Source: a bacterium (lineage in GTDB: Bacteria > Patescibacteriota > Saccharimonadia > Saccharimonadales > Saccharimonadaceae). From it: 38,845 nucleotides of DNA. Each line of letters opens with the position of its first letter. The stretch's first letter is position 1. Positions 1-38,845 of the stretch are shown here, piece by piece. The stretch covers positions 1-38,845 of the forward strand of contig JAJXYZ010000042.1 of NCBI GenBank assembly GCA_021780305.1, in the 5' to 3' direction. The translations under genes were made by a program, and so were the position numbers. Below the pieces are notes generated by a model. It saw only the letters and a list, made by a program, of their open reading frames with translations. It did no database searches and was not told the origin of the DNA.

Positions 1-36
1 GGTCTTGTTTAGTGCGATTTATCAAGGTCAGAATTA

Positions 37-1005
37 GTGGATATATTTGCACCGATTCAGTGGTTTGCTGATTGGCTGGCATATGGTGTATTTGATATAG
101 CTAAAGGTTCGGCTCTCGGTAATACTGTAAACTTTTTTATTTATGACTCGATAAAGATAATTATATTATTGGCGGTGATTATATTTATAGTCTCGTTTAT
201 TAGATCGTATTTTCCACCAGAAAAAACGAAGAAACTATTATCTAATGCAAAATTCCCGATTTTAAATAATTTTATGGCGGCACTATTTGGTATCGTTACG
301 CCATTTTGCTCTTGTTCGGCAGTGCCATTATTTATTGGCTTCATTGAAGCTGGTGTGCCGCTTGGAGTGACGTTGTCGTTTTTAATATCCGCACCGATGG
401 TTAATGAAATTGCTCTCGTTCTATTATGGGGTTTATTTGGCTGGAAGATTGCTTTAATCTATATCGTTTCGGGCGTTGTCATTGCAACAGTTGCCGGTTG
501 GATTTTAGGAAAACTAAGGCTTGAAAAGTGGGTTGAAGGTTTTGTCTATCAGATAAAAAGTATTCAAGCAGGCGAAAAAAAGCTAGAAACAAAAGCCAGG
601 TTTGTTTATGCGAAACAGTACGCCATCGATATCGTTAAAAGTGTTTGGATCTATATATTAGTTGGCGTTGGGCTGGGTGCTTTGATGCACGGTTATGCGC
701 CGAGTGATTTGTTGGTTAAGTATGCTGGCCCAAATAATTTCTTTGCCGTACCTCTAGCGACACTTATTGGCATTCCGCTTTATTCGAATGCTGCCGGTAC
801 GATACCGATTGTTTCGGTCCTTATAAATAAAGGCATGGCCATGGGGACGGCTCTGGCGTTTATGATGGCGGTAACAGCCTTGTCATTACCGGAATTTATT
901 ATTTTAAAGAAAGTACTTAAACCAAAATTGATCGTGACATACGCTACAATTGTTGGACTTGGAATAATATTTACAGGCTATTTGTTTAACGGCATCATAC
1001 ATTAA
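37..1005 (+). CDS. Multi-pass membrane permease, UPF0718/YraQ (ArsP-like) family
   Basis: 322-aa ORF starting at GTG; an in-frame stop at 10-12 fixes the 5' limit. Hydrophobic throughout. Contains the cysteine motif 'TPFCSCSAVPLF' typical of this permease family. Confidence 0.6.
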   Translation: MDIFAPIQWFADWLAYGVFDIAKGSALGNTVNFFIYDSIKIIILLAVIIFIVSFIRSYFPPEKTKKLLSNAKFPILNNFMAALFGIVTPFCSCSAVPLFIGFIEAGVPLGVTLSFLISAPMVNEIALVLLWGLFGWKIALIYIVSGVVIATVAGWILGKLRLEKWVEGFVYQIKSIQAGEKKLETKARFVYAKQYAIDIVKSVWIYILVGVGLGALMHGYAPSDLLVKYAGPNNFFAVPLATLIGIPLYSNAAGTIPIVSVLINKGMAMGTALAFMMAVTALSLPEFIILKKVLKPKLIVTYATIVGLGIIFTGYLFNGIIH

Positions 1006-1033
1006 GCATTCTATGATGTGCTAGACTTAGATT

Positions 1034-2806
1034 ATGAAAAAAATGCTTGTGTATGTAGCGGCGTTTGCATCAGTTGTTTTGCTCGGTGTTGGGATTAGCC
1101 CTAACGTTAATGCTGTAGGCCTCAACAACTTTACAATAAGCTCATACCAGATTGATTACTATCTTGATCGTGATTCAAGCAACCATTCTACTCTTAAAAC
1201 TGTTGAAAAAATTGTGGCCGAGTTTCCTAGTTTTGATCAAAATCATGGAATTGAGCGTTATGTGCCGCAAAGCTATGACAATCATTCGACTAACCTAAGT
1301 ATTGCATCAGTGACTGACGAGTCTGGTTTAGCTTTATCGTACACAACCTATATATCAAACGATAACAAGGTTATTCGAATAGGTGACGCCAATCAGTATG
1401 TTCATGGCACTAAAACTTACGTAATTACATATAATCAACAAGATGTTACTCGTTATTTTGATAATACAAAAAGAGACGAGTTTTATTGGGATACAAATGG
1501 TACGGGATGGGGTGTGCCAATCGTACATTTATCGGTGACTCTTCATATCGGTGGGGGCATATCATCTAGTTTGAGTAATAACAACGCTTGTTATGTGGGT
1601 GTTCAGGGCTCAAATACGCCATGCGATGTATTGGCAAGTCCTGACGGTTTTGTGGCCTCAGCCGATGATTTGCAGCCAAAAGAAAACTTAACTGTCGCAA
1701 TCGGATTTAAGCCACAAACATTTGCGGCCTACACGCAATCGATACAGGACATATTCAAAATATATTGGGTATTTTGCCTTGTTATTTTGTCACCAATAAT
1801 TGCCATAACGTTGATGATTATTTTGGGGGTTTGGGCACAAAGTGCGTATAACCGGCGCAAAGATGTCGGTACGATTGTGCCAGAGTACCTGCCTCCAAGT
1901 GATGCCAGCGTGACTGTTTCGGCTACAATTTATAACAAACCGATGAAGGCCTTTAGTGCTCAGCTGATTGATTTTGCTGTTAGGCATTACATTAAAATTT
2001 ATCAGATTAGTGAAAAGTCGATATTTAAGCGGGCGGAATATGAACTTGAGATAATTAAAGATATCTCTGATTTACGTGACGAAGAACGCGAAATTTTGAC
2101 CGATATGTTCGATTCAGTCGCCATTGGTTCGAGATTTAATTTAAAGGATATGGAGCAAAATCGAACACTGTTTTATATCAGATTTAAAGACAACATTAAA
2201 AAACTAAATACCAACATACGCGGTCGTTATGGGCTTCGGGCGAAAGATCCCAGTTTAAAGCCAAGATTTATACGTTTAGGTACGATTGGTTTAGTACTAG
2301 CGATTCTGACAATTTCACCATTGATTTTAACGGTTTCTATCATGGCTTATATAACCGCTTGGACGTTGTGGCCACTAACAGATAAAGGTGTTGAACTGCG
2401 TCGTTATCTTGAAGGCTTGAAAATGTACATATCAGTAGCCGAAGTCGATCGGTTAAAGATGCTGCAAAGCCCGGAAGGTGCTGAAAAAATTGAGATATCA
2501 ATCGATGCAAATGATAAAGGTCAACTTGTTAAGCTATATGAGCGGGTGCTACCATATGCGATTTTATTTAACCAAGAAAAAGGCTGGAATAATCAACTTG
2601 GCGCGTATTATGAATCGATTAATCAAGCGCCGGAATGGTATGTGGGTCAAAGTGCGGTCTTTAATGCAGCGGTGTTTAGTTCGGCTATGAATAGTTTTAG
2701 TCAAACAGTTAGCTACGCTGGCGCGTCAAATTCAAGCACTGGTGGTAGTGGCGGCGGTGGCTCATCTGGCGGCGGAGGCGGTGGCGGCGGTGGCGGCGGC
2801 TGGTAG
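1034..2806 (+). CDS. DUF2207-family membrane protein with signal peptide and poly-Gly C-terminal tail
   Basis: 590 aa. Has an N-terminal signal-like segment (MKKMLVYVAAFASVVLLGV...NA), a large exported N-domain, central TM helices and a C-terminus GGSGGGGSSGGGGGGGGGGGW. This architecture and Gly-tail are characteristic of DUF2207 proteins. Confidence 0.6.
   Translation: MKKMLVYVAAFASVVLLGVGISPNVNAVGLNNFTISSYQIDYYLDRDSSNHSTLKTVEKIVAEFPSFDQNHGIERYVPQSYDNHSTNLSIASVTDESGLALSYTTYISNDNKVIRIGDANQYVHGTKTYVITYNQQDVTRYFDNTKRDEFYWDTNGTGWGVPIVHLSVTLHIGGGISSSLSNNNACYVGVQGSNTPCDVLASPDGFVASADDLQPKENLTVAIGFKPQTFAAYTQSIQDIFKIYWVFCLVILSPIIAITLMIILGVWAQSAYNRRKDVGTIVPEYLPPSDASVTVSATIYNKPMKAFSAQLIDFAVRHYIKIYQISEKSIFKRAEYELEIIKDISDLRDEEREILTDMFDSVAIGSRFNLKDMEQNRTLFYIRFKDNIKKLNTNIRGRYGLRAKDPSLKPRFIRLGTIGLVLAILTISPLILTVSIMAYITAWTLWPLTDKGVELRRYLEGLKMYISVAEVDRLKMLQSPEGAEKIEISIDANDKGQLVKLYERVLPYAILFNQEKGWNNQLGAYYESINQAPEWYVGQSAVFNAAVFSSAMNSFSQTVSYAGASNSSTGGSGGGGSSGGGGGGGGGGGW
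2741..2800 (+). repeat. GGY-codon (glycine) triplet low-complexity tract at the 3' end of the DUF2207 gene
   Basis: Direct reading: ggtggtagtggcggcggtggctcatctggcggcggaggcggtggcggcggtggcggcggc. This is a simple-sequence tract and potentially length-variable. Confidence 0.8.
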
Positions 2807-2817
2807 ACGCGCTCGAT

Positions 2818-3549
2818 CTAGCGTGTTGAGGCGGCTGTGAAGAGTTTTATCCACTGCGCTAGTGTCATCTGCGAAGGTTTGATATCGGCTTTTAGGCCAA
2901 CCTCTGATAACGGCATTTTTGCGAACTTTTTCGGATCAGAAAAACAATCGACTATTACTTTTTTGTAAGTATTAAGCTTATCGGAGCTAATTAATGGCTC
3001 GTCGCGATGCGCGATTTCAAGGAGTACGGTATCGACATTTGGATGTGGCCAAAAGTCGGTGCGTCGCAGTGGTCGGCGGATGCGCACGGCAAATTCAGGT
3101 CCGATAATCATGCCGAGTTGGCTGGTGAATCGATCAGAATTAGCCAGAAGTTTGTTGGCAAATTGTTTTTGGACAATTAAATAGCTGGCAACAGGTGGAT
3201 TCTTGGTCTCGGTAATTTTATGAAGGATTGGTGAGCTAAGATGAAAGGGTATATTGGCAAATATTTTATATGGTTTTTCTGGCAAATCCATTCCTAAAAA
3301 ATCACCTTGATAGATTGTTACATTCGGAAATTTTTCCATATTTTCACGTAGTTTAGCTGCAACTCGAGGCTCGACCTCGATGGCGGTGACTGATTTGCAA
3401 CGTGTTGCTAGGACTGACGAAATCACGCCGCTACCGGCGCCAATATCGATTACGTCATCATGCTTATTTATTGAAGTATGACCGACTAGTTCTTTGACAA
3501 GCTGCGGGCTGCGTAAGAAGTGTTGTGAATAATCAGCGAGACGTTTCAA
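2818..3549 (-). CDS. rRNA adenine N6-(di)methyltransferase, Erm/KsgA family (Erm-like size)
   Basis: 243 aa with a TTG start preceded by AGGA. Carries 'SQHFL' (compare Erm SQNFI, KsgA GQNFL), the SAM motif 'VIDIGAGSGVIS', 'YKIFANIPFHLSSPILHKI' (N-I-P-F/Y catalytic motif) and a helical C-terminal domain. Confidence 0.75.
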   Translation of the reverse strand: MKRLADYSQHFLRSPQLVKELVGHTSINKHDDVIDIGAGSGVISSVLATRCKSVTAIEVEPRVAAKLRENMEKFPNVTIYQGDFLGMDLPEKPYKIFANIPFHLSSPILHKITETKNPPVASYLIVQKQFANKLLANSDRFTSQLGMIIGPEFAVRIRRPLRRTDFWPHPNVDTVLLEIAHRDEPLISSDKLNTYKKVIVDCFSDPKKFAKMPLSEVGLKADIKPSQMTLAQWIKLFTAASTR

Positions 3550-3645
3550 GATAATTCCTAATAATTGTTACTTTTATTATCATAATCATAGCACGGTTAA
3601 ATAAGCCTGTTGTGACTGTCGTATCAATTACATAGAAGATTGTAT

Positions 3646-3658
3646 GTAGTAAAATAGA
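3646..3658 (+). promoter_or_regulatory. Putative promoter core (GTAGTAAAATAGA, -10 TAAAAT) for the 3680 gene; same 13-mer as at 5366
   Basis: The exact 13-mer is shared with 5366-5378. Both copies lie about 20-35 nt upstream of SD-led starts of small membrane-protein genes. Confidence 0.35.
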
Positions 3659-3679
3659 TATGTAAGCAGGAGTATTGCT

Positions 3680-3904
3680 ATGGAAGAGCCAGTTACTACA
3701 ACAAGAAAAAGATATTCACCAGGACAAGGCGCCACCGCTATTAGTGGCGGTGGCGGCGTTGTTTACGGATTGGGTTTAGTCGGAGCGCTTATTTATTTTC
3801 TACAGCACGCCGTTGGCTTGTGGCCAATTGTGCTGGCGATTTTGAAGGCCATCGTTTGGCCAACCTTTATCGTTTTCAAATTACTTGAAAACCTATTTGG
3901 TTAA
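3680..3904 (+). CDS. Small two-TM membrane protein, unknown function
   Basis: 74 aa. SD AGGAG lies 7 nt upstream. Has a Gly-rich segment followed by two hydrophobic helices. Confidence 0.5.
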   Translation: MEEPVTTTRKRYSPGQGATAISGGGGVVYGLGLVGALIYFLQHAVGLWPIVLAILKAIVWPTFIVFKLLENLFG

Positions 3905-4296
3905 TGAGCAATTGGTCGACGATGGTTCCAGAATGTCGACTGGTCATCGGACCTCATTGAGTGTTGGACATGGCTCGCAACTGATATTACCCAGCCTGAT
4001 CCAATTAGAATCGCTACACTATAGAATATGACTGGACTTGATACAACAAGACCAATCGCAGCAACAATGCCAGCGACAATACCGATAGCTATTTCGGTAA
4101 GATTGCGCCAGCTTCGATTTGCTAGATCAAAGCCGTTGATGGCTACCATGCCCAGTCCAAGCACAGCCAAGACAGCGACAGCACTATTCCAACTGTCTAA
4201 CATCACCCACGATAATCCGTAAATTTTTACAAATACTACGACTACGCCTAAAACAAAAAGGGCAGCGGTAGCAATATCACGCCAAGAGAGTTTCAT
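3901..4296 (-). CDS. Four-TM membrane protein, possibly SPW-repeat-like
   Basis: 131 aa with four hydrophobic helices carrying recurring S-W motifs (LSW, DSW, RSW). The start overlaps the upstream ORF's stop (ATGA). Confidence 0.45.
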   Translation of the reverse strand: MKLSWRDIATAALFVLGVVVVFVKIYGLSWVMLDSWNSAVAVLAVLGLGMVAINGFDLANRSWRNLTEIAIGIVAGIVAAIGLVVSSPVIFYSVAILIGSGWVISVASHVQHSMRSDDQSTFWNHRRPIAH

Positions 4297-4487
4297 AATG
4301 TTTTTCCTCCTCGATGCATTTTTTTAGATAGAGAACCTGATTTTATTTGATTGTTTAATTGACGCCAACGTCTAATCTGCAAACGCCTCGCACGCTGCAG
4401 CCAGTTATCACTACTGTCGTAATCAAAATCATCCAATCGTATATCTGATAATTTTGTCGGACTGTTAACGATTCGTAGCCTATTCAT
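4293..4487 (-). CDS. Small basic hypothetical protein
   Basis: The track ORF begins at TTG 4493. The ATG at 4487 has GGAGG 7 nt upstream and a TATAAT box further up. Arg-rich 'RARRLQIRRWRQL'. Coupled to the downstream membrane protein by an ATGA overlap. Confidence 0.4.
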   Translation of the reverse strand: MNRLRIVNSPTKLSDIRLDDFDYDSSDNWLQRARRLQIRRWRQLNNQIKSGSLSKKMHRGGKTL

Positions 4488-4606
4488 ATCCAAACCTCCA
4501 AATTATTATAATTTTTAGCGGTTTTGGTTTTTTTGTTTGCCTCCTCTCCTCATCTTTGTCCTCCTGTTTAGATGCGTCCATTATCGCTGGAATGCATATA
4601 AAATTC

Positions 4607-4622
4607 TATGAGTGCAATCACA
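4607..4622. promoter_or_regulatory. CRP-like operator candidate TATGA-N6-TCACA upstream of the first crp paralogue
   Basis: Read directly: tatgagtgcaatcaca, one mismatch to TGTGA-N6-TCACA. It lies about 30 nt upstream of a TATAGT box (4652-4657). Confidence 0.25.
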
Positions 4623-4676
4623 GATTGATTGATGTTACTCGGCAAGTGGAATATAGTGATACGTAAGGGAGTCGTT

Positions 4677-5327
4677 ATGAGTACCCCGGATCAAAAGCAA
4701 CTCGATTCATTCTTTAGAAAGTATCCGATACGGCATTTTGATAAAGGCCAGATTATCATAGCGACTAATGAAACTCCACCAGGAATCTTTTATGTAGTAA
4801 GCGGACAGGTAAGACAGTATGATATCACGGATCTAGGTGTTGATATCGTGCTAGATGTCCTGCTTGATTCATCAGTCTTTCCATTAGAGTGGGCGGTGCG
4901 AGATGTTAACACTCAATACTTTTATCAAGCGATTAGTCCGGTTGAGGTTCGGCTTGCTCCACTTAACGAGTTGCAAAATTTTCTAAAACAGTCTCCAAGG
5001 CTAGTCTACAGTATGTTAAATCGTTCGGTGGCTGCCATGACGATTATGCAGCGTCGGATGGCTCATTTAATGAGCGGCGTAACCTATAACCGAGTAATGT
5101 TTGAATTAATTGCGCAGGCCAAGCGTCTGGGCATTAAGCAGACTGATGGATCTTATCTATTGAATATGCATGAGGATGAGTTGGCGCAACGGGCGGGCTT
5201 AACGCGTGAAACAGTTAATCGTGAGGTTGGAAAGTTAAAACGGTTAGGTTTGGTTGAGGTCAATCATCGTCGAATTAGTATTAAAAATTTAGATAAACTC
5301 GAATCACTACTAGGTGATCATCTCTAA
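4677..5327 (+). CDS. Crp/Fnr-family transcriptional regulator (paralogue 1)
   Basis: N-terminal cNMP-binding-like beta-roll and a C-terminal HTH 'EDELAQRAGLTRETVNREVGKLKRLGLVEV'. Start moved to ATG 4677 because AAGGGAG lies 6 nt upstream; the track start is 4629. Confidence 0.8.
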   Translation: MSTPDQKQLDSFFRKYPIRHFDKGQIIIATNETPPGIFYVVSGQVRQYDITDLGVDIVLDVLLDSSVFPLEWAVRDVNTQYFYQAISPVEVRLAPLNELQNFLKQSPRLVYSMLNRSVAAMTIMQRRMAHLMSGVTYNRVMFELIAQAKRLGIKQTDGSYLLNMHEDELAQRAGLTRETVNREVGKLKRLGLVEVNHRRISIKNLDKLESLLGDHL

Positions 5328-5365
5328 GTTATTTTAAAGAAAGTACTATACTGGAAGTAATGGAC

Positions 5366-5378
5366 GTAGTAAAATAGA
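5366..5378 (+). promoter_or_regulatory. Putative promoter core (GTAGTAAAATAGA) for the pspC-domain operon
   Basis: Exact copy of the 13-mer at 3646-3658. It is followed by SD GAGGAGG and ATG 5398. Confidence 0.35.
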
Positions 5379-5397
5379 GTTACGAGGAGGTATCAGC

Positions 5398-5823
5398 ATG
5401 GCTACAAATACCAAAACTTTTCGGCGATTGCCGGCACAGGGCAAGATATTTGGCGTGTGCGCGGGTATCGCAGATTACTTTGAAATGGACGTAACGTTAC
5501 TGCGTGTGATTTTTGTCGTACTAACTATTCTTAGCGGTGGTGGTCTATTGGTTTTATACCTAGCCCTTGCTTTAATTATGCCAGTGTCTGACTCGCCGGT
5601 GTCGCATAAAAATGTTTCGTCTGACGATCGGCCGCTATCTGAAGAAGTATCCAGCCAGCATCAGAGTAACGTGCGCAATTATGTAGGAATTGGTTTAGTT
5701 GTTTTTGGCCTATGGCTACTTATGGGACAATTCTTCCCAGGGTTTTTCTTGCTACGCTGGGAATTCGTTTGGCCAGTAATACTGATTTTGTCTGGTTTAG
5801 TCATTGCTACTAGAAGGCGGTAG
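5398..5823 (+). CDS. PspC-domain membrane protein (envelope stress)
   Basis: Canonical PspC domain 'FRRLPAQGKIFGVCAGIADYFEMDVTLLRVIFVVLTIL' plus further TM helices. Confidence 0.85.
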   Translation: MATNTKTFRRLPAQGKIFGVCAGIADYFEMDVTLLRVIFVVLTILSGGGLLVLYLALALIMPVSDSPVSHKNVSSDDRPLSEEVSSQHQSNVRNYVGIGLVVFGLWLLMGQFFPGFFLLRWEFVWPVILILSGLVIATRRR

Positions 5824-5828
5824 TTATT

Positions 5829-6818
5829 ATGGCTAAAAAAATAGAATTAAACGAAGTCAAACCAGTTAAGCCGGTAGAACTCGATGAACTTGCTAATGAA
5901 CCGCTTGATCCAAAGCATGCTGTTGATCATAGAGTTAAGCACTGGAAGATTGGTCGGATATTTTGGGGGTTACTGTTTGTATTAATTGGCCTGCTGATAC
6001 TAGCGAGTAATAGTGGATTAGTCAGTTTAAATTGGTTTAATTTATGGCGCTTGTGGCCACTTTTCATAATTATGATCGGTATGTCTATATTGACTATCCA
6101 GGGCTGGGCTGGACGGCTACTAGCGGTTGTTATAGTGGTGTTGGCGCTTGGAGCGGTGACGTATGCGCTGATCTATAATCCTCATGATATTCGTCAAACT
6201 TCGATTTATAATATATCGTCGCAAAAATTAGATCTTGCAACTAACGCTGAAGTTAATGTTCAGACTGGGCTTGGGCAACTCGATATTAATTCAACCGACC
6301 AAACGGCTGTCGTTCAAGCTAAATTAGAGAGTAATATTTCAAAATTGACGAGCGATGCGATATTAACCGGTACAACTCAGGTTACGAATATTAACACGGA
6401 CGTAACCGATAATTGGGCGGCTGGTAATGTTGATAATCGACTAAATTTAAATGTGACGCGTGCGCTGCCGATTCGTTTAAACCTTAATATAGGCGCGTCT
6501 AACATAAACGCGGATCTGACACTGGCCCGTCTTCAAAGTCTTAGTATAAAAAGTAGCGCGACCAAATCTGACATAAAATTAGGCAATATTGAAGACTTAA
6601 CGACGGTAAACTTAGATTCCGGGGCAAGTTCATTTGTCATACGTGTGCCTAGTACTAGTGGTGTAAGTGTAAAATTAAGCGGGTTGACCAGTAATAACCT
6701 TGAAGGGTTAGTTAAAAATGGCGATACATACGAATCGTCTAATTACGGATTAGCCACAAAAAAAATTGATATAGTCGGTCGATTAGGCCTAGCATCGTTT
6801 AAACTCGAACAATATTAA
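5829..6818 (+). CDS. LiaF-like / DUF5668-type membrane protein with beta-rich extracytoplasmic domain
   Basis: 329 aa. Has an N-terminal TM bundle ('IFWGLLFVLIGLLILASNSGL...WRLWPLFIIMIGM') and a C-terminal Asn/Thr/Ser-rich repetitive beta-type domain. Lies immediately downstream of pspC (5-nt gap). Confidence 0.5.
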   Translation: MAKKIELNEVKPVKPVELDELANEPLDPKHAVDHRVKHWKIGRIFWGLLFVLIGLLILASNSGLVSLNWFNLWRLWPLFIIMIGMSILTIQGWAGRLLAVVIVVLALGAVTYALIYNPHDIRQTSIYNISSQKLDLATNAEVNVQTGLGQLDINSTDQTAVVQAKLESNISKLTSDAILTGTTQVTNINTDVTDNWAAGNVDNRLNLNVTRALPIRLNLNIGASNINADLTLARLQSLSIKSSATKSDIKLGNIEDLTTVNLDSGASSFVIRVPSTSGVSVKLSGLTSNNLEGLVKNGDTYESSNYGLATKKIDIVGRLGLASFKLEQY

Positions 6819-6885
6819 GTCGATTTATTGTTTTTAGTAGAATTTATTATGTATTTTTGGTATTAGTCTGTCATAATTAAAACAT

Positions 6886-7485
6886 ATGAGAATCTGGCAA
6901 ACATCCCAAAAGCGATTAGGCCTCGCTTTGACAATTTTTTCAATTATCGGCCTAATTGCATCTTTCGTTTTAACATACGATACGATTGAGAAAATAAAAA
7001 ATCCAAGCTTTAACCCTACGTGCAACATCAGTCCGATTATTAGTTGCGGAAAGGCGATGACATCGCTTCAAGGCGAATTATTTGGCATACCAAACCCAGT
7101 TTATGGAATTATGGCATTCACTGCTTTGTTGGCGTTTTCGGTGACACTTTTGGCGGGAGCGCGGTATAAGCGTTGGCTGTGGTTGACTGCAGAATTTGTG
7201 GCACTAACTGGTGTGATTTTTGTGCACTATCTATTTTATGTCAGTATGGTTGAGTTGGGTTCGATATGCCCATGGTGTTCGCTTGTATGGGTGACGACAA
7301 TTGCCATATTTTGGTATTTAACTACGCACTTGGTGGCAACCGGTATGTTGTCATGGCAGACAAAGTCTAATCGGATTGCTAACTTTTGGAAAACCTATTC
7401 AGCACCAGTTTTAGTTTTATGGTATTTAGTCTTGATTGTGATTGTTTTTTTAAGATTCAGTAGCTACTGGCTATCCTTGATATGA
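6886..7485 (+). CDS. Vitamin K epoxide reductase (VKOR) family membrane protein
   Basis: 199 aa. Has a loop Cys pair 'PTCNISPIISC' and a TM-embedded CxxC 'CPWC' in a multi-TM scaffold, which is the VKOR signature. Confidence 0.8.
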   Translation: MRIWQTSQKRLGLALTIFSIIGLIASFVLTYDTIEKIKNPSFNPTCNISPIISCGKAMTSLQGELFGIPNPVYGIMAFTALLAFSVTLLAGARYKRWLWLTAEFVALTGVIFVHYLFYVSMVELGSICPWCSLVWVTTIAIFWYLTTHLVATGMLSWQTKSNRIANFWKTYSAPVLVLWYLVLIVIVFLRFSSYWLSLI

Positions 7486-8621
7486 TAAGGCGAGTAATTT
7501 GGCGGATTGTCAGGTTTGGTTATGTTTATCTAATCAAGCCCCTCTTATTTATGATGTCGCCAGATAATGTCCATAGCCATACGATTAGTCAAATGTCTTT
7601 TTGGCAGAATGTACCAGGTTTTACGGCTTTAGTTAGACTGGTTTTTCAACAATCTTCATGCTCTGCCTTAAAACAGCAGTACCATAACGTGACATTCAAT
7701 AGTCCGGTCGGTTTATCGGCTGGATTTGATAAGAACGGTGAAATTATGCCAATTATTGCTAGCCTTGGGTTTAGCTTTGGTGAAGTTGGGTCTGTTACGG
7801 CTGATTCGTGTGAGGGTAATATTCGGCCATGGTTCTATCGATTACCTAAGACCAGATCACTCGTCGTCAATGCTGGGCTTAATAATCATGGGTCTGAGGC
7901 GATTATTAAGCGTCTTGCCAATTACTCAGATTCAGATTTAAGGGAATTTCCGATAATTCTATCAGTCGCAAAGACTAATAGCCAGAAAGTTATAAGTATT
8001 GAGCAAGGTATTAACGATTACGTGACAACAGCTCGTCGTGCCAAAAATCAGCCTAATATTAAAATGATCGAACTGAATATTTCGTGTCCAAATGCTTATG
8101 GCGGCGAAGATTTTACTAAGCCTGATGGCCTAGAACTTTTACTTACAGCGATTGATTCAATTAATTTAAAACAACCAGTATTTGTCAAAATGCCAGTTAA
8201 TCTGGATTTGTTAAAAGCCAAAGATTTACTAGATGTAATCGTAGGTCATAAGATAGCCGGCGTAACAATCGCCAACCTAGCAAAAAATCGGACTACTGCA
8301 AATCTAAAAGATGATCTGCCGTTATCGGTTGTTGGTAATTTAAGTGGCGAGCCGACTCGAGACTTAAGCAACGAGCTGATTAGGAGGACGTTTTTAGAAT
8401 ACGGCAAACGCTTAACTATCATTGGCGTAGGTGGTATATTTTCGGCAGATGACGCCTACGAGAAAATAAAATTAGGAGCCAGCCTAGTAGAATTGATTAC
8501 CGGTATGATTTTTGAAGGTCCACAGTTACCGTCACAAATCGAGGATGGTCTAAGAAGACGACTGCAAACCGACGGGTTTAATCACATCAGTCAAGCTATC
8601 GGTATTGATGCTAAACAATAA
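7482..8621 (+). CDS. pyrD: Dihydroorotate dehydrogenase-like flavoenzyme (class-2-type N-terminus, Cys catalytic base)
   Basis: Aligns by eye with E. coli PyrD: 'LIKPLLFMMSPDNVHSHT', 'GLSAGFDKNGE', 'GSVT', 'NAGLNNHG', 'ELNISCPN', 'GVGGI'. The start overlaps the VKOR stop (ATGA). Confidence 0.8.
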   Translation: MIRRVIWRIVRFGYVYLIKPLLFMMSPDNVHSHTISQMSFWQNVPGFTALVRLVFQQSSCSALKQQYHNVTFNSPVGLSAGFDKNGEIMPIIASLGFSFGEVGSVTADSCEGNIRPWFYRLPKTRSLVVNAGLNNHGSEAIIKRLANYSDSDLREFPIILSVAKTNSQKVISIEQGINDYVTTARRAKNQPNIKMIELNISCPNAYGGEDFTKPDGLELLLTAIDSINLKQPVFVKMPVNLDLLKAKDLLDVIVGHKIAGVTIANLAKNRTTANLKDDLPLSVVGNLSGEPTRDLSNELIRRTFLEYGKRLTIIGVGGIFSADDAYEKIKLGASLVELITGMIFEGPQLPSQIEDGLRRRLQTDGFNHISQAIGIDAKQ

Positions 8622-8666
8622 ACTTGATTAAGCCTGATAATTAGTGCAGAATGTGACGAATATCTA

Positions 8667-8672
8667 TATAAT
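8667..8672 (+). promoter_or_regulatory. -10 box TATAAT exactly 6 nt upstream of the crp-2 ATG (leaderless candidate)
   Basis: tataat-gtaatt-ATG with no SD. A TGTGA half-site sits at 8652-8656 just upstream. Confidence 0.4.
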
Positions 8673-8678
8673 GTAATT

Positions 8679-9296
8679 ATGCACGAAAAAATACAGAAGT
8701 TTTTTGAAGAGTTTGCTACTGAAGAATATCAAAAAGGCGAGATGATAATTTTTGCTAATATGAATCTTAAGTCAGTTTATTATATTGAATCTGGTACGGT
8801 TATTGAATACGACATTGCCCCAAGTGGTACGCGTGCTATCCTAAACACATTTAAACCACATGCCTTTTTTCCAATATCTAACGCTATAAATGAGATTGAC
8901 ACACCGTATTTCTATGAGGCGAGTGGCCCAGTTACGGTTAGAAAAGCTCCCGCCTTAGCTGTAGTTGAGTTTATAAAGAAGAATCCAGACGTTGCCTATG
9001 ATCTGCTTCGGCGAATTTACAGAGGTACGGATGGAGTTTTGGCGCGTCTGTCGGAGATGATGCGGGGTGATGCTGAAAGCCGTGTCTTAAAAGAAATAGA
9101 TATTATCAAGAAGCGGTTTGGTTTTGAGGTTGTTGATAATGGTGCTGAGCAATTAATTAAAAAGGTACCTGAAAAGGAATTGGCCGAACGAACGGGTTTG
9201 GCGCGCGAAACTGTCAGCCGAGCGATAAAAAAGTTGAAAACATCGGGTCAGCTTAAGATTCAAAAAGGCTATATTATTATAAGCAATTCAAAGTAA
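8679..9296 (+). CDS. Crp/Fnr-family transcriptional regulator (paralogue 2)
   Basis: Same domain order as paralogue 1. Shares 'YFYEASGPVTVRKAP' (compare 'YFYQAISPVEVRLAP') and the HTH 'EKELAERTGLARETVSRAIKKLK'. Confidence 0.8.
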   Translation: MHEKIQKFFEEFATEEYQKGEMIIFANMNLKSVYYIESGTVIEYDIAPSGTRAILNTFKPHAFFPISNAINEIDTPYFYEASGPVTVRKAPALAVVEFIKKNPDVAYDLLRRIYRGTDGVLARLSEMMRGDAESRVLKEIDIIKKRFGFEVVDNGAEQLIKKVPEKELAERTGLARETVSRAIKKLKTSGQLKIQKGYIIISNSK

Positions 9297-9344
9297 GGTT
9301 GATATATGGCTAATATCCGACCTTTAGTAGTATGATTGTAATAG

Positions 9345-9842
9345 ATGACATACGATGAAATTGTACGAATTATTGCCGATGGAGCTTTGGCGCCAGTTAT
9401 CTTAATTGGCTCTTATATGTTAATTTTTAAAATTCCAAAGGGGCAGCGATTCCAGGCTTACTGTCGAATTTTGTTAGCCGGTCTGACGGCTTATCTGCTG
9501 GCTAAATTAGCCGCAACCGTATATCAACCAGATATAGCACGACCTTTTGAGTTGCTCGGTCAACATGCTGGCGCTTTATTTTTGAATAATCCCGGGTTTC
9601 CATCTGATCATACCTTGTTTGCCACTGCGATAACCTGCGCTGTTTGGTTTGAGACCAAAAACCGCTCGGTTAGTTTGTTGCTTGCGGGATTGGTTGTATT
9701 AATATCGATTGGTCGTGTTTTGGCGCTTGTCCATACGCCTATAGACGTTATATTTGGTATTATTTTCGGGCTAGTCGGATCGCTTTGGTACTTTAATTCC
9801 AGACCGGCTGTCTATAAAAGTACGTCATCTTTGCAGAAATAA
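9345..9842 (+). CDS. PAP2-superfamily lipid phosphatase (BcrC/PgpB-like)
   Basis: 165-aa membrane protein with PAP2 motifs: 'ARP' (C1-like), 'PSDHT' (C2) and 'GRVLALVHTPIDV' (C3, SRxxxxxHxxxD-like). Confidence 0.7.
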   Translation: MTYDEIVRIIADGALAPVILIGSYMLIFKIPKGQRFQAYCRILLAGLTAYLLAKLAATVYQPDIARPFELLGQHAGALFLNNPGFPSDHTLFATAITCAVWFETKNRSVSLLLAGLVVLISIGRVLALVHTPIDVIFGIIFGLVGSLWYFNSRPAVYKSTSSLQK

Positions 9843-9889
9843 CAATTAGCGTATATACTATAATAAATTACTGAGGTAAGGGAGATAGT

Positions 9890-10375
9890 ATGGCTAAAGT
9901 TATAGTGGATGAAGGTCAAGTTCGCGAAGTCAGTCAATATTATATTTGGTGGCATTTAGCCCTGACCGGCGCTGGCTTGGGTCTTGTCTATTGGGTCATG
10001 ACTTATCTGGTTGGTCATTTTATTATCGATCAACTGTATTGCGGCAATTCGGTTAGTGCTATAACCTGCTCAAACTCAACCAGCATATCTGGGAATATAG
10101 CCGATATACTAGTTGCGGCAATTGGATTAGTTGTAATGGTTAGAATGAGGGTTTTTCGACCAATTATTATCGCAGTGGCTAGTGCAATTTTACTATGGGG
10201 CTTGGCCGGTTGGACGGAAGGCTTGTGGTTTCTAGAGGCAATTGTATGGTCTGTCCTATTATTTGCATTATGTTATCTTATGTTTTCGTGGGTTGGTCGT
10301 TATGCGCGCTCGACAGCGGTTCTGATTGCGGTACTAGTTATTGTGGTTATTGGTCGCATCGTACTAGCTCTATAA
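9890..10375 (+). CDS. Four-TM membrane protein, unknown function
   Basis: 161 aa. SD AAGGGAG upstream. Has four hydrophobic helices and an exposed loop with a Cys pair, 'CGNSVSAITC'. Confidence 0.5.
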   Translation: MAKVIVDEGQVREVSQYYIWWHLALTGAGLGLVYWVMTYLVGHFIIDQLYCGNSVSAITCSNSTSISGNIADILVAAIGLVVMVRMRVFRPIIIAVASAILLWGLAGWTEGLWFLEAIVWSVLLFALCYLMFSWVGRYARSTAVLIAVLVIVVIGRIVLAL

Positions 10376-10391
10376 GTGTTATACTTATGGT

Positions 10392-11465
10392 ATGAATGAG
10401 GTAATTTTACTGTTAATCTTGGCGGTTGTTTTAGTTGGTTTTGCGATTGTGCTTTACATCGTTAATCAGCGCATGCGCGAATTAAAGGCGGGTAGTGCGG
10501 TTGAGCTTTTAAAATCTGATGTGACCGAGTTGTCGCGTGGTATTAACAATTTGCAGCAGGCGATGGGCGACAAACTCGAACGTAATAATATGACAATGCA
10601 AACGTCGATGCAAAAGCAACTTAGTGAAAGTGCTAAATTAGTTGCCGATGTAACTCAGAGGCTGGCAAAACTGGACGAGACTAATCGCCGCGTCGTTGAT
10701 GTGGCTGATGAGTTAAAAACTCTTCAAAATGTACTTCAAAACCCGAAACAACGTGGTGTATTTGGTGAATACTATTTGGAATCTGTCCTTGAAAACATCT
10801 TACCTTCAAAAAATTATCAGATGCAATATCGATTTAAAGATGGTGAAATTGTTGATGCGGTAGTTTTTTTGGATAAGGGCCAAATTTTGCCAATCGATAG
10901 TAAGTTTAGCCTAGAGAACTATAACCGGATGGTGGGTGAAAATAGTAAACCCGAGCGAGAGAAATTGCTCGGTAAGGTTCGGTCTGACCTGAAGGGTCGG
11001 ATTGATGAAACCAGTAAGTACATTCGGCCCGGTGAAAATACGATGGACTTTGCCTTTATGTTTATTCCCAGTGAATCGCTTTACTACGATCTATTGATTG
11101 GTGATGTTGGTACTGGATCGAGCGCCCGCGATTTAATTGAATATGCCTTTCGTGACAAAAAGGTGATTATTGTTAGTCCGACTAGTTTTATGGCTTATCT
11201 GCAAACTGTTTTACAGGGCCTGCGAAGCCTGCAGATTGAAGAACAGGCTAAGGATATTCAAATCAGAGTTGGTAAGCTGGGCCAGCATATTGGTAGCTTC
11301 GAGCTGTTTATGCAGAAGCTGGGTAATTCGCTCGGTACAACGGTTAATCACTTTAATTCAGCCCATAAAGAACTTGGCAAGATAGACAAGGATGTCATTA
11401 AAATTGCTGGCAATAATCCATCAGTTGAGCCGCTGCTGATTGATAGACCGCGTGATGATATCTAG
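10392..11465 (+). CDS. rmuC: DNA recombination protein RmuC
   Basis: N-terminal TM plus coiled coil. The C-terminal nuclease-like core carries 'PKQRGVFGEYYLE', 'VDAVVFL...LPIDSKF' and 'FMFIPSESLYY', typical of RmuC. Confidence 0.85.
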   Translation: MNEVILLLILAVVLVGFAIVLYIVNQRMRELKAGSAVELLKSDVTELSRGINNLQQAMGDKLERNNMTMQTSMQKQLSESAKLVADVTQRLAKLDETNRRVVDVADELKTLQNVLQNPKQRGVFGEYYLESVLENILPSKNYQMQYRFKDGEIVDAVVFLDKGQILPIDSKFSLENYNRMVGENSKPEREKLLGKVRSDLKGRIDETSKYIRPGENTMDFAFMFIPSESLYYDLLIGDVGTGSSARDLIEYAFRDKKVIIVSPTSFMAYLQTVLQGLRSLQIEEQAKDIQIRVGKLGQHIGSFELFMQKLGNSLGTTVNHFNSAHKELGKIDKDVIKIAGNNPSVEPLLIDRPRDDI

Positions 11466-11480
11466 GTAAATTGATGTATA

Positions 11481-11514
11481 AAAATATCCCGCAGTTTGGC
11501 GGGATATTTTTTTA
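11481..11514. terminator. Bidirectional intrinsic terminator between convergent rmuC and the aquaporin gene
   Basis: AAAA-ATATCCCGC-agtttg-GCGGGATAT-TTTTTTT: a perfect 9-bp stem (11484-11492 / 11499-11507) flanked by an A-tract and a T-tract. Confidence 0.8.
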
Positions 11515-11527
11515 TTACTAAAACCAA

Positions 11528-12355
11528 TTAGTTTCGTGCAGCGTCGTTTTCGACTCGCAACAAGTCTTGCAAGAAGAAACCGATAACACCACCAATAACT
11601 GGCGCAAGCACGTAGACGGCTAGAGGCCACACACTCCATTTAACAGCTTGTAGTGAGAAAGCTACTGCTGGGTTTAGGATAGCGGTTCCGCTAACATATG
11701 AGGCAGCTGAAGCAGCTAACAGAAGGGCGATAAAAATACCGAGACCAACTGTAAAAGCTGATACTATTCGATCGCGCTTTTCACGAAGTGCGGTCGCAAC
11801 GGCAAATCCAAGGATAGCTGTACCGACTAACTCCGAGAAGAAGACGTACCATTCTTTACCGGCTGGTAAAACTGCGGCCTTAAATAAAGCAGGGGGGGCT
11901 TGACCGTATGCTTGGGCGGCGGCGTCGACTGGTGCGGCTCCACCAATGAAGGCGTTTAGCAAACCAAAGGCTGCAAGTCCACCGAGAATCTGCGCAACTA
12001 TATAGCCAAGTGCGCGTAATCCGCTGATGCGCTTAGTAGCCCATGCGCCAATTGTCATAGCTGGGTTGATATGAGCGCCCGACATTGCGCCAACCATAAG
12101 TACTACACCCGCGATGGCAAACAGTACGATAATTGGTTGACCTTGTCCTGCAATAACTGCAATGGCAAGTAGGAACGTACCGATGAATTCAGCGACAAGA
12201 GTGCCAATTAATGGTGCTCTCTTAAGAACTGAACTTACCAAACTTCGATCTTCGGTCGCTCGGACTGCTTTTACAGTTGATGTCTTCGTTGTGACAGTGG
12301 CCGGTTTGGTTGCGGACGCTTTTACTGACTTTTGAACAGCTTTTTTAGTAGCCAT
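11528..12355 (-). CDS. MIP-family channel (aquaporin/glycerol facilitator) with basic N-terminal extension
   Basis: Two NPA boxes ('HINPAMT', 'ILNPAVA') and six TM helices. A strong SD AAGGAGG 7 nt before the ATG supports the long N-terminus. Confidence 0.85.
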   Translation of the reverse strand: MATKKAVQKSVKASATKPATVTTKTSTVKAVRATEDRSLVSSVLKRAPLIGTLVAEFIGTFLLAIAVIAGQGQPIIVLFAIAGVVLMVGAMSGAHINPAMTIGAWATKRISGLRALGYIVAQILGGLAAFGLLNAFIGGAAPVDAAAQAYGQAPPALFKAAVLPAGKEWYVFFSELVGTAILGFAVATALREKRDRIVSAFTVGLGIFIALLLAASAASYVSGTAILNPAVAFSLQAVKWSVWPLAVYVLAPVIGGVIGFFLQDLLRVENDAARN

Positions 12356-12432
12356 TTATTTTCCTCCTTAAGTGAACATGGCTATAGTATAACACAACCA
12401 AGATGAGGGCAACATGGGTGTATACTAGGGTT

Positions 12433-12669
12433 ATGTCTATATTTGTACGTCAAGATGAGCAAAGAACGCAACTGCAAGAGCGAATTGCAGCCGAACTCCG
12501 TGAACGTTCAAAGCAAAATGCAAGTTCTGGTGATTTACCAGATGGCGTTAATGATTCGCAGTATATGAAAGGAACTAAACAAACTAGTAGCTTAGGTTGG
12601 TTGTGGATTCTAGTTGGGCTCGCGGTCGTTGGTGTGATAATTTGGCTGACGATTATTAGTGCCAAGTAA
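12433..12669 (+). CDS. Small tail-anchored membrane protein, unknown function
   Basis: Charged N-terminal region and one C-terminal TM ('LGWLWILVGLAVVGVIIWLTIISA'). ATG 12433 is preferred (TATACT 6 nt upstream); the track start 12403 remains possible. Confidence 0.4.
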   Translation: MSIFVRQDEQRTQLQERIAAELRERSKQNASSGDLPDGVNDSQYMKGTKQTSSLGWLWILVGLAVVGVIIWLTIISAK

Positions 12670-12726
12670 TTAACTGTAAGTTTTATCATACATCGTGATT
12701 GTTTTGAAGTATAATAATTAACAGTT

Positions 12727-13737
12727 ATGCAAAGTATTGATGATGTGCGCCGAATTCTTCTTGCCCAGGTTGCCGACAGTCAGGAGCCACGGGAAGTTTT
12801 AAAAGCCAAAGAACTCAAAGATCTATACGGTAAAATTTCTAATATCGATCCGTCAGAGCGAGCGGCTTTTGGCAAGAATGTAAATGATTTAAAAAATGAT
12901 TTAGAGTCAGCCATTAGGTCTCGTGAATCGATACTTCAGGACGCCACGGTTACGTCGCTTGATGTGACAGCGCCCTGGGATATTAATTCGTCGGAACCGG
13001 AATTATTGCCAACTGAATTTGGTACTAAGCATCCTTTGACTACAGAACTTGATGTCGTTATTGATATCTTTACAAGAATGGGCTTTGAGGCGATTGAATC
13101 TCGCCAAATTGATGACGATTTTCATATGTTTAGTGCGTTAAACTTTCCGGAAAATCATCCCGCGCGCGACGGTTACGACACATTCCGTACCGAAGAGAAT
13201 TTCATCCCACCAGCTCATACTAGTACTATGCAAAACCGTGTCTTAAAGGATGGCAAGGCAAAGCTTGAGGCGGGTGGACAGATTGCCGCGATTAGTTATG
13301 GTCGAGTTTTTAGAAACGAAGATGTCGATGCAACTCACGAACATACTTTTTACCAATGTGAAGGTATATTTGTCAGTGAGTCGGCTACACTTAGCGATAT
13401 GATTGGTACGCTGCGGGCATTTTTTGAGTCATACTATGGTCAGAGCTTAAAGGTTAAAACGCAACCAGCTTACTTTCCATTCGTCGAGCCAGGCATGGAG
13501 TTTGCTATTGAAAAGCCTGCTTCACTAGGGGGTAAGCCGGGTGAATGGCTAGAGATGTTGGGGTGCGGTATGATACACCCGAATGTGCTTAAAACTGCCG
13601 GAATTGACCCAAGTAAATATCAGGGTTTTGCCTGGGGTGGGGGTGTTGATCGATTGGTAATGTTGAAATATGGTATTGAAGATTTGCGTCATTTCGAGTC
13701 TGGTAAGTTGTCATTTTTAAGGAAGTTTAAATCATGA
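12727..13737 (+). CDS. pheS: Phenylalanine--tRNA ligase alpha subunit
   Basis: Class II aaRS core with 'FSALNFPENHPARD', 'AHTSTMQ', 'GRVFRNEDVDATHEHTFYQCEG' and 'GCGMIHPNVL...GFAWGGGVDRL'. Confidence 0.95.
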   Translation: MQSIDDVRRILLAQVADSQEPREVLKAKELKDLYGKISNIDPSERAAFGKNVNDLKNDLESAIRSRESILQDATVTSLDVTAPWDINSSEPELLPTEFGTKHPLTTELDVVIDIFTRMGFEAIESRQIDDDFHMFSALNFPENHPARDGYDTFRTEENFIPPAHTSTMQNRVLKDGKAKLEAGGQIAAISYGRVFRNEDVDATHEHTFYQCEGIFVSESATLSDMIGTLRAFFESYYGQSLKVKTQPAYFPFVEPGMEFAIEKPASLGGKPGEWLEMLGCGMIHPNVLKTAGIDPSKYQGFAWGGGVDRLVMLKYGIEDLRHFESGKLSFLRKFKS

Positions 13738-16220
13738 TTATTTCTGTAAACTGGTTAAAAAAATTTGTCGACATCGACTTGCCGATTGACGAGTTAGCGC
13801 AGCTAATTGGTGCTCGAATTGTTGAAATTGAAGAAGTGGTTGATCTTGGCGCAAAGTATAAAGATACGTTAATCGTGCGCGTGGTAGAGTGCGCGCCGCT
13901 AGAAGGCAGCGACCATCTCCATTTGACTAAGATCGACGATAGCGGCAATCGTCAAGATGTGGAGCGTGATGCAAACGGCTTAATTCAAGTTGTTTGCGGT
14001 GCTCCAAATATTCATGCGGGTATGTTAGCTGTTTGGCTGCCACCAAATTCAGTTGTACCGGATAGTTATGGCACGACTAGCCCATTTACGCTTACTGCTA
14101 AGCCGTTGCGCGGCGTTACTAGTAACGGTATGTTAGCTAGTGCGAAAGAACTAGCCTTATTTGAAGATCATACCGGTATTCTCGAAGTTGATAAAAATGC
14201 CGAAGCCGGTAGTTTGTTTGCGACCGTCTATGAACTCGATGATTATTTACTTGATATTGAAAATAAATCATTAACTCATCGCCCAGATACGTTTGGAATT
14301 ATTGGATTTGCGCGTGAAGTTGCGGCAGTTTTAGGTAAGCCATTCGTTACGCCCGAATGGCTGGTTGGGCTTGACCCTATGTACGGTGATAAGGCTGATG
14401 ATGTTGCTTCATTATCAGTTACTATCGAAAACCTTGAACTATGCGCAAGATATCAAGCCGTTGTACTAAGTGATGCAGAACCACTGCGTCAGTCGCCACT
14501 GGAAATCCAGACATACCTCTCTAGGGTCGGAGTAAGGCCGATTAATGCGATTGTCGATGTGACAAATTATCTTATGATGTTAACCGGCCAGCCACTACAT
14601 GCATTTGATTATGACAAACTCGTGAAAGTTGGCGGGGGCAAAGCTGATATACACGTTCGGTCCGGTAGGCAGAATGAAAAACTTGAACTTTTAGACGGTC
14701 GATTAATCGAGTTGAGTGAAAGTGATGTTGTAATTGCGGCTGGCGAAACGGCTGTTGGTCTGGCTGGCGCAATGGGCGGTTTAAATACTGTAATTGATGA
14801 AAACACGAAAAATATTATCGTCGAAAGTGCTACCTTTGATCTTTATAAACTACGCTCAACTCAAATGCGACACGGTATTTTTAGTGAAGCAATTACGCGC
14901 TTCACGAAAGGCCAGCCAGCTGAACTTACCGCTCCGGTTTTAGCCGAGGCCGTTAAACTAATGGGCGAGTGGTCTGGTGCAAATCGAGTTAGTGAAGTTA
15001 TTGAAGCTGTTGGCGTGCAAACTTCTAATAAACCGATTACCGTAACAGTTAGCCGCATTAATCACGTGCTAGGCACTTCATTTACTCAGGATCAGATTGT
15101 TAATACATTACGCTCGGTTGAATTTGCAGTTGTCGAAGATAGCGACAAGCTAACTGTCGGTGCGCCGTATTGGCGGGCTGATATTCACATTATTGAGGAT
15201 ATTATTGAAGAAATTGGTCGACTTACGGGTTTTGACTCAATTACTCCAACTTTACCAACTAGAGATTTTACAGCTGTTTCACCGTCCGAGTTTGATATAT
15301 TTCGAACAAAGTTACGTAACAGTTTAGTGCGAGCCGGTGCTAGCGAAGTGCTAACTTATAGTTTTGTGCATGGTGATATTATGCGAAAAGTCGGACAAAA
15401 CGTTGATAATGCATACCGTATAACAAATTCAATTAGTCCTGATTTGCAATATTATCGTCAGTCGCTAACGCCTAGTCTTTTAAACATAGTATTTCCAAAC
15501 GTCAAACAAGGTTACGGTCAATTTGCTATATTTGAAATTAACAAAGTACATCCGAAGTCGACGGGGTTAACAGACGAAAATGTGCCGGTAGAAATCGGTA
15601 GTATCGCTCTAAGCGTCGTTAATACAAAAGAACTAGCTGGAGCGGCATTTTATAAGGCTAAACGTATCTTGTCGTATATGACAACTCAACTAGGTATAAG
15701 TTTACGATTTGAATCAGTTTCGGGTGAGGATAGTTCAGAGGTTTTGGCGCCATTCGAGCCAAAGCGCCGTGCCTATGTTGTAACTGAGGATAACGTTAAA
15801 ATCGGTGTAATCGGTGAATATAAGAAGAGCGTGGCGGTTAACTTTAAACTACCAGTTTACGCAGCAGGTTTTGAACTAGAAACAAGTAAATTGTTTAACG
15901 CTGTCAGTCAAAAAAAGCCAAGTTATCAGCCACTGAGTCGTTATCCTGGAACTGAACGTGATATTTGTTTTAAAGTCGCGGCTGAAACTGAATATATAAA
16001 AATTGAAGCTGCGGTTAACTCGGTTTTGGATCAGACTGAACTTGAAACAAACTTGCAGCCAGTCGATATTTATCAGGCCGACGGCACTCAAACAAAAAAC
16101 ATTACACTTCGTATTTCTATAACAGCAAATGATCATACACTGACGGCTCAAGAAGCCAATCAACTAGTCGAACAGGTGTCGCGGTCTGTTACGGCAACAG
16201 CTGGCGCAACGGTTATTTAG
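13734..16220 (+). CDS. pheT: Phenylalanine--tRNA ligase beta subunit
   Basis: 828 aa. N-terminal 'ISVNWLKKFVD', then tRNA-binding, B3/4, B5 and FDX-ACB domain order. ATGA overlap with pheS. Confidence 0.95.
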   Translation: MIISVNWLKKFVDIDLPIDELAQLIGARIVEIEEVVDLGAKYKDTLIVRVVECAPLEGSDHLHLTKIDDSGNRQDVERDANGLIQVVCGAPNIHAGMLAVWLPPNSVVPDSYGTTSPFTLTAKPLRGVTSNGMLASAKELALFEDHTGILEVDKNAEAGSLFATVYELDDYLLDIENKSLTHRPDTFGIIGFAREVAAVLGKPFVTPEWLVGLDPMYGDKADDVASLSVTIENLELCARYQAVVLSDAEPLRQSPLEIQTYLSRVGVRPINAIVDVTNYLMMLTGQPLHAFDYDKLVKVGGGKADIHVRSGRQNEKLELLDGRLIELSESDVVIAAGETAVGLAGAMGGLNTVIDENTKNIIVESATFDLYKLRSTQMRHGIFSEAITRFTKGQPAELTAPVLAEAVKLMGEWSGANRVSEVIEAVGVQTSNKPITVTVSRINHVLGTSFTQDQIVNTLRSVEFAVVEDSDKLTVGAPYWRADIHIIEDIIEEIGRLTGFDSITPTLPTRDFTAVSPSEFDIFRTKLRNSLVRAGASEVLTYSFVHGDIMRKVGQNVDNAYRITNSISPDLQYYRQSLTPSLLNIVFPNVKQGYGQFAIFEINKVHPKSTGLTDENVPVEIGSIALSVVNTKELAGAAFYKAKRILSYMTTQLGISLRFESVSGEDSSEVLAPFEPKRRAYVVTEDNVKIGVIGEYKKSVAVNFKLPVYAAGFELETSKLFNAVSQKKPSYQPLSRYPGTERDICFKVAAETEYIKIEAAVNSVLDQTELETNLQPVDIYQADGTQTKNITLRISITANDHTLTAQEANQLVEQVSRSVTATAGATVI

Positions 16221-16264
16221 ATTACGATGGTCAGCTTAAGTTTGCTATAATGTAAGAAGTATTT

Positions 16265-24435: not shown

Positions 24436-25305
24436 ATGAGTGGGCAATTAACGATCGGGCAGCTTGAACAAAAGGCCAATGATATTCGCGAAGACATTAT
24501 TCGGATGCTTGAAGCAGCCGGCAGTGGTCATAGTGCTGGTCCATTAGGTCTAGCCGATATTTTTGCGGCGCTCTATTTTAATATCCTAAATCTTGACCCT
24601 AAAAATCCCGAGTGGTCTGATCGCGACATTTTATTCTTAAGTAATGGCCATACTATTCCAGTTCAATATGCGGCAATGGCGGAAGCTGGTTACTTTGAAA
24701 AAGAAGAGCTTTTGACACTACGCAAACTCGGTAGCCGACTACAAGGACATCCTGAGAGGGAGCGTTTACCGGGCTTGGAAAACACTAGCGGCCCACTTGG
24801 TAGCGGTTTGTCGCAAGCAGCTGGCTATGCCTACTCGATGCAATATATGGATAATATCAAGCACCGATTTGTTTATGTCGTAATGGGTGATGGCGAACTG
24901 GATGAGGGTAATGTTTGGGAAGCAGCGATGTTTGCCGGAAAGTACAAATTATCCCAACTAGTGGCGATAATCGATCGTAACAATATTCAGATTGATGGTA
25001 GCACCGAAGATGTAATGCCGCTCGAGGATCTGCGTGGCAAATGGGAATCATTTGGTTGGCATGTTCTTGAAATCGATGGGCATAATATTGAAAGTATGAT
25101 TGATGCGGCTAGTATGGCGCGGGCAATTACGAATCGTCCAAGTGTGATTATTGCGCATACAATACCTGGTAAAGGTGTTGATTTTATGGAATACGACTAT
25201 AAATGGCATGGCGTGGCGCCAAATAGTGACCAGGCCAAAGAAGCACTTAAGAAATTGCGGACACTTGACGGCAAGATTACGTTTGAAGGGGCAGGCTTAG
25301 AATGA
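24436..25305 (+). CDS. Transketolase, N-terminal (TPP-binding) subunit
   Basis: 'GSGHSAGPLGLADI', 'SNGHT', 'GPLGSGLSQAAG' and 'GDGELDEGNVWEA'. Split-gene form. Confidence 0.92.
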   Translation: MSGQLTIGQLEQKANDIREDIIRMLEAAGSGHSAGPLGLADIFAALYFNILNLDPKNPEWSDRDILFLSNGHTIPVQYAAMAEAGYFEKEELLTLRKLGSRLQGHPERERLPGLENTSGPLGSGLSQAAGYAYSMQYMDNIKHRFVYVVMGDGELDEGNVWEAAMFAGKYKLSQLVAIIDRNNIQIDGSTEDVMPLEDLRGKWESFGWHVLEIDGHNIESMIDAASMARAITNRPSVIIAHTIPGKGVDFMEYDYKWHGVAPNSDQAKEALKKLRTLDGKITFEGAGLE

Positions 25306-26297
25306 GTTACCAACTACAAACCGATGTTTATAACGATGATGTTAAATTAGAGCCAATTCGAGCTGGTTTTGGTCGCGGTTTAAAAGCTGCTGGGGCTGCT
25401 AATGATAAAATTGTGGCACTTTGTGCAGATTTAACAGAAAGTACCCAAATGCATCTTTTTAGGGATGAATTTCCTTCGCGTTTTGTGGAAGTTGGTATCG
25501 CTGAACAAAACTTGGCGGCGGTTGCTTCTGGTCTAGCTCGAGCTGGTAAAATTCCGTTTGCTAGTAGTTATGCTGCCTTTAGTCCTGGGCGGAACTGGGA
25601 GCAAATTAAGACAACTATCGCGATTAACAATCAACCGGTTAAGATTATCGGTAGCCATGCTGGTGTAAGTGTTGGACCGGACGGTGCGACACACCAGATG
25701 TTAGAAGATATTGCATTGATGCGCGTTATGCCAAACATGGTGGTGATTGCACCCGGTGACAGTATTGAAGCCGAAAAAGCGACTTTAGCGATTGCAGAAA
25801 ATGGTAAACCAAGTTATTTGCGCCTAGCCCGCGAGAAGTCACCGATTTTTAGCACCGAAGACTCACCGTTTGAAATTGGCAAGGCATATATTTTGCGTGA
25901 TGGCTATGACGTTAGTTTGCTTGGTACTGGAGCTATGAGCTACCAGTTACTTAAAGCTGCTCATTTATTAGAATCACTTGGGATTAATGCCGAAGTTGTG
26001 CACGTACCGACTATCAAACCACTTGATGAGGCAACGATTCTAGCTAGTGTTAAGCGATGCGGTCGAGTAATTACAGCCGAAGAAGCGCAAGTAAAAGGTG
26101 GCTTTGGTGGCGCGATTGCCGAGCTATTATCTGAAAAGATACCAACACCACTTAAGCGAATTGGTATGCAGGACCGTTATGGTGAAAGTGGCGAGCCAAA
26201 TGAGCTGCTCGACTACTTTGGTTTAAACGCTGAAAAAATGGTTGATCAAATTTCTGAATTTGTGCATAACACACCAAAATATCACCAAGAAAATTAA
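25302..26297 (+). CDS. Transketolase, C-terminal (pyrimidine-binding) subunit
   Basis: 'FVEVGIAEQN', 'GVSVGPDGATHQMLEDIALMR' and 'PTIKPLD'. ATGA overlap with the N-terminal subunit. Confidence 0.92.
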   Translation: MSYQLQTDVYNDDVKLEPIRAGFGRGLKAAGAANDKIVALCADLTESTQMHLFRDEFPSRFVEVGIAEQNLAAVASGLARAGKIPFASSYAAFSPGRNWEQIKTTIAINNQPVKIIGSHAGVSVGPDGATHQMLEDIALMRVMPNMVVIAPGDSIEAEKATLAIAENGKPSYLRLAREKSPIFSTEDSPFEIGKAYILRDGYDVSLLGTGAMSYQLLKAAHLLESLGINAEVVHVPTIKPLDEATILASVKRCGRVITAEEAQVKGGFGGAIAELLSEKIPTPLKRIGMQDRYGESGEPNELLDYFGLNAEKMVDQISEFVHNTPKYHQEN

Positions 26298-26306
26298 GGG
26301 GGCGCT

Positions 26307-27218
26307 ATGGGGCTAACGATTAATCAAATAAGAGACAATACGACACGAGCTAGGCATTTAATGCAACGTAGTCGAGCACAAGGCTTTGCGGTCGGCGCAT
26401 TTAATATTGATAACCAGGAAACCCTTATTGCAATTGCACGGGCTGCTCAAAAGTTAAGCGCCCCTGTTCTAGTAGAAGTCAGCGACGGTGAAGTTAAAGC
26501 AATTGGACTAGAGAATATTCGAGACATGGTTGATAACTATCGGTTGCAGTATGGTATCGAGATGTATATAAATTTGGACCATAGTCCGACCGTTGAAGAT
26601 TGCAAGCGTGCGATCGATGTTGGTTTCGAATTTATCCATATCGACATCTCGCAGGCTTCACATGATGCTTCGACTGAAGACATTATTGCTAAAACTAAAG
26701 AAGTTGTGGACTATGCGCGTTTTACGGGGGCGCTTGTCGAGAGCGAACCGCACTATTTTGGCGGATCATCGAATCTTCATACTGAAACTATCGACTATGA
26801 AGAAATAAAAAAGACATTTAGTACACCGGAAGGCGCCAAGAGCTTTGTTGATGCCACCGGTATCGACACTTTTGCAGCCGCTGTTGGTAATTTGCATGGC
26901 AAATACCCAGTTCCTAAGCAACTTGACCTAGAGTTATTGCAGTCAATTCGTAACTCAATTGATTGCCAAATTAGTCTGCACGGCGGTAGCGATACGCCAC
27001 TTCATTACTTTGAAGAAGCTGCTAAAATTGGGGTCAGCAAGATAAATATCAACAGTGACATGCGTTACGCTTACCGTAAAGAACTTGAAAAAGTTTTAGC
27101 TGAAAATCCGGACGAATATGCTGTCGTAAAATTAATGCCACAAGTTTATGCAGCCGTTCAGGCGGTTGTTGAAGAAAAAATCCAAGCTTTTGGTAGCGCT
27201 AATCGGGCGGTTATGTAA
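26307..27218 (+). CDS. fba: Class II fructose/tagatose-bisphosphate aldolase
   Basis: 'GFAVGAFNIDNQE', 'NLDHS', 'HIDIS', 'AVGNLHG', 'LHGGSD' and 'KININSD'. These are the metal ligands and motifs of class II aldolases. Confidence 0.88.
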   Translation: MGLTINQIRDNTTRARHLMQRSRAQGFAVGAFNIDNQETLIAIARAAQKLSAPVLVEVSDGEVKAIGLENIRDMVDNYRLQYGIEMYINLDHSPTVEDCKRAIDVGFEFIHIDISQASHDASTEDIIAKTKEVVDYARFTGALVESEPHYFGGSSNLHTETIDYEEIKKTFSTPEGAKSFVDATGIDTFAAAVGNLHGKYPVPKQLDLELLQSIRNSIDCQISLHGGSDTPLHYFEEAAKIGVSKININSDMRYAYRKELEKVLAENPDEYAVVKLMPQVYAAVQAVVEEKIQAFGSANRAVM

Positions 27219-27219
27219 T

Positions 27220-28185
27220 ATGGCAATACCGGTGATTGTAACAATTGGCAAGGCGACACAGGATGTTTTTTTGCTAAGCTCAAAATCATTTGTTCCGCAA
27301 ATTCATAAGGGTGTTTTATATGAGCAGTTGCCGCTTGGTCAAAAGCTGGATTTAGACGAAGTTGTTTTTACAACCGGCGGAAATGTTACTAATGCTGCGG
27401 TAACTTTTGCTCGGCAGAGTCTGCACAGTCAATATGTCTGGGCGATTGGCACAGACGTGGCTAGCAAGACTATTCTAAGTGATTTAGATAGTGAGGGCGT
27501 TGATACGAGCTGTGTTGTTCAGGACGAATCATATCGGTCGAGCTACTCGGTAATTTTACTTGCCAGTAGTGGCGAGCGTACAATTCTAAACTACCATGGC
27601 ACAAAACTGTTAAGCGACGGTAGTTTACTTGATTTATCTGTTTTAAAAAAGGCTGACTGGGTATATTTATCAGCGTTAGGCGACATGGCGCTACTTGAAA
27701 TGATTATTAGCAGTTGTGTTGATCACGGTGTTAAAGTGATGCTAAATCCGGCAAGCTCGGAGTTGAATGAAATCGAAAAATTAAAAACTCTTTTAGAAGA
27801 TGTTGAAATTTTGATTGTCAATAAAGAAGAAGCTCAGCAGATTGTTGAAGGACAAACTATCGAAGAGCTAGCCCGACATGCGACTAATTATTGCCCTGTG
27901 GCTATTGTCTCGGATGGTCCCAACGGTGCGGTTGTAACCGACAAAAAGACGATAATAAATGTCGGTATGTATGAGGATGTGCCGGTGGTTGATCGCACTG
28001 GTGGTGGTGACGCTTTTGGTTCGGGCTTTTTAAGCTATTGGTCCCAGGGCAAATCGCTCAAGGAGTCGATTATTTTTGCAAGTGCCAATTCGACATCAGT
28101 GGTTGGTAAAATTGGCGCCAAAGCCGGCATTTTACAGCGCGGCGCAAAGCTTCACGATATGCCTTTAACAGAGGAAGATTTTTAA
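27220..28185 (+). CDS. PfkB-family carbohydrate/nucleoside kinase
   Basis: The ribokinase fold ends with 'DRTGGGDAFGSGFL' (PfkB signature 2). Start set to ATG 27220, 1 nt after the fba stop; the track start 27148 overlaps fba. Confidence 0.8.
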   Translation: MAIPVIVTIGKATQDVFLLSSKSFVPQIHKGVLYEQLPLGQKLDLDEVVFTTGGNVTNAAVTFARQSLHSQYVWAIGTDVASKTILSDLDSEGVDTSCVVQDESYRSSYSVILLASSGERTILNYHGTKLLSDGSLLDLSVLKKADWVYLSALGDMALLEMIISSCVDHGVKVMLNPASSELNEIEKLKTLLEDVEILIVNKEEAQQIVEGQTIEELARHATNYCPVAIVSDGPNGAVVTDKKTIINVGMYEDVPVVDRTGGGDAFGSGFLSYWSQGKSLKESIIFASANSTSVVGKIGAKAGILQRGAKLHDMPLTEEDF

Positions 28186-28188
28186 AAA

Positions 28189-29697
28189 ATGGCAAAGTTT
28201 TTACAGCAGTTATTAAAAATTAATGAGCCAACGTTTAGTGTTGGTATGTCTCAGCTCGAAAAAGCGACCGGTTCTAGCGGTGTTGATACCCGCTTAATTG
28301 CTGATATTACTCATAAGGCGCACGATATTATGAGGCATCTTGGGTTAGACCCGGCCGATAGTACGGGTCGCGAACTTTATCAAGCACTAGTTAGTAGCGT
28401 TAAGCGCGGGACTTTCGAGAAACTGTTAGTTAATGCTGACTACGTCATGATGTCATTTGTCGGTGAACCTGTCTCATTTAACTTGATAGACGTAATTGAG
28501 AATGCGCATCACGAACTGACGTTCGAGCAAAGAATAATGAGCCATGGCCAACGTAGCCTACGTGGCGAAATAGTGCAGCGTTACTTGCAACATTCTAGCG
28601 TTGACGAGAGTGTGACGCTTGATGTTGCTAGTGAAACCGGTCTACTGCCAGAGACCGATAAATTGTACAAAGAATCAGAAGCGATATTTAAAGAGTCTGC
28701 GTCAGACACGCCTAGTGTTTTAGCGATTGGCGATATCTTTACAGACGCTTTTATTAAATTACGTGAAGATAAGGCGCGAATTGATACAGACCCAGACGGC
28801 AGTAAACGTCTGAGTATGGAATTTGGCTCAAAACCACCATATGAACAAGTTGATATAGTTCAAGCAGTTGGGCCATCGCCTAATGCGGCGGTTTCACTTA
28901 GTCGATTAGGGCTTAGGGTCGGGCTATTAGCCTTTCTGGGTGATGATCAACCCGGCAAAGATTCACTCACTAAACTACAGTCCGAGGGCGTTGATACAAG
29001 TATTATGTCGATTAAGCAGGGCATGAAATCGAACTATTATTATGTTCTGCGCTATGGAGCTGACCGTACGATATTAGTCAAGAACGAAAATTACGACTAT
29101 GTCTGGCGTGAACCAAGAGAGGTACCGGATTGGATATATCTATCATTGATTAGCGCCGCGTCATGGCAGCTACACGAAGATTTGTTGACATATCTGGAAG
29201 CTCATCCAGCAACGAAATTAGCGTTTCAGCCTGGAACTTTCCATTTTGAATGGGGTATCGATAAGCTGAGTCGCGTCTATAAACGTAGTTATATTGTGGT
29301 AATGAACCGTGAAGAAGCTGCCTTAGTTACCGGTAAAACTACTGAATCGGTGCGTGATTTAGCGCTTGCTCTCCACGAATTAGGTCCGCAAATTGTCGTC
29401 ATTACCGACGGTCCGGCAGGCTCTTATGTGTCGGGCGATTATAAGTTTTTGTCGATGCCAAATTATCCCGACCCAGCACCACCATACGACCGTACTGGGG
29501 CGGGCGACGCCTTTGCTTCGACAATCGTAGCGGCTTTGGCTTTGGGCGAAAGTCTCGAGACGGCTATGACGTGGGCCCCAATAAATTCAATGAGTGTTGT
29601 CCAAAAGTTAGGTGCTCAGGCTGGTTTACTAAATGCTACAGAGCTGAAGTCATACCTAAACAAAGCCCCCGACGACTATAAGATTAAGGAGTTATAA
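28189..29697 (+). CDS. PfkB-family kinase fused to an unassigned ~175-aa N-terminal domain
   Basis: Residues ~176-502 have the PfkB fold ('VLAIGDIFTDAF', 'DRTGAGDAFAST'). Residues 1-175 carry no motif I can recognise. Confidence 0.75.
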   Translation: MAKFLQQLLKINEPTFSVGMSQLEKATGSSGVDTRLIADITHKAHDIMRHLGLDPADSTGRELYQALVSSVKRGTFEKLLVNADYVMMSFVGEPVSFNLIDVIENAHHELTFEQRIMSHGQRSLRGEIVQRYLQHSSVDESVTLDVASETGLLPETDKLYKESEAIFKESASDTPSVLAIGDIFTDAFIKLREDKARIDTDPDGSKRLSMEFGSKPPYEQVDIVQAVGPSPNAAVSLSRLGLRVGLLAFLGDDQPGKDSLTKLQSEGVDTSIMSIKQGMKSNYYYVLRYGADRTILVKNENYDYVWREPREVPDWIYLSLISAASWQLHEDLLTYLEAHPATKLAFQPGTFHFEWGIDKLSRVYKRSYIVVMNREEAALVTGKTTESVRDLALALHELGPQIVVITDGPAGSYVSGDYKFLSMPNYPDPAPPYDRTGAGDAFASTIVAALALGESLETAMTWAPINSMSVVQKLGAQAGLLNATELKSYLNKAPDDYKIKEL

Positions 29698-29699
29698 AA

Positions 29700-30308
29700 G
29701 TGAGATATCAAATTTGTGTTTCTGGAGCAGCATCGGGCAGTACAGTCCAAGCTGCCCATCAATTAGCCTTTGATCTTGGTAAAGCAGTCGCTTCACGCGG
29801 CAAGACATTGATGACTGGCGCAACTGTCGGTTTACCGTGGTATGCCGCCAAAGGTGCCTTTAGCGTTGAGGGAAAACGAGGCATGTCAGTTGGTTTTTCG
29901 CCGGCGACATCTTTTCGCGAGCACGTAACGGTTTATAAGTTGCCAACTGTTGAGTTTGACTACATTAACTTTACGAGTATGGAATACGTTGGTCGTGATG
30001 TTCACTTGGTTCGCAGTAGCGATGCTGTTATTACAGTTGGTGGTCGTATGGGTAGTTTGCACGAATTCGCGACAGCATTAGAGAGTAAGAAGGTTTGTGG
30101 TGTCCTGCTTGGCAGTGGCGGCCTGGCTGATTATATTCCAACCTTATTAAAAAATGTCGAAGCGCCCGGTGCCAATGAAGTTATTTATGATACCGACCCC
30201 GATCGCTTGGTTCAAAAGGTAATTGATGCTTTAGACAAAAAATATATCGGATTTGAATACTATCCCGATGACCGTCATATTTCTGAAAACCGGTCTGGGA
30301 ACGGCTGA
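29700..30308 (+). CDS. LOG/TIGR00725-like (SLOG Rossmannoid) protein
   Basis: GTG start 2 nt after the upstream stop. Has 'ICVSGAASG', 'LMTGATVG' and 'AVITVGGRMGSLHEF' (compare the LOG PGGxGTxxE motif). Confidence 0.55.
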   Translation: MRYQICVSGAASGSTVQAAHQLAFDLGKAVASRGKTLMTGATVGLPWYAAKGAFSVEGKRGMSVGFSPATSFREHVTVYKLPTVEFDYINFTSMEYVGRDVHLVRSSDAVITVGGRMGSLHEFATALESKKVCGVLLGSGGLADYIPTLLKNVEAPGANEVIYDTDPDRLVQKVIDALDKKYIGFEYYPDDRHISENRSGNG

Positions 30309-30353
30309 ACTTCTAAATAGCCGACTTATCCAGATACGCTATAATAAGTATTG

Positions 30354-32336
30354 ATGAGTCAACAATTTCGCCTGGAAACGCCATATCAGCCGACTGGCGA
30401 TCAACCAACGGCTATCCGTCAACTAATTGACGGGCTTGATAAAGGTGAACGTGAGCAGACTTTACTTGGAGTTACCGGTAGCGGAAAAACCTTTACGATG
30501 GCGAATATTATTGCTAATCGTCAGGTTCCGACATTAGTTTTGGCGCACAATAAAACCCTGGCCGCCCAGCTTTATAGCGAGTTCAAGGCCTATTTTCCAG
30601 ACAACGAAGTTCATTATTTTGTGAGTTACTTTGATTACTACCAACCAGAAGCCTATATGGCTAGCAGTGATACGTATATTGAAAAAGACAGCAAGATTAA
30701 CGACGAAATTGACCGGTTGCGTCACGCCGCCACGATGGCTTTACTGACTCGGCGCGATACAATTATCGTGGCCAGCGTAAGCTGTATTTATGGTATTGGT
30801 TCGCCCGAGGACTACTCGGCGATGTCGATTACAGTTAAGTTAAATGAGCGTCGTCAGCAGGACAAGTTTATTCGCCTGTTAACCGACATTCAGTATCAAC
30901 GAAATGATATTGATTTTCACCGTGGAACATTTCGCGTTAAAGGTGACGTCGTGGATGTTTTTCCGGCTGGTAGTGATATCGCTTATCGAATTGCATTTTT
31001 TGGCGATGAGGTAGAGCGAATTACCCGAATGGATCCGCTGACTGGTGAAATCTTGGCTGAACCAAATGAAGTTAGTATCTTTCCAAGCAGCCATTATGTT
31101 ACACCCAAAGAGAAGCTGGTGGTCGCAATCGAGAATATTAAAAAAGAGTTTGCCGAGCGTCTGGAGTGGTTTGAAAAGAACGATAAGCTACTCGAAGCCC
31201 AACGTCTGGCCCAGCGAACTAAATACGATTTAGAGATGCTGGAAGAAACTGGTTTTGTCAAAGGTATTGAAAATTATAGTCGTTATCTGACAAATCGCGA
31301 ACCAGGTGAACAACCGGCGACACTGCTTGATTACTTCCCTGATGATTTTATGTTGATGGTTGACGAAAGTCATATGACTTTGCCGCAAGTTCGCGGTATG
31401 TATAACGGTGATCGCGCTCGTAAGGAAGTCTTGGTAGATTATGGTTTCAGGTTGCCATCGGCGCTTGATAATCGGCCGCTAACATTTTCGGAGTTTGATC
31501 GTCATATTAATAAAGCTATTTACGTCTCGGCGACACCCGGTGATTATGAACTGGCGCATAGTCCTGAACCAGCACAACAAGTAATTCGTCCAACTGGTTT
31601 AATTGATCCGGAAATTATCGTACGGCCAACTACAGGCCAAATCGATGATTTGGTGGCTGAAATCCGTGATCGCACTGCCAAAAACCAGCGCGTGCTAGTC
31701 ACTACACTAACCAAGCGGATGGCAGAAGACCTTACGACGTACCTGCAGGAAATTGATATCAAAACGGCTTATATTCATAGTGATGTTGATACCTTGGAGC
31801 GCGGCGATATATTAAAAGATTTGCGTCTTGGTGTTTACGACGTGTTAGTCGGTATAAATCTGCTGCGTGAAGGGCTGGATTTGCCCGAAGTCAGCTTAGT
31901 GGCTATTATGGATGCCGATAAAGAAGGATTCCTAAGGAGTGCTAATGCTCTGATTCAGACGATTGGCCGAGCCGCTCGTCATCTTGATGGTCAAGTTCTG
32001 ATGTACGCTGACAAGATGACCGATTCAATGAAGAAAGCGATTAGCGAGACTGATCGACGCCGTGGTATTCAGACGGCCTATAACAAGGAGCATAATATTA
32101 CGCCTGAAAGCATCGCAAAGGGTATTGATGAGGGTCTACGATCATTAATTCCGAAGAAGGCCGATGATTCGAAAAGACTTAATCTTAAAAAGATTCCACG
32201 CGATGAGTATCCAGCACTTGTTAAGGAATTAACCGGACAAATGGAATTTGCCAGTGCTAATTTAGAGTTTGAAAAAGCTGCCGAACTACGCGATCTAATC
32301 GCCGAAATCAATCAAAAGATTACCTCCCCAAAATAA
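30354..32336 (+). CDS. uvrB: Excinuclease ABC subunit B
   Basis: 'PTGDQPTAI', '[12 protein letters not shown]', '[12 protein letters not shown]', 'DESH' and a C-terminal UVR motif '[10 protein letters not shown]'. ATG 30354 preferred over TTG 30351. Confidence 0.95.
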
Positions 32337-32373
32337 ACTCAGGCTACGACAAAAACATAACCAGTTTTTACTA

Positions 32374-32402
32374 TTGCAAAATAACGACAACTATGCTATT
32401 AT
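32374..32402 (+). promoter_or_regulatory. Sigma-70-type promoter for the DEAD-box helicase gene (TTGCAA-17 nt-TGcTATTAT)
   Basis: -35 TTGCAA at 32374-32379, exactly 17 nt of spacer, then an extended -10 TGC-TATTAT at 32394-32402. This implies a leader of about 155 nt. Confidence 0.45.
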
Positions 32403-32564
32403 TTGTATATTGCATTCAATGAATGTCGAGTCTCTTTCGAAGATGTAGCGCCATACGAAAATAAAAATGCGCTTCCACTGAAATATCCCCTCGCTGTTCT
32501 GCCTCGCTTATATGGTGAGCTATAAGACTGCAAAACAGCAAACTAAACGAAAGGCCTATTTTTT

Positions 32565-33797
32565 ATGGCATATCAACAACGACGCTTCGGCGGTTCTAGT
32601 AATTCACGTCCCAGCGGTGGAAGCCGCGGCGGCTCTTTTGGCGGTGCTCGTCGAGGCGGTGGTTCACGTGGACCAGCTAAGAAGTACATTCACCCAAGTA
32701 AATTCATCAACAAGGCAACCTCAAAGGCTGACGAAGTTGTCTATGAATCAACCAATAAGTTTATCGACTTCCCGTTCGGTAACCAACTTAGTAACAACAT
32801 TATTAAAAAAGGTTACGAAATCCCAAGTGCGATTCAGGACCAAGCGATTCCTCATATTCTTGAAGGTAAAGATGTTATTGGTCTAGCCAACACTGGTACC
32901 GGTAAAACAGCTGCCTTCTTACTTCCGATTATCGAACGTCAAACTGGTGTTAATCTACGCCCAAGCGTACTGATTATTGCCCCAACCCGCGAGCTTGCCC
33001 AGCAAATTGATGAAGAGTTCCGTGCTTTCGCACAGGGCCTTGATCTTTACTCAGCGCTTATTGTTGGTGGCGTTAGCGTCGATCGTCAAATCCGCGATTT
33101 GAAGCGTCGTCCACACTTTATCATTGGTACGCCAGGCCGCTTGAAGGATCTTATGAATCGTCGTTTGATTCGCCTTGATAGTGTCAATACTTTGGTGCTT
33201 GATGAGGCTGACCGCATGCTTGATATGGGCTTCTTGCCTGATATCCGTGCGATTGTTAACGAAATGCCGGTTGAACGTCAGACGCTATTTTTCAGCGCGA
33301 CAATTACGCCCGAGATTCAGATGTTAGTTAATACTTTCTTAAAGAATCCAGTTACAATATCGGTTCGAACTAGTGAAACTAACGAACACATCGAACAAAC
33401 TGTTATTGAAGCCCGTGACAAGAACCACAAAGTTGAGCTGTTAACTGAAATGCTTCGTGGCAAAGATTACGAAAAAGTTTTGGTCTTTGGTGAAACTAAA
33501 TTTGGCGTCCAACGCCTTAGCGACCACCTTGATAACAGTGGTATTCCATCAGTTGCGATTCATGGTAACAAGAATCAATCACAGCGCCAACGTGCTTTAA
33601 AGCAATTTAAAGACGAACGTGTCCGCGTGATGGTGGCAACCGATGTGGCGGCTCGTGGACTTGATATTCCAAACGTATCGCATGTTATTAACTTTGACAC
33701 TCCTCAAAACTACGAGGACTACATTCACCGCATCGGCCGAACCGGTCGAGCTGGCGCAAGTGGCAAAGCTCATACATTTATCGATATCCAGCGCTAA
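32565..33797 (+). CDS. DEAD-box ATP-dependent RNA helicase with N-terminal RGG-rich tail
   Basis: Q-motif 'PSAIQDQAIP', 'ANTGTGKTAAF', 'PTRELA', 'DEAD', 'SAT', 'ATDVAARGLD' and 'HRIGRTGRAG'. Confidence 0.93.
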   Translation: MAYQQRRFGGSSNSRPSGGSRGGSFGGARRGGGSRGPAKKYIHPSKFINKATSKADEVVYESTNKFIDFPFGNQLSNNIIKKGYEIPSAIQDQAIPHILEGKDVIGLANTGTGKTAAFLLPIIERQTGVNLRPSVLIIAPTRELAQQIDEEFRAFAQGLDLYSALIVGGVSVDRQIRDLKRRPHFIIGTPGRLKDLMNRRLIRLDSVNTLVLDEADRMLDMGFLPDIRAIVNEMPVERQTLFFSATITPEIQMLVNTFLKNPVTISVRTSETNEHIEQTVIEARDKNHKVELLTEMLRGKDYEKVLVFGETKFGVQRLSDHLDNSGIPSVAIHGNKNQSQRQRALKQFKDERVRVMVATDVAARGLDIPNVSHVINFDTPQNYEDYIHRIGRTGRAGASGKAHTFIDIQR

Positions 33798-33816
33798 AGA
33801 CGTATTATTGATATTT

Positions 33817-33855
33817 AAAACATAGCCTCCATCAAGGGGCTATGTTTTTGTTTTT
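33817..33855 (+). terminator. Intrinsic terminator after the helicase gene
   Basis: AAAACATAGCCTC-catcaa-GGGGCTATGTTTT followed by TGTTTTT: a stem of about 13 bp (one G-U pair) plus a U-tract. Confidence 0.75.
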
Positions 33856-33861
33856 GTAGGG

Positions 33862-33867
33862 TATAAT
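33862..33867 (+). promoter_or_regulatory. -10 box TATAAT exactly 6 nt upstream of the gatC ATG (leaderless candidate)
   Basis: tataat-agagtg-ATG, no SD, directly downstream of the terminator. Confidence 0.4.
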
Positions 33868-33873
33868 AGAGTG

Positions 33874-34164
33874 ATGACAGATATATCGCGTGATGATGTG
33901 CAGCATCTTGCACAGCTAAGTAGTTTAGCGCTTAGTGACCAGGAAATTGATGATTTAAGAATTGATATCGGTAATATTTTAGGTTACATCAATCAGTTGA
34001 GTGAGCTTGATACCACTGGAGTTGAGCCAACTTATCAGGTGAGCGGTTTGGAAAATGTCTGGCGCGAGGATAAAATTGATGATTATGGCCTAGGTCGCGA
34101 TGAGTTGCTAGCACTAGCGCCTGAATCAGCTAATGGCCAAATTAAGGTGCCAAAGGTTTTATAA
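33874..34164 (+). CDS. gatC: Asp/Glu-tRNA(Asn/Gln) amidotransferase subunit C
   Basis: About 96 aa with 'VQHLAQLSSLALSDQE' and 'TTGVEPT', the typical GatC pattern. Immediately followed by gatA. Confidence 0.9.
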   Translation: MTDISRDDVQHLAQLSSLALSDQEIDDLRIDIGNILGYINQLSELDTTGVEPTYQVSGLENVWREDKIDDYGLGRDELLALAPESANGQIKVPKVL

Positions 34165-35535
34165 ATGACTAAAATTGCTGATTATATTTCAAAAAGTGCT
34201 CGTCAGAACGTTTTAGAGGCCATTAAAAGGGCTAACGATAAAAATGAGTATCACGCACTACTAAGTTTAACTGAAGCCCGCGCTCTAGAGCGAGCCGATG
34301 CGGTTGATCGTGGGGAAATTTCCGGTCGCCTAGCCGGTGTACCGTTTGTTGTTAAAGATAATTTTTTAGCGTTTGGAGCGCCGACCACGGCCGCTAGTCG
34401 AATGCTCGAGGGGTTTAAATCGCCCTTGCAGGCAACGGCCGTTGAAAAATTAGAAGCGGAAGGTGCGATTTGTATCGGTAAAGCTAACCTAGACGCCTTC
34501 GCTCACGGTGGCAGTACCGAAAACTCAGCTTTTGGGCCAACCTTAAATGCCTATGATAAAACTAAGGTTGCGGGTGGTAGTAGTGGTGGTTCGGCAGTTG
34601 TGACGGCGCTGGATATTGTGCCATTTGCGCTTGGTAGCGATACTGGCGGTTCGATTCGTCAACCAGCGAGTTTTAACGGTGTAGTTGGTGTCAAGCCGAC
34701 TTACGGTACAGTTAGTCGTTACGGCGTGGTGGCGATGGCCAGCAGCACAGATACCATTGGCTGTTTTGCGACCGACGCGGCAGATGCTGAGCTAATTATG
34801 GATATTATGGCTGGTAAAGATGACAAGGACATGACAACTTTGCCGAATTTCTTTGAGCCAACTGCTATAAAGTCCGGCCTTAAAATTGGCCTAATCAAAG
34901 ATACGATGACCGATGATGTGGATGCCGATGTCAGGCAGGTTACTAGTGACTACGTGGCGCGCTTAAAAGCAGCTGGTCACGAAGTTTCCGATGTGGCAAT
35001 GCCAATTGCGCAGCATGCCCTTGCGATGTACTACATCATCGTACCGGCTGAAGTCAGTAGTAACTTGGCAAGATATGACGGTATTCGCTACGGTCATCGG
35101 GCCGAGGGGGTGACCAGCCTAGCTCAACTATATGGTAAAAGCCGTGATGAAGGTTTTGTAACCGAAAACAAGCGACGTATCATGATTGGTAGCTATGTTT
35201 TGTCGAGCGGTTTCTTTGACGCTTACTATTTACAAGCCCAAAAGGCTCGTACGCTATTAATTAACGAATTTGATAAATTATTTGAAGAGTATGATGTATT
35301 AATTGGACCAACAACTCCGACACCGGCTTTTGGGTTGGGTGAGAACACCGCTGATCCAGTCAAGATGTATCTGGCTGATATTATGACCGTGCCGGCATCG
35401 CTCGCGGGCTTACCAGCGATTAGTGTACCTGCCGGCAAAAGCGCGACTGGTTTACCAATTGGTGTTCAATTAGTTGGCCCACGCCGAAGTGATGCTGATT
35501 TATTAGCCTTAGCAAAATCAATGGAGACTGCATAA
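34165..35535 (+). CDS. gatA: Asp/Glu-tRNA(Asn/Gln) amidotransferase subunit A
   Basis: Amidase signature 'GGSSGGSAVVTA...GSDTGGSIRQPASFNGVVGVKPTYG'. Confidence 0.95.
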   Translation: MTKIADYISKSARQNVLEAIKRANDKNEYHALLSLTEARALERADAVDRGEISGRLAGVPFVVKDNFLAFGAPTTAASRMLEGFKSPLQATAVEKLEAEGAICIGKANLDAFAHGGSTENSAFGPTLNAYDKTKVAGGSSGGSAVVTALDIVPFALGSDTGGSIRQPASFNGVVGVKPTYGTVSRYGVVAMASSTDTIGCFATDAADAELIMDIMAGKDDKDMTTLPNFFEPTAIKSGLKIGLIKDTMTDDVDADVRQVTSDYVARLKAAGHEVSDVAMPIAQHALAMYYIIVPAEVSSNLARYDGIRYGHRAEGVTSLAQLYGKSRDEGFVTENKRRIMIGSYVLSSGFFDAYYLQAQKARTLLINEFDKLFEEYDVLIGPTTPTPAFGLGENTADPVKMYLADIMTVPASLAGLPAISVPAGKSATGLPIGVQLVGPRRSDADLLALAKSMETA

Positions 35536-35951
35536 TGGACCAATCGATTATTTTTATGTTTGCCGCAATTATTATTGTCGGTGCGATGCTGTTTGGGATT
35601 ATTGGATTAACCAAGCAAGGCAAAAGATACTTAAATATCGACCAATATCGAATCAAGTGGATGGATATTGAACGTCGATTAAAGAGTGATGAGCCAAGTA
35701 GCTTTAAGTTGTGCGTTATGGATGCCGATAACTTGCTTGATAGAGCGCTTAAAGAACGTGGTTTTAAGGGACAGACAATGGGCGAGCGCATGCGCAGCGC
35801 TGCAAATAGTTTGTCAAATCGTAATGCTGTCTGGACGGCGCACAAGCTACGTAACCAAATTGCCCATGAAGACGTGTCTGTTAGTTACGACCAATCACGG
35901 ACGGCGCTGAGCGGCTTCAAACAAGCCTTAAAAGACCTAGGAGCCATCTAA
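35535..35951 (+). CDS. Membrane-anchored small protein with HEPN-like Rx4H motif (DUF4145-like), inserted in gatCAB
   Basis: 138 aa with an N-terminal TM (res 5-25). The helical C-domain carries 'DADNLLDRALKERG' and 'AHKLRNQIAHE' (R106-x4-H111, nt 35850-35867). Shares 1 nt with the gatA stop (TAATG) and 1 nt with the gatB start (TAATG). Confidence 0.55.
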   Translation: MDQSIIFMFAAIIIVGAMLFGIIGLTKQGKRYLNIDQYRIKWMDIERRLKSDEPSSFKLCVMDADNLLDRALKERGFKGQTMGERMRSAANSLSNRNAVWTAHKLRNQIAHEDVSVSYDQSRTALSGFKQALKDLGAI

Positions 35952-37402
35952 TGCTTACGCCTGAAATGCTCGAAAAATACGACATGACGATTGGTATTGA
36001 GTGTCATGTGCAGTTGGCGACGCTGACTAAATTGTTTAGTGGTGCTGATAACGATGCGCGCCAACAAGAGCCGAATACAGTTGTTAATCCAATTGACTTT
36101 GGTCTACCGGGTATGTTGCCGGTCTTAAATCACGAAGCTATTAATCTGGCTATTAAAGCCGGCAAGGCACTCGGCAGCGAAATTGCCAGAGTTAGTCGAT
36201 TTGATCGCAAACATTATTTTTATCCAGACTTGCCGAAAGGCTACCAGACGACTCAGATGTATCAACCAATTATAATTGGTGGTTTAGTTGAGGCGCCGCT
36301 TGAAGATGGTGGAGTTGTTAAAGTTCATTTGCATCACGCCCACCTGGAAGAAGATGCTGGCAAACTGACGCACAACTCAACTTATAGCTTGGTTGATCTT
36401 AATCGAGCAGGTACGCCACTAATTGAAATTGTGTCTGAGCCAGATATGCATAGTGCGGCCGAGGCGAAAGCTTACGCTACCGAACTTTATCGATTAATGA
36501 CTTATGCTGGTGTGACGCATGGTGATCTGTATCACGGCAATATGCGCTTTGACGTTAACATATCAATTGCCCTAAAAGGTGCGACCGAACTTGGCACACG
36601 AGCCGAAGTTAAAAACCTAAACTCGTTTAGAAGTGTTGAACGAGCGGCTGATTACGAATTTAGGCGTCAAGTGGAGCGACTTGAAAGTGGTGAGCGGATT
36701 GTTCAGGAAACTCGCGGCTGGGACGAAGCTAAACAAAAAACGACTAGCCAACGTAGTAAAGAGGACGCGCAGGACTATCGTTACATGCCCGACGCTGATA
36801 TTCCACCAATTGTTTTAACTGAGGATGAAATCGAGCGGGTTCAGGCAACGCTACCGGCTTTACCGTCGTTTTATCGAAATGCTTGGCAACCGCTTGGCCT
36901 CGATAGCACAGTGGTTAATGCGCTACTGGCTTCAAAGCAATTAGCTGAGGGTATTCAAGCGTTGTATGAAAAAGGTGGTGAAAGTGTAGCTAGACGTAAC
37001 GCGCAGTGGTTTATTAGCACGCTCGGATCTGATATTAATGAGTCAGCGATTGATTCACTACACTTATCGCCCGATCGCTTTATTGAACTTGCCAAAATGG
37101 TTGACGATAATCAATTATCAAGCACCGCGGCTAAGGCGGTTTTTGCCGAGCTACTGGCGGGCGATAAAAATCCAAAACAAATTGCTGAGGATTTAAACCT
37201 TCTACAGGTAAGCGATGAAGACTCGATTGCTAGTATTGTCGACGAAGTCCTAACAGACCCAGCTTCGGCTAAGGCGGTTGAAGATTTACGTAGCGGCAAC
37301 GATAAAGTAATCGGCTTTTTAGTTGGTCAAGTTATGAAAAAATCACAGGGCAAGGCCAATCCGGCATTGGCTCAGGATTTGATTCGGAAAAAAGTGCTTT
37401 AA
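35951..37402 (+). CDS. gatB: Asp/Glu-tRNA(Asn/Gln) amidotransferase subunit B
   Basis: 'IGIECHVQL', 'GLPGMLPVLN', 'KHYFYPDLPKGYQTTQ', 'EEDAGK', 'NRAGTPLIEIVSEPD' and a C-terminal YqeY-like domain. Confidence 0.95.
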   Translation: MLTPEMLEKYDMTIGIECHVQLATLTKLFSGADNDARQQEPNTVVNPIDFGLPGMLPVLNHEAINLAIKAGKALGSEIARVSRFDRKHYFYPDLPKGYQTTQMYQPIIIGGLVEAPLEDGGVVKVHLHHAHLEEDAGKLTHNSTYSLVDLNRAGTPLIEIVSEPDMHSAAEAKAYATELYRLMTYAGVTHGDLYHGNMRFDVNISIALKGATELGTRAEVKNLNSFRSVERAADYEFRRQVERLESGERIVQETRGWDEAKQKTTSQRSKEDAQDYRYMPDADIPPIVLTEDEIERVQATLPALPSFYRNAWQPLGLDSTVVNALLASKQLAEGIQALYEKGGESVARRNAQWFISTLGSDINESAIDSLHLSPDRFIELAKMVDDNQLSSTAAKAVFAELLAGDKNPKQIAEDLNLLQVSDEDSIASIVDEVLTDPASAKAVEDLRSGNDKVIGFLVGQVMKKSQGKANPALAQDLIRKKVL

Positions 37403-37403
37403 T

Positions 37404-38279
37404 ATGCGGCAACCAACCAAGGCTATTATCTGTGCGGCTGGACTTGGCACGAGATTTTTGCCACAAACTAAGGCAATGCCGAAGGAGATGTTGCCGATTA
37501 TTGATAAGCCCGTCATTCAATTGATAGTCGAGCAAGCCGTCGCTGCAGGTGTAACCGATATTATAATTGTAACTGGTAGTACGAAACGCGCGATTGAAGA
37601 TCATTTTGATCGAAGTGATGAGTTGGAGCGTGAACTCCGTGAAAAAGGCAAGAATGAGAAAGCTGATCAAATTGAATCGATTGCGAACCTAGCAAACTTT
37701 GTGTATGTTCGTCAAAAAGGTTCGCCGAAGGGTAATGCTCGTCCAATTCTTAACGCCATGCACTTAATTGATAGTGATGAGCCGTTTTTTGTATTTTTCG
37801 CTGATGACTTTTTTAGATCAAGCGTGCCATGGCCAATTCAACTTAAGGAAGCTTATGCTCGAACAGGTAAATCGGTCATTTCATTGATTGAGGTTGATAA
37901 AAAGGATGCCGATAAGTACGGTATGGTTCAGATTGGCGTTAAGGAATCGGATCGAGTATTTAAGTTAGATGGTATCGTTGAAAAACCAGGTGAAGCGAAT
38001 TCGCCATCAAACTTTGCGTCAGTCGGAAGCTACTTATTGACGCCCGATATCTTGCCAATTATTGCTCAGGAAAAAGTTGGCATCGGTGGCGAGATGACGT
38101 TAGCCGATAGTTTAAACGAGTTAGCTATAAATGATACGGTCTATGGATGCTTTATTGACGGTATTTGGCATGATACTGGTAACCAACTCAAGTACCTTAT
38201 TGCAGTGGTTGACCATGCACTCGAAAGTGATGAGTACGGTGAAGACCTAAAAAAATACCTGATGAAACGCTTAAGCTAA
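37404..38279 (+). CDS. galU: UTP--glucose-1-phosphate uridylyltransferase
   Basis: 'KAIICAAGLGTRFLPQTKAMPKEMLPIIDKPVIQ' and 'VRQKGSPKGNA'. Starts 1 nt after the gatB stop. Confidence 0.9.
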   Translation: MRQPTKAIICAAGLGTRFLPQTKAMPKEMLPIIDKPVIQLIVEQAVAAGVTDIIIVTGSTKRAIEDHFDRSDELERELREKGKNEKADQIESIANLANFVYVRQKGSPKGNARPILNAMHLIDSDEPFFVFFADDFFRSSVPWPIQLKEAYARTGKSVISLIEVDKKDADKYGMVQIGVKESDRVFKLDGIVEKPGEANSPSNFASVGSYLLTPDILPIIAQEKVGIGGEMTLADSLNELAINDTVYGCFIDGIWHDTGNQLKYLIAVVDHALESDEYGEDLKKYLMKRLS

Positions 38280-38344
38280 CATTGTTTAAAGGTGCAATTC
38301 GTGCTATAGTAACAAAAGACAAACAGTAAAAAAGGAGAATCCTA

Positions 38345-38602
38345 GTGAGTCCCGCAGCTGAAATCCTTGTCATTATTTTATCGATTTTTCTAGCGTTCTT
38401 CTTGGCGCTAGGTATAACTTTAGCGATATACTTAATTAAACTAACGCGCGATATTCGTGAGGTAACCAAGACGGCCGGCCGAACGGTTAGCAACCTTGAG
38501 GCAGCAATCGGCGGTGTTTCTAGAATGGTCCAACCGTTATTTTTGTTAGAGTTGGCCACGAAGTTCATGAAACGATTTAAAAATTCCAAGAGGAGGAAAT
38601 AG
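38345..38602 (+). CDS. Small membrane protein, DUF948-like
   Basis: GTG start with AAGGAG upstream. N-terminal TM plus a helical region. Directly precedes a YtxH gene, the usual DUF948-YtxH pairing. Confidence 0.45.
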   Translation: MSPAAEILVIILSIFLAFFLALGITLAIYLIKLTRDIREVTKTAGRTVSNLEAAIGGVSRMVQPLFLLELATKFMKRFKNSKRRK

Positions 38603-38603
38603 T

Positions 38604-38845
38604 ATGTCAAAAGGTAAATTTGCAGCAGGAACAATTTTCGGAGCACTTATCGGCCTAGCTGCTGGTGTTTTAACAGCTCCAAAGAGCGGTAAAGAAACTC
38701 GTGCTGATCTTAAAATGAAGGCTGAGGACATGAAGAATAAAGCAACCGATGTTATGGATGATGTTAAAGACACGGCTACTAAAACTGCCAGTGACATCAA
38801 AAATAAAGCGACTGATGTTGTTGAAGACGTTAAAGATAATGCGAT
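38604..38845 (+). CDS. YtxH-domain general stress protein (3'-truncated by the window end)
   Basis: Not in the ORF track because no stop lies within the window. AGGAGG is 7 nt upstream of ATG 38604. My translation is 'MSKGKFAAGTIFGALIGLAAGVLTAPKSGKETRADLK...', the canonical YtxH N-terminus, followed by repetitive 'K(N)KATDV..DVKD' helices. Confidence 0.75.
   Translation, partial: MSKGKFAAGTIFGALIGLAAGVLTAPKSGKETRADLKMKAEDMKNKATDVMDDVKDTATKTASDIKNKATDVVEDVKDNA

Follow-up and report, generated by a model that had tools for sequence, protein, structure and literature searches.

Class-2 PyrD enzymes (E. coli 1F76, M. tuberculosis 8OFW and human 1D3G/1D3H) share with the enzyme described here a full-length fold that includes the N-terminal quinone domain, as well as the residues of the FMN and quinone sites. 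The enzyme described here differs from them in having Cys202 in place of Ser175, in a changed pocket and loop, in being carried by genomes that mostly lack a pyrimidine pathway, and in its coupling or fusion to a VKOR. Class-1A and class-1B dihydroorotate dehydrogenases (DHODHs) such as L. lactis PyrDA and PyrDB and the T. cruzi enzyme have a Cys as acid/base and the same N-I-S-C-P-N motif, but class 1 has no N-terminal quinone domain and still has the Asn67 and Ser/Thr ring ligands, both missing from the enzyme described here. In class 1B a glycine-rich loop follows N-I-S-C-P-N, and the Cys-base enzymes of class 1A reduce fumarate at the same site.

Class-2 DHODHs with a Cys are already known from anaerobic fungi (PMC8520639). 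The fungal Ura9 enzymes of Anaeromyces robustus, Schizosaccharomyces japonicus and Dekkera bruxellensis combine a class-2 scaffold with a Cys base, are tied to non-respiring life and work without respiration (PMC8520639). Their acceptors lie outside the respiratory quinone pool, with free FMN or FAD serving ArUra9 and fumarase mutations having been selected for DbUra9 (PMC8520639, Bouwknegt et al. 2021). Unlike the enzyme studied here, the fungal proteins are proven DHODHs that give pyrimidine prototrophy; they are eukaryotic, some of them being cytosolic with a truncated N-terminus, and they have no VKOR link.

The established chemistry of VKOR is the transfer of thiol electrons to quinone. 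The known bacterial systems (the VKOR-thioredoxin fusion of Synechococcus, the VKOR of M. tuberculosis and VKOR-MdbA of Actinomyces oris) resemble the VKOR described below in fold, loop Cys pair and CXXC, and presumably in passing electrons from extracytoplasmic thiols to quinone. The partners and fusions known so far are thioredoxin-like proteins on the outside of the membrane, whereas the partner here appears to be a flavoenzyme of the cytoplasmic face, on the quinone (acceptor) side. CPR VKORs have been noted near MdbA-like proteins (PMC6744442). The anaerobic DsbB-menaquinone-fumarate reductase system of E. coli, in which disulfide electrons pass to quinone and then to a reductase on the cytoplasmic face, offers a functional analogy only. 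Its proteins are unrelated to ours (DsbB is not a VKOR, and FrdABCD does not have the DHODH fold), so any likeness to the pair in our window would be one of electron flow.

CPR bacteria and DPANN archaea are generally regarded as having no respiratory chain and as making neither quinones nor nucleotides. Many of them nonetheless keep VKOR, itself a quinone enzyme, together with an orphan DHODH that annotation pipelines label as quinone-dependent and assign to pyrimidine synthesis. In the literature searched we found nothing on a link between VKOR and DHODH in prokaryotes, the sole matches being on mammalian ferroptosis, and nothing relevant on DHODH in Saccharibacteria, CPR, Patescibacteria or DPANN.

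A VKOR gene overlapping a DHODH-like gene

The window, which is the whole stretch of DNA that we analyzed, comprises 38,845 nt of bacterial sequence (GCA_021780305.1 JAJXYZ010000042.1:1-38845). The genome that contains it, G000, is a 737-kb assembly that is 82% complete, and the host of the VKOR/DHODH pair is a tiny symbiotic bacterium of the Saccharibacteria. The features of the locus are as follows:

6872..6877, + strand: CATAAT, a -10-like box 8 nt upstream of the VKOR ATG (read from the sequence, by consensus only)
6886..7485, + strand: VKOR ORF, 199 aa (PF07884, E 3e-39)
7482..7485, + strand: ATGA stop/start overlap, predicted translational coupling (VKOR TGA 7483-7485 over DHODH ATG 7482-7484)
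7482..8621, + strand: DHODH-like FMN enzyme with class-2 fold and Cys base, 379 aa, "type II" of the CPR/DPANN clade (profiles, alignment, fold and residue typing)
7482..7646, + strand: N-terminal helical domain, residues 1-55, equivalent of the class-2 quinone tunnel (model helices 2-22, 27-41 and 45-55)
7866..7868, + strand: V129 codon, position of E. coli N111 and T. cruzi N67 (alignments)
8085..8087, + strand: Cys202 codon TGT, catalytic-base position, E. coli Ser175 (N-I-S-C-P-N, BLASTP)
8277..8279, + strand: L266 codon, position of E. coli T247 in the NTT motif, with N265 kept (alignments)

A reading of the window made from the sequence alone (the sequence-only reading) had the VKOR stop overlapping the DHODH start, and the coordinates of both ORFs agree with this. 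Upstream of the DHODH ATG at 7482, the reading frame is open for just six codons after the preceding stop, and none of them is a start codon. Because the conserved N-terminal residues Y14, K19, P20 and F23 all precede the next Met, ATG 7482 is the sole start that retains them. Reading the sequence ahead of VKOR, we saw no Shine-Dalgarno sequence, and a pattern scan for operon promoters and terminators gave no better + strand promoter than CATAAT and was otherwise uninformative. A leaderless two-gene transcript starting near 6872..6877 is possible, although the indication is weak. Crp-family regulators are found on both sides of the operon, and one also precedes a VKOR::DHODH fusion in L131. 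No gene for a PyrK-type FAD/[2Fe-2S] partner adjoins the DHODH within the window.

The match to the four-helix VKOR core domain (134.5 bits) covers profile positions 2-132 of 134. The protein has the full set of four catalytic cysteines, as a loop pair (C46 and C54) and a CXXC at the start of TM4 (C128-P-W-C131), and there is an extra hydrophobic helix at the C-terminus. In a VKOR tree the protein falls among ordinary Saccharimonadales VKORs. We considered whether DHODH-linked VKORs form a special paralogue and rejected the idea, since the window VKOR and that of G028, both of which adjoin a DHODH, are ordinary types and not sisters in this tree, in which several rows were only partly extracted. 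Crude pattern scans for a CXXC with a hydrophobic N-terminus gave no DsbA/MdbA-like VKOR partner in G000, and in G050, a complete 764-kb relative, a single DsbA-like ORF (ACPWC) that is apparently cytosolic.

Within the order Saccharimonadales, 49/81 genomes have a VKOR and 5/81 have the Cys-type DHODH-like enzyme, so that VKOR occurs independently of it. Among the 81, 27 VKOR-positive genomes have neither the DHODH-like enzyme nor a haem-copper oxidase.

A class-2 fold with a Cys base and an altered pocket

The DHODH-like enzyme matches DHO_dh (PF01180, E 4e-60) over profile positions 2-291 of 291, and the NCBIfam class-2 quinone models score best. The cut-offs of two of these are passed (NF003652, 288.5 bits vs 267, and TIGR01036, 235.4 bits vs 200), while the top-scoring model, NF003651, gives 345 bits and is under its cut-off of 448. 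Class-1 models reach 71-92 bits, far under their cut-offs (PRK07259 92.5 vs 269, PRK02506 72 vs 301, TIGR01037 71 vs 270). BLASTP against E. coli PyrD gives 32% identity over 354 columns from residue 14/2, reproducing an alignment made by eye in the sequence-only reading that had taken in the N-terminal quinone helices. The AlphaFold model has a pLDDT of 96.3, and Foldseek matches it over the full length to class-2 DHODHs, including 8OFW and human DHODH, with TM of 0.86-0.93. It does not match the soluble class-1 architecture, as the N-terminal quinone domain is present. By column counts, conservation across the clade reaches 95% or more at Y14, F23 and H31 (E. coli H19), and R120 (E. coli R102) never varies. 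The quinone-tunnel residues are thus conserved, and we predict from them that the enzyme uses quinone.

The Cys was placed correctly at the catalytic-base position: C202 lies on E. coli Ser175 in BLASTP and on the Ser of the M. tuberculosis and rat NVSSPN in phmmer against the PDB. We rejected an alignment artefact on the basis of phmmer, BLASTP and the fold matches. The sequence-only reading had described a hybrid of a class-2 scaffold and a class-1 base, which is right as to scaffold and base but wrong in treating the hybrid as singular, and more than the base has changed. The motif N-[IVL]-S-C-P-N is carried by 119/120 of the closest homologues listed and the Cys by 133/150 of the best 50%-identity cluster representatives, so a one-off hybrid was rejected. 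Judged by sequence, the enzyme falls within a very large clade of CPR/DPANN proteins that have a Cys base. In a tree rooted on class-1-like sequences, the Cys family is a grade from which the Ser-type class-2 enzymes arise.

The residues K84 (E. coli K66), N199, S201, N204, K236 and N265 (E. coli N246) are kept. The set of ring ligands is incomplete, with the positions of E. coli K66, N172, N177 and N246 kept and those of N111 and T247 changed to V129 and L266. In the T. cruzi enzyme, orotate has its strongest single contact with Asn67, which is hydrogen-bonded to it twice, at N1-H and at C2=O (PMC4427443). The Asn and Ser/Thr that V129 and L266 replace are kept in all of the class-1-like, class-2 and type-I sequences that we compared. 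Further replacements relative to E. coli PyrD are A205 for T178 and I339 for Y318, and the active-site loop is PN-x-x-GG-x-x-F, which is class-1B-like, instead of PN-TPGLR-x-LQ. Because two orotate-ring ligands are replaced, dihydroorotate is doubtful as a substrate. The family as a whole appears to have kept FMN binding, the carboxylate-binding Lys and the catalytic Cys, and to have lost the ligands of the orotate ureido edge.

Operons and fusions

The VKOR-then-DHODH operon is found in L046 and L180 with the whole neighbourhood syntenic and the DHODH 71-75% identical, and the L180 junction has the same ATGA overlap as the window. G028 has the DHODH gene first and VKOR second, again with an ATGA overlap and with an AAGGAG Shine-Dalgarno sequence at the junction. 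In other CPR lineages there are VKOR::DHODH fusions in which both Pfam domains are present. They make up 10 of the 150 best-scoring 50%-identity cluster representatives, and for fusion P0135 both domains are found in 119/120 of the listed proteins (query included), from sources named Levybacteria and Roizmanbacteria. The fused DHODH parts occupy two separate places in the DHODH tree (P0137 vs the Y84 clade), and none of 68 fusions departs from the four VKOR cysteines or from the S-C-P-N motif. The VKOR-DHODH synteny is therefore kept in two relatives, and the pairing is seen again elsewhere, both in operons and in fusions. With the two operons of opposite gene order and two or more fusion lineages, at least four independent linkage events can be counted.

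An AlphaFold model of one fusion has a pLDDT of 92.5 and a pTM of 0.90, a pTM that does not prove a functional interface. TM4 runs almost straight into the first DHODH helix in this model, which puts the flavin domain on the cytoplasmic side. The neighbours of three of the fusions include a P-type ATPase, a Crp regulator, a polysaccharide deacetylase and a cytoplasmic MsrA, the last near two of the fusions; no pyrimidine genes were found beside these three.

VKOR adjacency is absent in G050, G019, L047, L048, L181 and L182, and among the relatives it is lost where the DHODH is 64% identical or less. At 20 unfused CPR/DPANN carrier loci there is no VKOR within 6 kb, and the carrier G022 has no VKOR in its genome. 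DPANN archaea carry the enzyme family, and we saw no VKOR link there. Among the 150 representatives there is also one PAP2::DHODH fusion, vs the 10 with VKOR, so VKOR is not the only membrane protein that can stand N-terminal to a DHODH. The repeated pairing, in operons and in fusions of ultra-small microbes, points to an undescribed redox module with a shared quinone.

Pyrimidine genes in the carrier genomes

We examined 27 carrier genomes, five from the Saccharimonadales and 22 further CPR/DPANN genomes. The window had been noted to contain no other pyrimidine gene, which is correct, and pyrB, pyrC, pyrE and pyrF are likewise absent from the rest of the 82%-complete G000 and, by tblastn, from the complete G050. 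A dihydroorotase (pyrC) match was found in 2/27 carriers (0/5 Saccharimonadales and 2/22 of the others), and an OMP-decarboxylase-family (pyrF) match in 10/27, eight of them among the 22; G022 and G028 each have pyrE as well as pyrF. These absences are weakened by the incompleteness of metagenome assemblies, given that G000 is 82% complete and the 22 other carriers come without completeness figures. The carriers mostly lack the pathway, and the orphan status of the enzyme holds. G018, which alone among the genomes of the order has a class-2 DHODH of the Ser type, has an adjoining pyrC and also pyrE, pyrF, COX1 and UbiA, and where Saccharimonadales have pyr clusters, their DHODH is of another, class-1-like kind. 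With no pyrC, pyrE or pyrF, the genomic context argues against the window enzyme supporting pyrimidine prototrophy.

The alternative that survives best, although we think it unlikely, is that this is an ordinary quinone-dependent DHODH that turns dihydroorotate, perhaps derived from the host, into orotate, to be used in making UMP or to be exchanged. Its Cys would then simply be the CPR/DPANN or ancestral state, and VKOR would be a neighbour because it uses the same scarce quinone and is similarly expressed. Two NCBIfam class-2 equivalog cut-offs passed, a full class-2 fold and the conserved K84, N199, S201, N204, K236 and N265 are what such an enzyme would have, but the Asn of the strongest orotate contact has become Val and the neighbouring Thr has become Leu. 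The pyrE and pyrF genes of G022 and G028 and the OMP-decarboxylase-family matches in 8/22 of the other carriers would fit it, but 25/27 carriers have no dihydroorotase match, 17/27 have no OMP-decarboxylase-family match, a complete genome has neither, and relatives with pyr clusters use another type of DHODH. The fungal class-II Cys enzymes are genuine DHODHs (PMC8520639), yet in genomes free of oxidases two fused quinone reducers would have no obvious sink.

Quinone and respiratory genes

The organism had been expected to lack a full respiratory chain. We found no haem-copper oxidase in G000, but some respiratory components are there, namely an NDH-2-like gene and a fragment of cytochrome bd subunit I. 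The genome is thus not devoid of quinone enzymes. A haem-copper oxidase is present in 0/5 Saccharimonadales carriers vs 34/76 non-carriers, and the association of COX1 absence with carriage of the enzyme is suggestive (hand-calculated p ~0.06). Cytochrome bd was seen only in G000 among the five, the other four having neither bd nor a haem-copper oxidase. In G050, tblastn found no ndh, cyd, sdh or frd. As for menaquinone biosynthesis, no quinone prenyltransferase was found in G000, G050 or G028, so we assume that the quinone is scavenged. Neither G000 nor G050 gave a match to fumarase, aspartase, adenylosuccinate lyase or Frd/Sdh in tblastn with E. coli queries, a search of low sensitivity at this distance.

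We give rather less credence to the possibility that the enzyme is an electron-input dehydrogenase, which would pass electrons from a cytoplasmic carboxylate other than dihydroorotate to quinone and either feed cytochrome bd for O2 scavenging or keep the quinol reduced as an antioxidant, with VKOR as a parallel, co-regulated reducer. The conserved quinone tunnel and the cytochrome bd fragment and NDH-2 of G000 would suit this role, but 4/5 Saccharimonadales carriers lack both bd and a haem-copper oxidase, and no other quinone enzyme was seen in G050. Crp-family regulators around the operon and before the L131 fusion, and the cytoplasmic MsrA near two fusions, would suit it as well, but parallel reducers give little cause for translational coupling or fusion. 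It is very improbable that the adjacency is meaningless, having arisen by chance in one lineage with a compact genome, and that the fusions elsewhere provide only a membrane anchor: adjacency is indeed lost where the DHODH is 64% identical or less, a PAP2::DHODH fusion exists and 4-nt overlaps are common in small genomes, but against these stand the four or more independent linkages, the VKOR catalytic cysteines invariant in 68 fusions, and 10 VKOR fusions vs one with PAP2 among 150 representatives.

A putative module with a shared quinone

We lean towards a functional module in which VKOR and the DHODH-like enzyme work on a shared quinone and which does not serve pyrimidine biosynthesis. The operon would encode two membrane-associated enzymes acting on the same, probably scavenged, membrane quinone, so the two may share an electron carrier, as the sequence-only reading proposed. 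The outward-facing VKOR would pass electrons from the cysteine pairs of exported proteins to the quinone. The DHODH-like enzyme, on the cytoplasmic face and outside the pyrimidine pathway, would exchange electrons with the quinone that VKOR has reduced. As a whole, the sequence-only reading is partly supported: the position of the Cys, the orphan status and the VKOR link hold, so that none of the three outcomes named as refuting it came about, and the points to correct are the singular hybrid, the base as the only change and the respiratory parts of the organism.

Given that canonical VKOR and class-2 DHODH both reduce quinone, a pathway that links them needs one of the two to be reversed. In cells with no quinol oxidase, the flavoenzyme would most likely re-oxidise the quinol, and the electrons would go through FMN and Cys202 to a small, fumarate-like carboxylate acceptor in the cytoplasm. 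The outcome would be a respiration-independent route for disulfide-bond formation. In G000, cytochrome bd oxidase and NDH-2 may share the same quinone pool, and because they are present a dedicated quinol drain is not required in that genome. We infer this direction, with the flavoenzyme as a quinol drain, only tentatively, and transfer from quinol to FMN is thermodynamically uphill at typical DHODH flavin potentials, which counts against a drain. A broader proposal, which we regard as conceivable but doubtful, is that VKOR and the Cys-type flavoenzyme form a self-contained, respiration-independent disulfide machine of the CPR, in which VKOR would load thiol electrons onto a single scavenged quinone and the flavoenzyme would take them off again at its quinone tunnel, with the enzyme acting as a quinol:enoate reductase (not on orotate) and representing an early-branching class-2 relative that has kept the ancestral Cys.

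Several observations count against such a module. VKOR is independent of the DHODH-like enzyme in the order, the two genes are not adjacent in most unfused carriers, G022 has no VKOR, and neither a fumarate source nor a quinone prenyltransferase was detected in the genomes searched for them.

The coupling and fusion offer a testable account both of the fate of the electrons from disulfide formation and of the role of the orphan DHODH. For annotation, "PyrD" calls in CPR and DPANN lineages probably overstate their capacity for pyrimidine biosynthesis. For enzymology, a class-2 scaffold is joined in one family with a Cys base and the loss of the ureido-edge ligands. One subclade of this Cys-type family has its active-site Lys at a different position.

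A translationally coupled VKOR-DHODH gene pair

The window is contig C13 of the G000 assembly (737 kb, 81 contigs, 82% complete, 3.5% contamination). It carries a VKOR gene followed by a gene for a dihydroorotate dehydrogenase (DHODH)-like flavoenzyme whose closest named homologues come from Candidatus Saccharibacteria.

Features of the VKOR-DHODH region
6886-7485, + strand: VKOR, 199 aa (PF07884, E 3e-39)
7482-8621, + strand: DHO_dh protein (DHODH-like), 379 aa (PF01180, E 4e-60)
7482-7485, + strand: ATGA overlap of VKOR stop with DHODH start, read from the sequence
8 nt upstream of the VKOR ATG, + strand: CATAAT box, read from the sequence
8679-9296, strand not given: Crp-family regulator, next gene after DHODH, with its own TATAAT box

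The ATGA overlap claimed in the sequence-only reading is present. The DHODH start is secure, since only six in-frame codons precede its ATG, none of them a start codon, and the clade-conserved residues Y14, K19, P20 and F23 all come before the next Met. No Shine-Dalgarno sequence was found ahead of VKOR or DHODH in the window; taken with the CATAAT box and the overlap, this points to one transcript for both genes, possibly leaderless, and to coupled translation. We lean toward the view that the two proteins form a functional module sharing quinone, and that the flavoenzyme does not serve de novo pyrimidine synthesis.

Crp/Fnr-family regulators lie on both sides of the operon (4629-5327 and 8679-9296), and both are kept in L046 and L180, the syntenic loci of near relatives. 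A Crp-family regulator is also immediately upstream of a VKOR::DHODH fusion on an unrelated CPR contig (L131:7264-7887). Given these neighbors, the module could be under redox or oxygen control. A PAP2 phosphatase gene (9345-9842) is two genes downstream of DHODH and is also kept in L046 and L180; protein P0133 (550 aa) is a PAP2::DHODH-like fusion and P0127 (497 aa) is a DHODH-like::cytidylyltransferase fusion, which hints at a lipid or membrane connection.

A class-2 scaffold with a class-1 cysteine

The by-eye description of the DHODH as a class-2 scaffold with a class-1 Cys proved correct in NCBIfam scores, BLASTP, phmmer, AlphaFold and Foldseek. The protein scores 345 bits on the class-2 quinone model NF003651, 288.5 on NF003652 (class-2, cut-off 267) and 235 on TIGR01036 (class-2, cut-off 200), and it reaches just 92 bits on the class-1B and 72 on the class-1A model, far under these. 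BLASTP aligns it with E. coli PyrD (from MG1655) at 32% identity over 354 columns, beginning at residue 14/2, which recovers the N-terminal alignment originally made by eye, and places C202 on Ser175. C202 is also aligned to the Ser of the M. tuberculosis and rat enzymes by phmmer against the PDB. The AlphaFold model (input of 50 clade members; pLDDT 96.3, pTM 0.94) has three N-terminal helices, with full-length Foldseek matches to the human, M. tuberculosis and E. coli class-2 DHODHs (TM 0.86-0.93).

In public records such proteins are named 'quinone-dependent dihydroorotate dehydrogenase', but the window enzyme departs from that class in three defining features: its base is not Ser, its orotate ligands are incomplete and the usual pathway genes are not around it. 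A Cys on the class-II scaffold, which the window enzyme has in common with fungal enzymes, is already published for fungi (PMC8520639).

A Cys-base family in CPR bacteria and DPANN archaea

The motif N-[IV]-S-C-P-N is found in 119/120 of the closest homologues, and among the 150 top-ranking cluster representatives (clustered at 50% identity, reaching ~32% identity) 133 have Cys and 10 have Ser, which rules out a one-off hybrid. By column-by-column comparison we divided the Cys sequences into types I, II and III. A canonical pocket (K84, N129-R-M-G, N-T, Y339) marks type I, found in named genomes of Polyangia, Bacteroidota and Fodinibius. Type II, which includes the window protein, has K84, V129, S161, T165-N166, L266, K268 and I339, with a class-1B-like G-G-x-x-F loop after P-N, and type III has Y84 and a Lys at position 131 (V-N-K-G-F). 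Type III enzymes have Tyr in place of the universal active-site Lys (G-F-D-K) and carry a Lys in the V-N-K-G-F loop (in the fusion P0286, Y222 and K269 align with window positions K84 and A131), and the two changes co-vary across the clade, so that a catalytic or charge-bearing Lys looks to have been relocated.

Named genomes with types II and III are Saccharibacteria, Andersenbacteria, Parcubacteria, Berkelbacteria and Minisyncoccia in the CPR, and Woesearchaeota, Pacearchaeota and Nanoarchaeota in the DPANN archaea (loci L054, L057, L061, L063, L067 and L071). The DPANN sequences are interleaved with the CPR ones in the DHODH tree, implying transfer between these two groups of ultra-small symbionts. 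This quick tree (FastTree, 219 sequences, rooted on the class-1-like DHODHs of Saccharimonadales) recovers the Ser-type enzymes as a clade (66 leaves, support 94) and joins them to type I (95 leaves, support 83), with CPR/DPANN types II and III forming the surrounding grade; the type III sequences group together (32 leaves, support 98). With the root placed here, on long branches, Cys would tentatively be ancestral on the class-2 scaffold. Three Bacteroidota class-2 DHODHs (L089, L099 and L126) have N-V-S-C-P-N in an otherwise canonical pocket and are nested in the Ser-type clade, as expected for independent Ser-to-Cys changes in free-living bacteria.

Substrate pocket and quinone site

E. coli N111 and T247 correspond to V129 and L266 in the window enzyme, which retains the counterparts of E. 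coli K66, N172, N177, N246 and K217; A205 and I339 stand in for E. coli T178 and Y318. In a local-pair alignment, loss of the Asn and Ser/Thr is limited to types II and III; both are retained in all class-1-like DHODHs from the pyr clusters of the order, in E. coli PyrD, in the Ser-type enzyme of genome G018 and in one type-I enzyme. In T. cruzi DHODH, Asn67, the equivalent of V129, hydrogen-bonds twice to orotate, at N1-H and C2=O, and is the largest single binding contribution; N3-H and C4=O are contacted by Asn194 and the carboxylate by Lys43 (PMC4427443). Based on the alignments and these contacts, the window enzyme is predicted to retain the ligands for the carboxylate and C4=O/N3, plus acid/base, with its ureido-edge reader apparently swapped for hydrophobic residues. 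This pocket fits a substrate that may not be, or not only be, dihydroorotate/orotate. The quinone-site residues R120 (E. coli R102), H31 (H19), Y14 and F23 vary little or not at all, and the enzyme has therefore probably kept its coupling to quinone.

Pyrimidine pathway context

The window has no other pyrimidine gene, as noted earlier, and the same was found across the 82%-complete G000, where tblastn with E. coli proteins detected no pyrB, pyrC, pyrE or pyrF; OMP decarboxylase and dihydroorotase were missing and orotate phosphoribosyltransferase was not above noise. A type II/III enzyme is present in 5/81 sampled genomes of the order (G000, G050, G019, G028 and G022; hereafter carriers). None of the five has a dihydroorotase, and only G022 and G028 have pyrE and pyrF. 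In G050, whose genome is complete in one contig of 764 kb, tblastn found none of pyrB, pyrC, pyrE and pyrF. In 22 further CPR/DPANN carriers, two have a dihydroorotase (one labelled Methanosarcinales) and eight an OMP-decarboxylase-family gene, giving 2/27 for pyrC and 10/27 for pyrF over all carriers; dihydroorotase is found in 3/3 type-I genomes. These absences come from profile or tblastn searches of mostly incomplete metagenome-assembled genomes, which weakens single absences, not the overall pattern or the G050 result.

As an internal control, G018, whose class-2 DHODH is Ser-type (NVASPN), has pyrC directly upstream of that gene, as well as pyrE, pyrF, haem-copper oxidase and UbiA-family genes. 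Other pyr-cluster genomes of the order have a class-1-like DHODH of ~365 aa (NLSCPN) between pyrF and pyrC. This divergent enzyme (only ~65-80 bits on PF01180) is found at loci L015-L025 (G039, G007, G023, G015, G069, G063, G065, G060, G027, G037 and G032), mostly adjoining an OMP-decarboxylase-family ORF, a dihydroorotase-like ORF or both, and some steps of de novo pyrimidine synthesis appear to survive in these lineages. For the window enzyme, an ordinary DHODH role with dihydroorotate taken up from outside would suit the retained carboxylate ligands and the pyrE and pyrF of two carriers; with the altered ureido edge and the gene content of G050, we consider it unlikely.

Operons and fusions with VKOR

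VKOR is far commoner than the flavoenzyme (49/81 genomes of the order) and is present in four of the five carriers, G022 being the one without it. The adjacency seen in the window holds in near relatives and is lost further out: the operon with its 4-nt overlap is kept in L046 and L180, where DHODH is 71-75% identical, within a conserved neighborhood (Crp, PspC, LiaF-like, VKOR, DHODH, Crp, PAP2, membrane protein, RmuC, MIP), and is absent at 59-64% identity and from G050 and G019. In G028 the order is reversed, DHODH then VKOR, with an ATGA overlap and AAGGAG ahead of the VKOR start. In a quick VKOR tree the window and G028 VKORs fall among ordinary VKORs of the order and are not sisters, so the two operons probably arose separately. 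Two VKOR genes are found in 3/4 VKOR-positive carriers (G019, G028 and G050) versus 9/45 other VKOR-positive genomes, and the second copies are placed in separate VKOR subclades.

Outside the order, Pfam searches found single-protein VKOR::DHODH fusions. Both domains are present in 119/120 proteins listed for the fusion P0135, query included (sources include Levybacteria and Roizmanbacteria), and fusions make up 10/150 of the best-scoring cluster representatives. They are mostly type III; P0137 is type II and sits elsewhere in the tree, so fusion took place at least twice. Across 68 fusions, the four VKOR cysteines and S-C-P-N never vary. In an AlphaFold model of one fusion (pLDDT 92.5, pTM 0.90), which has four VKOR helices, the last of these runs almost directly into the first DHODH helix, which would place the flavin domain on the cytoplasmic face; the DHODH part matches class-2 structures with TM 0.93-0.94, normalized to target length. 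No pyrimidine genes are near three fusions examined, and the recurrent neighbors are a P-type ATPase, a Crp regulator, a polysaccharide deacetylase and cytoplasmic MsrA. A P-type cation ATPase and/or polysaccharide deacetylase is within a few kb of the DHODH-like gene at L129, L130, L131, L047, L048, L181 and L182, in Saccharibacteria and fusion-bearing CPR contigs alike.

Quinone context and possible roles

No haem-copper oxidase was found in the five carriers, compared with 34/76 other genomes of the order, and G050, G019, G028 and G022 show no quinol oxidase, haem-copper or bd. Cytochrome bd subunit I is present only in G000 (C2:3-893, - strand; the first 287 profile positions, cut by the contig end), on a contig that looks native by composition and neighboring genes. 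G000 also has an NDH-2-like flavoprotein (C14:705-1901, + strand; Pyr_redox_2, 30% identity to E. coli Ndh over 363 residues). Together the two would give a minimal route from NADH through quinone to oxygen, which could also serve VKOR and the flavoenzyme. UbiA/MenA-type prenyltransferases were not found in G000, G050 or G028, and G050 has no other recognizable quinone enzyme.

In their canonical forms, VKOR and class-2 DHODH each pass electrons to quinone. Most carriers lack a quinol oxidase and a dihydroorotate supply, and if both proteins ran in the textbook direction it would be hard to explain why two parallel quinone reducers were repeatedly coupled and fused in such cells. In a shared-quinone module, the flavoenzyme may be the other end of a quinone cycle, re-oxidizing the quinol made by VKOR and reducing a cytoplasmic acceptor at its Cys-containing site in a class-1A/fumarate-like manner; class-1A enzymes reduce fumarate at the Cys site. 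This would be the simplest chemically coherent model, and we put it forward as a tentative one. Fungal class-II Cys enzymes show that the scaffold can work without respiration and with non-quinone acceptors (PMC8520639). Against the quinol-oxidizing direction, most VKOR-bearing relatives do without the enzyme, tblastn with E. coli queries detected no fumarate source in G000 and G050, and the window's own genome has a bd oxidase. Passing electrons from quinol to flavin is also uphill, unless the flavin has a raised potential.

A quinone-reducing dehydrogenase acting on another substrate would suit the conserved quinone site and the bd and NDH-2 genes of G000, and it meets the same difficulty of two parallel quinone reducers; we think it rather improbable. 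Accidental linkage of the two genes is very improbable given the separate operons and repeated fusions. All of these functional statements are inferred from sequence.

We did not find a VKOR-DHODH link in prokaryotes in the published literature, and VKOR in CPR is discussed only as the re-oxidant of MdbA-like proteins (PMC6744442). This analysis adds the translationally coupled operon of separate genes in Saccharibacteria together with its independent counterpart in reverse order, figures for how many carriers lack the pathway (with G018 as the control), the missing Asn and Thr ligands and the apparent Lys relocation, the enzyme in DPANN archaea and the DHODH tree, and the NDH-2 and cytochrome bd genes in the window's genome. 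Crude scans of G000 found no membrane-anchored DsbA/MdbA-like CXXC protein. The sole candidate in G050 is an apparently cytosolic DsbA-family ORF with A-C-P-W-C near its N-terminus (G050:479149-479781), and C33:3201-4394 encodes a type IV pilin-like protein with Cys residues.

Follow-up and report, generated by a model that had tools for sequence, protein, structure and literature searches.

Between gatA and gatB of a bacterium belonging to the Saccharimonadaceae lies a small gene, which raises the question of what kind of protein it encodes and whether that protein has anything to do with GatCAB. The whole stretch of DNA that was analysed (the window) is a contig of 38,845 nucleotides (JAJXYZ010000042.1, assembly GCA_021780305.1). 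An earlier note, made from the letters of the sequence, had described the product as a membrane-anchored HEPN-like protein, and had considered either a tRNA quality-control or tethering factor or an addictive or defence nuclease as its role.

Gene layout at the gatCAB locus

Judged by NCBIfam equivalog models, the neighbours are true GatC, GatA and GatB: gatC (97 aa, 33871..34164) matches TIGR00135 with an E-value of 2.9e-24, above the cut-off, gatA (456 aa, 34165..35535) matches TIGR00132 (4.5e-162) and gatB (483 aa, 35951..37402) matches NF004012 (2.5e-165). All features described here are on the + strand, apart from one antisense frame. The ORF list and our reading of the sequence place between gatA and gatB a 138-aa frame with an ATG start (35535..35951), for which homologues and AF2 models indicate a membrane-anchored protein of HEPN fold; gene and protein are called X in the following.

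As had been observed before, X shares one nucleotide with each neighbour. The stop codon of gatA (TAA, 35533-35535) and the start codon of X are joined in a TAATG at 35533-35537, base 35535 being common to both, and a second TAATG (35949-35953) joins the stop codon of X to the ATG of gatB (35951-35953), with base 35951 in common. Within gatA, near its 3′ end, a Shine-Dalgarno-like GGAG (35523..35526) precedes the ATG of X by 8 nt; likewise, an AGGAG Shine-Dalgarno site (35939..35943) in the 3′-terminal part of X precedes that of gatB by 7 nt. The segments IIFMFAAIIIVGAMLFGIIGL and R106-N-Q-I-A-H111 are present in the translation as first reported. An antisense ORF (35420-35845) overlapping X was dismissed as a gene because the + strand frame of X is kept at the protein level in thousands of homologues. 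Scans of the window with Rfam, at the gathering threshold, and for tRNA genes gave no matches.

Membrane anchor and fold of X

The N-terminus of X is predicted to form a transmembrane (TM) helix at approximately residues 5-25 (35547..35609; helix 2-26 in the AF2 model), and a hydrophobic segment was found in 138 of 150 family representatives (the best 150 of 2933 clusters). Since the TM helix is followed by K27, K30 and R31, the positive-inside rule predicts that the C-terminal domain is on the cytoplasmic side. This domain (35637..35936), supported by AF2 secondary structure, by Foldseek and by DPAM on the counterpart in Southlakia epibionticum, is about 105 aa long; the earlier description, a single N-terminal TM helix followed by a helical domain of about 100 aa, was borne out by the model.

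The AF2 model of full-length X had a pLDDT of 87.9, that of the soluble domain a pLDDT of 95.0 and a pTM of 0.88. The domain consists of helices H1 (residues 35-48), H2 (55-75), H3 (96-111) and H4 (118-134), with a short additional helix (82-88) in the insert between H2 and H3 (residues 76-95). AF2 and Foldseek give a four-helix up-down bundle, as in the HEPN superfamily, where it is built from two alpha-hairpins and spans about 100-120 aa, and the insert between H2 and H3 is also a feature of the superfamily as defined by Anantharaman et al. (2013; PMC3710099). With both models the leading Foldseek matches in the PDB were nearly all HEPN domains (TM 0.55-0.69), as the earlier note had expected of a structure search. 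They included AF0298 (2hsb; probability 1.0, TMq 0.65), the HepT toxins 7ae6, 8yuf, 8xdj, 7bxo and 6m6w (TMq 0.56-0.69), as well as 1wty, 2q00, Las1 (7y16), AbiV, YutE, Csm6 and sacsin. The E-values, at 0.045 or higher, count against the assignment. Independent support for the fold came from the Southlakia counterpart, residues 26-135 of which were assigned by DPAM to ECOD domain e1wtyA1 with a score of 0.99. A Foldseek search against the viral BFVD library was uninformative. The confident AF2 model thus indicates a HEPN-like fold for the cytoplasmic domain.

Sequence family

Homologue searches with X yielded 1450, 2655 and 7012 matches, and the family comprises 2933 clusters at 50% identity. 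X itself matched no Pfam family even at E ≤ 10, direct searches against NCBIfam, PHROGs and PDB sequences gave no match, and a profile search of the family against PDB sequences found nothing. Weak matches to MerP and CopZ were attributed to chance, and the automatic JGI names of some homologues ('transposase', 'ZipA', 'metal-dependent hydrolase') were treated as spurious.

When 28 distant members were scanned individually against Pfam, the families matched by more than one member all belonged, among the matches listed, to the HEPN clan: Swt1 (seven members), RiboL-PSP (five, best E-value 6e-4), Cthe_2314 (four) and Ymh (two). All these matches were below the gathering scores, and neither X nor any of the 28 matched a recognised HEPN family at its curated threshold. 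The Pfam evidence anticipated earlier was thus obtained for the HEPN clan, only below threshold and only through distant members. Membership in the DUF4145/Abi-type family, which had also been suggested, found no backing in Pfam: DUF4145 (PF13643) was absent for X at E ≤ 10 and absent among the matches listed for the 28 distant members at E ≤ 1. The name appeared only in the label 'DUF4145 domain-containing protein' given by the language model ProtNLM to the Southlakia counterpart. Because no Pfam model reaches threshold, we regard X as unnamed; the best explanation of the data is a new HEPN-superfamily family across Patescibacteria. Literature searches combining GatCAB with HEPN, or Saccharibacteria with gatA and gatB, found no paper, and among the papers listed by a search on HEPN in CPR bacteria none mentions HEPN.

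The Rx4H motif and other conserved residues

An Rx4H motif is by itself weak evidence, since by our own estimate, made without a tool, it is expected by chance in about 1 in 7 proteins of 138 aa. In X the motif (R106-N-Q-I-A-H111, 35850-35867) goes beyond chance because it is conserved and because it terminates helix 3 of the HEPN-like bundle in the AF2 model. It belongs to a helix-3 stripe, W100-x-A-H103-K-L-R106-N107-x-I-A-H111-E112 (35832..35870), which emerged from conservation counts among 151 sequences, i.e. the window protein and the 150 best representatives of the 2933 clusters at 50% identity. W100 was found in 144 of these, H103 in 146, R106 in 142, N107 in 140, H111 in 139 and E112 in 128. 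The same counts revealed an acidic stripe in helix 2 (35727..35753), composed of D65 (151/151), D69 (138/151) and K73 (K or R in 121/151). According to the published definition (PMC3710099), a HEPN domain has the Rx4H at the end of helix 3, where the Arg is followed by a polar residue, and an acidic residue in helix 2, besides the H2-H3 insert. The anatomy of X corresponds, with the polar N107 after R106 and with D65 and D69 as candidates for the acidic residue; the motif is where the earlier note had put it. D69x3K73, as read from the sequence, resembles the Ex3[KR] motif that lies in HEPN helix 2 close to the Rx4H (PMC3710099).

R106 and H111 were both intact in 80/80 species orthologues of the window's clade. 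In a sister clade of Saccharimonadales H111 was missing in 87 of 120 sequences, whereas H103 was kept in all 120; three of three sister-clade members looked up were positional orthologues of X. Loss of H111 was accompanied by an acidic residue (Glu/Asp) at position 110 in 74 of the 87 cases, a count that ignores phylogeny. Beyond this clade R106, N107 and H111 were retained at 92-94%, and H103, K104 and D65 at 88-100%. Because the sister clade has lost H111, canonical HEPN catalysis is not a universal function of X, unless H103 or the acidic residue at 110 acts as a substitute. The conservation of R106 and H111, which the earlier note had proposed to survey, thus held in the window's clade and failed for H111 in the sister clade; this speaks in part against catalysis and leaves the fold untouched.

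The C-terminal tail K-D-L-G-A-I-COOH (35931..35948) had the lowest column entropy of all segments. Most family members end in KDLGA[IL], and D134, G136 and A137 were present in 120/120 sequences of the sister clade. To judge from its sequence, the tail could be a docking motif.

Gene order across Patescibacteria

The order gatC-gatA-X-gatB was found in 80 of the 80 Saccharibacteria species loci examined, and X is present at the same place in at least 504 species genomes. A survey of gatA-gatB junctions, as suggested earlier, revealed tight coupling on both sides of X, with a 1-nt overlap at 42 of 80 gatA/X junctions and at 53 of 79 X/gatB junctions. In all 11 further contexts looked up X was directly or nearly downstream of gatC-gatA, the junction with gatA often being an overlap or a gap of 1-2 nt. 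Three of these contexts were from sister-clade Saccharimonadales and had gatB next after X. The other eight were from relatives approximately 33-45% identical to X, with Portnoybacteria, Parcubacteria and Paceibacterota as named sources, and seven of the eight had no gatB in the flank that was read. The conserved link of X is to gatC-gatA rather than to gatB. Downstream of the X unit the genes vary by lineage (lgt, pheS, radical SAM and PKD genes).

These observations correct the premise of the earlier note that gatA is directly followed by gatB and that the insert is therefore unexpected: X after gatA is the ancestral arrangement in this phylum, not an unusual insertion. Median identity to orthologues was 56% for X versus 68-75% for GatC, GatA and GatB, and none of the 150 best representatives of the 2933 clusters showed X fused to a Gat subunit. 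X is a conserved, vertically inherited core gene of Saccharibacteria and other Patescibacteria.

The order ligA-gatC-gatA is likewise conserved at these loci. We know of no functional connection between ligA and gatC-gatA, so conserved synteny alone is no proof of a link between X and GatCA.

Transposon data from Southlakia

In Southlakia epibionticum the positional counterpart of X is SEML1_0535, which is flagged as a core, Patescibacteria-enriched family. In published Tn-seq data it is classified GD/GD/ES, with normalised reads going from 126.6 to 5.9 to 2.8; polarity on gatB could account for the depletion. That X replaces a missing membrane RNase was considered and rejected. Southlakia leaves no obvious RNase gap, because RNases Y, J, III and P are present and RNase Y is classified NE/NE/GD.

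Comparison with known proteins

The best structural matches of X are minimal HEPN proteins of the HepT type (HepT, AF0298, 1wty; HEPN-MNT toxins, clan CL0291). They share with X a length of about 105 aa, the four-helix up-down bundle with its H2-H3 insert and an Rx4H that ends helix 3 and has a polar residue behind its Arg; their acidic residue of helix 2 also has candidate counterparts in X. There is no significant sequence-profile match between them. Unlike the HepT-type proteins, X has an N-terminal anchor, an invariant extra H103, W100 and a C-terminal tail; it has no MNT partner, is neither mobile nor patchy in distribution, and is encoded in a core translation operon.

Membrane HEPN proteins, in which a TM segment is combined with a DUF4145-like or an Abi2/Swt1 domain, were described by Anantharaman et al. 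(2013; PMC3710099), who predicted that they process RNA at the inner membrane face. Like X, these have a single TM segment and a cytoplasmic HEPN domain with an RNxxxH-type motif, but they differ in having either a TM domain with a WP signature or an additional globular domain at the N-terminus, and they are unlinked to gatCA. The type VI-B2 CRISPR accessory protein Csx28 (bioRxiv 10.1101/2021.11.02.466367) is likewise small and joins a TM helix at its N-terminus to a divergent domain of HEPN-like type; it forms a Cas13b-activated pore and belongs to a defence locus, whereas X is a core gene without CRISPR context. GatC and the fungal GatF are, like X, small, and are either encoded together with GatA/GatB or assembled onto them (PMC4027206). 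They have no relation to X in sequence or fold, and neither is known to be membrane-anchored or HEPN-like. Las1 and RNase Y come into question as functional analogues. Las1 (7y16) is a housekeeping HEPN nuclease, but it is eukaryotic and has Grc3 as its partner. RNase Y, a housekeeping endoribonuclease, is anchored in the membrane through a single N-terminal helix. Unlike X, it contains HD and KH domains, and it is already present in Saccharibacteria.

Proposed role and alternative explanations

X might act as a toxin, serve abortive infection or defence as a nuclease, or be an addiction module that has settled in an essential operon. Among the prokaryotic HEPN proteins characterised so far, toxins and defence effectors form the majority (PMC3710099), PADLOC searches matched CARF-HEPN models, if only weakly (E-values 0.011 and 0.00098), and in Moraxella the bro beta-lactamase gene, of foreign origin, is known to lie between gatA and gatB. 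For X, an insertion of the bro type, mobile or defensive, was rejected in view of the fixed synteny and of the lack of mobile-element copies, no homologue of X being found in the phage, plasmid and IMG/VR collections. At the loci examined X had no MNT, antitoxin or defence neighbours, its company always being gatC-gatA, with or without gatB. Its constant position in hundreds of species, the depletion, rather than neutrality, of transposon mutants of the Southlakia counterpart and a median identity far above that expected for a conflict gene all speak against such a role. The hitch-hiking addictive or defence nuclease of the earlier note is thus largely refuted, and we consider it highly improbable.

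We favour the other role proposed there, in tRNA quality control or tethering: X is likely a housekeeping factor that is linked to GatCA and either binds tRNA or other RNA or cleaves RNA. To the full reading, a housekeeping single-pass membrane HEPN protein that binds or cleaves RNA, is linked to GatCA and has tRNA substrates, we tentatively give a probability of about 45%. Here we infer an RNA ligand, its cleavage, a tRNA target and physical contact with GatCA, which would combine as follows. Translation of X is coupled to that of gatA, in Saccharimonadia to that of gatB as well; the protein would share a transcript with gatC and gatA and sit at the inner membrane face. RNA would be bound in a conserved groove formed by helix 2 (D65, D69, K73) and helix 3 (W100, H103, K104, R106, N107, H111), and in most lineages would probably also be cut, in the metal-independent manner of HEPN domains. 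The most plausible substrates would be the tRNAs of the GatCAB pathway (tRNA-Gln, tRNA-Asn), and X may be docked to GatCA while acting on them. A more specific version, in which X is a phylum-specific fourth component of the patescibacterial transamidosome that tethers GatCA(B) to the cytoplasmic membrane, and whose HEPN site binds mischarged or unamidated tRNA-Gln or tRNA-Asn, or cleaves it for quality control, appears quite improbable.

The HEPN fold and the conserved motif would also fit a general housekeeping membrane RNase or RNA-binding protein, engaged for example in rRNA or mRNA processing and unrelated to GatCAB, whose adjacency to gatA is an old, frozen operon architecture. Housekeeping HEPN RNases exist, Las1 being among the structural matches (PMC3710099), and the position of ligA is likewise conserved although we know of no functional link. 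We find this reading somewhat unlikely: X still adjoins gatA in 11/11 further contexts, where the surrounding gene order varies, and the RNase complement of Southlakia has no obvious gap. X may also carry out no RNA chemistry and be a structural partner, its HEPN fold then being a protein-protein or membrane module, for example a membrane tether or fourth subunit of GatCA or a Csx28-like oligomeric membrane assembly. The dispensability of H111 in a large orthologous sister clade, the docking-motif-like KDLGA[IL] tail and a translational coupling typical of stoichiometric partners are consistent with this; moreover, non-catalytic HEPN domains are known (PMC3710099), and Csx28 is a TM+HEPN pore. 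However, motif residues kept at 88-100% beyond the sister clade are rather what an active or ligand-binding site would show than what a pure scaffold would, and the acidic residue that usually appears beside a lost H111 suggests that the site stays under selection. The Csx28 variant also lacks any CRISPR or Cas13 context at the X loci, and a non-catalytic X is on balance unlikely.

To return to the favoured role, should tRNA or GatCAB prove to be the target of X, the indirect pathway of Gln- and Asn-tRNA synthesis would gain a new layer; as a true fourth component, X would be the first bacterial housekeeping RNase of HEPN type with a part in aminoacyl-tRNA synthesis. To our knowledge, and judging by the 2013 survey (PMC3710099), the HEPN domains known from prokaryotes are almost exclusively toxins and immune effectors. 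X is a HEPN gene that is inherited vertically and that its carriers, whose genomes are among the smallest known, probably need for fitness. Across Patescibacteria it has remained next to gatC-gatA, even in lineages whose copies share only about 33-45% identity with that of the window. It offers a testable lead to the function of one 'core, Patescibacteria-enriched, unknown' family, with a counterpart in Southlakia epibionticum, an organism for which genetics is now at hand. The replacement of H111 by an acidic residue at position 110 among the orthologues is a natural experiment on the plasticity of the HEPN active site.

Gene X and its neighbourhood in the window

The three gat genes of the window were identified by NCBIfam equivalog matches well above cut-off: gatC at 33871-34164, gatA at 34165-35535 and gatB at 35951-37402, all on the forward strand. 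Between gatA and gatB, also on the forward strand, lies a 138-aa ORF (35535-35951), here called X. The pentanucleotide TAATG occurs at 35533-35537 and again at 35949-35953, so that X has one base in common with each neighbour. GGAG precedes the X start by 8 nt, and AGGAG precedes that of gatB by 7 nt. Nucleotides 35850-35867 encode R106-N-Q-I-A-H111. The window sequence thus bears out what an earlier note had described: the ORF, the overlaps on both sides, the hydrophobic N-terminus and the Rx4H motif. A 141-aa antisense ORF (35420-35845, reverse strand), which covers the last part of gatA and the greater part of X, is most likely a spurious by-product of the coding strand rather than a gene.

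Just 5′ of gatC there is a DEAD-box RNA helicase gene (32565-33797, forward strand), whose product is extended at the N-terminus by about 40 aa rich in Gly, Arg and Ser (GGSSNSRPSGGSRGGSFGGARRGGGSRG). Such a helicase gene stands before gatC in many of the best 80 Saccharibacteria loci.

X has a HEPN-like fold and a membrane anchor

The AlphaFold2 model of full-length X (25-sequence alignment, pLDDT 87.9) consists of a transmembrane helix (residues 2-26) followed by helices 35-48, 55-75, 82-88, 96-111 and 118-134. The soluble domain (residues 30-138), modelled with a 52-sequence alignment including distant members, reached pLDDT 95.0 and pTM 0.88. When both models were compared with the PDB by Foldseek, nearly all top matches were HEPN proteins: AF0298 (2hsb; probability 1.00, TMq 0.65), the HepT toxins 7ae6, 8yuf, 8xdj, 7bxo and 6m6w (TMq 0.56-0.69), 1wty, 2q00, ST0689 and TM0613, as well as YutE, AbiV, Las1, Csm6 and sacsin. 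Because all Foldseek E-values were at least 0.045, the likeness is fold-level evidence, short of proof of homology.

Three further lines agree with this result. In Pfam scans of 28 distant members, run singly, just four families, all of them HEPN-clan models, were matched by two or more members, every score being under the gathering threshold. The published HEPN definition comprises Rx4-6H where helix 3 ends, a polar residue after the Arg, an acidic residue in helix 2 and an insert between H2 and H3 (PMC3710099); in X the Rx4H ends helix 3, the polar residue and the insert are present, and helix 2 carries D65 and D69x3K73. Wang et al. 2023 placed residues 26-135 of the Southlakia epibionticum counterpart in the ECOD group of 1wty (DPAM 0.99), with the ProtNLM label 'DUF4145 domain-containing protein'; their main text does not mention HEPN. 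The fold assignment is already on record, as an undiscussed row of a supplementary table. The Pfam DUF4145 model was absent from the families listed for X of the window (E≤10) and from the 25 families listed, of 49 matched, for the 28 distant members (E≤1), and for this reason we class X as a new HEPN-superfamily family. The HEPN claim of the earlier note stands for the fold and the placement of Rx4H, but not for membership in DUF4145.

A hydrophobic N-terminal helix is present in 138 of 150 representatives. The N-terminus of X (MDQS) is net negative, and K27, K30 and R31 come after the transmembrane helix; by the positive-inside rule this would place the HEPN-like domain in the cytoplasm. The charge pattern is unchanged in distant members with longer N-termini.

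Conservation of X and loss of H111

A search of 5.8 billion proteins returned 1450 homologues, nearly all without a name; the named ones belong to Candidatus Saccharibacteria or Saccharimonadales. When 1.84 billion representatives of clusters at 50% identity were searched with a profile, 2933 clusters matched with E≤1e-3, of which 1755 had E≤1e-10. Judged by this sequence record, X is a real, conserved gene. In an alignment of 151 sequences (150 of the cluster representatives and the window protein) D65 was invariant (151/151), followed by G79 (149), H103 (146), W100 (144), R106 (142), N107 (140), H111 (139), D69 (138), W42 (136) and E112 (128). The conserved positions cluster in helices 2 and 3 and in the four C-terminal residues. 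By helical periodicity W100, H103, R106/N107 and A110/H111 fall on one face of helix 3, and would line a single surface. Across 80 species the median identity to the window copy was 56% for X, whereas it was 68-75% for GatC, GatA and GatB.

A second profile, made from representatives whose motif is degenerate, yielded 7012 matches, a very large Saccharimonadales clade distinct from that of the window. Among 120 aligned sequences of this sister clade W42, D65, G79, R85, W100, H103 and L105 were invariant, D69 was present in 119 and R106 in 108, whereas 87 had Ser, Ala, Thr, Asn or Gln in place of H111. The motif of the clade reads WFGHKLR[NS]K[IL]E[SAT][DE]PE, with Glu or Asp at position 110 (e.g. 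L090:3501-3929, L091:3501-3920, L092:3501-3923). Position 110 was acidic in 74 of the 87 sequences lacking H111 versus 3 of the 33 retaining it (Fisher p=7e-15, without correction for phylogeny). All three sister-clade members looked up are positional orthologues, in the order uvrB ... gatC-gatA-X-gatB-NUDIX-NTP_transferase-YtxH. The conservation of R106 and H111, proposed as a check in the earlier note, thus holds in the window's own clade, where Rx4H is intact in 80/80, but H111 is gone from most of the aligned sister-clade sequences. We read its loss in positional orthologues to mean that the canonical catalytic His is not needed for the function common to all orthologues. Either catalysis would be optional and binding the core function, or the chemistry would be re-wired with H103 and/or E110 as base; the swap from H111 to E110 may represent such a re-wired active site.

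X is linked to gatCA

At least 504 species (one genome per GTDB species) have a relative of X. Order and junctions were counted in the best 80 of these loci, all from Saccharibacteria. The order was gatC-gatA-X-gatB wherever the contig reached far enough; the gatA/X junction was a 1-nt overlap in 42/80 loci and an overlap or a gap of at most 3 nt in 74/80, and the X/gatB junction was a 1-nt overlap in 53/79. Eleven further contexts comprised three from sister-clade Saccharimonadales (P0384, P0401, P0457) and eight with relatives about 33-45% identical, whose source names, where given, are Portnoybacteria, Parcubacteria or Paceibacterota (P0365 and P0346 were not assigned to a lineage). In 11/11 X lies directly or almost directly 3′ of gatC-gatA; tblastn identified the upstream gene as GatA. 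In seven of the eight contexts of the distant relatives gatB was absent from the flank read and X was followed by radical SAM, lgt, pheS or PKD protein genes; in the eighth (L089) gatB is one gene further along. Since X stays with gatC-gatA even where gatB is missing from the flank, the conserved partner is gatCA, and on this synteny the arrangement is the ancestral one for much of Patescibacteria. The idea that X is an unexpected insert between gatA and gatB is contradicted by the 80 loci and the 11 further contexts.

In a single group of contigs from Patescibacteria lgt (prolipoprotein diacylglyceryl transferase) comes directly after X in place of gatB, at L085:5510-6280, L086:2468-3238, L088:4456-5244 and L093:1699-2451, with overlapping stop and start in some of these contigs; it is a second membrane-related neighbour of X. 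In some lineages a basic 149-aa protein or a cyclophilin-type PPIase (L088:3548-3997, L089:3255-4004) is wedged between gatA and X, and a 92-aa membrane protein separates X from gatB in L089 (4456-4734); the operon thus tolerates insertions at both junctions. In several distant Patescibacteria (L081-L086, L088, L089) ligA, encoding NAD-dependent DNA ligase, is immediately 5′ of gatC, a neighbourhood found also in Firmicutes.

Fitness data and possible roles

In S. epibionticum SEML1_0537 (GatC), 0536 (GatA), 0535 ('hypothetical protein', 420 nt) and 0534 (GatB) follow one another. The match of SEML1_0535 to X is based on its position, its size and the extent of its domain rather than on sequence. 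It was flagged as a core, Patescibacteria-enriched family, and its Tn-seq calls were GD/GD/ES; the 8 insertions of the input dwindled to 5, 3 and 1, and normalised reads fell from 126.6 to 5.9 and 2.8 (Wang et al. 2023). The depletion could stem from a polar effect on gatB. The genome also encodes RNase Y (NE/NE/GD), RNase J, RNase III and RNase P, so that X fills no obvious RNase gap.

That X is a HEPN-fold housekeeping membrane protein we regard as highly probable. Our favoured reading, to which we give a probability of roughly 0.45, ties it to the GatCAB pathway: membrane-tethered and facing the cytoplasm, X would bind RNA, in most lineages probably also cleave it, and would act most plausibly on tRNA-Gln or tRNA-Asn, possibly docked to GatCA. 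Guilt by association is weakened by ligA: we know of no functional tie between ligA and gatC-gatA, and its conservation in the same loci indicates that old synteny can last without one. X might be a general RNase in frozen synteny, a reading that we find doubtful, as the RNases of Southlakia leave no obvious gap. The dispensability of H111 would fit a non-catalytic tether, subunit or oligomer, which we consider unlikely.

A toxin or defence module, the hitch-hiking nuclease of the earlier note, is highly improbable. Passengers can lodge at this junction, as the bro beta-lactamase of Moraxella does between gatA and gatB; X differs in being fixed phylum-wide. No tblastn match was found among 50,697 phage records or 72,556 plasmids, none of 123 IMG/VR pattern matches encoded a relative, no MNT, antitoxin, CRISPR or restriction genes were seen beside X in the loci examined, and PADLOC gave only marginal CARF-HEPN matches. 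Our literature search found no paper tying HEPN to GatCAB or describing the family in CPR bacteria; the linkage of X to gatCA across Patescibacteria, the presence of an intact motif in a core gene and the swap from H111 to E110 appear to be undescribed.

Other features of the window

A hydrophobic 85-aa ORF without Pfam match (38345-38602, forward strand) lies 3′ of the NTP-transferase gene; at about this position Southlakia and L091/L092 have a small ORF and a YtxH-domain protein. The 202-aa product of 29700-30308 (forward strand) has a Pfam match to the SLOG cluster4 family (LDcluster4, 2.5e-25); its gene adjoins those of two pfkB-family kinases (27148-28185, 28189-29697) and, at 26307-27218, that of a class II fructose-bisphosphate aldolase.
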